Shown here in pieces: positions 1 through 64,000 of a DNA stretch of 64,000 nt. A program made the translations under genes and the position numbers. The first letter of the stretch is position 1; every line of letters begins with the position of its first letter. Origin of the DNA: Adineta vaga (taxonomy: Eukaryota > Animalia > Rotifera); NCBI GenBank assembly GCA_021613535.1, contig CP075493.1:4588001-4652000 (forward strand), in the 5' to 3' direction. The notes beneath the pieces were generated by a model. That model was given only the letters and a program-made list of their open reading frames with translations, did no database searches and was not told the origin of the DNA.

Positions 1-369
1 ATAAGAATATCACGGACATCTTTTCTCTATTAGTTTCAGTCAAAATAAAAAGAATAGGGTCTTAACATCATCTTAAGTAAAGATTCTATTTCAATGTCGT
101 ACGATTATTTGTCGGAAATTCCCATTCAATTTATATTTCTCATCCTCAACATTTACTCCGGTATTTTTGATTCTTTTAGTATTCTATTACTCGAACTGTA
201 GTAGATTTACATCAAAGCACATTCGCAGACATCAATCTCTTTTCGATATCATTTGATCCTTTTTCTGTAATTGACTTTCATCATGAAAATATATATAAAT
301 ATATAAATCAGACAACGATCGATAACAGGACTCAGAATTGATGTGAAGAAGAAGAAGAAGGTGTTATCA

Positions 370-1412
370 ATGCAACGAAGTACGATTAATCTTGTAACGT
401 TTGCTATTGTTTGTAGTTTATGGTTACTAGCAAAGTGTGATGCACAGCCAAGTAAGTTCATTCTATGACTATCAGAGTTCATTGATGTGATGTATATATT
501 CTAGAAAATGAAGTAGATTGCAGTCAATTTGTTAATGATGAAGATATTCTTCGTCAATTACCATTTCCTCTTGTGGACCATTCATACGAATTTTCGCAAA
601 ATCATAGTAAGGTAGAGATGTATGAAAATACAAGTGATGTCCGTGGTATTTCCATCTACAAAGAAAAAGTTGTTCCATCTAGTATTTATTGTTTGTCGAA
701 ACTTGAAAAATTAGAAGTTTATCAAACACCGTTTGAAAATGGTAATGTATCCGTGATTGTTGTCGTAAAAGAGGAGTATAACTAATTTTGTTTTCATCTC
801 GTTGTGATAGACATTGTTCCTGATGCATTAGGCAATCTGGAAAATCTTGCTCAATTGATTATTTTCGATGTAAAGATTGCGAAATTGACTGAAAAACTGG
901 CAACGCTACGAAATATGATTATGTTAACACTCATTCAGTGTTCATTAATTTATGTACCAAATCTCAGCAATTTGCAACAATTAGAATCTCTTTCCTTGGA
1001 TAAAAATAATTTGTCACATGTTGATGGTATAACTGGTGTTACAGATCTAATGCTCGAGAATAATCAATTCAAACAAATTCCCATGACACAAGATCCAGAT
1101 CGATTAATGGTACTCGCTATGGGTGATAATCCATTAACAAGTGCTGCACCTATTATGTCGTATAAGAATCTCGAGTGGATCTTTTTGAATAATGCAACAA
1201 TAACATCAATTCCAGCAACGATTGATAAATTGCGAAATGTGGAATATCTTCGTTTATCTAATAACAAACTCACTCGTCTACCAACAAATATTCTGAATCT
1301 TCGTCGTTTGAAAGAGTTGACTATCGAAAACAATTTAATTGCAAAAAGAGATGTTGAATCAATTCGTCAATCATTCAAAAGATCACATCCAAAATTGAAA
1401 CTATTGTCTTGA
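370..1412 (+). CDS. Secreted leucine-rich-repeat protein (3 exons)
   Basis: ATG 370 gives signal-peptide-like MQRSTINLVTFAIVCSLWLLAKCDAQP. GT-AG introns 452-504 and 742-810 join ORFs 573-785 and 804-1412 in frame. LxxLxLxxNxL repeats (LESLSLDKNNL, VEYLRLSNNKL, LKELTIENNLI). Confidence 0.85.
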
Positions 1413-1562
1413 TAATAAGACTGTTTTTCTTTGAAAAAAATGATCAACTTTATCATCTGAATAAAATAACTACAAACATAGAAAAAGTCAGAATCGCAAA
1501 TATACCAAAAAACGGTTATCTAACGAATACTCTACTGTCTTCAGAGATATCTTACATTAAAG

Positions 1563-2327
1563 TTATAGAGATAAAACCGTATGTTGAAGAAATACAATAA
1601 AAATAGAATAGAAAAGAAAACTAGATTTAAAACTTATAATACATCCTTTATTTCCAGTATATTGATTTTTACAAGTACCATTCGTGCGACCATTATTAGC
1701 ATCCGAAGGACATATTGATTGATATTGATTTTGACAAGCTTGTGTACAAGTTATCGACGTACATGGAGTTGCTGAGACATCACCTACGTAAATATTCGGT
1801 AAACAATCACGACCTGATTGGCAGCACACACATGAACATGTCGTGCCAACAGAAGATCCGGTAACTGTATTTACGGATGTCGTTGATGTTGTTGTCGTCG
1901 TTGATATCATTCCGAGACATGTGCCAATGGTTTGTCCTTTTTGCTCCCCAACACATTGATTTGGATATTGAGCATTACATGAAAGACTACATGAACTTTC
2001 TTGACATAGATAAGCCGTAGCAGAACCAACGACGACTGGTGTACATAGAGTTGAACCTGTATTGCAACAGGCACATTGACAAAGATATGAAGTAGGAACA
2101 GACCACGTGCATAACGCTAACATCTGCCCATTTGGATAATCAACTTGACATTGTGAATGTGTAGAACGACAACGTGTACTACATTTTTGTGCTGTACAAG
2201 ATGTCATCGAAGTATTACTAAGAACAATAGGAGTACACGACGGTCCAATACAACATGAACATGAACATGCATCTTGTTGAGCTCTAGCATATGTTAAAAA
2301 CGAAAATATGATTAATAGCAGATACAT
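1563..2327 (-). CDS. Secreted/GPI-type cysteine-rich protein with three CxCxCC repeat modules
   Basis: Signal peptide MYLLLIIFSFLTYARAQ; three ~50-aa modules starting CSCSCC / CQCACC / CSCVCC; Thr-rich linker; hydrophobic C-terminus. Confidence 0.75.
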   Translation of the reverse strand: MYLLLIIFSFLTYARAQQDACSCSCCIGPSCTPIVLSNTSMTSCTAQKCSTRCRSTHSQCQVDYPNGQMLALCTWSVPTSYLCQCACCNTGSTLCTPVVVGSATAYLCQESSCSLSCNAQYPNQCVGEQKGQTIGTCLGMISTTTTTSTTSVNTVTGSSVGTTCSCVCCQSGRDCLPNIYVGDVSATPCTSITCTQACQNQYQSICPSDANNGRTNGTCKNQYTGNKGCIISFKSSFLFYSIFIVFLQHTVLSL

Positions 2328-2937
2328 TGTCAAGGATTTCTATATAAAATAAAAGACTACTAAATTGAGATATGCGACAAAATAAAAGATAAAGTTTCTA
2401 TTTATTTGACTAACGATAAAAGAACGAGAAAGAAAAGATTTTTTCACGCCATATTTGTTCTCCAATGTAGATGAAAAAGCGTCATGTATACCGTAAATAG
2501 ATTGAAGCTGAAGAAAATCGTTCTTTTATCGTACTTGGCCATATTGACAATTCTTTTACAAAGTATTACGACTCAATCTACGTGAAAGCAATATGACTCG
2601 AAGTGTTTTTTGAATGAGATGTTGATAATTTTTAAAAAAGCGAATTGGAGCACATCAATAGAAACAATAAATTAACGCATTAGTTTTACCTCAGTGGAGA
2701 AGCTTTTTTTCATAATTTCTTTTCAATTTTGTAAAACCTTTTAAGATAGAAATAGAGAATATTCGATGTGTTCGTTCAGTCGAAAACCATTTCAGACATT
2801 ATTCATCTGAAAATATTACAGATGAGAGAAAATCTAAATACTATGATAAAAAAAAAGACTTGATAAGCTAAATGGCAATAGTTGTCAATTCTTCATTTCA
2901 AAGATTCAACTGAAAGTATATTCATATATCAAATAAA

Positions 2938-3870
2938 ATGAACAGCATCGTCATAATTATCATTGATATATGTATTCTATTCTTTTCTTTCAATGGAATA
3001 TTGATTTCATCCGGTATTCTTTTCTTAATCTTTACCTATCGACAACAATTTCCAATCACTATCGCCGTACTTCTTCTATGTAATTCTTACATAGCAATTA
3101 TATTTACTTGCTTCAATTTTTTGATTTTGTATGGTTATAGTCTTTATGGTGATGTCTATGAACATGTATCTTTTGATACTTGGTGGTGTTATGCCCATGC
3201 ATATATTGTTCATGTTGGACTTTGTTCAATCTATTATTCATATTTTCTTCAAGCATGTTTTCGTTTCTTTCGCGTAGTTTTATATCGATTTAAACACTTA
3301 CAAACATTTCAATTTATGATTAAACTTATCATAGGACAATGGTTGACATCATTTCTTGTTATTTTATATGCATTAATTTGGCATTATTTTGAATACTTAC
3401 CCGAAAATTATCATTGTCAAATTGCATTTACGAATTTTCAAGGTTTAATTATCATACTTTTGATTGTTTATTTTGGTCCAACAATCGCATCGAAGATTAT
3501 TTATGTTTATATTATATATCATACAAAGCATCAAATAAATGTCACGACTCAACAAATTCGTTATCGAGCAATGCAACGCGATTTAATTGTTCTTCGTCGT
3601 GTGATAATTATAATAACGACCGTTTTATTACTCTCATTACCAACACTTATTCTTTGGATTTATTATATTGTTACTGGTTATTTACATCCATTGAGTTATC
3701 ATCTTGAATGGGTCTTATTTTCTATATCATTAGTATTTTTATCTATTGCATCGGCTATTATCACATCTCAAATTCGTCAATTGATCCTTCTCAAATGGAA
3801 GCACAATCAGCGTGTGCAACCAATGATTATGAATAATGTTCCTGAAATTATACAACGCTGGCAACGATAG
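2938..3870 (+). CDS. Intronless orphan rhodopsin-like 7TM receptor
   Basis: 310-aa ORF with about 7 hydrophobic segments, TM3 Cys (WWCY), QACFRFFRV at the DRY-equivalent position, ECL2 Cys (YHCQI). Confidence 0.75.
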   Translation: MNSIVIIIIDICILFFSFNGILISSGILFLIFTYRQQFPITIAVLLLCNSYIAIIFTCFNFLILYGYSLYGDVYEHVSFDTWWCYAHAYIVHVGLCSIYYSYFLQACFRFFRVVLYRFKHLQTFQFMIKLIIGQWLTSFLVILYALIWHYFEYLPENYHCQIAFTNFQGLIIILLIVYFGPTIASKIIYVYIIYHTKHQINVTTQQIRYRAMQRDLIVLRRVIIIITTVLLLSLPTLILWIYYIVTGYLHPLSYHLEWVLFSISLVFLSIASAIITSQIRQLILLKWKHNQRVQPMIMNNVPEIIQRWQR

Positions 3871-4699
3871 TTTGCATACATATGATTTTCTTTACGAATC
3901 TTTGCTCATCGCTGAGTTGCATTGTGGAAACATGTAAGATTAGATCCTTGCTTATAGAGACTATTCAGTTTTACCAAACGCGTTATTTGATTTGTTTGAA
4001 TATTCACCGAATCTCGTTCTTGTTTGAGCATCAAGTTGGTCTAGAAGTATTCATCCCAAAATAAAATCTATTGATCTTTGATTCGCAATCTTTAATAACG
4101 GAAATTTCCAGTGTATGTCGAATCTAATACATTCAACAGTTCTTAAAATTGAGAGAACAATAGATTTTAATGGACATGAACAAGAACAAATCATTTGTGA
4201 TCATGTTTATTAAATATAGAAGTATTTCAAATTTTTATAAAAGTATGTTGATTTTCGTACAATGCAGAAGGATGATCAAACGAAATGGATACATTTCGAA
4301 CTTCTATTCCTTAACTCTCGCAGGCATATATCCATGGCAATTGATGCAACTGAATATGAATCAGTCGAATTCCATTGTGTAGTAGCAATTTCAATAATGG
4401 TGAATGTTCTTTATTAGCCAATTCATCATTAGGACGGTACTGTACAATGTTATCCATTTTACTCGGTTTTTAAGATGTACAATAATCCTTATCGCGTTTG
4501 AATATGAAATAATCGTTTGATCATTCATGAATACAAAAACAAAGTTGGCATGAAAGATAAAATTATTATGCATGTCAATTTAATTATTAAAAAAAATTAT
4601 CAAAATCAAAAACTTTTGTAATTTGTGTAATTATATGACGTTTCTAATTAACAAAATGAAAGAAAAGAAAAACATTTGTTTTGTCAATTTTCATTCTAA

Positions 4700-5516
4700 T
4701 TATATTGATCCAGTTGCATGTTGTCCATCAACTGGAATGTATCCGGGTACTAATTAAAGAAAAGATATTTTTGAACGAATAAAAGATTCTATATTACCTG
4801 ATCCAGTATCTGAACCCCAACCTCCAAAAGTCGGCGAGGTATTTTCGCCAAGACGATCTTGACGAACTTTATTTAAGAATAACAGCATAGCTGGTTTGAG
4901 TAGAAGAAGAAAAATAGCGAAGCTAATCCATAGAATTGAAATATATATTTGTTTTCATCAGAAATAAAATTAACTTACAAAACACTAAATCCAAAATAGG
5001 AGCTATGATTCATAAGTTGATATGCTACAAAAAGATAACAAGAATAAAGACAATACTTGAGACTAAGTCTACCTGATTTTCCCATTTGAAAATACATTCC
5101 TATTGCAATTGAATCCAATAGAATTGATAAAGCTTTGATTACCATTAACTAAGTGAACGTCAAAGAATTTATAGAAATGAATTGTTTTAATAACTTACGA
5201 GTTCGACTTGTATGACACTTTCTTTATGAACTATGGCCCATAGACCAAGTACGATGATCGTCATTTGATTCAGAACATACGACATTGGTAGCCACTCAGT
5301 CATCAACACCCTAAGAAAGATGACATAGTAATCTTTTACGAACTATTCTTGTTTGTATCATTGTCAAAAACAATTACAAATAATTGTAAGTTAGCTTACA
5401 GACTGGTATAAAGAAAATGAATTGCCACGATGTACTAAAAAAAAGAAAAATTCAATGCCAGTAAAGAAATCTAATTAACTGCTTACTCGAAGCATTGCAT
5501 TTCGATTGAGGGACAT
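4700..5516 (-). CDS. AGTRAP: Type-1 angiotensin II receptor-associated protein-like (7 short exons, missed by ORF track)
   Basis: Spliced translation MSLNRNAMLR-YIVAIHFLYTSL-VLMTEWLPMSYVLNQMTIIVLGLWAIVHKESVIQVEL-LMVIKALSILLDSIAIGMYF...FAIFLLLLKPAMLLFLNKVRQDRLG...GSI*. It matches the AGTRAP pattern (H in TM1, WLPxSY, GxWA, LDxI, LLKP). Confidence 0.75.
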
Positions 5517-5688
5517 TTTTGCTCTCTATTTTCGATCTAAAACACAAAGAAATAGATTGATTCCATCACCAATTGTATTTCTTATGAGACAACTCTAAGC
5601 AAAAATTTGAATATATCAACAAAAAAACTGTAATAACTGTTGAAAGACAAAACATTTTTTTTTGAAAGAAATGTTGAATGAACAAGAA

Positions 5689-8600
5689 CTATTGTTGTGA
5701 ATCAACATCATAAGCTAAGATAGGTGATAACCATTTTTCTACTTCTTTAACCGACATTCCTTTTCGACCAGCATAATCATGAACCTAAAAGAAAAAGAAA
5801 TGAGACAAAAGAATTCGAAATTTTTACTACACTTTCCTTTATAATCATTTTTCTTTTACTCATTTCACCTTCAGGTAAATTGTTTATCTCATTTGTTTGC
5901 TCGATGATTAATCTCTCGGATGTTCTATTCTCTTATTATCAAACATTACTTCGTACAGAGATGAAGAGTGGGAGCGAAAAAGAACAAAGATCAGCTGAGA
6001 TATTTCTTCAAGATAAACTATTCCCTACGATCACCAAACTTACCTGATCTTCATTAATTTTTCCAACTGCGAAATAATTCGATTCCGGATGACCCATATA
6101 AAGTCCCGAAACAGCTGATGCTGGTTGCATAGCAAGTGATTCTGTTAATTCAATACCAATTGCTTCGGTTGCATTTAATAGATTCCATATTGTTTTCTTT
6201 TCTGTATGATCAGGTTGTGTGGGATATCCAGCTGCTGGTCGAATACCTTGATATTTGACAGAAAGTAAATCTTTCGTTGATAAATCTTCATTTGGTGCAT
6301 AAGCCCAAAGTTCACGACGAACACGTTCATGTAAATATTCAGCACATGCTTCAGCTAAACGATCACCTAATAATTTCAATATAATCGATGAATAATCATC
6401 AGATTCCTATATGCCACCAAAAAACAAATAGTTCATTTAATTCAAAGATGTCTCCTCGTTACCTTCTGTACTAATCGCTGTGCCTCTTGTTCAACATTGA
6501 AAACACCCAATGCAAAAATTCCAATATAATCTATCGATGTTGATGAAATAAAATCTGATAAACACATGTAAACATTCGAATCACGTTCGGTTTGTTGTCG
6601 TAAACCGAATAATGTTGAAATCTGTTTTGAAGGATCTTTTGGATCAAAAATAAGTATATCATCTCCCGATGTTCGACATGGATAAAATCCAACAACTGCA
6701 CGAATCGAAAATAGTTTTCGTGCAAGAATATCCGATAGGAGTTTTTGTGCATCAGCAAAAACAATACGTGCTTGTGCACCGACTTCTTTACAATCAAATA
6801 ATTTTGGATAACCACGATTAGGATATTTACCACGAATTTGCATTGCATCAAAGAATGGTTTCCAATCGATATAATTAATTAATTTCTCAGGATCGATATT
6901 ATCGAAAATTTCCGTACCAAGAAATGTTGGTTTAGTAATATTAGTATCTTCTTTTTCACTCATCCAACGTTTCTTTCGAGCATCATTGATAGGTAAACAA
7001 CGAATTTGTTTCAAATTTGCATAATATTCATCACGAATATCATTATAATCTTCAGCAATATCTTCCAGATATTCTTCTTTTTTCTCTTCATCTAAATTAA
7101 TTATTGTGATGAGAGAAGAAAAAGAAGAAGAGACTTTAGTTGATTCTTACTGAGGAGATTTCCGCAGACGACAACACTTTTTGATGCATCTAAAACATGA
7201 ATAACTGGACCATTATGATAACGCGGAGCAATTTTAACAGCAGTATGTTGTCTAAATAGGTTAATTGTATGTATATTTCGAATAAAATTTGAAGAACTTA
7301 CTTTGATGTCGTTGCACCACCGATCAATAATGGAATAGTGAAGTTTAATCGTTGCATCTCTTTAGCTACAACAATCATTTCATCTAATGATGGTGTAATT
7401 AATCCCGATAAACCAATGAAATTTGCATTTTCTTCTTTAGCTACTTTAAGAATTTTATCACATGGTGTCATAACACCTAAATCAATAACTCTATAATTAT
7501 TGCAACCAAGTACAACTCCAACAATATTCTTTCCAATATCATGAACATCACCTTAACATTCAATACATAGAATTGTTCTTTTTCTAAAAGAATAAATTCC
7601 TACCTTTCACAGTAGCCATGACAATTGTATATTGTGCATCTAAACCAGTCGTTATGGTATCACCTTGTTCTTTTAATGCTTGTAAATTTTTCTGTTTTTC
7701 TTCTTCCATAAATGGTATTAAATGATTCACTGCTTTCTTCATTACTCGTGCTGATTTAATCACTTGTGGTAGAAACATTTTTCCTGCACCAAATAATTCT
7801 CCAACTTCACTCATACCATTCATCAATGGTCCTTCGATCACATGCAATGGACGTGTATATTTTTGACGTGCTTCTTCCATATCTTCGATGATATACTTGT
7901 CAATACCTTTGACTAATGAATATTGAAGACGTTCTTCAGCAGTTGCATTTGTTCTCCATGATTCTTCTTGTTGTTCACTTTTAGTATCACTACCAGTTGA
8001 AGATAATTTAAGTTGTTGAGCATATTCAAGTAATTCTTCAGTTGCTGTTGATCTTGTATTGAAAATACATGCTTCACTAAGTTCACGAAGACGTGGATCG
8101 ATATCATTATAGATTGGAATTTGACCAGCATTGACAATACCCATATCAAGACCGGCTTTAATCGCATGAAATAAAAAGACGGAATGCATAGCTTCACGAA
8201 TACGATCTTGACCACGAAATGAAAATGATATATTTGATATTCCACCTGATGTTTTACAGCCAGGACACAATTCCTATAGAGTAAATCATTTATTCCTGTT
8301 ATCATCACGTGATAAAACATTTGAACAAAATTTAACTTACTTTAATTTTCTTAAGTGATTCAATAAAATTGATTGCATAATCATTATGTTCTTCCATTCC
8401 AGTAGCAATTGTTAAAATATTTGAATCAAATATAATATCATTTGGATTAAATTTCACAACATTAACTAATAAATCATAACTTCGTTTGCAAATTGCACAT
8501 CGGCGTTCGACATCTGTTGCCTGAAAATGAACAAATTCTCTTTCTTATTACAATCGAATTCAATTTTAATCTTTTTACTTGTCCTTGTTCATCAAATGCC

Positions 8601-10473
8601 ATAACAACAACAGCAGCGCCATATTTTTTACATCTTCGTGCTTTTTCAAGAAAATCTTCTTCACCTTCTTTCAATGAAATGGAATTGACAATACATTTGC
8701 CTTGTGTACATTTCAATCCAGCTTCAATGACAGCGAAATTCGATGAATCAATACACAATGGTACTCGTGAAATATCTGGTTCAGATGCTAAAAGATTAAC
8801 AAATTTTGCCATCACTGCTTGTCCATCAATCATTCCTTCATCCATATTTAAATCAAGAATTTGTGCTCCTGATTCAACTTGAGTCTTTGCGACTTGAAGT
8901 GCTGCATCGAATTTATTTTCTTTCAATAGACGAAGAAATTGTCGACTACCAGCAACATTACATCGTTCACCAATATTCACGAAATTTGTATAACGAGAGA
9001 TAATAAATGGTTCAAGGCCTGGAAAAGAAAAAAAAAAGATTATCTCTATCCATGACTGAAACTTCTAATCAACATACCGGAAAGAAGCATATCTTCTGTA
9101 TGTAAATTTGTCGGTGGTACTCTTGGAGGATACCGTTTAACAACTTCTGCAATTGCTCTAAATCAATTGTCAATCGATTTATTTGTAAAAATAAACAGAA
9201 GTAATATTTACTTGATATGATCAGGTGTTGATCCACAGCAACCACCAACAATATTTAATAAACCATCATGTGCCCATTCACCTATTTGATTAGCCATAGA
9301 TTCGGGTGTTTCATCATATTCGCCAAATGTATTCGGTAAACCTAAATGACAAGCTCGATGACTATCAATTAATAATTAAAAAACTAATCATTTTTACCAG
9401 CATTTGGATAACAAATAGTAAATGCACATGTATTTTTAGAAGCTTCTTCTAAGAATCGTCGCATTTCGTTTGGACCTAATGCACAATTCAATCCGAGACT
9501 AAAATTTATTCATTATAAATACTTAAAGAAAAGAATAGTAAACTACCATATAGGATCGGCATGTGAAACACTAATGACAAATGCTTCAACTGTTTGACCT
9601 GATAATGTTCGACCACTCATATCCACAATTGTTCCAGATATCTAAAAAACAAACGAATCACATACTTATTTACTTTTTCATGTTTATCATTCATTGATTA
9701 CGAGAATAGGTCTTGTTAATTCGACATTTTTCTCAAAGAAAGTTTTTAATGCATAGATTGCTGCTTTTGCATTGGCAGTATCGAATATTGTTTCAATCAA
9801 CATGAAATCAACATTACCATCAATTAAACCACGTGCTTGTTCTGTATATGCTTCAACAGCTGTATCAAACGCTAGAAAAAGAACAAAAGAAGAATAGTTT
9901 CTTTAATAAAATAATTCAAGAATCAATACTGATATTTCGATAATCAGGTTTTTCAACAGATGGTGATATTGATAATGTCTTGTTCAATGGACCTAATGCA
10001 CCAGCAACAAATCGTCGTATACCAGTTTTTTTTGTATATTCATCAGCTGCTTGTCTTGCTATTTTTGCTGATCTAAGATTTAATTCATATGAAAGATGTT
10101 CTAATGCATAATCAGCTTGAGATAAAAATTGAGCATTGAATGTATTCGTTTCAATAATATCAGCACCAGCTTCAAGATATTTTTGATGAATTTCTAATAC
10201 AACATCCGGACGTGTAATAGATAATAAATCATTATTTCCTTTCAATGCTTGTTTATGTGTAGACAAATCATATTCATTTGAACGGAAATCTTCTTCTTCT
10301 AGTTTATATCGTTGAATCATGGTACCCATTGCACCATCGATGATGAGAATACGATTCGATAGAGCAAGACGAAATTCATTTTCTATGATGACAAATCAGA
10401 AATATCAAGATTTCATTGGAAATATGAAGTATATTCAATTACCTATGTTCAAAAGATGAGCACTTGTTGTCAT
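5689..10473 (-). CDS. MTR: Cobalamin-dependent methionine synthase, multi-exon
   Basis: DGAMGTMIQ and [10 protein letters not shown] (Hcy domain); [12 protein letters not shown] and [11 protein letters not shown] (pterin domain); [17 protein letters not shown] and ATVKG|DVHDIGKN (B12-binding DxHxxG); [15 protein letters not shown] (activation domain). Last exon [31 protein letters not shown]. Many short GT-AG introns. Confidence 0.97.
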
Positions 10474-11411
10474 ATTTATCGATCTAATGGAAAATCTATC
10501 TAAATTTCAAAAGATTAGTAGAAATTGCAGATGGAATTTGTACTTAAAAGTAACGGAACACCATTACGAAGGAAATAACTGAATATTTTCATATTTTTTC
10601 ATACACCTGACCTTCTTCACATTTCGTTTTCATCTATAAATGGTTTTAATGAATTAACCAATAAAAACGAAATTGGATGTCGCTGTACGATGATTTCATA
10701 GAACGAATATGCTGTTATCTTGAGAAGAATACTAATATCACCATATGGAAAGTTTAAATTTAATCCTTTCGCTTTCTCTTCAATCTCGATGATAAGAATA
10801 CAGTTAGACTTAATAGTCTATAGATTGATTGCGTGTGATATGGCCGAGATATACTTTCTGATTTATGAAACCAATCGTGATTTTATACTGTTGGTTGATT
10901 ACGGAACGTATTGATGAGACTATGATGTATTAATTTCACTATAGTACTTTTGCGATACTAAAGCAAGAAACAGAAATTACCGAAATATTATAATCATATC
11001 AGAAAGCAAAAGTAAAATTCACCGTACTTGTTCCTAAAATCAGCCTTTTCTATCTAATGTACTATCTTGTAAATGGGTTATACATTTTCTCATACAAGTG
11101 TGATAAGAACTTTGATTACCTGCATGAGTTTCATGCATGCTTAATCTTTCCGATAGATGTCAGTACTGATCTATTCTATGGCGATTGGAGTATAGCCGAG
11201 TAATACTCTATTTATATATACATGTACATGTATTGCTCATTTCTCCTGACAAATGATTCATACGTTCTCAGTCAAATGCTGTCAACACAGTAAGTACAAC
11301 ATAAAAAAAGAGAGAAATGATGTAAATTTGCTCTGTATATTATTACGATTTTTTCTTCCTTTGATCTCGAGTTGTCCTGCAGATAAACGACAACATTCAC
11401 GAAATGTATTT

Positions 11412-13472
11412 ATGATCAAGAATACATCGAAAAAGAATAATAGTCAAAAACGTGTCAAACTAGAACCAGAAGCAACAACAGTAAATGTGAACGAAAAATT
11501 ATTGCCAAGTGATCCATCCATGCCTTCATTAGAGTCTCAATCAATAGAAAATCATCAAAGGTGAGAGACAAGAAAAAAAAGTACATATCATATTTTTTCT
11601 CTCAGTTGTATGAATCACTTTCGGAAAAAAAAACAGTAAAGTGTACCTATATTTCTCACATATCATTTTCTAGTCGGATGTCGTTTCAATCAATTCGATT
11701 ATGGTTACGTTTATTTATTGTTAATGATCTTACTACAATTCTTGTTCTATTTATATGGTTATTAATTAATATTGCTCTTTTTTTGGGACAATTTTTTAAT
11801 TATCATCAATCTCGTTCATATTTTTATTTACGTGTATTAATATCCGATGGTTTAGGTATTGCTCGAGCATCTGCCTTATGTTTAAATTTTAATTGTTTTC
11901 TTATTCTTTTACCTGTTTGTCGAAATTTACTTTCACTTATTCGATATATTTTACCACGATGTATAACACAATCAGTTTTTCGTCGTTTGGCTATACGTCT
12001 ATTTGATCAACATATTGGCTTTCATCGTTGTGTTGGTTATGCGATTTGTTTCTGGTCTTTGTTACATGTTGGAGCACATGTGTATAATTATGAACGTTTA
12101 ATCGATGTACATAATGATTATCAATCACTTTCATCCGTTCTAAATTTGTTATATTTAAAATCATCAGAATCTCAAGTGAATCCATTTGATAGAGTTAATC
12201 CAAATGGACTAAGTGTTGGAGCAATGTTAAGTACAACACCAGGTGTGACAGGAGTGATTCTTTGTGTTTGCTTATTGGTAATATTAAGTTCATCAACTGT
12301 ACTTATTCGTCGATCATTTTATGAAATATTTTGGTTTGTTCATCATCTTTTTATTATCTTTTTTATTTGTTTAATTATTCATGGTTTACAAGGTTTAGTT
12401 AAATCACAAACAAATCTTAATGAACATAATCCGGATATATGTGCTTCAATTTATCGTGAATGGGGTATAAATCAACAATGTCTTATCTATCCACGATTTT
12501 CAGGTTCACAAGCAACAAGTTGGATGTGGTTATGTGCACCATTAAGTCTCTATACTCTCGAACGTATTCTTCGATTTCTACGAAGTTTACAACATATAGA
12601 AATTTTAAATATCATTCGACATGAATCAAATGTTATTGAAATACGTTTTCGAAAGAAATTCATGAGTATTCCACAACCTGGTCAATATATTTATTTAAAA
12701 TGTTTTTCTATTGCTAAATTTGAATGGCATCCATTTACAGTTACTTCAGCACCAGAAGAAGAGTTTGTTAGTGTACATATACGAACAATTGGTAATTGGA
12801 CGAAGAGTTTAGCTGAAAATCTTCAAATGTATCCACAGGATATTCCACGATTAGCTGTAGATGGTCCATATGGAAGTCCAGCAGATGATGTTTTTAATTA
12901 TGATGGTGTTGTACTTGTAGGTGCAGGGATTGGAGGTAAAAATTAATAAGAATTATTTGATTTGATATTCAAAATTATCTTGTATTATTTTAGTAACACC
13001 CTATGCAGCCATATTGAAACATATTCGTTCCTCTCAATCAAGTCATGCTCGCCTTCGTCGAGTTTATTTCTATTGGATATGTAATACAACATCATGTTAT
13101 GAATGGTTTGCTGAAATGCTTCAAGAATTAGAACGTGATCTTCGTGATCGACGAAATTTTTTAACTTATAATATTTATCTTACACAATGGTCTATGGGAC
13201 AAATGCGAGCTGTTATTCAAAATAATACTGATGACAGAGATATTTGGACTGGCTTGGAAAGTAAAACACATTATGGTCGACCAAATTTTGATGTTGATTT
13301 TCAAGGAATTATAAATGAAGATTGGCAAATGGCTGAAAAACGAGATATAGGAGTGTTCGTATGTGGACCAACACCATTAGTGAAACAATTACAACGTTTA
13401 TGTATTAAAATAAACGATCAACATTCATCAACAAATAAAGTTCAATTTTATTTAAATAAAGAAAATTTTTAA
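11412..13472 (+). CDS. NADPH oxidase (NOX1-4/gp91phox-type, no EF hands)
   Basis: Heme His pairs HRCVGY...LHVGAH and HHLF...IIH; FAD motif HPFTVTS; DGPYG; GAGIG|VTPYA across the intron near 12937-12992; VFVCGP; C-terminal KENF. The 5' exon structure is approximate. Confidence 0.93.
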
Positions 13473-13793
13473 AACGTTTTTGTTTTTTATTTTTAATAAA
13501 AAAAAACATTATTTTATTGTTGAAAGAAGACTTTTTTTTTCTTTCAAACGATGAACGAAGCTTGCACCGCTCCAGGTGAATCTTGTCTAAAGAAAAGAAA
13601 AAGTGAACGATATGTCTGTTAGCACTTGTCATATGCTAAACATCCAAGTACTACTAGAATGATTAAGTGACTGGAATACACTTGAAACAATTTTCTTAAT
13701 TAAAATTTACATCTAAAAAAATCACAACTCAGAACGAGATTCTTGTAACTACCTAGTGAATAGTTTTCATTTTGTCTATACAAATTTACTTAG

Positions 13794-14918
13794 ATGAATA
13801 CTCAAGATAATGTAACTGAGACTGCAGTTGCATCAAATTTGGAACGTCATATTAAGTTTTATGTTTTGCTTATTTTACATATTCCATCACTTTGTTGTTC
13901 ATTTTTTCTGTAAGTAAACTTGTTGACGATAAAATCTAAAAGTCATAAATAATTGATTGATTCTAGTTTATACCATTTTAAATGGAAACGATTAGTTAGT
14001 CAGATCTTCGGTTTTCTTTTGATTATTAATTCCTTAATTATTCTCAGTGAATTACCATTTACACTCTTTCAATTGTATACAGGTCATTCTTTCAGTGTAG
14101 ATCTATGTTCACTATGGATTATAATTAACTATTCCTTATTTGTTTTAAGTATTTATGTAACAACATGGGCATCATTTGAACGTTATTTATTTATCTTTTA
14201 TGAACCGTTCATTAGTCGACATGGAATTCTATTACATTATACTCCGCTGGTACTTTTTAGTACATATACTCCGACATTTTATACCAGTATGGTGATATTT
14301 TATCCATGTCAACAAGCGTTTACTGATTACATTTATATTTGCGGTGGTCCATGCTATCTTTTCAATAATGTTTCATTTCTTTTGGATTGGAATATCAATG
14401 TAAATTTGATTGTAATAATCACTTGTATTATAAATATTGTAATAATTTTGAGAAATATTATTCAACGAGAGCGAATGAAAAAATCGATTATTACTGCAGG
14501 AAACAGACAACAATGGGTAGATTTTCTTTTTAAAAACGAAAGATTCATTTCTTTTTCTTCGTTTATTTAGCATCGTACAATAAAATTGAGTTGTCAACTA
14601 TTCGCACTATCATCGCTTTGTGGAATTGGTTGGATTCCATATGGAATCGTCTCTACAATACAAATATTATATAATACACCAACAATAACTTATATTCTTT
14701 CGAGATTTATCATTTATTTGCCTTATGCTCAAACACTGTTTTTACCTTATACTTGTATCTTGTTTATGCCAGATATGAAACGAAAAATTACAACAATATG
14801 GAAAGAATCAAATTGTTTTAAAATAAAATATCATCAAAATCGAGTACATGTTGATCTTATCAAACAAAATATTACATTGGGACGAATTAAAACACACTTG
14901 AATCAAAGAACGCTTTGA
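13794..14918 (+). CDS. Orphan rhodopsin-like 7TM receptor (3 exons)
   Basis: MNTQDNVTETAVASNLERHIKFYVLLILHIPSLCCSF..., then introns joining ORFs 13953-14570 and 14586-14918. WASFERY motif, CGGPCY loop, GWIPY in TM6. Confidence 0.75.
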
Positions 14919-16959
14919 AACATAAACTACTTATTTTACTTTCTTATTTAAATGACATTTGTTTTTGAAGAAAAAAAATCCTCGAGTATCGATTTACTCC
15001 CGGATTTATGAAACCGAAATTTCATGTCCAAATGCTTCAAGCTCATTTGGTTTGAATCTTTGATATATAACCCGAGAGTGTGGCCCGAAAATACTGTACG
15101 TATGCGATTTTCTGTTCTGTAAATTGCAAAACTTCTCGAGTTTAAAAAACGTACGAAATCCAATCGAAATGAATATTGTTCTTTCTTTCTTTCTTTTTAA
15201 TTCATTGCACAATAAATAGCAGAAAACATCTAGTATCATCATAGTTTTTGTATTATATTACATTTATTTGAAAATAGTAAATACAAAGGCAAGAATAACT
15301 TGGTAGCAGTTATTTCCGATATTTGTTTTATCAGCGTTGATTAATTTGAAAAATATCAACTTAGACACGCTTCACTTGGCATACTATCAAGAACATTTTT
15401 TCACAAATCTTTTTAAGAAACAAACTCTGCTTGTACCTATCAATTTAGTATATAGAACTATATAGTCACATTCATTCTTTCTTAATCGAAATAATTTCAT
15501 TAACTAAATCTATGTCATCAGCATCATCATTATCATTCGTTCAATTGGATTAAATTTCAATATAATTATCTTTAGTCGATATACTCATCGTTATAATTCC
15601 TGTAAACTTTATCTTTTAGCAACATCATGTTGTGCATTGATTGGTTTACATGTTACCATCATTCCGATGATCTACGAAGTAAAATATACAAATTTATTAA
15701 TAATATGTCCGTATTATTGTAAAATTACTTTCTATTTACGTCATCGATTCAATCAAATGATGCGAATATATATCGATATCACATTAATTTCGATTAGAAT
15801 TCAAGGAGTTGATTGTTAGATGATATACACGCATCAATGGTCAGTCATCATGAGTTTTCGATATAATTTAATTCTTTTGCATACTTTTTAAGAATATATC
15901 TTATCTTCATCTTGTTATGTCAGTCATTGTAGTGAAATAGAGCGTTCATGCAGATTGATATTGCTTGAGGTCGTTTCAAATATTAGACGTGTTTTATCTG
16001 GTTGGATAGTTTGACAAAAGAATGCATTGTTAATTTCGTTGATATAGATATCTTTTATGTGAAAGTGACGATTGTTTTTCATTTGATATTCATTTAACAA
16101 TGTTGAAAACGTTGCGGAACGATCACTTGTGTCATACTTGATTTAGTTAAAACATCTATTGTCAACATTCTTGTTTATTCCTACCTTCGAATCATGTGAA
16201 TATATAGTTTAATTGAAATAAATTAGATGACAAAAACTAGTATGTTAAATCTATTCTCTTATTCAATATCAAACATAATCAGAAGAAACAAATCCTGCAG
16301 TAGACGAGTCTATACAGTTCATTTCATGAACTCGATGATACTCTATTACATCAGTTGTTCTCAATGAGTCGACCTATTCTCCACCTATGATTGATAATTC
16401 AGTGAAAAACTCATAAACAGTGTCAATATTTCATTTGCATTCATGACACAAACACCCACACCCAAAGCAAATGTACCACTCATTCACAAAACGATCACGA
16501 TATCATGGAAGACTCTTTTAATCGAATTTCACCATACAAGTTATGCTATATTACTCATATGTCGTATACTGCAATACTGTTGAGAAAAGAAAACAATTTT
16601 CAATTTATGATGATGTAATGAATCTTTTTTTTTCCGTATATTTCATAAAAGTATGTTAATTAGTTTTCCACATTAAGATAGTTTCATTTAATTAACTGAA
16701 ATTTATAAATCTATAACCAGAATAATTTGAAAACTGTTTTTTTTCTTTCGTTCGTAATTGATCAGTATCATTTTCAGTATGTTTTTGTCTATGTTATGTG
16801 TAACATATTCAAACACATGTTAGTTATACTTCTTGCTTATATATTGTAGACCGATATTGATTGGGTGCATACGTGCCTCATGCTGTGCATTGATGCATAA
16901 CTAAGAAAACAAACGAAGTTTATAAAAAAAAAACACATAATTATTCAATAGTTGCAAAT

Positions 16960-17416
16960 ATGTACAATATGAATCTTTTTGGACAGATCCCTCAGAGTAA
17001 TTATGATTTTGTACTTCCACAAAATGGAAGTCTCTATGTGGAATTAGTTGATAATATGAGTCAATGTAAGCAATTTTAAGATTATGATTGAAGATATCTA
17101 TTTGTTTATTTCTTTGCTAGATCATCATGCTTTATATAATCCATTACCTGCGAGTGGCGTAGATCTTGGTTATGCAAATATGTCTGCACCTCAACAGTTT
17201 TATGGAAATATGAATGCACCTCAACAGTTTTATGGAAATATGAATGCACCTCAACAACCTTATGAAAATCCACGCGTCTCATTTGGTACAATGCGTTTCG
17301 GTCCATCCTATACTATTATAGGACCGCATCCACCAGAAATTCCACCTGGTGCTGGCATATATGATCCTAATTTAGTTGTACCTGGTGCACCTAGTTTTCA
17401 TATTGGAATCTATTAA
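16960..17416 (+). CDS. Small Pro/Gly/Gln/Asn/Tyr-rich protein with internal 10-aa repeats
   Basis: ATG 16960; GT-AG intron 17066-17120 joins into ORF 17084-17416. Repeats (Y)ANMSAPQQF-YGNMNAPQQF-YGNMNAPQQP. Confidence 0.55.
17169..17268 (+). repeat. 30-bp coding tandem repeat, about 3 copies
   Basis: Unit ttatggaaatatgaatgcacctcaacagtt repeated with minor variation. Confidence 0.85.
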
Positions 17417-17948
17417 ATCCAGGAAACTAAACTTTTCGTCGTTTTGTTTTTTTGTAATTTACAACAGATGAACAATGATAAACTTGAAAGTCATGAATAT
17501 TCTTACAATATATGAATCGAATGAAACTTTCTTCTGATTTGTATTGAAAAAAAAAAGTTGGAAGTCATGTGATACGCATGAGGATTAATATAAAAGTAGT
17601 GGTGTTTCATTGGCGATAACCTGGGTTACAAATTATCTCCCACCTACTCTATACCTCTTACGAAAACTCATGAGTTTCGGACCTCCAATTTTCTATTTTT
17701 TCTTTTCATCCATTTAAATTGAGTGATGGTTGAAATGGTGCAATACCAAACATTGAAGTCTTTCCTTGCATTGAAGAAACTATATATGATGAAGTTTTTC
17801 CTCATGTCAATATACAATAACGCAAAAGAAAGAGAAAAAAAGAAGTGTCCGCTGTTAGTTTTGAACCCTTGTAGATTGTTTTGTTAGAAAATAAACAAAT
17901 GTTGATAACTATTGACAGTTTATTTAGAATTTTTCAATTGTATTTCGA

Positions 17949-19412
17949 TTAGTTAACAGTATGACCTGCATGTTCAATTGATCCATGGATATTATCAATT
18001 TTCGTTGCACCTATAACTTTTACAGTGATTTCAATAGATCGTGCTTCACGATCACATGGTAAAAAGCCTAACGCCTTTATATAATCACCATTGATTTCGA
18101 ATTTCGATAGTACTTGTATTTCTAAATGAATCGAAGAGAAAAACAACCTATGAGTATTTTAATCGCTAGATTGCTATTATATTTATACATACCATTTCGA
18201 AGTTCGTAATCTATACTATCTAATACTTTTACAGATATTCTCACTTTTGCTGATTCTGGTGTGGCTTCTAACGATAAAACAAAATGAACACCTCCTTGTC
18301 GTATCATATTTGAATATTTTATTACATCAATACGTTGCCACATAGTCAACTGTGTACCATTACCACGCACTTCAAATGACCATTCGCCGTATGTTTCATT
18401 AGTTTTATTCGTATTTCGTATAGCAGTGATATTTGTTCGACTTGTTAATTGCCATCCATATGTTGAACCAAGTTCTGCATCACCATTAACGATAATATTT
18501 GGAGCTCGACCAAGTGTTTTTCCATCAGGAAGAATAGCATCAGCTAAAGTCAAAATTTCTTCATTGATTTGTTTATTCGACAAATCACAATCAGTCAGAT
18601 TAGCAAATGAAAAATCAACGAAACGAAGATAAGCTTCGGAGAATTTTGTATTATGCAAATTAGCTGATACAAATTCAGCAGATAAGAGTGATGCGCCTAA
18701 AACAAATTCATATAATATCTAAGTCAAACATCATTGACATGAAGAACTCACCTGCAAATGAAGCATTATTCATTTGTGTAAAACGAAAATCTGCAAAACG
18801 TAATTCTCGATTTCTAAAGGATGCATTGACTAATGATGTACCTGGTAATGCTAAATGTAATAGATAGGAACGAAAACGCCAGTCTTGTTCAACATCTAAA
18901 TTGATTCCATCTAAATTAGCACCTTCTAAACTAATCGGATCATTTCCTCTACTCAATAAACCCGAATGAAATAAAAATAAAACGATAGCGGCTTTCCTAT
19001 TTGCATCTAGTTGTCGAAGAACAGTTAATGTTTGTGGTCGAATAATATATTCTCGAACAATACGTGTTAATGTAAAATTGAACGATAATAATAACTGAGA
19101 TATCTCACGTATATAATCATCAAGTAAAGTATCTTGTCGTAATTGATCAGCTATTGTTTGTTCTTGTTGACGTTGTCGACTACTTAAATCACGATCTTGT
19201 TCTCGAGTTTTATTTGATAAGAATAAATCTTGTTCACGTTGCTTTTGAGCAAGATCAATATCATTTTCACGATTCGCTTTATTCAATTCATTCTGTTGAA
19301 TTGTTATGAAAATGGTAGCTACTGCAATTACTAATGGAATGACTATTGCAGAAATAATCTGGAATAGTTTTTCACCATTTAAACGATTATTAGAAGAATT
19401 TGGTTTCACCAT
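17949..19412 (-). CDS. Membrane-anchored pentapeptide-repeat protein with C-terminal FBA/galactose-binding-like domain (3 exons)
   Basis: N-terminal TM (IISAIVIPLVIAVATIFITI); Q/R-rich coil; A(D/N)Lxx pentapeptides (GANLDGINL, ADFRFTQMNNASF, ANLHNTKFSEAYL, ANLTDCDL); NIIVNGDAELG..GW motif. Introns 18697-18751 and 18122-18192. Confidence 0.75.
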
Positions 19413-20297
19413 TCGATTCCTTTTTTTTGTTATTAAAATATTTGATTATTGTATCGAACGATCATGTTCTTAGTTAAAATATATCATTCGATGTCATCGT
19501 CATAAGTAATATAATATTCTCATTTTGTTTGTCTATTGCGAAAGAAATAACTAATCTACATACAAAAACTTGACATATATTTTCGTTCTTGCCACTGGTT
19601 TGTTGTACGCAGCCATGGCAAAGGTATACATACATCTTTTTGAGTTGCTCTTTGAATAGTAGTACCCTGATATTTCACGTCACATTGCCTCTACAGCAAG
19701 TAATGAACAATAAAAGATATGTGCGACTATGAAACACAATTTAATAAAAAGAGATTCGATTTCAAACTAGACTTTGATGGAATACCATCTAAATACTCCT
19801 ACACTGTTCCATGATAATCAGATATACTGATTATAGAATAACTCCATCATTTCAGACTTACGCAAAGGTTACACATAGAATTCTTTAGATCTAATTGAAT
19901 CAATTCATCGGCCAATTATCTTATATCTTTTTGAGCAATGAAGAATATCGATATTCATAAGTATGACGAAAAAAAAAACATTTTCTTTCGTTTTATATTA
20001 ATGATTTACATGATGACACTTTCAATCTCAATAAAGAATAACTAGAAAAATGTATTGATTATGTACATAACCAAATATTCTTTTCTATTGGAACGAAAAT
20101 TGCAATTGTATGTTTTTGCTACACAAACAAGCAATCATTCACAACTATTTCTTGTCTTCTGCACCGCACGCCATCAAGAAATACCAACGTTTGCTTTTCA
20201 TATAGGTAATCACATGCAAATTTCTTTTTGTTGACGACAAAAAAAGAAAGAGACGAAAGTAAAAAATAGAAATTTTTTAGAAGATAATTCGTCGAGG

Positions 20298-20564
20298 ATG
20301 ATCCCACCGATCTTGCAAAAGCTTCTTCCGGTTTTAAGCTTTGTCATTGCATCAGCAGCATTGGGTTTTCAAGTGACTGTTCTCTATCCATGGCATCATC
20401 AATTAGAAAAAGATTTTAGTGGTTTATCAAATCAACAGAAAACCAAATTACATGAATATCATGAAGTGAGAATGCAAAATATCAAGAATATTGAGATGTA
20501 TTTGAGTAAACTCAATTTGGAACAGTATGAAAACGAAGTAGATAGTCGAGAAGGTAAAATGTAG
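20298..20564 (+). CDS. 88-aa single-TM plus coiled-coil protein, fungal-type FQVxVLYPWH family (copy A)
   Basis: Intronless ORF; ALGFQVTVLYPWHHQLEKDF motif; about 70% aa identity (62/88 by eye) to copy B at 28241. Confidence 0.8.
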   Translation: MIPPILQKLLPVLSFVIASAALGFQVTVLYPWHHQLEKDFSGLSNQQKTKLHEYHEVRMQNIKNIEMYLSKLNLEQYENEVDSREGKM

Positions 20565-20992
20565 AGAGACTATGTCAGCAATATTATTGTTTGATGGTAA
20601 TCTTTTTTTTTTAAATAAAAGCATATTAACAATGAATGAGATAATGAACATTGCATTGATTCAGACTTTAAAGTAAATGGTATAACTATGCGTCAGATAT
20701 TTCTATTCAAGGTCAATCGAATATTTAGTATACAATTACTTGTTTATGTTCTATTCAAAATCGATAGAATTTATATATAGTTGACCTTGTATGACATGAA
20801 AACACAATTATTTTCTCCTTAGAAATTAAAATCTGAAGAGAAAAATATTATTTGCTAGAATAAAAATAAAAATACATAAGAGAGAGAGATGGTGGGTAGA
20901 TAACTACTGAATGTGTCAAATTTTTGCAGTCTTTGATTGAATGAATTGATTGAAGATATAGTACATCGACATGATCAACATACTAATCTCAA

Positions 20993-21257
20993 TTAATCTC
21001 GACGTTTATAACTGGGTGCTTTTGTTACTATATCATTACCATCTGTGACGCACACGACACGATATGGATCATACATTCGATTTTCTATACCATTTGGTGC
21101 ATTGTAAGGATTTAAATCTATCGAAAAAGAATCGAAATCAAATGATAACTACGACTTTCTTGTAATTATTCTTACTGTTATCATATTGGCGAATAGCTGT
21201 CGATGCTTCTTCAAATGTTTTTCCAACTAATTCAGGCCATTCTTTGTTTCCCGACAT
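20993..21257 (-). CDS. Potato inhibitor I family (I13, CI-2/eglin-like) serine protease inhibitor, copy 1
   Basis: Spliced (intron 21118-21175): MSGNKEWPELVGKTFEEASTAIRQYDNNLNPYNAPNGIENRMYDPYRVVCVTDGNDIVTKAPSYKRRD*. Hallmarks WPELVG and DxxRV...V..P. Confidence 0.85.
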
Positions 21258-21664
21258 TATTTTATGTTAATAAAAGAAAATGCTCGTATTTGTTGTACGC
21301 TTTAATAAAAACTTTCACTATTTTATGTCTACGTGTCCTTGTTCTATGCAATGCTTTATATTTAATAGTATTAGTCTGATTTTTTTTTCTTCTTTTCTCT
21401 TTGAAAAATGAAGAGGCGAGAAAGAGAAAAGAAATAAATACTTGATATATCCCTATCGTTCGTTTACGAATAGAAAAACAAAACTGTCAACATAGAGAAA
21501 GAATGTAAAAGTTAACTTCTTGAAAATGTATGCATTTATCTGCATATTCAAACTTTGCATGTATATTTACTTTAAAAATATAAGTAGAAGATAATTTATC
21601 AAAACAAATATGAATTAGTAATTGAAAAGTATCTTTAAATTCTGTGTTTGGAAATAAATTTGCT

Positions 21665-21920
21665 TTAATGATATCTATATTGTGGTGGAATAGTTACAAC
21701 ATCAGCTTCATTTGTTATGCATACAACACGTTTCGGATCGAACATTCGATTTTCCATACCATTTCTTGCATTGTAAGGATGTAGACCTATGAATACAGTA
21801 GAAAAAAAAGAAGCTTTCAATTCAATAATAATTTTTACTATGATCAAATGCAAGAATTGCATAGGATGCTTCGGCAAATGTTCGTCCAACTAATTCTGGC
21901 CATACTTTATTTCCGGACAT
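21665..21920 (-). CDS. Potato inhibitor I family serine protease inhibitor, copy 2
   Basis: Spliced (intron 21787-21838, same position as copy 1): MSGNKVWPELVGRTFAEASYAILAFDHSLHPYNARNGMENRMFDPKRVVCITNEADVVTIPPQYRYH*. Confidence 0.85.
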
Positions 21921-22347
21921 TATTTCAAGTGTATAGTTAAGAAAAACAAGGTAAACGTTGATATAATATGATACTTTTCAAATGTATTTTTGTCGTATGT
22001 AATCGATATAGAGTCACATGCGTTCTTCGTATTCGAAAAAGTAAAGAAAAGAATAAATATTAACATCCTCTCGTTTGACTTGTCTAACCATTACTCTACC
22101 AACAAAAAGTGTAGGATCAACTTGTTGTTTTTTAATCTAAGTATCGTTTATGTATCGAATAGATGGGTAATCATATATTTACCTCTCATGGTGACTCACG
22201 GAACGTCAGAAAAACGAAAAGAAATCATTCATCATGTGATATATCTAAGAAAATATTTATCATAAATAATCTGATCAGACATTGAAGGATATTTACAATC
22301 TTTTCGAGTTAATTTTATTCAAAAATAAATGAGAAAATGTAAACTTT

Positions 22348-22660
22348 TTATATCAAAGTTATTTTCCAGTATTCACCACTATATTTTGCATACGTGAATT
22401 CGTTTCTACATGCAACACTATCTTGATACTTTAGGTGTTAGAAAGCAGCATATGACTGCAGCATTTTCTACACTTTCTGTCACACTAGAAAGATAGAGCA
22501 CATTAAATCATTTCTATAGTTCAATTTACCTTATGCTTAGATGACCTTTCATTTCACCCTGTGTGTCGATCCATAATGGAATATCATGTGGACGAAGACA
22601 TCGATAAACAGCAGGTACAATTGCTTGACTATTCCATTGATATGATAACATAACATGACT
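22348..22660 (-). pseudogene. TIR (TIR_2-type) domain gene relic
   Basis: HVMLSYQWNSQAIVPAVYRCLRPHDIPLWIDTQGEMKGHLSI|SVTESVENAAVICCFLTPK, then +1 frameshift to YQDSVACRNEFTYAK. Intron 22485-22529; no clear start. Confidence 0.7.
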
Positions 22661-22905
22661 CTATTGGGATTTCAATATGTCATTTCATCATATACAATTT
22701 TTGTTCAAGTTAAGAGATCTTCTCATCTTAGATCCATGTATTAGTCTGACAAGAGTGATGTACGAAAATCAAAATTTGAAGATAATTTACTGTGAAACAA
22801 TATTTCATGCATTGAAAGAGAACAAAAATTCGAATGAAATGAAAACGAGGTGAGAAGAGTGAATTCATATCGATGAAACTTGAGGTGGAAGTTTGTTCTA
22901 ATTTA

Positions 22906-25197
22906 TTAAGATAGTGTAGATAGTTTAGGATTAAATTCAAAAGCGAGCCAAATGTCAAATGATTGGTCCGATGGCGAAATATAGTTAGACCATTTTGGCC
23001 AAGATCTTTGCAAATGTGTTTTTGTTATGTTAACTTGTGCAGCTGATTGCCATTTATGCCAAGGATATACGACGGTACCATTTTCACGTAATACAGGTTG
23101 TTTATGTTTATCAATATCCCATAGAGGACCATGCTCATATAATGACGGAACATCTAATTGAATAAATTTGGAATCTGATGTTGTAAGTGGATCGTAAGAT
23201 TCGTTGGAATCTTCAAGATATTGCATACCACTTTTCTTATTTCCATTAATGATACAGGCATGAACCTCACAAAAACGATCCGTTGCGTGATTATGTACAC
23301 CAGCATTTACACCTTTTCCTGCAGCCCATAGTTGAATATGACATAAATGTTCATTATTATCATCAAAATTGATATTAACACCCTTGAGATTGTAAAATTC
23401 TAAATCTTGAAAGTTTTCCTTTCCCCATTCGAGTTGATCAACTCGAACAAATTTGAAATCAAATTGACGAGCCTCGTTTGAATACTGTTCAGGTAATATG
23501 TTTTCCGTGATAATCTTTTGAATATTATCAAATTGAGGAATATCACTGATACCGTCCGGCATTTGTAAAACAATAAAAACAGCACCTTCATCATTTGTTT
23601 TAATTTTATCATCATCGCTTTGTATTTTAAGTGAACAAATACTTTTGGGTTCACATAAAAACTGACGGGCATATTTTGTCGAAGAATTTGTCCAACTTAA
23701 AATTCCCCATAGAACCTTAATATAAGTATTTTTGTTGATTTGTCGTGAACTATTAGGTGGTAAGATTTCTAATGATAAAGTTATATTTCCTATTTTTAAG
23801 AATGGCAATACTTGATATTGAATTGCTTGATTTGGTCTTGGAACAGTGACTACAAGTTCATCATGTTCTTTTGTTACTTGTAATTGTTTTCGATTTTCTA
23901 ATTTTTTCCGATTGAATCGATTATAGAAAATATTCAATGAAGAATCTTCTGCCATATGATAGCCAGGTACATAATAACTAATAGTGGCAAAATCTAATAA
24001 ACCATCATAATCAAAGTCTGCAATAGCAATTCTAGCAGCAGATTGATCACTAACTTTCCATTTAGCAAATAAACCACGAGAAAGATCGATTGCTTTGTAA
24101 TAGTAAACACCTTCATTAGGTGCTGGTCCACGAAGTGCAACTAAGAATTCATCATCACCATCATTATCCAAATCAGCACAAACGATATAATGACTTGGAC
24201 CTTCACCATTTTGATTAGGATATCCATATATATCTAAAATATATCTTTCCCAACGAATTTGTGTTAATGAATTATTGATATTCTTTATGTAAACAGCAAC
24301 AACGTTTCCATGAAATGGTTCCAATGCAGCAATGTAAGCAAAAGAATCATTTCCAATTTTTCCAATATCGACACCACCACTACCATAAAAGTTCGTTTGT
24401 TGTTTATCTTCTTGTTCACCATCAGAAATATGTTCAATGATCCATTTGGAAGATTTCGGATGATAGGAAAGCCAATTGAGTCCTTCACGTGATGCAATAA
24501 GAAGACTATCTAATGAATTTGTATGGAATTTTTTTGCATCATGAATTATATGAAAATAATCTTTATTAATTATTTCACGTTTCCATACTGTAGCATTTAA
24601 CACATTATCAGGTTGTCGAAATAATAATACAGGTACTGGAACATCGAATGGTCCATTAACAAGAGGTAGACCAATAACTTCCCAACGTTCGTTTTGAGTA
24701 AAATGACCAATTTTAAGTCGATGCATTGTTGGTGATTTACCAACATAATGTTGTTTCCAATGTTCTTTACTTACGTTTTGTCCTGGATTTTCTAACCATA
24801 CAATATGTCCTCCATTTGGATTAAAATCCGTCATTGTGTTACCATAGTCAAAGCAAATAATAATATCCTTTAAACCATTTCCAGTAATATCAGCTTGATC
24901 TATAGCTACGGGACTGAGTAATTTTTGAATGTGAATCGGTTCGATATTTCCTATAGTTGCACTTGGATTTGGATAGAGCTTGATTTCTCCATGTCTAAGT
25001 CCATATGCTATAAAACCAATAGGCGTATGATTATTCGATTGAAAAGCTTCAATCCAATATCCATCTTGAATATCATCATCAATAGTTTGTCTTTCAAACG
25101 AAGGATTGTAACTTCCTTTATCATTGTAATGCAACGCAACATGTAACGGGAGTAAAAGAAAACATAAATTTAACAAATAATGCCTGATATTCATCAT
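22906..25197 (-). CDS. Aldos-2-ulose dehydratase/isomerase (AUDH)-like: beta-propeller plus cupin, predicted signal peptide
   Basis: Intronless ~763 aa from MMNIRHYLLNLCFLLLPLHVALH. Propeller motifs DGYWIEAF, ADITGNGLKD, WLENPG, MHRLKIGHF, EPFHGN, ADLDNDGDDEFLVALRGP, DFATISYYVPGY. Cupin motifs GVHNH, FCEVHACIING, YEHGPLW, VVYPWHKWQ, WLAFEF, as I recall from fungal AUDH. Confidence 0.85.
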   Translation of the reverse strand: MMNIRHYLLNLCFLLLPLHVALHYNDKGSYNPSFERQTIDDDIQDGYWIEAFQSNNHTPIGFIAYGLRHGEIKLYPNPSATIGNIEPIHIQKLLSPVAIDQADITGNGLKDIIICFDYGNTMTDFNPNGGHIVWLENPGQNVSKEHWKQHYVGKSPTMHRLKIGHFTQNERWEVIGLPLVNGPFDVPVPVLLFRQPDNVLNATVWKREIINKDYFHIIHDAKKFHTNSLDSLLIASREGLNWLSYHPKSSKWIIEHISDGEQEDKQQTNFYGSGGVDIGKIGNDSFAYIAALEPFHGNVVAVYIKNINNSLTQIRWERYILDIYGYPNQNGEGPSHYIVCADLDNDGDDEFLVALRGPAPNEGVYYYKAIDLSRGLFAKWKVSDQSAARIAIADFDYDGLLDFATISYYVPGYHMAEDSSLNIFYNRFNRKKLENRKQLQVTKEHDELVVTVPRPNQAIQYQVLPFLKIGNITLSLEILPPNSSRQINKNTYIKVLWGILSWTNSSTKYARQFLCEPKSICSLKIQSDDDKIKTNDEGAVFIVLQMPDGISDIPQFDNIQKIITENILPEQYSNEARQFDFKFVRVDQLEWGKENFQDLEFYNLKGVNINFDDNNEHLCHIQLWAAGKGVNAGVHNHATDRFCEVHACIINGNKKSGMQYLEDSNESYDPLTTSDSKFIQLDVPSLYEHGPLWDIDKHKQPVLRENGTVVYPWHKWQSAAQVNITKTHLQRSWPKWSNYISPSDQSFDIWLAFEFNPKLSTLS

Positions 25198-26024
25198 ATA
25201 AGATGAAAAACAAACTGATTGTAACAAGAGAACGACATGATTACAGTTTGAATGTAATTCAAATTTATACAAAATAGCAGTTCCTCAAATGAAATAACAT
25301 ATTCTGATGCCTGACATTTAATCACTTCCAGAATTCTTAAGCCGTCATAGATTGAGAACTATTTAGAATATCGCTTTGTCCTCTTTTGATATTTACAAAG
25401 GATTCATATGATATTCACAGACATCTACAGACTAAATCATACTGTACATAGACTCAATAAAATTTGAATGAAAGAATGCATTTCAATCACATCATGATAC
25501 CAGATGATTTATTAAAATATAAAAGATACTGTCTCATAATTGCAAATCAGTCTATCACTCTCAATAATACCAACAATTAAATATCATTGTATCACGGCTA
25601 CCATCTATAGAAAATCAGTATGTATGAAAATATGAACATTGATTATGTTTCTTTCGAGTCTAAAATCCAGATTTTATTCGACGGAGAACTATTCTTGAAA
25701 TTAAAGTTCACTTGCCACAGTCATATTTTCGGTTTCAGAGCCATACTATGACCTGTAGTCTTCATCATCATAGAAAAAAACCACAATCTTATTAATAAAC
25801 GGAAGTATCATCGATGGCAAATAGTAAATCTAAAATCATAGTTTAACAATGAAAGCATTCGATACATCTATGAACTTTATTTACGAATTAACATTGAAAA
25901 AATGTTTTCGGAAGTGGTTTAGGTATGACACAAACGTCAATAGATGCGACGTGCAAAATGACGTCATTGTATCTTATCTATAAAAAGAAGATAGATAATT
26001 CGGTTCGAATCAATAAGTATACGA

Positions 26025-27797
26025 ATGGATAATCATCAAATAAGAAAAGGAAATCCAAAAGTTTTATTACGATTCTTTAGTGAACAATTTCACAAAAAGA
26101 ATGACTCCATTGGAGAACAATCGTTATTATCATCACAAACGGTAAGAAAAATTGGAACTATTGACGATTCACCATTATTTGCATTTACGGCAATTGAATC
26201 AAAAGAAAAAGATTCAACAAATGACAATTTCATTTCTTCACAAAAACCGCCTCACACATTAGTTGAAACACGTTTAAATCTTCATCGTGATATGAGATCT
26301 GGAAGTCAAAGATTTCGATGGAATTTAGTATTTAATTTGTTATTTTGGTTGATCGTGCCATTTCCATTTTGGATACCTTTTGTATCAAATGATATTGCCT
26401 TCATTTTGTTACCATCTATTCAAGCCATATTTGTTTTCATGTGGACAAGTAAGTACCATTTAATTTAGTTAATCTTTGAAATTTTCGATTTCATCTTTAT
26501 AAGTTATTGCTGTATTGGCTTTAAAAAATGCCTTGATTTTATATAAAAATCGTTTTCATAATTTTACCGACGATTATGTTAATCATAAACATGTATCAAT
26601 TCGTCATATCATTGCCATTAGTTGTTATAAAGAATCCGTAGAACTTATTGCTAAAAGTATTCAAACATTAGCAAATCAAACTGAAGTACATCGAATAACG
26701 ATGGTTATCTCCTTTGAACAGCGAACACCAGATAAAGAAAACAAATGTAAAATATTACAAGAAAAATTTCAAAATAGTGGCTTTCAACAGATTATATTCA
26801 CTATTCATCCATTTGGTTTACCGAACGAAATTCCAGGCAAATGTTCCAATGCAAATTATGGTCTTCGTACAGCTGTAAAAGAGATGGGTATTACTGATAA
26901 TGAAACAGATGATATTCTGATAACTACATGCGATGCAGATTCACAATTTCCACCTCAATATATTGCAGCTTTAACAAGCAAATATTTAAATGAAAATCGT
27001 CCCTCATTAACTACAATCTATCAATCACCTCTATTCTACAATTGGAAATTAGATAGTCTTTCATTTGTTACACGTGTAACAGGTTTATTACGAAGTTTTC
27101 TTATGTTAGGTGGATTGATTCCATTTAATATCAATACGATGAGTATATTTTCATTTTCATTAAGTCTGGCAAAGAAAGGTTATTATATTCATCCAAGTTA
27201 TCAGATGGATGATATTATTTGTCTTATTCGTTGGATGGGAGTTACACAACAACGATTGAGAATATCAATGATACCTGTACCGGTATTAAGTGGACCAACA
27301 TCAGGAGAAACCATTGAAATGGAAATCATAGAATGGGCAAGACAAGCTCGACGATGGACAATTGGAGCAGCCGAAGTCTTTCATTATTTTATGGTAAAAA
27401 CAAAACGAATACCAAAAATGGCTGCTTGTTCTTGGGGACTAGTTTTCATTATCTATTATGGTATTCCTTATGTACTGCTGGTCTATATGGTCTAACTTCG
27501 ATGATATCAATGTATTTTCTTGTCAAAAATGTTCCATTATTAATCATCTATCTCATGTACAGTTTATTCGCTGTACAAATGTTAACATTTTCTGTTGCAT
27601 TCATCATTGATATATTTATTCCTAAACTATTACATGTCGAGGAATGTATTTGTATTCTTCGAAATTTCTTTCATTTTATAATGACTCCATTTGTATTATT
27701 AGCATATTCATTGGTAGAATTTTATGCCTTACATGAAATTATTATTTATGGTAAAAAAGTGTGTAAACATGGTGCATCAACTAAAAATGTGCTTTAA
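26025..27797 (+). CDS. Membrane glycosyltransferase family 2, processive type (D,D,D,QxxRW); apparent 1-nt frameshift near 27466
   Basis: Intron 26449-26503 joins ORFs. Motifs CYKE, EIPGKCSN, TCDADS, QMDD, QARRW; N- and C-terminal TMs. The frame switches at attcctta (27463-27470) into ORF 27333-27797. Confidence 0.8.
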
Positions 27798-28240
27798 CCC
27801 AAAAAGAAAACATTTCATCATTTGTAATTTTTCTGATAATTTTCTCGTGACTCTTGTTCAGAAAAAAAAAACATTTCTCCTCAAATCTTCATTAATAATA
27901 GTAAACATCTCAAATAAAATGACAGAGCAATTGTGTAAACAAAAGAATATTTTTTTGTACTTTATTTTAACATGCAGACACAGAATGACAAGAACTCTTA
28001 TAATGTACACCACTTCATAGCAACATTTTTTTCTTCTTTATATTTTGCTGCCACATTGCATTTTCAACACAAAACATTTTCTTCACTAACGATCGATTTT
28101 TTCTTGTATATATTCGTACTAACAACCGAGATCAACATTTGTTTTTAGTACAAGTAACCTCATGTAAGTTTTCTTCACTGAAATGACAAAAAAACGAATG
28201 GTGGTATCGTCTTTCTTTTTTTATTGTCGAAGAATTAAAG

Positions 28241-28507
28241 ATGGTTCCACCTCTGGTTCAAAAATTTCTTCCTATTTTCAACTTTTTTATTGCATCAACA
28301 GCATTAGGTTTTCAAGTTACCGTTCTCTATCCATGGCATAATCAATTAGAAAAAGATTTCAATGGTTTACAACATCAACAAGAAACCAAATTACATGAAT
28401 ATCATGAATTGAGAATGCAAAATATCAAGAATATTGAAGCATATTTGAGTAAACTTACTTTGGATCAATGTGAAAAGGAATTAGAAATCGAAGAAGAAAG
28501 AATGTAA
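28241..28507 (+). CDS. 88-aa single-TM plus coiled-coil protein, fungal-type FQVxVLYPWH family (copy B)
   Basis: Paralogue of 20298-20564, same length and strand. Confidence 0.8.
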   Translation: MVPPLVQKFLPIFNFFIASTALGFQVTVLYPWHNQLEKDFNGLQHQQETKLHEYHELRMQNIKNIEAYLSKLTLDQCEKELEIEEERM

Positions 28508-28836
28508 TATGAATTTGTGAACTTGTAACATGATAAATAAATGGACGAGAGTTTATTTTAGTACCGATAATTTAGATGACAATTTTGATTTTATTTTATG
28601 ATGAAATCTTTCTTTTGAAAAGAATAAAAATGCGTTCTTCACGAATGATATATAAATCCATTTTCTTTCTATTCCTATGAATAAATAAATGATAAACAAC
28701 AACAACAACAACAACAGAATGACTCAGAGTAAATCAAATGACTACGACATTTTCTCATATCTAATCTCAGTTTGTCAATATATGCTAGTATTTTTTTCTA
28801 AATCAAAAGAGTAATTGGTATTTAAAATAACTTTCT

Positions 28837-30100
28837 ATGCACATCGTTTTTCTTCTATTGTTCATTTCTATTATGAAAAGCGAAGAATTCATTCTACAAT
28901 TTCCTCCATCACTATCTACATTTGAAGAGGCTTTACATGATGCATATATTCCTGGTATTGTTGCAATAGTAATCAATCGTAATGATATTCTCTATAATCA
29001 AGCGATTGGATATCATTCACCAATAATTTCTAATGAACGTCAATCAATGGATTCAGAAAAATCTGTTTTCGTATTGGCATCCATATCGAAAACATTCGTT
29101 TCTGTAGCTGTTATGCAATTGGTCGAATCGAAACAATTAAATTTAGATACAGATATCAATAGTTATCTATCATCGGTTATGAAAATTATTCATCCGTTAC
29201 ACTCAACTATTCCAATTACGTTACGACATTTACTTTCGCATACAGCTGGTATTAAATCAAATTTTGAAGAAGAACTTAAACATTATCAACCAACAGATGA
29301 TTTTCTAAAATCAAATCTCTCTGAAACTATTTCAAAATATTTATCGAATAAATTCAATTGGTCATCTCAATCACCTGGTAATATTACTGAATATTCCAAC
29401 ATTGGTATTAGTTTAGCTGCATTGATTGTCGAACTTGTAACACATACAACATTTGAACAATATGTACAAGATAGAATTCTAAAACATTTAGGTATTTATG
29501 AACATGAAGCTGGATATAGAATTAGTAATTTCGAAAATCGAAAAGAAGATCTTGTCGAACATTATATTTATAATGCTTCGTGGTTAGAACAATTTCATCA
29601 ACTAGTACCGCAATTAAACATCGTTCAAGTATACATTTCATTTAGAAAACTATATTTAATTATTATTATTATTCTAGGCTAAGAATTCATCCGATTGGTT
29701 GTATGTTCCTCACTATGGTGCAAAAGATTATCCCGCCGGTAGTCTTCGTATGTCTGCTCATTCACTTGCTATTTTTCTTCAATCATTTCTAAATGATTTT
29801 CCAACATTGTTACAAAACTCTTCCTCAGTCGACGAAATGCTTCGAATTGTTCGACATAAAGATTCTGATGTTGATTATGGTCTCGTTTGGAATTGGCGAC
29901 GAATAAACGGACGATATTTAGTTGGACATCGAGGTGCAGTACCGGGTGTTACTAATATCATGATGGCCAATGAAAAACGAACACTCGGTGTGATTATTTT
30001 ATCAAATGGTGATATTACTAAAAATGATGATCAAGCAAAAAGAGTGTATGAAACAATTATTAATATCATGTCAAAACTATTCGATTATTTCGAAAAATAA
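28837..30100 (+). CDS. Secreted beta-lactamase/PBP-fold serine hydrolase (class C/AmpC-like family)
   Basis: Signal peptide; SxxK (ASISKT), LLSHTAG, YSN, HRG triad. Intron 29629-29677 joins the two ORFs in frame. Confidence 0.9.
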
Positions 30101-30105
30101 AAATC

Positions 30106-32617
30106 TTAAATATGACAGGAACATCCATGATCGATTTCACATGTGACAATCATCGTTGATACTTCTGATATTGATTGAAACAAACATTGAACAGTATAGA
30201 TATTCACTTGTTCAAAAACATGTTTCGTATGTCCGATTGTTATTGAGACTTGTTCTCCGGAAACTCCGATAACATGTAAATCAAGACGATCAGTTGTATT
30301 GAATGAAAATTGAACTAAGTCAAAACGTTGTTGTGTAATTGGTAATTGTTTATTTAATTCACCGAATAGAATCCAATTCGATACTTGTGAAACAGGTACA
30401 AATACAAAAAGATGAAATGGCGAATAGAATGTTGTCAAATCTTGTGCACACGATGGCATTATTATCTTTGAAGAATTTTCTGATGTCAACCAAAAATATT
30501 CCATAGGATTATTTAAATCATAAACAATATAAATATTCGAAATATTTCGATTTAAATTATCTTCATCTTGTGTAGTAGCTAATTCATTCCATGTAAATGC
30601 ATAAGATTCAGTTAGATTCGTTATCATTATATATTCAACAAAGATAGTTTGTTGTGCATCAGAACCGTACGTATGCCACATTTCTCCTTTTGGACCGTTC
30701 ATACTTAAAAATGTAGAGTCCATTGCGTGGCAGGTCGTGTTGGACGAAAAAGAACACCATCCGATCGACATAATCGATTCACAATTGTTGAATTTGTATT
30801 ACCAATCTTATCCGATATAGCAACACCACCTATTCAAGAATAAAATTAAGAATAAACGAAAGATATCTTTATCTATTCTTCTTACCTAAACTCATCAATG
30901 CTACGAGAGCATTTAAAACAATATTTGGTTCCGTGAAATTTCCATATGTTGATTGTGGTTGAATCGAAGTTGTCCAAAATGTATCTTTGAATGGTATAAC
31001 ACCAATAGCCCATGTAATCATCGATGCTCGACCAATATTCCATTGATTAATATTTGTTGAATAATCATCACTGATACGAATGTAATGTACCTGAGTATTT
31101 TCTAATGTTTCTAATATATCAGGAATTAATGGCATACAATAGATGAGTTTAATTCCAGCTTGTTTAGCACCTTCAGCTAAATGTAAATGATATTGTCGAG
31201 CAGTATATACATCATAAGATGAATCGGGCATGTCTTCATAAACAGATGAAAGCCAATCTTGAATAAGAATTTCTACACCCCATTGTTTAATTTGTGAAAA
31301 AATTTTATTAAAAAATCGTTGATCTATTGGTAAAGAAACTTTACCATTTGTACCATTTATGAATTGATATTTTTGTTGATATAAATTATCTGTTGAATAA
31401 TATTTATGATGAACAATTAAAGGTGTTTTTAGAACAGTTCGTTGTAAGTTTTCTATTCCATTTGGAAATACATCTGGTCGTGGTTCATATAATTTGATTC
31501 CACCATGTTCACCTGTATTATTATTTTGTTTATAATACCAATATGAATCTAATTCATAATATTGTATAGGAATTTGTTGAGTTAAATGATATTGTTTAAG
31601 CTTAATGAATGTTTCTTCATAAGTTAAATTCGATTCTTTATTATACCAATAATACGCACCTGTATCTGTATAATAACCTAATTTAGATACGTAGAAATCA
31701 TTGTGAAATGTCTTTTGATCTTTTACATGTTCTTTGCCGTAATATTGTAACATCAATTTTCCCCAATGATTGATTATTTTATTGATACCTTCATTGTTTT
31801 GTGATGCTAATAGAATAGTTGAAAGAGAAAATGATTGATCAATTTGACGAATACGTCCATGTAAACCACAACAGAAATGATAATTCAATGATGGTGAACG
31901 TGATTGAAAATTTGTCATGAAATTTGTTAATGATGAAAGAAGAATATTCGAATCAATTTTAGTTAAATTGTATAATAATAAAGGATTACCACTGTATAAT
32001 CCACCATTGAAAATATTTTTTAAACCAATTCCACGCATATTCAAATCCCAAGTATCGAGGAAAGTAAAATGACCTAATTGATCAATAAGATATTGATCTG
32101 TTTGATTGTAGGAAACTTTAAATCGTGGAAACGCTGTTGATATATCTTTAAATGCAGAAAACACATCACCAGTTGCCATACCATCAAGATCAACAGGAAA
32201 ATATTGTTCAAATAGAATTATTGCTTGATCTTGAAAGATTTTAAATGATGTTTCCCAAATACAAACATTAGCGTTCATTTGATAAGACCAACGAAGTGAT
32301 AGTTTATCAAATGAACCAAATACCACATCAGTTCCATTGGTTTGATATTGTTCAATTAAATATAAAGGTAACATTGGTATAGATTCTTCTTGTGGTTTGG
32401 ATGAATAAAAAGTTTGATTAAAATGAATAAAAAATGGACCACTTTCAAACCATATTTGATTATCACGTTCAATCTGATATTCAAGTGTATCAGTATTCCA
32501 ATGAAGGCTCACAATATTCTTATATGAATGAAATATTTGATGATTGTTTTGTGCGTGTACATAGGAAAGTGTACTGAAGAATAGAAGATATTGTACGATT
32601 GAAATATGAACAAACAT
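30106..32617 (-). CDS. Secreted TIM-barrel glycoside-hydrolase-like protein (GH-D clan / Sip1-like); apparent 1-nt frameshift near 30727
   Basis: Signal peptide MFVHISIVQYLLFFSTLSYVHAQ; motifs YYTDTGAYYWY, ELDSYWY, VFPNGI, QDWL, YCMP, RISDDY, G|GVAISD...CRSDGVLFRPTRPA. Intron 30830-30885; the frame shifts at gccacgcaatg into ORF 30106-30771. Confidence 0.6.
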
Positions 32618-33081
32618 TGGTATAATAATTTTAATACAAAAAATAGTTTGAAAAACAACCAAGATTCATGAATCTGTTCTATATAATGTTTATCATAGAT
32701 AAAATCTTATCTATATGTTCCTTTTCATTCTAAAGGTAATGACTCGTAGTTTTTACTTTTTAAAGGAACAAATATTTTCATTAGTAGACAATGAATTTCA
32801 GTCTTATTTCTCATAAGCGAAATCTAATCCCTATACATCGATCTTTTCGTTTGCTTCTAATGATTTATACAGTATTTTTAGTATATCAGAGATTATATAT
32901 TTCTAAGTAATTTCTTCTTCGAAATAGATGAGTTAATCGAGTCGAAAGAGCATATTTTTGCAGAATATTATTAGTCCAAAACAAACAATTTTGAAGGAAG
33001 AACCATGGAATTGATTAGCAATTGATATTTGAGTTTGGTTCTTCCTCAATAATGACCATGAATTCTCAGCAAATTCACGAG

Positions 33082-33861
33082 CTAATGCACTAATCTACAA
33101 CCATCATTTAACAATATATATATTTGTATTCGTTCTCTTACTTGATCGATCGTTTCATTATTATTACAATTATTGGCATGACATATTAAAGTATAATGAA
33201 CATCTTCATCGGTTAATCGATGTGGATCGTAAGCTTTATTATAAGAATAGATAAATTCAGTTAAATGATTGTGAAGACATTTTCGTGGAGTATTTGATAA
33301 TGCCCAACATGTTGTTTCATTTTTTGAACATAGAACAGTTTGATTTAGTGAATCATCAAAACATGCAATAGAATTTGATGTATTCGGATGAAGAAATGGA
33401 TAAAGAATCAAAAAAGTAGATTGACGATCTCTAAGAGATACAAATCGAGGCCAAAAATGATTCAATAGATGTTCAGTACATTGATCTCTGTGTTGACATT
33501 GAAGAAAAATATATAATTGAGTTCTATTCTTATCGTTTATATTAAATTTAACTGTATAACGAAGAATAATTGAAGCATCTGGATTCATTTGAAGAAGATT
33601 CATTGGAAAAGAGTGTGGTGATTGAGTCATACTTGATGAACTTTGGAAGGAAATATAGATAATTTGATCATTAAAATCAATTTTAAGATATACAAAACAT
33701 GATGCTGATTGAATCATCGAACATTTATCATATAGTTCTTTATGTTTAGGTGTACTCGGATTGAGACCAAGTTTAATCTGACATTGAGAACCACCAGCAC
33801 AATTCAATGAAGAAGAAAATGGCATGAAAAAAGTTATTATGATAAAAAATAGGTAAATCAT
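33082..33861 (-). CDS. Secreted cysteine-rich protein with Ly6/three-finger-like CxxxxCN end (3' exon uncertain)
   Basis: Signal peptide MIYLFFIIITFFMPFSSSLNC; two Cys clusters ending CQHRDQC and CHANNCN; GTAAG donor near 33141 suggests a further exon toward ~32900. Confidence 0.55.
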   Translation of the reverse strand: MIYLFFIIITFFMPFSSSLNCAGGSQCQIKLGLNPSTPKHKELYDKCSMIQSASCFVYLKIDFNDQIIYISFQSSSSMTQSPHSFPMNLLQMNPDASIILRYTVKFNINDKNRTQLYIFLQCQHRDQCTEHLLNHFWPRFVSLRDRQSTFLILYPFLHPNTSNSIACFDDSLNQTVLCSKNETTCWALSNTPRKCLHNHLTEFIYSYNKAYDPHRLTDEDVHYTLICHANNCNNNETIDQVRERIQIYILLNDGCRLVH

Positions 33862-34139
33862 TTTCTTTTGAATGAGAAAGGAAAAAAAGTAACTAAATTG
33901 AGCGCTGATTTTTTTTCTATCGATTTGTCATCGAGCTGCTCTATGATTCATATCCACAGAGATAAAGAAAGATTGGTAGATAAATGCACCGACAAAGAAA
34001 TAAATCTTTTGATGACCTATATAATGGATTTACATAGTTTCTATCTCTCGAAAGAGTATATTCAGGAGAGAATAACAATATACATATCATATGGTTATAC
34101 AGAACCAACATTTCTTTCATTTGACATATCTCCTATGAA

Positions 34140-35750
34140 ATGATACGTTCGAATTACAGTCGTTGGAGATCATTATGTCTACCATATGGTCTTATTTATA
34201 CTTTTCTTAGTATAATTATTCTATGTCTAATAATTCTAACTATAATCTTTTCAAATTTCAAACATACTTCTACGACATCCACATCACTTCGTACTGTTAT
34301 CAATGATCTTATTGGTTCTCCATTACATTTCTCTAAAGATGATCAATATGTACATTGGACATTTTTGCATATGAATGATATTTACGAATTATTACCACTC
34401 GATCATGGACGTAAAGGTGGTTTAGCACGTGTTGCTTATGTTCGTCAATTATTAAAAGAAGAAAATCCACATACATATACAATTCTTGCTGGTGATCTTC
34501 TTTCTCCATCAGCATTGAGTTCATCAAAAGTCAATGGAACAAATTTAAATGGTAAACAAATGATTGCAACAATGAATACACTCGGTCTTGATTTGATGAC
34601 ATTTGGAAATCATGAATTTGATTTAACTGAAAATGATTTACTTACACGAATGAATGAATCAACATTTACATGGATTAGTTCTAATGTCTTTCGAAAAGAT
34701 TCAAATAAATTATTTGGTTCAAGTATTTCACATAAAATTATTACGATTGATACAGTTCGAATACTTTTCATTGGTTTAACGATTGATGATAATCAACCTT
34801 ATGTTCATATTATCAATCGATCATCACTTATTACTTATGTTCAACAATATTTACATCAATTTCCTAATGGAACATATGATATTCTTGTTGCTATAACTCA
34901 TTTAGATAAATCATTGGATATAAAACTTGCTAAACAAATTCCTCAAATTGATTTAATTCTTGGTGGACATGAACATGAAAATCAATATTATGTTCGAGGA
35001 TATCAACAAACATCTATTTATAAAGCTGATGCAAATGCATTCACAGTCTATATACTTCGTTGTTCATATAATTTAAAAACGAAACAATTTCATATCTATC
35101 CAACTTTATCTCGAATCACATCGGACATTCCTGAAGAAGAAAAAACAGCTCAGATAGCTAATTATTGGTTTAATTTAGGTATTGAAGGATTTCGTACATT
35201 AGGTTTTGAAGTACATGATATTGTTTCATGTCTTCCATCAAATATTGAATTAGATGGTCGATCGGAATCCATACAAATCTTTTCAACACATTTAACTGAT
35301 TTAATTTGTCAAAGTATGATTAAAGCAACTGAATCAACTCAAACAACGATTGGTTTCTTTAAAACTGGTACAATTCGTATCGATGATATTCTTCGTGGTA
35401 CAATTACACAATATGATATTTTACGTACATTACCTTTCACAAATTATGTTCAAAGTCTGTCAATATCTGGTAGATTACTTGCACAAATCTTGAGTGAAAA
35501 TTCATCACAACGAAGAAAAGGTTCATTACTTGTTTATGTTGGAGTCGAAACATTCGATCATGGTCAAACATGGTTAGTTGATGGAATGAATATTTTAACT
35601 AGTAATCGAAATTATCGTATTGCAACAACGGATTATACATATCGACGACTTGATTTAAATGATTCAGATGTCAATTTTTTATCAAAAAGTAATTTAACCC
35701 TTTCAAAATGTTTTATTGAGTATTTAAAAATAAAATATCCACCTTGTTGA
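34140..35750 (+). CDS. Type II membrane 5'-nucleotidase (metallophosphoesterase plus 5'-NT C-terminal domain), intronless
   Basis: N-terminal TM; HMNDIYE, GGLARVA, AGDLLSPS, GNHEFD, THL, GGHEH; C-domain TGTIRID and DILRTLPF. Confidence 0.92.
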   Translation: MIRSNYSRWRSLCLPYGLIYTFLSIIILCLIILTIIFSNFKHTSTTSTSLRTVINDLIGSPLHFSKDDQYVHWTFLHMNDIYELLPLDHGRKGGLARVAYVRQLLKEENPHTYTILAGDLLSPSALSSSKVNGTNLNGKQMIATMNTLGLDLMTFGNHEFDLTENDLLTRMNESTFTWISSNVFRKDSNKLFGSSISHKIITIDTVRILFIGLTIDDNQPYVHIINRSSLITYVQQYLHQFPNGTYDILVAITHLDKSLDIKLAKQIPQIDLILGGHEHENQYYVRGYQQTSIYKADANAFTVYILRCSYNLKTKQFHIYPTLSRITSDIPEEEKTAQIANYWFNLGIEGFRTLGFEVHDIVSCLPSNIELDGRSESIQIFSTHLTDLICQSMIKATESTQTTIGFFKTGTIRIDDILRGTITQYDILRTLPFTNYVQSLSISGRLLAQILSENSSQRRKGSLLVYVGVETFDHGQTWLVDGMNILTSNRNYRIATTDYTYRRLDLNDSDVNFLSKSNLTLSKCFIEYLKIKYPPC

Positions 35751-35947
35751 CAATAAAAACTCTCAGTTCAATGATTGGTTATAAAATACATCGATTGATG
35801 TCATTATTATTTTCTTTCTTTCTTCTTGTTCGATACTATATGATTCATTTCTTTCTTCCATATTAGAAGCACATTTCTTTTTTAGACCACCATTAAATCT
35901 GTAATTCTCTTCTTTCTGTGGCACATACATTTCTTTCATCACATGTT

Positions 35948-37002
35948 ATGTTACGATTAAGATTAATTCTCCTCTTATTATCTTATCATATTCTTCATGT
36001 TAATGCATGGGGAGCAATCGGTCATAATCTCGTTGCACGTCTTGCTCAAAGTCAATTAAATTCAACGACAAATCATTGGATTGGACAGTATCTTTCATCA
36101 GATCTTCATAATGATTTAGGTAGAATAGCTTCTTGGCCTGATCTTATACTTTATCCTGATACAAATCCATTTGATTATGTTCATTGGCAATGGTCACGTG
36201 AATTACATTATATTAATACTCCAGCTTGGAGTTGCAATTATATTCCATCACGTGATTGTATCAGAGATCGATGTATTGAAGGTGCATTGAAAAATTATTC
36301 ACAACGATTAATTAATAAAGATGGTAATTATGTTCAACAACAAGAAGCATTAAGATTTCTTGTACATTTTCTCGGTGATATTCATCAACCATTACATAGT
36401 GGTTTTAAAACTGATCAAGGAGGAAATAATGTTAAAGGTAAATTGATTTATCATTCAAATAGATTTTCATTTACAGTTTTTATTTAGGATTTTTTCTTAA
36501 TGGAACAAATCTTACGAATTTACATACGATATGGGATGTCGAAATCATTGCCACTCGTATTCAACGACATTTTCAATCGGATGTTAATCTTTATTATAAT
36601 TATTTATTAACTTTGATGTTAAATCAATCTGTAACGATGAATGAAACATACAATGATTTTCAAGCATGGGCACAAGAAAGTGTCAATTATGTTTGTGAAC
36701 AAGTTTATTTGGATGATAATGGAAATAAATTGAATGTTTCAATGAATTTTACATTAGGAGAAAATTATTTCAATAGAAATTGGCCTTTAGTTGATCAACG
36801 TTTAGCACAAGCAGGACGACGATTAGCTGCATTATTAAATCGATTGTTTGAAAGTCGAACACCAACGAAACTTCCACCTGATGTACAAGCTTTGATTATT
36901 ATGTTATGCATTGCATTAGCTGTCTTTATGTTTGCTGGTTTAGGATTTTATTTCTACAAACCACCAGAAATCCCTGATAGAACACCTTTATTATCGGAGT
37001 AA
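35948..37002 (+). CDS. S1/P1 nuclease with signal peptide and C-terminal TM anchor
   Basis: Signal peptide followed by WGAIGH (Trp1/His6); SWPD; LHYINTP; HFLGDIHQPLH; GGN; NLHTIWD (after intron 36438-36487); RLAQAGRRLA; TM; cytosolic tail DRTPLLSE. Confidence 0.93.
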
Positions 37003-37512
37003 TTGTATTGTACTATGTCTTTTTGTTGTATCAAATAGATCTGTTAGATTGATTTTTTTGTATAAATTCTATAATCCAACGTTTATTAGAATGATACTAT
37101 AGTTCTTTATTCATATTGAGCAAAATGACAACAATTTTATTTGTTAGTAAAGTAACTAATGATGATTAGTGAGAAAAATCTGGTAATATTATATTTCGAA
37201 GAGTTCATCGATGAAAAATTCATGCACAATTTAGAACATTTTTTTCGTATGATGCACTCATATCATCATTCCAATCATAATTAAAGACAACATACATTGT
37301 TTCATTACTGCTTGAAAATACTCAACAGTGGAGATATAAGATGGGCAAAACTGAAGAAATAACTAATCTCGATGTTCTCAAATTGAGAAATACATATAAT
37401 TGTTCAACAATTGACTTCTTCATATTCGATTTTTCTAAATCTTTCTCGTGCTTATTCAATAAATTCATAGCAAACGTCAAAAAAAAGAAATATGTCATAT
37501 GATTAGTTCAAT

Positions 37513-39398
37513 CTACCACCATAGGTACATTCTTTGATCTAAATATTCTATCGAATAATCATCAAGTAATGCTTCTTGATCAATCATTTTTCGAAATTTT
37601 TCAATCATTCGATAATTGATATTTCGACAACATAATGATGATAGATGATGATTACATGGTAATGCATTTTCCGATGAATTGATAGATTGCATTTTGGAAC
37701 AAGATAAACAATTCGTATATTCGTGTTTCCAAAAATGATGATTTTTTAAATGTATCGATGGTGACTGACGATCTTTATGAGTTCGATTTGTATATTTCCA
37801 TAAAAGATAATAAAGAATGATTTGTAAATTTTCTAGATCGACTTCAATATCAAGACTTTGAATTGTTGGACAAAATCGAAGAAGAATTTGAATATCATCA
37901 AGAATACATTGATTGAGAATAGTAACTTCAAGGATGGTATTTCGATTCATTGTCAATTGATTCGTTTGCGATTGTGGTGAAGATAGATAGAGTATCGTTT
38001 TTGGTATTGTTAAAGATTGTAGATTAGGAAAATGATTGGAAAATGAAAGTAGATGTTCGAATCGAAAGTTATTATCAGTAATAATTAGTTCCGTAAGTTG
38101 TAGTGCAGGAAATAATTGTGGAAGTTGAAATATAAATGAAAATATTTGAGTTTGATCTCCATCGGATAAAGTCAATCGAGTTACCCGTGAAAATTGAGTA
38201 CCATCTTCAGTAATTGGTTCATAACTATGAAAATGAATATCAGAAGCGAGATTCAAACTAGTAGGAGTGGCCTGAATAGTATTTTCATAGATATCATATT
38301 GTTGCCATCTATAAATATAAGAAAGATCGAATGATAATGTATACTCGATATTTCTTACCTGTATGGTTTTATTGAATGAAATTTTATCCAAGAAGATCCA
38401 TCATTACATGTATAAAGTTGATATTTAAACAACCATCCTTTTTCTAACCAAAAGGATGAATTAAATCCTTCCACAAGTGTGCAATATATCTCAAATTCTT
38501 CGAATTCCTCATTAATAATTGATTGATATTGAAGGTAGAATCGCTGTAAACAAGGCATTTGAGAACGGATCAATTGTTCCCAACGATCAGCATATAAATA
38601 TTCCAGATCCGATTTGGTAGATACAGATAAAACTTGAAATTGATGACGAAAACTACAAATAAACCATTCAAATTCATCGAAGGATGTCATTTCTAATTGA
38701 AAATGCAGTTGAACTAAATTCATTGGTATGATCGATATTTCTGATAAAGTATTATTTGAAAGAGAAATTTTACATGATAAATATTTTAATTGTGGTGTAA
38801 AAGCAAGAATTTCAAGTAATTCATTGAGATTACATGTACTCTCGATAATTAAATATTCAAGTGAACTGTATTGAATATTCGTTAATGATATGATATAATC
38901 TTGATTCCAAGTTTCAATCGATAATTTACAATATTTCAATGAAGATAATGGAATAATTAGAAAATAAATAAAATCTCGTGATCGAATTTCATCAATCGTT
39001 GTGATTGTTAAAGAAGAAAGACGTGGTAGTGAAATTAAATTAGTTAAAATATCCACAAGATTATCAGATTTGACATTGTATAAGATTAAAGTTTCAAATC
39101 GAATAAATGTTGAATTAAAAGAAATTCTTTTGAAAAATTCATCGATAAGAAGATGATGAGACAAACAAAGAGATTGAATACGATGTATATTTGGTTGTAC
39201 AATAGAATTACATCGATGTTGAAATGTTTTTTTTGATAATAAAGAAAAATTGAATGCTAATGGTATCGTTGAATAATGAATTAATTGATAAAATCGATTA
39301 TTTAGTTGAGCAAATGTTTCATATGTATAACAAATATCAAAATAATCGAATATTTCATAGAAAAGTTCATTAGAAAGATCTTCGAAACAGGTAGTCAT
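37513..39398 (-). CDS. F-box/LRR-like protein (lineage-expanded type)
   Basis: MTTCFEDLSNELFYEIFDY F-box-like start; degenerate LRRs; RWEQLI...FW motif; GT-AG intron near 38309-38357 joins ORFs 38355-39479 and 37513-38391. Confidence 0.75.
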
Positions 39399-39710
39399 TG
39401 ATGTTAGAGAGAAAAAAAGGAAATTTTTGCATAACAAATACAAGCCTTTTATGTTTTTCTTTCTATTCTCAGTAGACAAAAAAGCACGTGTATAATGATC
39501 GACATTATTTACTGCAAAGAAATTCTTTGGTTACGTTCTGTTACTTGTAAATGTAATACTCTTTTTAGTATTAAGATTCGTCTAGTTCGAAATTGATCAA
39601 TGATTTAATAAATCAATAACTTCTTTCTATCGAGAAGTTCATAAGAATACAATTAAACGTAAACGGTCTTAAATACTATTTAATAGATTGATATGAGTGT
39701 TCTATAGAAT

Positions 39711-42700
39711 TTATTTCGTATGTTGTTTAGTTTCAGTTTGAATAATTGATCCGCTATTTGTTGAGGGTGTTGATCGACGAAACTGTGTGATCTTTGTCAA
39801 ACGTTTACTTAAATCTGTTGCATGCCATTCATTTGAATACAAAGATGAAGGAGATATATAGAGAAAAAAACTGCTCAATTGAGGAATAAATGATGTAAAA
39901 TAGGAGATAATGAGAAGATAACGAATAGAACTTGTTTCAATTGTTTGACAAACAAGTGTTAATGAAGCAATAAATAGAGGTAATGAGAACAATTGAGGAA
40001 CAAGTGTAACAGCTGGTCCAATAACTAATTCTTTATTTTCATGAAGAACTTCACGAAGTAATTCAAAACGAGTTTGAAATCGAACTAGAAAGAGAAAATG
40101 AATTATTTTTATTCATCAATCAAATCAATATATATACCTTTGATATTCTTATCTGTATCGTTACTCATTGAAGTTGATGTTCTTTTAGTTTCATTCGAAA
40201 TCGAATCTAGAATTTTATTATTGTAAACTATTCAAATAGAAAATGTCTTCAAACTTACAAATATTTCCTTGACTAACAAGCATTTTATTCTTAATAACCA
40301 CATATGTAATCGTAATCATGGAACATAAATTTATCAAAAATGGTATCAATGCATTAATAATCGTAACACCTTGATGAAGATACATCCAAATCGAAGAATT
40401 TTGTGGAAATACTAGAATACATATAGCACTTTTACCATCATTAAAACCAGAATGTGATGAAACAAATGCTAATTCATAAGCGCCTGTTACAAGTATACAC
40501 ATCGTTGTTATAATAATTAAACGTCGAGCTATATACGGTTTTTTTAACCAACGTTTATTCAAAAATACAGTTGTATATACACGTTCAATGGCAATTAATG
40601 CAACTAACCAATATGTAATTCGACTTGATGTTTTTAATAAATAATTCAATACTGAACAACAAATTATATTTACAAGTGGATGAAAACGTCGACTTATAAT
40701 ATTGATGATTAAATGAATTAATCGTAATATTAATACAGTAAGATTAATTTGATTGATTATACTCATAAATAATAAATATTGTCCACTACCATATCGTCGA
40801 CATTTTGGTCGACGAAAAGTAACAAAAGAAAAAATATTATTTACAAAACCGAAAAGAAACATCAATGATGAACCAAAGATTAATAAATACATCGTTGTAT
40901 ATCGAATAATTGAATGATTTGATAGAAGATCTGCGGAAAATAATTGATCAAGTGTAAAAGAAAATGATTCAGAACTAAATTGACAAAATTTTCCCGAATG
41001 ACACGGCAAACAAATACAAAGATAATCATCGGCTCGTAAACGATTACCTTGAATACATCGTCCACTAGCCATACAATTCGAACATCGATCAGAAGAATGA
41101 TCGTATACAAAACATTCGGCACGTATATGATTTTCATCACAAATACATAAATAATTCATATCATGAAAACATAATAATAATTTCGTTCTATTTCGACAAA
41201 GATAATGATACTTAAATGGAGAGATTTCATCTTCATGCACTTGAAATAATTTATTGACATGATGACAACGATTCATGTCTGTAATTTCAACTGTCGCATT
41301 GAATGATGAAGCATTGATATAAACCGAAATTAAATGTATCGACATTTGTAATTTTGTATAGAGTTTAATTACAATAATTTCTGATGTTTTACTCTTCTTT
41401 TCATGTCGATAGAATATAGATGATGGAAGTTGTTTGAATAAACGTTGATAATCAAGTTCAAGTTCAAGATTAGAATAATCAATACTAAAATATTGAATAA
41501 TAGCACCATCATGTTCAAAACTTTTGTTTACATTTAAACGAATAACATCTCGTTCGATTTCACAATTTGTACCTTGATAGGATGTTTTACAAACACAAAA
41601 ATAACGATCAGGTGTAGCTGATTGAAAACATGTACCATTATTTTGACAAGGATTCGAATTACATTGTTCTTGTTCTAAAGTACATTGAAATCCATAGTAA
41701 TTTTTCGGACAAATACAATATGGAAGTTCATTTCGATTTAATAAACCTCGATACATGGGTTTACATAGAGCATTTGTTGAACAATAACCATTCATACATG
41801 TTTGATCTAATTGTGAACAATTCGTACCGGAATAATTTTCTTTACAAAGACAAATATAATCGGATTTTTTATTGAGAATTTGTTGACAGATTTGATGTTT
41901 ACCACAAGGACTACTTAAACATGGATTTCCGATGATTTGTAGTTGAGTTAAATGAAGTACTTTGGCAAAACGATACGATGGAAGAAAATCGAAATAGATC
42001 GGATATTGCCATACAGCGATTAACTCAGCTTTTTCATTCATTTTTATATCATATGCTTCAATTCGAACTGCATAGGGATGTTCATTAATAATATTCGATC
42101 GATTGAAATAACGTGATCGTTTATGAAATAAGGATTGATTGGAATGAGAATAAACAACATGATCGATTTTTTTATAATAACTTGTCATTTCAGCTGATGG
42201 ACGAGCATGAAATTCATATGAACTTAAGATTTTCTTTTCAAATGTAAACAGAACAAGCATTTTAAGAAAAATTGTTGAATCTCGAGTTGTTGTATAGATT
42301 GATTGTGAAAAATTCATATGAAACATAAGGGTAATTCGATCATTATAATATTGACAACGATCACCATAATATTGTTGAGGACAAAAGCAAACAATAGATT
42401 TATTTTGTGTAAATATACCAATACCACGATTACATTGATAAGATACGGATGAAGAGGATATATTTAGAGAATCTGTTGAAATTAAATTTTTAAATTCTCG
42501 TGTTGTAGATGAATTGATCGATATGGTTTTATTTGTCTGAACAGGAAATCGTGGTAGTTGAAAAAGTTGAGATTTATAATCAAGATGAATTTCTTTACTT
42601 CTTCGATGTATAGATTCGATGATTTTCTTTGGAGATTCGTTGTGTGTATAGCATAGATATTCATCTTCACCATGTGTACATTTTGGTATATTATCACACC

Positions 42701-45134
42701 AACTTTGCCTTGCACATTTGCCATCAAAACATGTAAAATCTAGATAAGGATCTGAACAATTTGGAAAGCGTTCTTTACCGTAACAAACGATATTATCATC
42801 GACTGGATTCGGACAACGTACATCACAAATGGATAAATAAGGAATACAAGTATCACTTGTTAAACATTTAAAATTTCGTCCAAGCATGGTTGTTCGATGG
42901 CAGAAATCTTCAGAATTTTGTTCATCTATTGCACCTAAACAATCAATATGACCATCGCCAAGTTTTTCTAATTTGATACAAGGTCGATTTGTACCATTTA
43001 TATTATATAATGGATCTGACGAGTTAATTCCATAACATGGAAATTCTGTTTCATAATCACAGATTGACATTAATGGTTTTTTCTTGTATAAACCTTCAAA
43101 TCTTGTTTGAATATCAGCTGACTTAATTAGTTTGTTATTTCGAGGTGAAAATGCATTATTCAAAATAAGAAGTCCTTCTTCATCAGATGCATCTGAGCAA
43201 TCCCATTCTTCATCTAAAACCCATTGAGGATCAATACATTGACCTGACCGACATCGCCATTGATTTTCTAAACATATCCACCATTGTTGACATAATTTTG
43301 AATCTTCATCTTTTTTCGAAGAAAAATCCCAAAAACTATCACAATAAGAACGAAATGGTATTGTTTTGCTTGAATTCATATTATCAATAAAGTTTCCATC
43401 ATTGTTCCATGATGTTTCAATATATTGACGAAGTAATTGACAATCATCTTTTGAAGTCTTCTTACATGTCAACTTTGATAGAGTTAAATCTGTACCCATC
43501 CATGATTCATCATAACGATTTTCACAATCTATATCGAAATTACCAAGACTACTAATATATAAACAAGTTGATTGATTTACTGAACATCGAAAACGATGAT
43601 GTTTATTAATTGAACATAAATTTGAACTTAATTTTGTTGATTTTTCATCATATCCATCTAAACAATTCATATATCCATCTTGTATTCGATAAGTTGAAAT
43701 ACATTCTCGAGAATCATGACATACATCAATAAAATTGTATGATCGATTATTAAATGTTCGTGAATTATTATGACAATGTTTATGATAACCAGAATTAGTC
43801 AATATCGTACGATTCTTTTCTGATTTACAAGCTTCTAGTTCGAATTGACGAAGATTAAAATTATCTTTGTATTCTTGTATCTTTTGATAGTTAACAGTAT
43901 ATCCTCGACATTTGATCGTTGCATTGATTTGCATCAAATCTGGAGTATATTCCAGCCAATTACGTGATTTTTTATAAAGAAGATTCACATACGGAGCAAT
44001 GATGGCACCATGAGGATATTGAATAGACATATTCAAACAAGGATTTTCGATTTCGTTGTAACAGTAACGATCATTAAGTTTACATTGGCAACCTTCTTCA
44101 CCTCCTTGTGTCAATGCACATTTGATGAAATAAACACATGGATCAATCTTATTTTCTTCTATATATTCTTTTCCACCATCTTGTGAAAAACATTTTCCAT
44201 TTGGCAATGTCCACATTTGTAGTTTTGAATGAGTTTCACACATAAAATATTGATCACGTCGATTCATACATGTTGTTAATGTAATCGATGATTTTTGAAA
44301 AGCTAATCGATCGGAAATACATTGTCCATCTCCACATGACCAATAATTTGGTAAACATATTCGTTCATCACATTCTAAACTTATTTCTTGAAAAGCACAT
44401 AGTCCATTATCAAAAGTTCCTTTTTCATCTGATAAGTCCATACAATCATATTCTCCATCGAGAAAATATTCATTTGGAATACACATTCCATTCATACAAC
44501 GATATTCATACCATTCACATTCATCAAATTCTAATCGATCACAATTTTCTTCATCATAACCAAACATACATTGTTGAACACCATCACAAATATCACGCCA
44601 ATCAAGACATAATAAACCCGAATTACATTCTAATGTTGTATAACATAGAATATCACTATCTTTCTGTGCTTGATCTTGATTCTCTTTCTTCATATTCATT
44701 TCACCAAGTACAGTTTCAGAAAATGTCGTACCTATTGGTAATACATATTCACAATATTTACCAAATGATTGTAAATGCATATTACATTGACATAGATAAT
44801 TATTATTCTTCTCATTTGGTGCTTGAACATAGTATGCATATTGTCCAACCATTTCTAATGTTGACTTCCATTCATATGTAATAGTACTAACACTTATATT
44901 CTTTGACAACAATTCTGAAAATGAATGATAGATTCCATCGTGATCACATTTTTTAATCTGATTTTCTCGACGTAAGACAATTGGTATTTCAGGTCGACGA
45001 CAATAAATCAGTGTTTGATGAAATAAACAATCATAAAATTCCACTGATGGACCATCTTCTGTATAATAAAGAAAGATTTTCGCTTCAATGACGATTAGAA
45101 TAATGACAAGTAATACAAATTGTATGATTATCAT
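39711..45134 (-). CDS. Giant receptor: LDL-receptor class A repeats plus EGF repeats plus C-terminal 7TM
   Basis: Signal peptide; LDLa motifs (CDGVQQCMFGYDEENC, DGEYDCMDLSDE, WDCSDASDE); EGF repeats (CNSNPCQNNGTC...CVCKTSYQGTNC); 7TM with IAIERVY. Two short introns near 40207-40258 and 40085-40137 connect to the last exon. Confidence 0.85.
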
Positions 45135-45426
45135 ATTGTATGAAACTAACAATCAAATACAGATTTATTAGTAATTCTAAGTTCAGTTTTTATCACGTCT
45201 ATCAACATGTATTTATTCAGATAATATAAAACGTGTTAAAACAATTCTAGAATACGTAACATATATAATTTCAAAAGATATCTATGCCAATAAAATAGAA
45301 GATAACATAAATGCAAGAAACTATGTCATTATTTATTTTCTTCTTTTTTTTTGACAAAAAAATGTTTTTTTAAAATAATATTTCTTTATGAGAATTAGTG
45401 GATATGTTGCTTGTGATCAATGAAAT

Positions 45427-47297
45427 TCATTGAATAGCACATCGTGAACGAAATTTATAACAGCCAGATTTAATAGGTGTATCATCGAAACTTTCGTCTA
45501 TTGAAATATCATCCATAATCTATAATATAAATATTAACCTATTGAGAAGATATGAAAGAGAGTATTTACTTTAGTTCCACCGATAGATAATAAGATACAA
45601 CTGGATGTTATTCGATGCGTAAAATGAATCATTTTCAATCGAGGAATATTCTGTTTTAACCAGTATGATTTTATATGACTTAATGAATCTTGATAACAAT
45701 AGATTTTTATGAATTCTAAATAATGTAATTGATTGAGTAATTGTATAATAAGTTCTTTTGATTCGACGGTTATTTCTAAAAATTTAATATGAAAAAATAA
45801 ATGACAAAATCGATTGATATTATTTGTATTAAGAACAAAATTTTCGCGATCTTTTTGAACAAATATATACGATTCAATATGATAAGGAGGAATAAATAAT
45901 GGATCATATTGCATTTTAATACATTTTAAATTCTTCATTGAATGAATTAAACTTAGTAATTCATCATGTACAATATATTTTATTAATGAGATATCAAAAT
46001 GTTGAATTTGTTGAATATTTACAATGGATTGAAGGATTTCAATCGATGGTAAAGTTGATGTAAATAAAGTTAATGTATAAACATGTGTAAATGGTTGATA
46101 TGGTAATTGAACAAATTTATGATATGTTAAAATTAAATTTGTTGTTTGATTGAAAATGATGTCGTTCTTGTCCAAAGTTGAAATCAAAAGAAAATGATTT
46201 GATGGATAGAAAGTTAATGATGGTCGAAAATATGGTATAGAATAAAGAATTGGACGACTAGATTTTAAATTTCCTTTTTCACAAGCAACATACCAATGTT
46301 TCTCTTCAAGCCAAAAGTTTGAACGAAATGTTTCAAGTAATGAATGTTTATCCTGTTCACAAGTTAAAGAATTTGCCAGAAGAAATTTAAAATGAAATTT
46401 CTCTAATTTACGTCGATTTAGATATAATTCCCAAAGAGTACCATCCATTAAATCAAATGTGCCTGTTGCTTGAAGTGTTAAATGTATTAATTTTGATAAT
46501 TGATCAATTGATTGAATGAGTAAATCAAATGACATTAATATTTCTATAAATAAAAGAGACGAAATCAATCGATGAAGTAACTTACAAAGTGAAAAAGATC
46601 TTATTTGAATGATACCTTCCGAAAATGATAATGATAAATATCGAAGAGACTTTGTAATAGATTGAAAATTCAAGATCTTCTCATTGTCATCTTTAACAAG
46701 ATATAATTTCAAATAAATTAAAGATGATTGAAGTAAATCGATGATTTGATGATATTCTGTTATTGTACAATAATCGATTATGAGATGTGTTAATGACGGA
46801 AATGATGTATGAAGTGATCGAAATACATAAGATCCATCGACTTGTAAATAAGTTAAATATTGAGCTTGTTGATGAAGAATTTGATTGATAAGTTGATTTG
46901 TATTTGATGTTTTTAAATATGTTTTGATTGAGAGAGATGAAAGACATATGGGTAAATGCGATAGAATTGTTGATGTATTGATGTATTGAATTTGTTTTAA
47001 AGAAAGAAATTGTTGAGAAAAATTTGGAAACATTTTTCGAAATAATTCGACTTGATTCGGCATCATTTCTTCGGACAAACATAATGAAATGACTTGTGTT
47101 GGTTGAATAAATTGACAGATAAAATCAAATTTTGAACGAGATATTCGTTGAAAATCTAATTTTATTGGATATAATCGTACAATATCATTGATACGTAGAT
47201 TTAAATTGATCCATGCATAGAATATATCGTATACAGTTAAATAATCAAATATTTCAAAGAATATTTCTGTTGGTAATACATTGAGATCGATTTGCAT
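45427..47297 (-). CDS. F-box/LRR-like protein ending in a CaaX box (CAIQ)
   Basis: MQIDLNVLPTEIFFEIFDYL F-box-like start. Likely in-frame intron near 46545-46616; intron 45520-45569 gives last exon IMDDISIDESFDDTPIKSGCYKFRSRCAIQ*. Confidence 0.75.
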
Positions 47298-48020
47298 TTT
47301 ATCACGTTTGTTAAAATCAAATTATCAACAGGTAAAAAACCTTGATTACATAAAGCGAGTATGGTATACGAAGAAGAAAAAAAAAGGTATACGAAAAGGT
47401 ACAGAAACGAAGAAAAAAAAACGGTATGTATTCAGTTGATTGTCAATATGAATCATACTAGATTAATCTTAGTTGCATTTATTTTTCCTTCAGATTCTCA
47501 ATCAATGCTAATCATTCGATAAAATACGATAGGTAATTGTGAGACAAAAAGAAAACGATTACTATTTAACTTCGAATGAAGTCATATATTTCTTGAAAGA
47601 AGAAATGACATAGTCTGTCACCTTTAATTATGTGATAAAAATTAATTAAATGAATTGTATCGTGTGATAGTTACATCCACAATGAATATAATCTATTAGG
47701 ATATTTTGTGGTGTAAAGTCGTTTTTGATGTGTTAATAGTTCATTTGATAGATTGATATAATGATTGTATATTTAGAATTTTATTTTTCGTTTTTGATGA
47801 AAAGTGTATGGCAGGTTATCACTGTTTTTATCTTTAATCATATATTCTGTTGATAAAAAAAAGTTTCAATATACGAATGAGTTACATTCCCGATTATTTT
47901 TGTAAAATAGGTCACTTCATATGTTTGCATTTAATCAGAAAGATTTAGTATAGAATTTTTATTGACAATAGCTCAAGTTTTAGTTTGTCTATCTAATAGA
48001 AAATATAAAAAAAGAAACAT

Positions 48021-49224
48021 TTATTTTTTACGATTGCTCCATTTTTGAAAGATACGTGATGATTGTTCTTCGTTGACTGCTTCATCTTCCATAAGATCAT
48101 AAGATGCAGCTGCAGTTGGCATAGCACATGCTGGAGCATGCGAAGTTGGTTTCGATGAAAATTTCATTTGCATTTCGCTCATATCAGCACATTTTGAATA
48201 GGATTCTTTGGCCAAAGATGACATAGCACCATGTTCATTTTTCATTTGTTTAGCACGAATATTTTTGGAAGCAAAAATATTATTGATTCGTTTTGCTTTT
48301 TCCTTTTCATCAACGCCTTCGGCTTCTGCTCGTTGCATTTCACGATCAATATCAGCTTGAGCGTCTTGCATCAAACGATCAAGTGATATTTCTTCACGTA
48401 CACCACCAATAATAACTTTTGATAGAAGCTTTGCATTTACCATAGGAACATATTGACCACCGGTGATATAAGCCAATGACATGAAAAAATCACGATAAGG
48501 AACTAATAGAGACCAAAAAACATATCATCTGATACTTGAAATAATAATGATGAGAACTTACCAATGGGTGGTTCGACACCAACAACATAGAGTGTAATAT
48601 GTTTTTCGGCCATTTCTCGAACGATTTTTAATGGATCGAGGCCAGCAGGACAACCATTTGGAAAACTATCACCACTTAGATCAAGTCCATGAGGTGGTGC
48701 ATCCGATATAAGTACACAAATTTTTGTTGAATTTTCACGCCATGTTAATTTAAGAACATCATGAAGACCATCAGCAACAGCTTCAGGTCCATCACCGCCA
48801 CCTTGTGCTGAACATTGTTCTAACCAACCTTTCATTTCACTAACTTTTGCTGTAAAATCATGTACACGTGTGACAAAAGTTGTATCCTATGATGAATAGA
48901 GAAATACAATTTTAATTTGAAATTACGTCATTTTAACTGAAACATACTTGTGGAGGATGATCACGATACTCAACGAGAGCTAATCGAATATCACTTTTTT
49001 CGCTAACAACAATTTCTTCGACAATAGAACGAATACTATTTGTTGCACTGGCAATATAGGATCCCATAGAACCCGTACAATCCATGACAAAAACAAGATC
49101 TAAATAGATTTATTCAAAAAAAAGATTTGATTTTCTAACAAGAATAAAACATACCGAGAATAGTAGAATCATGTTTAGCCAATTCTGGTCGATCGATTTT
49201 TTCAGTTTTAAGAGCTGCAGCCAT
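48021..49224 (-). CDS. vWA (MIDAS) domain protein, VwkA/alpha-kinase-associated vWA type, stand-alone
   Basis: Spliced MAAALKTEK...IL|DLVFVMDCTGSMGSYI...LVEYRDHPPQ|DTTFVT...GGGDGPEAVADGL...VLISDAPPHG; three introns. Confidence 0.85.
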
Positions 49225-49737
49225 AGTTAAAATGATGAGAAGTTTTGTTTTACAAACGGTAAGCAAGAAAGCATGAAGAGTGATATTTTATAGAGGTAGC
49301 TGCCTTTTATACTTTATTCTGTTCTATCAAAAGTTACTCTTGATTGTGTAAGTTATTCCTCACCAGTGAGTCATAGATAGAGTATGACATCGAATGAATC
49401 ATCTCTTGACAATGTGGCAAAGAAAATCACATTCATTGTATATACAAACTTCTGTTGTTTTTGACTCACATCTGACTTAGAAAGAAGATCATTATTTTCC
49501 ACCATAAGATTATAAAACGAAAGATATTTTCTGACATCTCGGACTGTCTGAAAAAGATTGATGTGATATTTTGTATTACTCTGTAAGAAATCTTTTGAAT
49601 TACTTCAATCAATGCCACTGATGTTTATCATCGAAGTAAATTATTATTAAACTATATTTTCAAAGACTAAAAATTCACATAACTATTTTTATGTAAAAAT
49701 ATTCTAAATCTATCATCATCATTATCATAAAAATTTC

Positions 49738-51328
49738 TCATGTTTCCGTAATCGGAACAGTTAATTCTACATTTTTATGATGAGTTAATATCATATCTTG
49801 TTGTTCAGTATCTTCGTTACGTTTATGTTTATATTGCATTAAGTGCCAACGTTCAACAGGTAAATCTTGTAATTTATACATTAGTTTCCATGATGTTCCA
49901 AGCCAAATAAAACCGAGTAGAATACAAATGCCAACTTCAATAAAATAAGCATGTTGTTTTGGTAACCATTCAGCACTGTAAAATACTAAACTTGATGAAA
50001 CAAATGAGCCAAGGTTATTTAACGATGCGGCAATGTATAATATGTAGAACCGATACGTCTATCGCTGATATATGCAAAGAAAGCACCACGTGCTGCACCT
50101 TGAAAATAAACTAATGCATCATTTAAAGCGAGTAAAATGATAAGAAGAAAATAAAAAAGTATTGGATAAGATTGAAAAGATGAAATAAAAAAAATGAATA
50201 AAGCAATTAATAAACACAAAATAAGACGAGGTATATGAAAATAACTAAAGATAATCAGTGATCGATCAGTTCGTGAAAGAAGAAGTGGTACAGTAACTTT
50301 GACAAGTATCAATGGCATTGTAATCAAACCAAGTGTTTCACGCTTGACCATATCTTGACTATAGTAACAAAACGAAAAGATTAACTGTACAATTTTCAAG
50401 ACTATTTCTTACCTAATCAACATGACATAAGTCATAGCAGATGTAGCAGCATAGCCAAAATGTGGTCCCATGATGAGATAAAGTAACTGAAGAAAATTTT
50501 TCTTTTTAAATAATCGTATAACATACATATATGTATCGAATAAGTTTAAATTCGAACGATTTTCAAGTTTATCAATAGCATTCGTTTTTTGATGATGTTT
50601 TCGAAAAACTATTGTAACAATCAATGTTGTTATTAAAAACATGATACCCCAAAAGCGTACAAATTGTGCTAAAGTAAATAATCCATGAGATTGTAAAGCA
50701 ATTCCGAATGGTTGACGAATGAGTTTATTCGTCATATTTGCTGATTCAAAAGTTAGAAGAATTGATGTACCAAGAAAAGTACCAAATGGTTGACCAATCA
50801 TTTGTGATATTGATTGCCAAATGATATTTGATGAACTAAATAGAGTTAATGCCCAACCATCAACACAAATATCTTGTGTTGCAATCAATACAACAATGAA
50901 AAAGAAGATCATTGTAAGTGTAGTAAGACGTAATTGCTCGATTAATTGTTCGAAATAAAATGAAAGAATGATAAGTATGATTCCAACAAGAATTTGAACA
51001 GGTAATAACCAAGTTTGTCGTCGGCCAAGTCGACGAATATAGAAAACATCAATAAGAGGAGCCCAAAGTAGTTTCACAGAAAATGGATACATGACAAATG
51101 ATAGCATTCCTTGTTGTTTCCATGTTGCACCATTTGAAGCTAAATAAAGTGGCATGATATCAATCATACCTATTGTTACACCTTGTAATATATAAAGTAC
51201 AAGTACAACAAGAATACATTTCCAAAGAGCAATTTGTGAACGAGTCTAAAGTAGATTACATTATATTTCTTAAAGAAAATAAATGAGATATGAGAAAATC
51301 TTACTTGATTATTAACTGATTCATTCAT
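49738..51328 (-). CDS. MFS acetyl-CoA transporter (SLC33A1/AT-1, AmpG family)-like; apparent 1-nt frameshift near 50029
   Basis: LYILQG, YPFSVKLLWAPLID, GRRQTWLLPVQ, ATQDICVDGWAL, ISDRRIGSTYYTL, then shifted frame ASLNNLGS...LQDLPVERWH...TET*. Confidence 0.85.
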
Positions 51329-52264
51329 ATTTTCAAATAAATTTATCAAAAGTTACGCTTATGCTTGATTTCTTTGATTTTATGTAGATTTATGATAATC
51401 TTCAATAATCTCTTGTTTTATACATACAACTATTTATAATTGATAATATATATATATACATAAGCTCAAGACAAAAACGAATATCGGTTAAGTAAATATA
51501 AATGTCATCAATTACATAAGAAAAATTCTAATCTTAATATGATCAAATTACCTTTATTAGAATATTTTCATAATCTAGTTGAAACTATTGATCTATCTAC
51601 TTGCAGGAACTTTTCCATGCATATACAACACATTCGGAAGTTTTGAAAAGATGAAATGTATCATTATTCCTTCGTTATTCAGATAGAACTAAGCGAATTT
51701 TGATTGCAGATTATCAATAATTTTTCCACCCATTAGTCTATACCCCTAGAAATCTAGCTTCTCTAAAGTATTGTTTATCACAATATCGAAATATTCTATC
51801 GGGATTGAATATGACAAGAGATTGACAGACTAAAACGTTATCATATCATTTTGTATACATTAACTTTGTGACGAGGTATTTTTTTTTATAAAGGTCATAT
51901 TCGTTTTCTTCTTCACCGTTTCGAAATGTTACTCGATTAGTAATCATTAGTACTCCTGTCTGAAGATGGCGTATATATATTTTCCGTAAGTATTATTTTT
52001 ACCACGCGGAAGTTCGCTAGAGTTCGCTCTAGAACGAATGATGAAAAGAAAAATATTAGTAGAGGATAAGAGTTTTCCAAGGAATGGTTACTTGAACGTT
52101 CGTCGCGCATAATAATAACTTCTTTTTTTTCTCTCTCTAAACATGTCGTAAACAGATCAAAGTTAAATATATTGATGGAAATCATATGAATAATTAATTT
52201 TCTTTCAGTTTAGATATATTTAAATATACTTCTAAAGTCAAGATGATATTCTTGATTTGGAAAA

Positions 52265-53090
52265 ATGATACTGATGGACAACAGTACAAATAACATCGAT
52301 TTTAATCCAACAATAATTAGTCGACCTAGTACAAATCCTCTACCTCATCGTGAACTTCTTCTTCCGAAAGTAATATACATTGATTAATTTAATGCAACTC
52401 TCTATTTCTTTTTCATCATAGAAATTGACAACTAAATTGGGCGGTCCTGGAATAGCACAAGACAGTAGTCTTTCATCAGATTCGAATAGTATCTATCGAC
52501 AAGTATGTATTTCATAAATTGATTGATAATTCTATATTTCTCTATTGACATCACATTGAACACAATTATTTCTTTTGGAAACACAAAAAGAAATCGTCAG
52601 TATTTCTTATCTTTTGTCTTTTTTAATTAAAAATAAGTTCTTCATAAGATTATCATCTTAGATAATATTTTTTAAAAAATTCCTTTGAAATAACCTATAA
52701 AAAACGAAGAACTAGATTGTTTGCTTTGTTAGATTGATTACATGAGTGGCAGTTGATGCGCTAGACATTTTTTGTATGCTATTCGTCGTTCTCTAACATC
52801 GATAGATATTTACGAATCGAATCATCATTTGCTGGTGTTTCCAACTGCTTCTCTTTCTTTTCTGTTAGATGCGTGTACAGAATTAACGAGCATTCGCATG
52901 CATGCGCATTCTCCTCCTCGGTCTCAGCGCGCTTCCATAGACACCTATTTGCTATAATCAAGCGCTTGCTAGTTGAGATAGCAGAACGAGGAAAAAAATG
53001 TCATCGTGTCTATACTCTCTCTCGAAACTATTGTTAGGCACAAGCAAAAGGGTGCGTGTCTTTCTATTTTTCTTCCTCTCTTGTATCCTA

Positions 53091-53122
<32 letters not shown>

Positions 53123-56100
53123 CTTCTCATAATCAACTAATATGTATGTAGCAGCACGATAAACAATTTCTCTTCTCGTTTCTGTACACATCAACGAAGG
53201 GATTCCATTTCTCACATAGTCGACGACGAAATAGATGTTAGAGCGTTTTGTTGTTCTATTAATTCAAAATTCTTCTTATCGTCGCGGAATATTCTTTCGA
53301 TTGCCTATTATCCAATTGAATGAGGGAACACTTTTTTTATTGGAAACTAAATAATAATGAAAACTAATCAAAATGCTTATGTCGTCTATTCGAAATATCA
53401 AACAATATTCAGCTGATAGTGCTTATTCCACAACAACGGCTGTAAGTTCTCTGCATGTAGTCGTATATTTTGCCTCTATCGTATTAAAGTGTAACACTCG
53501 TTAGTTGATGCTTTAGTCTATTTATTCATATTTTTAAGAAAATGATTTGTTCTTTTCAAATAAAACCCAAATTGCTTTTTCGATTGATTGACAGTTGAAG
53601 AATACAGGAAATCATACAATATAGTTGGACTTCATATTATTTCCCTTATTCATACCCATAGAAAACGAAGGAGCAGAAGAAAAATATATATATAAATGTA
53701 ACAAACACGTCTTCAGTGAAAATAGAATTACTTAAGACGAAACAAATGATCTTTTTTTTCTTCACATATATATATATAGATATATACATATATATTTATA
53801 TATAATATGAAAACAGTTGGTGCCAAAAAGTCTTTTTTTCTCTCTGTCGTTTAAAAAAAACTACCCAATTATGTCGTCGATCCGTCATCTTTTTCTTTCT
53901 CTTGTATCGCATGATGATCGATATTGACACCATTACTAGGTTGTTGCTTTTTGTCCTCTCGAGAGATTCGTTGTCTAATATATAAAAAAAAATGCAGTCG
54001 CCATCTAATCGGAGATTTTTGTTCTGTTATACCATCTGTTACCGTTGTTCGAGCAAAAATGAGAGAATGAGAGAAACATTGTTGTTTTGATAAATGTCAG
54101 ATCGTCGTCGTCGTTCTTCTCCTTCACGCTTTCGCTTAGCCCAACATCGATTTCTGGATGCCAACAACCGATATTCCAGTAGTACTAATTCTCTTCATCA
54201 ACAATCGTTCTTGCAACAAAACGAGAAAATTGTACGTAGAATTAGAGAGGGAGAGAGAGAGAGAAAGAGAAAAGAAAAGAAAGGCCTAAACAGAACAATA
54301 ATAAGCTATTAGTAATGGATCAACAATTAAAAACTCCGAACTGATTGATAATACTGATAGTAAAGATAATTGCGACCAAAGAGACGCCGTTGGTTACTGT
54401 TGTTGATTAATGCAAAAAATAAATCATTGATCAATTATTTTCAAAAGTTACTACGCAAAAAAAACACCAGTATTTTGATAATCTTTTTTTTTTCTTTTGG
54501 CTATTGTTAATGATTTCATATAGCCTTACTAAGAAATAGAACTCATTGTTGAATGTATTAATAGGATTGTCTACAAATAAATTAATTCAATTAATCTTTT
54601 GCATAGAACTATATGTTAATTGTGTCGAAACTACTATCCATTTTTTTTTCATCTCTTTATGTTAACCCTGGATGAAGGAACTGTCATGTGGAAAATATTG
54701 ATTGAATTTATTTTCAGGGCTCGGCTGAATCGAATTATAGCCAACAATCATCAGAGAGTCTAGATGGTGATACAGCTGAAAGAGAACGTGATTTAGCAAC
54801 AACTGCACCTTCAACTGGTTTATCATCAACAAAACCTCGTGATCAAACACGTTCAGCAACTGATGCACTCGAACGTTGTAAAACCAAACCAGTTGCTTTC
54901 GCTGTTCGAACCAATATTGAATATACACCATCACCTGATGATTTATGCCCTATTGCTAAAGGAGCTATTGCTTTTCCAGCAAAAGAATTTCTTCATATAA
55001 AAGATGTATGATCTATTATTTTTATCAGTAGAAATGAGAGAGGTTTAATTCGAATTCTATTTAGAAATTTAATAATGATTGGTGGATTGGTCGATTAGTA
55101 AAAGTTGATGCACAACTTGGTTTCATACCAAGTCCAGCAAAATTAGAAACGATTCGTATACAATCGACGCGAAAAACTAAAAATCAACCACAATCCTTAG
55201 CAAATACTACGTCACGTATCAAAGCGTCGACACAAAGTATTTACAAAACAATGAGTTATTTCAAACTAATGGTGATTTTTGTTTTCTAGGTCTTGATATT
55301 ATTGATCAGAATATTCCAGGATTTGGTGATGATCTTTTAGGCAATGATGGTGATGGTGATAGTCTTGGAAAATCAAAATTAAATCTCAATGTTAATAAAG
55401 ATAAAAAGAAACCTTTTTTTAAAAAGGTAAATAGAAAATATTTCGTTGAAAATCAAATACGAGATAAAGATAAACAATTTTTCTTTTTTGTTTGAATTGA
55501 CCTTAATTTACTTTCGGTAGTAACATTAAAGAAAAAAGATGTATTGACATAAATAGAATTAATGTAGACAATTATTTACCGTTTATCTTGTGTATTTATA
55601 GGCTGTAAACATTACTCCTTATGATGTTGTTCCAAATATGCGTCCTGTTGTACTTGTTGGTCCGTCTTTAAAAGGCTATGATGTAACTGATATGATGCAA
55701 AAAGCTGTGTTCGATTTTCTAAAACATCGTTATGAAGGTCGAATTATTATTACACGTGTGACAGCGGATATATCGCTTGCTAAACGTGGCCTTCTAAATA
55801 ATCCGTCGAAAATCGCACTTATCGAACGTGGTGCACCATCTAATGCTACGGGTAGTTCATCAGGCGTTTCATCAAGTATGTCAAGTCCAATGGGTACTAC
55901 ACGTTCAACTGGTATCAAAGAAGTTCATGATGAAATTGAACGTATATTTGAATTAGCACGAAGTTTACAATTAGTAGTACTTGATTGTGATACAATAAAT
56001 CATCCAGCTCAATTACAGAAAACATCTCTTGCACCAATTATTGTCTATTTAAAAGTTGCATCACCTAAAGTTCTCCAAAAATTAATTAAATCACGAGGAA

Positions 56101-56721
56101 AAAGTCAACATAGAAATTTAAATGTTCAATTAGTTGCTGCTGATAAATTAACACAATGTTCACCGGTAAATATTTATGCAAGAAAAAAAATATATATATT
56201 CTAAATGAATTACAAATATTATTCTATTTTAGGATATGTTTGATTTAGTCTTAGAACAAAATCAATTAGAAGATGCTTGTAATACTTTAACAAATTTCTT
56301 GGATAATTATTGGAGTGCTACACATCCAAAACTAGATGATAAGAATGATTTAACACATGACACAACACATCTGCCACCACGTCCAGCCGCTAGTCTAATC
56401 GCTCATCTACCACAAATGAATCCTCTTGGTTCACCTCCTGTTGTGACAACAACAGCAACAACTACAACTAATCGTCTTCTTCCATCATCGCCACTTGTTA
56501 ATGATATCACACAGTCACATTTATTACCTCAACGAACACCATCACAATTATCAACTAATCGATATGGACCTGGAAATATGGGAGGTGGTGGTCTTTCACA
56601 ACGTCGACCATCCTCTACAATGACTCCCGATTATTATCGGCAAGCACCACCACAACAGCCATCTGGACCTGGATATGATGACGATCGTTTTGCCCACTAT
56701 GAAATGGCTAATTTTCGATAG
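52265..56721 (+). CDS. CACNB: Voltage-gated calcium channel beta subunit (SH3-HOOK-GK), alternative first exons
   Basis: Common exon from 54718: GSAESNYSQ...[10 protein letters not shown]...FLHIKD|[13 protein letters not shown]...[39 protein letters not shown]; GK domain [17 protein letters not shown]. Confidence 0.95.
53092..53128. repeat. (TTC)n microsatellite in the CACNB 5' region
   Basis: ttcttcttcttcttcttcttcttt; it explains the poly-Lys in spurious ORF 52958-53215. Confidence 0.8.
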
Positions 56722-56893
56722 TCATCCAGTCGTTATATTTTCTTTCTTTCTTTCTTTCTTTCTTTTTTATACTCAACAAGTGTTGATCACTTATATCTGA
56801 ATGCAAGCTCATTCATCGACCTTCTGTCACCCTTCTGTTCTAGTCATTGTCGATTTCTTTCTTGTGGTCTCAGTGCCTAAGATTGATTCTTAG

Positions 56894-56965
56894 CTCTCTC
56901 TCTCTCTCTGTCTCTTTTCTTTCTTCTTTCATAGTAACCGTCAGCGTTTTCTTTCTCTCTCTCTT
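56894..56965. repeat. (CT)n microsatellites in the CACNB 3' UTR
   Basis: ctctctctctctctct runs. Confidence 0.75.
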
Positions 56966-57956
56966 TCTTTTGTTCTTTGTGTGTATTTTTTTGCAATTTG
57001 TACACAAATACATCATTAAATAATTTTTCTCGAAAAATGAAATTTAAAAAAATAATAAAGATATTTGTATGATCTCCAATCGTAGTAGTTTGATTGACCC
57101 TTGTACCTAACATTAAAAGATACGACATAAATCAGAAAAAAACAATCCCTAATGGAAATCAGAAAAGTTTTCCAGTCATTTCCGATTAAATATGCCATAA
57201 AGTTCTGGTGATTTCCGATACAATTATTCGTGAACTGACGATTGTATCCGGAGATTGACTGTATGTATAAACGAGGGATCGAAGTTGTTATCTACTTCAT
57301 ATCGACTATTTCTATAGATATTCCATACATTTATGCCATCATGTTTTATAGTTACAGCCGAATGATGATTCAATATGAATCAATCGCATTTCTGTTGTAT
57401 ATCTAAGATTATGTAAATAAAATAAGTCACGAAATGTAAATTCTTCTTATCTGTATGACAAACGTGGAAGATTTACAAAAGACAGAGACAGAGAGAGAAA
57501 AAATAATGATAGCCGACGAATGACAAATGTATATGTTCAAAAACTTTCATCTGAATAATTAATAAATTAGAGTAAACAATGAGAACACATCATCACATAA
57601 TTTTTGCCTTTTTTCATAATAAAATAACAAATACAACTTTGCTTTCAGAGAATTTCTCGTGTCACAAATGCTGTCAACTTTCTTCCTCCTATGTGTTTTT
57701 GTCTCATCGATAAGTTGAAGAAAAGATGTATGGAGTTTGTCTACTGAAACTTGATGAAAATGTCAATTTCTTCAAAAATAATGACGTCTTATATTTTTCT
57801 TTTTGAAAAGAGAAAAAGAAGAAATAGAAGAAGGAGCAAAAAAACCTGTAAACAATTACACATCATTCTCTTTCGGTTGACAAAACCGACGAACGTCTAT
57901 CGCAAGAGTAGAAATTTTTCTTTTCTTTATTTTCAAATAACAAGATCGATCAAATT

Positions 57957-60708
57957 ATGTCGAAAACAAAGTAAATTATGTCTTTACTATTAAAACAATA
58001 TACTCAAAAGTAAGATTCGTTGTAGAAAATTAACTAAAAAACAATGGCATTCTGCGCTAAAGACAGATCATAATCATCAACATTCAACCCAAGTCGGTTT
58101 AGTAAATTCGATGTTATATCAATAAAATACTATTGTTTCTCGATATATTTATTAGATTGATCATCAAGTAGAGATCATCTCAAGAGATCAATATAAACGT
58201 CAATCTAGAACACAACATACTTCGAAAAGGTAATCAGCTTCGTCTCTCATTTGTCCTTATTTCAAAATGGTTGATCTTTCAATTATGATTTAGTAAACAA
58301 AGTCATTCAAAATCTCCCGGTCGAACGAAAACTTCTCAATCAAAAGTACGAGTTTGATTAGGATTATTATTATCTATTCTAAAATCGTGTAGAAAGGAAA
58401 AGATTCTTCGGTTCGATCTCGATCTCAATCTCCTGATCAGCTTGAAATTGATCAATCTCAACAAGTAACTTCGTTCGAAAATAAAAGATTTTCAATTTTA
58501 TGTTGATGTTTCTTTCTATTAGACATATAAATCAAAAACTTCAGCACGCTCATCATCATCGAAACAATCCACATGCATACCGAATGTTTTACTCAGTCGG
58601 AATGTCACTCCTCGGGTACGATTCAATTCCATTAGAAGAAAAAAAAAGGAATGTCTTTGATTAAGTTTCATGAAAGATTTATTTAAACAACAGTTTTTTT
58701 ATTGACATAAAGAAAGAAAATATGAAAACATTTTGACAGCCATGTGTATAGAGTTAAACGTGAAGGGTTGCAAAGAAATATTTCTTGTATATAGATCTTT
58801 CCTCCTGGTGAACGATGTATGATCAACATGATGTATTTTGGATCTGAATTAAAAGTTGAATATGATCGTGAATGGTTTGAACCTGATGGCGAAGAAATAA
58901 TTGTTATGCAACAACATTGTGGAGGTGAAAATCTTGTTGCTTTCAAAGGTTTTCTTAAACCAAAAGGTAATTTGATTGATGAGAGAAATGTTCATGTGGA
59001 AAACGAATGCTTCATGTATTTTTTTTATTTTTTTTAGACATCTTTTCATTTGAATCCGCACGACAAACGGATTATCCATTTGCATTAACATGTTTCATTA
59101 ATGGAACGATGTATAATCGTTTGTCACTTTGTTGTGAATCAAGATGTAAAAATGGAATGAGAATTGGTGGTAGACATGGTATGTTTTGTATTATTGATGT
59201 TCAGAAAGAAAAACCATGTCGAAGGTATGTTATCTTGAATCATTATTCGTTTCTATTACTGCCATACTATACTCTTAAGATGTCGATACGAAAAGCGTAT
59301 GAAGAAATTGATGGAAGATGACGGAAAATCATCCGTATGTTTTTATATTATTTGAATTTTATTTTTTTATTTCAAATAATTTACTTAGACTTCAAGTGAA
59401 AGACAGCTTTGTCCAAAATCGACGAAGTCTTCAAGATTACGTTCGAAATCACCTGCCGTTCGCGAAGAAAATTCTACATCAAATACAAACTCGAAAAAAC
59501 TTGTACGATCTACCACAGCACCAACTACTTCGAAATCAGTTACTCACTCCAAATCTCATTCGAGGAAAAATGACACTTCGAAAGAGAGTTCGGATTCATT
59601 TGACTCTGATTCATCAAATGGTAAACCAGATGCTACTCGCAAACTAAATACTGACACACCTGCACCAACTTCAAATCCACATGATTCTGATGCTTCCGTT
59701 CAAGAGTTATCACACGTTCGATCGTCAAGTTCAGAGGCTTTTACTTCTCATAATCCTAATCCAGAAGGAACTCAAGCTTATCGAAAAAATTCAGATTCAT
59801 CTGATTCTGAGTCGTCGAGTAGAAAGGTAGCTGCTTCTCGTAAACTGAACGCTAACACACCTGCGCCGACTTCACATCAAGATGATTCTGATGTTTCCGT
59901 TCAAGAGCTATCACAATTTCGATCTTCAAGTTCAGAAGCTTTTACTTTTCACAATTCCAATCCGAAAGAGACTAGAACTTCTGAAAAAGATTCAAATTCA
60001 TCTGACTCTGATTCATCAAGTGGTAAACCAGTTACTTCTCGAAAACTGAATGATAATACGACTAGAACTCTTACGCCACTTCCACATTCAGATAGTTTGA
60101 ATACATCGCCTCAAAGACAATCACCGTTACGAACATCAAGTCCAGATTCAGAAGGTAATCAATCATTCAAGTATGAACGAATGATCATATTCCCTTCTGT
60201 TCATAGAACGACCTCAATCACCAAGAAAACTAATGGTAAACTAAAACATTGTTATCATCAGAAGATTATTTTATCTTATGACTATTTCTAGTCCACTCAG
60301 CAAACAAATTCAAATGGCAAATATAATAGTAGAACTTAGAGAAAAAACGATTTCTTTTTTCTTTAAATTTTCTTGTTTCTTTTAGCCATTTCTTCACTTG
60401 TACAAAAACTAGGGAACAATGACTCATCAACGGCTTCACATACTGTATGTTTCGATTGAAAATAAACGTTCTTTAAAATCATATTTTCAGAACGACAATG
60501 AACCAAGCAGTTCACCGTCCTCAACTATTTCCAATACTGGTCGTAACACAAGTTAGCTAAATGATTCATTAGAGTATTAAATCAAATATCTTTTCTAGCT
60601 AACGATCAAGTTTATCCATGGATGAACCATCAACGAAGACAAAGTGATGAAGATAATCAACGAGATGCTGATGATTCAGATAATGACAACAAAGCTTATT
60701 TCAAATGA
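57957..60708 (+). CDS. ERICH3/DUF4590-domain protein with Ser-rich repetitive tail (multi-exon, boundaries approximate)
   Basis: IIVMQQHCGGENLVAFKGFLKP|DIFSFESARQTDYPFALTCFING...RLSLCCE...RIGGRHG.F...KPCR|RC is the DUF4590 pattern; many short introns. Confidence 0.75.
59585..60050 (+). repeat. 201-bp (67-codon) degenerate tandem repeat, about 2.3 copies, within coding exon
   Basis: gattctgatg(c/t)ttccgttcaagag at 59683 and 59884; tcaagttcaga(g/a)gcttttactt and gactctgattcatcaa recur with the same period. Confidence 0.8.
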
Positions 60709-61243
60709 ATACTTCTCTTGAATGATCAGTGAACAAATATGAAAATTGCAAAAGAGACAATCTACTGAAGATATTTATCTATTTTAAACCTTCATAATAA
60801 ATATATGAACCAGCCATTTGTTTTCTACGCTTAAATTTCAGATCATACCTAATGAATTTTCTTCTTTTATTATTTTTTGAAATCTTTCGATGTAGTAACC
60901 AAGTGTTTGAGAAGAATATTTAATAGTTGAAAAGAAAAGTACATGCTGACAGAAAAAGAAGAAAAAAATAAACAAACAACTCATGTATTTTGACATGAAA
61001 ATTGGTTATTTTCATTTTTTTTCGTTTCTTTTAATAGTCGTGTGGAATAAGGTAAAATACACACATCGGTTTATTGTTAAGTGAAAAAAAAGCCATATTT
61101 TCATGAAAAATAACGCTAATATCATGTATAATAACCGACATCTTTATAATTTCTTTTCTCTCCATTAAAAAACGTTTGGTCTTCAATCCGCTTCAAGTTC
61201 TTTCAATTCATAATTATACTTAAAAATATTCTTCAGATATCCA

Positions 61244-62959
61244 ATGTTTAAAGATATTTCATCTCGAACTTTGCTCATCATCATTATCATCTTAATAGGT
61301 CTTATCTATATAATCTATCATATTTATATTTTAAAACCATTCATTGTACCATCCTATCAAGCAGTTAGAAATCATTCTTTATTGCTCAGTAGTGGTAATG
61401 AAGGATGGATCTCATCATCACTCGATGATCAATTTCGTTCTTATGCTTATTCACGAAAAAATACAATTGGAAAAATTACAAAACAAATCTATGTCTATAA
61501 AGATAATGCTACTACTCCGCCATTGAATTATGATTATATACAATATATAAAGAGACCGAATTCATCATTTCATCCATATTCAACTTGGAAATGTTCAAAC
61601 ACATCTGTTACTGATTTTGAAAATGCTGGTGAATATTGTATCTTAACTAATATCTATTATGATTCAAGTATTGATCAATATTATTTCTTTCAAGATCCAT
61701 CGGATAACCGAACAATGAATCAACGAACTAAATTTAAAACACCTGCTGATGATATAGAACTATTTAATATTACCGATATGACGTTTTTCAAAAGTCCGAT
61801 TACTGCAATTTTGAAACGACCTGTTTTAGTTGCTATTCCACCTGATTTAAACTATGCACATGGATTTCTCGAAACTTGTGGACCACGATTTTGGGTTTTG
61901 GCTGAATGTCAATCTCATGCATCGTATATAAATCCGAAGACCATACAAATCTACTATACATCTAGTATGTTCAATGTTCATCCACCGAATTGGAAACTTT
62001 ATCAACGCCGATCTGATGGATCTTATCAAGCTGTGAGATATTGGGAACGATTAATTCATTCGATGTTTTCTATTTATCCTCTATTAACTTATAAATCATT
62101 TGATAATAGATTTGTAATGTTTAAATACATGATTTTTCCTGGTCGACAATTAGGTCGATCGGCAGCATGGGGATATTCTTATCTGGGACGAAACTTTCAA
62201 TCATACCCATTATCTACTGTACATTATCGTCGAGCATATTTAGCATATTCAGAATGGATTTTATATCATTTTAGTTTACCATCGAAATTTGAATTAACAT
62301 CAAGTCAAAAAGAATTACAGGAGACAAAACAATTCGAACAAATTCCTCTATGTAATGGATCATGTTCAAGTAAACGACCAATTATATCTAATAGTAATTA
62401 TACCGGTGAATGGATTGTTGTATTAAATCGTCGTGGGATGAATAATCGTGAAATTTATAATGCAGATCAATTAGTTCAAGCTTTATTAGAAACATTTCCT
62501 GATCATTCTAATCCATATTTACGTGTTTGGCCAGAGGTATTTTATTTCAATGATAACTTCTATGATATCGTACGTATGTCTAGATCAATTCGATTATTAA
62601 TTGGAGTTCATGGTGCTGGTCTAGCGAATAGTTTATTTATGAGACCAGCAGCTATTCTTTATGAAATCAATTCATATGGTTGTCGTGATTTATCATTTAA
62701 TTTTCGTCGATGGGCTGAAGTTTTTAATCTTCAACATGCTCTTTGGATTCCATCGAAAAGAAAAGCCAACTCAGACCAATCTTGTTATCGAGAAACTGGA
62801 ACAGAAGTAAATATTAAAGAAATTATCGATGAAGTGAAAAATTTATTGAAGAATGAAATTGAATATCGAAGTGGATATTTAAAACGAGCCTTGGATATAA
62901 TGAATGATATGTCAATCGTTGATTATCCTCCAACTGGATATGAAAATGTTTTATCATAA
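61244..62959 (+). CDS. Type II membrane glycosyltransferase family 61 (DUF563; EOGT/POMGNT2-like), intronless
   Basis: N-terminal TM; NYAH; C-terminal LLIGVHGAGLANSLFM signature; YEI. Confidence 0.85.
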   Translation: MFKDISSRTLLIIIIILIGLIYIIYHIYILKPFIVPSYQAVRNHSLLLSSGNEGWISSSLDDQFRSYAYSRKNTIGKITKQIYVYKDNATTPPLNYDYIQYIKRPNSSFHPYSTWKCSNTSVTDFENAGEYCILTNIYYDSSIDQYYFFQDPSDNRTMNQRTKFKTPADDIELFNITDMTFFKSPITAILKRPVLVAIPPDLNYAHGFLETCGPRFWVLAECQSHASYINPKTIQIYYTSSMFNVHPPNWKLYQRRSDGSYQAVRYWERLIHSMFSIYPLLTYKSFDNRFVMFKYMIFPGRQLGRSAAWGYSYLGRNFQSYPLSTVHYRRAYLAYSEWILYHFSLPSKFELTSSQKELQETKQFEQIPLCNGSCSSKRPIISNSNYTGEWIVVLNRRGMNNREIYNADQLVQALLETFPDHSNPYLRVWPEVFYFNDNFYDIVRMSRSIRLLIGVHGAGLANSLFMRPAAILYEINSYGCRDLSFNFRRWAEVFNLQHALWIPSKRKANSDQSCYRETGTEVNIKEIIDEVKNLLKNEIEYRSGYLKRALDIMNDMSIVDYPPTGYENVLS

Positions 62960-63129
62960 TTTGTTTTTTTCGACAAAGTTTATAGAATAGACTAGATGAT
63001 CGAACGAAATGAAACACTAGCACATGGTAAATCTCTTGTATATATCTTTGTTCATGTGTTTTACACTATCTAAGCATTTTCAAATTTACAAAAATATTAG
63101 TGCCTTCTTCCATCATCGCCACTTGTTAA

Positions 63130-63520
63130 TCCGTTCAGGACGGGCGGCCACTATAGTGGCCACTGATTGTTTTTGAACAGTGAAACGCTATTCATTAGCG
63201 ATCAGAAAAAGCTGCGTATGTATCATAATATACCTAGCGTAATGACATATATCTGATGTCATTTTCTTGATCAGTCATACTTTTTTCTCTTCACGAAGAT
63301 GCATTGTCTACAGTACGACTAGCAAACGGTCCAAAAAACGTTCTCGTACTAAGTATGAATGTTCTGAGTGTGATGTAGGTTTATGTGTTGCAAATTGTTT
63401 TCGAGAATATCATACATTGCAATCGTATTAATAAACTTGAAGGAAGAAAAGAATAAATTAATTCTTAAATTTTCTCTTCCATATGTTTTTTTCACGAAAA
63501 ATAATCCCGTCCTAAATGGG
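63130..63520 (+). mobile_element. Non-autonomous piggyBac element (internal deletion derivative)
   Basis: TTAA at 63126-63129 and 63521-63524. Imperfect 15-bp TIRs tccgttcaggacggg vs cccatttaggacggg (reverse complement of right end). Internal remnant RRCIVYSTT...RTKYECSECDVGLCVANCFREYH is a piggyBac transposase C-terminal Cys-rich domain. Confidence 0.85.
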
Positions 63521-63735
63521 TTAATAACATAAATTGCGTTTTCTCTCTCTCTCTCTCTCTTTTTCTTTCACCATTTTAAGTTTATGTAAACGATAGATGT
63601 TATAATGTGTTGTTATTGATAGTATAATAATCAATTCAAATTGTGAGTAACAAAGAATCGTTTCCGGTTTGTATTCTTTAGCAGTATTATAAACTTTTGT
63701 TATTTTAACATTTGATTATTTGTTTGAAAATAGTT

Positions 63736-64000
63736 TTAATTTCGAATTGAAGCACGTTTAATAGTTTCATAAAGTGTCATCATAAGAACAGAATTTGGTA
63801 TAACAATACTTGTACGAGGTATTGAACCAGAAAAAAGACCTTTAAAACCTCTTTTTTCTATAAGAATAACAAATGTTTTCGAAAGTGACTGTCTTGTAGA
63901 TGCAACTTGTAAACGTGTTTTTAAAACATCAAATGGTTATGTTAATAATGATGTTAAAAGTGCTGCTATTGTTGATGATAATGGACTAATCATTTGATCA
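63736..64000 (-). pseudogene. 3' end of a mitochondrial carrier (SLC25, SLC25A44-like) with an in-frame TAA; runs off the window
   Basis: SSTIAALLTSLLT*PFDVLKTRLQVASTRQSLSKTFVILIEKRGFKGLFSGSIPR...LYETIKRASIRN*. Px[DE]xx[KR]x[RK] signature; stop at 63937-63939. Confidence 0.7.

Follow-up and report, generated by a model that had tools for sequence, protein, structure and literature searches.

A putatively horizontally acquired, leader-bearing aldos-2-ulose dehydratase homologue from Adineta vaga, a bdelloid rotifer

In fungi, aldos-2-ulose dehydratase (AUDH) converts 1,5-anhydrofructose to microthecin and glucosone to cortalcerone. The His155 of the Phanerochaete chrysosporium enzyme (PDB 4A7K, 4A7Y and 4A7Z) was reportedly proposed by Claesson and colleagues in 2012 to be the catalytic base. 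We compared this enzyme with the predicted product of a gene of Adineta vaga located in a stretch of 64,000 nucleotides (hereafter the window) and found that the two can be aligned from end to end, with the propeller followed by the cupin domain, an equivalent of His155 and the cupin pattern HxH...E.H...H. Unlike the fungal enzyme, the rotifer protein has no C-terminal lectin domain, carries an N-terminal leader and contains about 19 extra residues ahead of the last conserved strand, and its host is an animal without a fungal-type pyranose 2-oxidase. The two-domain AUDHs of Ascomycota (Colletotrichum, Fusarium, Chaetomium and others; ~700-800 aa) share the lectin-less layout and are of similar length, but they are only 33-37% identical to the rotifer protein, lack a leader and belong to a fungal clade which includes Basidiomycota and excludes the rotifer genes. 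The stand-alone propellers of bacteria (~425 aa; Xenorhabdus, Streptomyces, Caballeronia and others) keep H159, H219, E238, H296 and H336 of the rotifer enzyme but are not fused to an AUDH cupin domain. Within bdelloids themselves, the horizontally acquired NRPS/PKS genes resemble the AUDH gene in their non-metazoan origin, in being HGT candidates and in being reduced on entering desiccation (PMC11258130), whereas they encode megasynthases and not a single sugar-converting enzyme.

The assignment to AUDH made in the first-pass annotation was confirmed when the HMMER comparison with the AUDH profiles proposed there was carried out. The Pfam profile AUDH_beta_propeller (PF22301) matched aa 129-306 with an E-value of 2.5e-59 (200.5 bits against a cut-off of 27) and AUDH_Cupin (PF18637) matched aa 439-756 with an E-value of 1.1e-91 (307.9 bits, cut-off 25; 3-308 of the 308 profile positions), and FG-GAP_3 was also matched in the propeller half. 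In addition, aa 31-755 aligned by HMMER with residues 19-731 of the P. chrysosporium AUDH chain 4a7k (E 8.3e-137). The AF2 model (mean pLDDT 89.4; pTM 0.65) folded aa 34-426 into 28 propeller strands that form 7 sets of 4, and its best Foldseek matches were 4a7z, 4a7y and 4a7k (E 3e-67, 751 columns, 34% identity). The domains of the model agreed with those of 4a7k one by one, whereas their arrangement relative to each other differed (TM 0.52, rmsd 15 A). Judged from the sequence, the identity of the rotifer protein as an AUDH can be considered secure, the match being far beyond chance. The first-pass annotation had also pointed to the apparent lack of the C-terminal lectin domain. The absence was verified, since the protein ends 8 residues beyond WLAFEF, the last aligned strand, and the alignment to 4a7k revealed no counterpart of the lectin domain (chain residues ~740-900). 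However, the absence does not set the rotifer protein apart: in the list of fungal homologues the lectin domain PF14200 is confined to two Lentinula proteins (~880 aa), most of the others being ~700-800 aa long, and the lectin-less state is thus usual in the AUDH family.

The histidine-containing motifs highlighted earlier are all present and lie on conserved columns. They were located at aa 158-161 (MHRL), 217-220 (IIHD), 294-298 (PFHGN) and 334-337 (PSHY) in the propeller and at aa 635-637 (HNH), 644-646 (EVH) and 688-691 (EHGP) in the cupin domain, and each of them includes a His or Glu conserved to 90% or more across 23 rotifer and 31 fungal homologues, the propeller motifs showing the same degree of conservation in 27 bacterial homologues. 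The alignment of homologues revealed H159, H219, E238, H296 and H336 as invariant or nearly so. Counted in the HMMER alignment, H159, H219, H296 and H336 correspond to His155, His215, His295 and His337 of P. chrysosporium AUDH, and these four are invariant or at least 97% conserved among the aligned homologues. In the cupin domain, conservation among rotifers and fungi reaches 96% or more for each of H635, H637, E644, H646, E688 and H714, which are also present in a viral homologue described below. Thus, the residues do align with those of a characterised AUDH, 4a7k, which had been named as the point on which the assignment could fail, and both predicted metal sites of the A. vaga enzyme keep every conserved His and Glu. 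The zinc ligands of the propeller are predicted from this conservation and from the literature.

Table 1. Features of the A. vaga AUDH locus (positions in the window).
Feature	Position	Strand	Basis
AUDH homologue CDS, complete and intronless	22906..25197	minus	763 aa + stop at 22906-22908; ORF list, Pfam, PDB 4a7k, AF2/Foldseek
N-terminal hydrophobic leader MMNIRHYLLNLCFLLLPLHVALHY (aa 1-24), signal-peptide-like	25126..25197	minus	Kyte-Doolittle, homologue comparison, AF2
Seven-bladed beta-propeller, predicted dehydratase site (aa ~33-430)	23908..25101	minus	Pfam and AF2
Codon of His159 (in MHRL)	24721..24723	minus	aligned with P. chrysosporium His155; invariant in 61 aligned homologues
AUDH cupin domain, predicted isomerase site (aa 439-756)	22930..23883	minus	Pfam AUDH_Cupin
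Cupin metal motif HNHATDRFCEVH (aa 635-646)	23260..23295	minus	aligns with HNHVEASFCEIH of 4a7k
AATAAA polyadenylation-type hexamer	22902..22907	minus	overlaps stop codon; read directly from sequence
Cover by RNA-like contigs of run X4, unspliced	22849..25140	minus	three contigs (22849-23982, 23984-24168, 24220-25140), no joints

In the assembly of A. vaga (100.8 Mb, 6 contigs) the gene occurs at one locus only, and its reading frame is intact and intronless, as had been claimed at first sight, with 763 uninterrupted codons (Table 1). The longest open frame in the ORF list spans 22906..25272 on the minus strand and opens at TTG, the first ATG being at 25197. The NCBI protein I4U23_001490, predicted on an 18.1-Mb A. 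vaga contig, is 99% identical to the product of this frame; in its model, splicing removes the 42 conserved residues at the C-terminal end, and TIR-like exons are appended at 22424-22660. We rejected the spliced model because an RNA-like contig of run X4 continues, unspliced, across the donor site of this model (about 23034) and beyond the stop codon, and the added TIR-like exons are not covered by such contigs. The contigs of this run, which is presumably RNA, end at 22849, 57 nt past the AUDH stop codon, and leave 22104-22839 and 25232-26151 uncovered; on the neighbouring gene they skip 58 and 53 nt, which we read as introns. The word depth was about 5-6 on the AUDH frame in comparison to 24-177 on the neighbouring gene. 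These contigs are evidence that the A. vaga AUDH gene is transcribed, and that its transcript is unspliced. Published data also indicate that the gene is regulated: in Supplementary Data 5 of Nowell et al. 2024 (PMC11258130), the sheet 'Entering down' includes both A. vaga genes that have GO:0033991 (2 of 2), and both are HGT candidates. These two genes, AVAG|g18725 and g21720, are presumably the haplotypes of this locus. As the animals enter desiccation, both drop more than 4-fold, alongside NRPS/PKS genes, which the authors term constitutively expressed in hydrated animals. Among the rows listed in the tables of that study, the AUDH term occurred in the desiccation sheets only, and AUDH is not discussed in its main text.

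The named homologues of the A. vaga protein come from bdelloids, fungi and bacteria only. In our trees the bdelloid AUDHs formed one clade (99/96) and the fungi another (97/86), the bacterial propeller-only proteins were the outgroup (100/100), and further trees repeated this topology. The bdelloid clade was joined (98/94) by an AUDH encoded on a giant-virus-like, 82-kb metagenome contig (P0030; ENA ERZ25039475 contig_51218, locus L018), and the two together were sister to the Dikarya. The family was gained by bdelloids once, before the split of Adineta and Rotaria, and was duplicated later. With non-metazoan nearest relatives, the A. vaga gene appears to have been acquired by horizontal transfer and is integrated, ameliorated and expressed. 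A fungal donor nested in Dikarya is unsupported by the trees, in which the rotifer clade lies outside Asco- and Basidiomycota as their sister. A bacterial donor could be suspected from the propeller, which is 46-50% identical to the bacterial proteins in comparison to 36-45% to the fungal ones, but it was rejected by the same trees: the two-domain proteins are one clade, and therefore the fungal branches are simply longer. Stand-alone AUDH cupins of bacteria were sought by a word search with the cupin half, which returned only rotifer fragments and one 30% match, and by scanning 185,579 prokaryotic genomes for a pattern; the scan returned none and, based on a single pattern, was a weak test.

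The viral protein is the nearest non-rotifer relative of the bdelloid AUDHs (45% identity), its placement being less sure because of its long branch and AT-biased composition. Like the rotifer enzyme it consists of the same two domains without the lectin domain; unlike it, the viral protein has no leader (N-terminus MYSPDF) and is adjoined by a lyase-type GH31 gene, located 62 bp away and divergently transcribed. GH31 alpha-1,4-glucan lyases are recognised by an Asn (N459 of PDB 2X2I) that replaces an Ile (PMC12441222), and in the viral GH31 this Asn is part of TNIT, the same motif as in the Gracilariopsis glucan lyase. This pairing was counted in favour of a link to 1,5-anhydrofructose. IMG/VR scans did not reveal further viral AUDHs. 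The viral GH31-AUDH pair would amount to an anhydrofructose pathway encoded by a virus and could have been a vehicle of transfer. A more far-reaching scenario, which we consider quite unlikely as a whole, is that giant viruses carry this lyase-AUDH cassette to make antimicrobial pyrones from host glycogen or starch, and that such a viral gene is the ancestor of the bdelloid AUDH, the rotifers having kept the AUDH half, added a leader, duplicated the gene and come to convert dietary 1,5-anhydrofructose extracellularly to microthecin-type defence compounds.

We consider it probable that A. vaga possesses a functional, horizontally acquired and leader-bearing AUDH which would act on 2-keto sugars. 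With 1,5-anhydro-D-fructose or glucosone as substrate, the propeller zinc would polarise the keto group at C2 and His159 would take the C3 proton, leading to dehydration to ascopyrone M or to the glucosone equivalent. The cupin metal site would then isomerise the dehydrated product to microthecin or cortalcerone. The bdelloid-specific leader would route the enzyme to the secretory pathway, so that the reaction may take place in the gut lumen, in a gland secretion or in the medium. The substrate could be supplied by the diet (fungi, algae, bacteria) or by a minor elimination side reaction of ordinary GH31 glucosidases, with no dedicated rotifer lyase or oxidase.

The source of the substrate is the point at which the microthecin/cortalcerone pathway proposed by the first-pass annotation finds no support, as the search of the genome for pyranose 2-oxidase and GH31 glucan lyase recovered neither of these known suppliers. 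The best match to the fungal-type pyranose 2-oxidase profile (TIGR02462) covered 63 residues and scored 24.2 bits, the cut-off being 544.9. The six-frame search revealed about 20 GH31 loci, none of which is of the lyase type. Those that could be aligned have Ile or Met at the diagnostic site (motif xIxDP), except for two very weak alignments and one locus (L033), the only one with Asn. The latter is alpha-xylosidase-like (best PDB match 7wj9); it is spliced, and its two exon ORFs were searched separately and unjoined. The best A. vaga match to the viral lyase-type GH31 was 32% over 314 aa, and two of the A. vaga GH31 genes are intronless, one being glucosidase-like and the other xylosidase-like. 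The supply of the substrate is therefore speculative, and an antibiotic-making pathway in A. vaga is plausible, though unproven. Both the substrate and an antimicrobial role of the rotifer AUDH are putative.

The same chemistry could serve another purpose, namely the disposal or salvage of reactive 2-keto sugars arising from digestion or from GH31 side reactions, with no antibiotic being made. The absence of a dedicated substrate-producing enzyme from the genome is in line with this. GH31 glucosidases, including animal GANAB and GANC, yield small amounts of 1,5-anhydrofructose (PMC12441222), and passages in PMC12441222 and PMC6629992 describe this sugar as a glycating agent and a by-product of GH31 glucosidases, ER glucosidase II included, which the numerous GH31 loci of A. 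vaga could produce. Expression in hydrated, feeding animals that is lowered on entering desiccation would fit as well. However, microthecin and ascopyrones are reactive too, and antibacterial action is ascribed to them (PMC12441222), and therefore the conversion by AUDH would be odd as a detoxification. Moreover, AUDH declines alongside the NRPS/PKS genes, and the pairing of the viral relative with a lyase implies purposeful production. Thus, we regard disposal or salvage as a realistic but minority possibility.

The hydrophobic N-terminus remarked upon earlier was borne out, with a hydrophobic stretch of 16 residues (aa 7-22) reaching a Kyte-Doolittle 9-residue maximum of 2.73. The leader begins with a basic n-region (R5), and AF2 modelled aa 3-24 as a low-confidence helix. 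Comparable leaders occur in all full-length members of the bdelloid subclade of the A. vaga gene, in which position, length and hydrophobicity are kept and the sequence is not. Hydrophobic leaders were absent from the 31 fungal, 27 bacterial and the viral homologues, so that only bdelloid copies have one. With this signal-peptide-like leader, the A. vaga AUDH may be secreted. If the leader were not a cleaved signal peptide, the enzyme would be membrane-anchored or cytosolic and therefore nothing extracellular would be made. This is suggested by the poor -3/-1 pattern of the A. vaga copy (Ala at -1 but His at -3 if cleaved after Ala21), by the leaderless bdelloid paralogues (P0011, P0013, P0016, P0019, P0023 and P0025) and by the short, non-hydrophobic N-termini of the fungal homologues. 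At the same time, the leader is maintained in every full-length member of the orthologous subclade, several bdelloid copies show the small residues that are typical of positions -3 and -1 (ALA|Q, AHG|D, AFG|Q), and a 16-residue core is short for a membrane anchor. We regard an uncleaved leader as rather unlikely.

It is also conceivable that the substrate has drifted and that the rotifer enzyme works on some other keto-sugar or glycoside, as is probably true of the stand-alone propellers of bacteria. The rotifer protein is only 34-38% identical to fungal AUDHs overall and 27-35% in the cupin half, and AF2 revealed a rotifer-specific, low-confidence insertion near the C-terminus (aa 726-735). 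Its propeller is nearer to the bacterial proteins, whose cassette comprises Epimerase_2 (UDP-GlcNAc-2-epimerase-like), a ~245-aa protein with weak AUDH-cupin similarity, the propeller and sometimes short-chain dehydrogenases, indicating a different sugar pathway. However, the conserved His and Glu of both sites are all kept, the viral sister gene is paired with a lyase-type GH31, and the trees put the rotifer proteins with the two-domain fungal enzymes and not with bacteria. Substrate drift is thus distinctly improbable.

The preferred reading, a functional AUDH of the rotifer itself, is also favoured by the signs of selection and of host origin. In comparison to the intronless A. steineri orthologue, dN was 0.226 and dS 0.94 (dN/dS ~0.24), and the gene is under purifying selection. 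The GC content of the frame is 32.6% in comparison to 30.4% in the window, and GC3 (17.7%) matches the AT-rich host. Reads had been named earlier as a possible means of exposing contaminant DNA; instead, the DNA runs from 2013 cover the frame and both flanks with even depth, next to a spliced neighbour gene. Intronless orthologues and paralogues occur across Adineta and Rotaria. Although the gene is intronless, has non-metazoan nearest relatives, shows low RNA-like cover and has 12 protein-changing differences among the 18 allelic ones listed (weakly below the neutral expectation), a mis-assembled fungal, bacterial or viral contaminant is rejected and a decaying, functionless relic is extremely improbable, given its position 4.6 Mb along an 18-Mb chromosome, i.e., in the interior, the even depth in independent runs, the host-like GC3, orthologues in at least seven bdelloid species assemblies, the intact and constrained frame, and its transcription and regulation.

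That bdelloids acquire genes horizontally is well established, and this one had already been labelled by automatic annotation; the advance is therefore an incremental one until activity has been demonstrated. The dataset of PMC11258130 lists two A. vaga AUDH genes as HGT candidates. We found no paper discussing AUDH in an animal; an Echinococcus paper returned by the full-text literature search does not have AUDH in its main text. Being single-copy, intronless and easily expressed, the A. vaga gene offers a clean testable case. Should the enzyme prove active and secreted, bdelloids would possess a route to sugar-derived small-molecule antimicrobials beside their horizontally acquired NRPS/PKS, which, if true, would bear on the way in which an ancient asexual lineage deals with pathogens.

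The minus-strand ORF in the window (see table) encodes 763 residues from its first ATG, and its identity as an aldos-2-ulose dehydratase/isomerase (AUDH) is secure. Pfam profiles recognised AUDH_beta_propeller (2.5e-59), FG-GAP_3 and a full-length AUDH_Cupin (1.1e-91), and all propeller and cupin motifs quoted in the first-pass annotation were found, each on conserved columns; the prokaryotic NCBIfam library gave no match. Residues 31-755 aligned with 19-731 of the 900-residue Phanerochaete chrysosporium chain 4a7k (E 8.3e-137). The AlphaFold2 model (alignment of 61 homologues, mean pLDDT 89.4) contained seven four-stranded groups (28 strands) ahead of the cupin part, and the top three Foldseek matches were three AUDH entries (E 3e-67, 751 columns). 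The TM score to these structures was only 0.52 and the rmsd 15 Å, which we read as a different domain arrangement in the predicted model.

We take His155 of Phanerochaete AUDH to act as the base for dehydration at the propeller zinc site, and the cupin domain presumably carries a second zinc site and performs the isomerisation. Counted in the 4a7k alignment, His155 falls in MHRLK, at His159 of the rotifer protein. We aligned 23 rotifer, 31 fungal and 27 bacterial sequences and also compared P0030, an AUDH from a giant-virus-like metagenome contig. The propeller residues H159, H219, E238, H296 and H336 and the cupin residues H635, H637, E644, H646, E688 and H714 were at least 90% conserved in each group having the domain, and all are present in the viral protein. 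The catalytic and metal positions thus align with AUDH, although the assignment of individual residues as metal ligands is putative. Activity on 1,5-anhydrofructose or glucosone is predicted and likely. The lectin domain is indeed absent, as noted earlier, but this is no distinguishing feature because most homologues also lack it.

Coordinates of the features discussed (positions in the window unless a locus is named)
Feature	Position	Strand	Remark
AUDH ORF	22906..25272	minus	ORF list; first ATG at 25197
TIR-like coding fragment (HVMLSYQWNSQ...)	22424-22660	minus	stops in frame between pieces; no X4 cover
Small spliced gene	~21000-22100	minus	exon 1 at 21138-21257
Alternative haplotype	25476-25478		one base replaced by 35-nt insert
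Neighbouring ORFs	11561-12946, 18122-19412, 26515-27495, 28837-29682, 34140-35750		several look non-metazoan
Long intronless A. vaga GH31	L004:949-3312	minus	
Long intronless A. vaga GH31	L005:1183-3273	minus	
Viral GH31 and AUDH (P0030)	L018:7047-12067		divergent (opposite strands), 62 bp apart
Bacterial gene pair and propeller	L017:6050-9278, L027:6034-9278		Xenorhabdus, Streptomyces

The NCBI model, I4U23_001490, cuts the protein after WQSAAQ and continues into two small exons at 22660-22424, losing FDIWLAFEF, a strand conserved throughout the orthologues and shared with the fungal structure. The RNA nature of the 2018 run X4 was inferred from its behaviour; its contigs left intergenic stretches uncovered and showed 58- and 53-nt skips in the adjoining minus-strand gene, the first with CT..AC ends (GT..AG on the minus strand). 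Three X4 contigs covered 22849-25140 without any joint, and a contig crossed the proposed donor and the stop codon unbroken, ending 57 nt past the stop, which an AATAAA hexamer overlaps. Given this unspliced contig and the conserved strand that the spliced model removes, we set that model aside and take the uninterrupted ORF as the AUDH gene; the TIR-like fragment is probably a gene remnant drawn into an annotation chimera. Exon 1 of the small spliced gene nearby matched the potato inhibitor I family (E 4.6e-5); X4 skips there (21117>21176 and 21783>21837) were read as introns, and X4 contig depth was much higher than over AUDH.

A contaminant origin, raised in the first-pass annotation as a possible refutation, was excluded by host-like GC (ORF 32.6%, GC3 17.7%; window 30.4%), even depth over the ORF and both flanks in two 2013 runs, as for genomic DNA, the chromosomal site and the orthologues. 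The A. vaga assembly (100.8 Mb, 6 contigs; window at C1:4588001-4652000) holds both AUDH domains at this one locus only. In a word search the closest protein was I4U23_001490 (99% identical, A. vaga, 18.1-Mb contig), followed by Adineta steineri and five Rotaria species (55-67%), P0030 (45%), fungi (33-38%) and bacterial propeller-only proteins. The A. steineri orthologue also lacks introns, and the pair gave dN 0.226 and dS 0.94 (Nei-Gojobori; ratio ~0.24, with dS near saturation). Reads differed from the assembly at ~1-2% of positions over the ORF, and the DNA runs X2 and X3, together with run X1, carried the alternative haplotype upstream of the start.

The propeller half matched bacterial stand-alone propellers at 46-50% versus 36-45% for fungal AUDH. 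Despite this, trees with the bacterial proteins as root put all two-domain proteins in one group. Support (ultrafast bootstrap/SH-aLRT) in the careful IQ-TREE analysis of 45 rows and 774 columns was 100/100 for the bacterial propeller-only proteins, 99/96 for the bdelloid sequences, 98/94 for bdelloids plus P0030 and 97/86 for fungal monophyly; quick trees agreed. The horizontal origin of the gene is secure. The groupings imply a single entry of the family into bdelloids, ahead of the Adineta-Rotaria split, followed by duplication; A. vaga retains one locus. The placement of P0030 needs caution because of its long branch and odd composition. In Xenorhabdus and Streptomyces two conserved genes precede the stand-alone AUDH-type propeller gene, first a UDP-GlcNAc-2-epimerase-like gene and then one for a ~245-aa protein whose weak resemblance to the core of the AUDH cupin is motif-specific (LW.A..G..HN...F.EVH, YPWH; E 3e-4 in Pfam, under the cut-off), which suggests a split counterpart of the fused eukaryotic enzyme. 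The ORFs neighbouring AUDH in the window include NADPH-oxidase/ferric-reductase, two pentapeptide-repeat, weak GT2-like, beta-lactamase-family and 5'-nucleotidase types.

P0030 lies on an 82-kb contig (ENA ERZ25039475 contig_51218; 37% GC, 85% coding density) among genes for RNA polymerase Rpb5, a D5-type primase-helicase, an ATP-dependent DNA ligase, helicases, HNH endonucleases, a TnpB-like protein and a MutS with a C-terminal HNH domain. Our reading is a mimivirus-like giant virus; no capsid gene was seen in the 22 kb examined. For the adjacent 963-residue GH31, alpha-1,4-glucan lyase 2x2h was the only single-stretch, near full-length PDB match (E 1.6e-58). Glucan lyases carry Asn459 at the position that Ile occupies in glycosidases (PMC12441222), and the viral protein carries this Asn in a TNIT motif, as in the algal lyase (register set by the nucleophile Asp553). 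The nearest relative of the rotifer clade is thereby tied to 1,5-anhydrofructose, and the two genes, which also occur together on a 6.9-kb Logan contig, form a candidate anhydrofructose pathway encoded by a virus.

The pathway drawn by the first-pass annotation, with a lyase or oxidase feeding AUDH, is absent from A. vaga, since neither a fungal-type pyranose 2-oxidase nor a lyase-type GH31 was found in the genome. The pyranose 2-oxidase family model gave only 24-bit tails against a cut-off of 545, and the best match to the viral lyase-type GH31 was 32% over 314 residues. There are ~20 GH31 loci, and the aligned ones have Ile or Met at the Asn459 position, except two very weak alignments and L033, an alpha-xylosidase-like locus with Asn (its two exon ORFs were searched separately, not joined). 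Of the two long intronless loci, L004 and L005, one is alpha-glucosidase-like and the other has a 405-bit match to bacterial alpha-xylosidase MeXyl31; both may likewise be carbohydrate enzymes gained by horizontal transfer. The AUDH substrate could come from food or from the elimination side reaction known for GH31 glucosidases (PMC12441222).

The hydrophobic N-terminus reported earlier was confirmed: a stretch of 31 residues, 16 of which form a hydrophobic core, precedes the conserved SYxPxFE start. A similar leader occurs in all full-length subclade members (P0002, P0004, P0006, P0007, P0008, P0014) and in several other bdelloid paralogues, several with classical small residues at -3 and -1, whereas a second bdelloid paralogue set, 31/31 fungal and 27/27 bacterial proteins and P0030 have short, non-hydrophobic N-termini. 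Being absent from fungal, viral and bacterial proteins, the leader is a bdelloid innovation. It looks like a signal peptide, and secretion is predicted as probable, with an imperfect predicted cleavage site in A. vaga. Leader-bearing copies (P0006-P0008, P0014, P0017, P0018, P0021, P0026) and leaderless ones (P0011, P0013, P0016, P0019, P0023, P0025), some starting MGTSFSQ or MGTP... in the manner of an N-myristoylation start, suggest that family members act in more than one compartment.

A published reanalysis of A. vaga RNA-seq compared hydrated animals with animals entering desiccation (PMC11258130; fold change >4, FDR <1e-3). Its Supplementary Data 5 reports the GO enrichment of HGT candidates for abiotic stress, and GO:0033991 (aldos-2-ulose dehydratase activity; 2/2 genes, FDR 0.0012) appears there in the sheet 'Entering down', beside NRPS/PKS terms; the GO term is absent from the paper's text, which describes NRPS/PKS genes as constitutively expressed in hydrated controls. 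We infer that the two genes, AVAG|g18725.t1 and g21720.t1, are two haplotypes of the single A. vaga AUDH locus. The gene, which already carries an automatic-annotation label, adds a new and so far unstudied animal member to a known enzyme family, and it sits in a lineage famous for gene acquisition.
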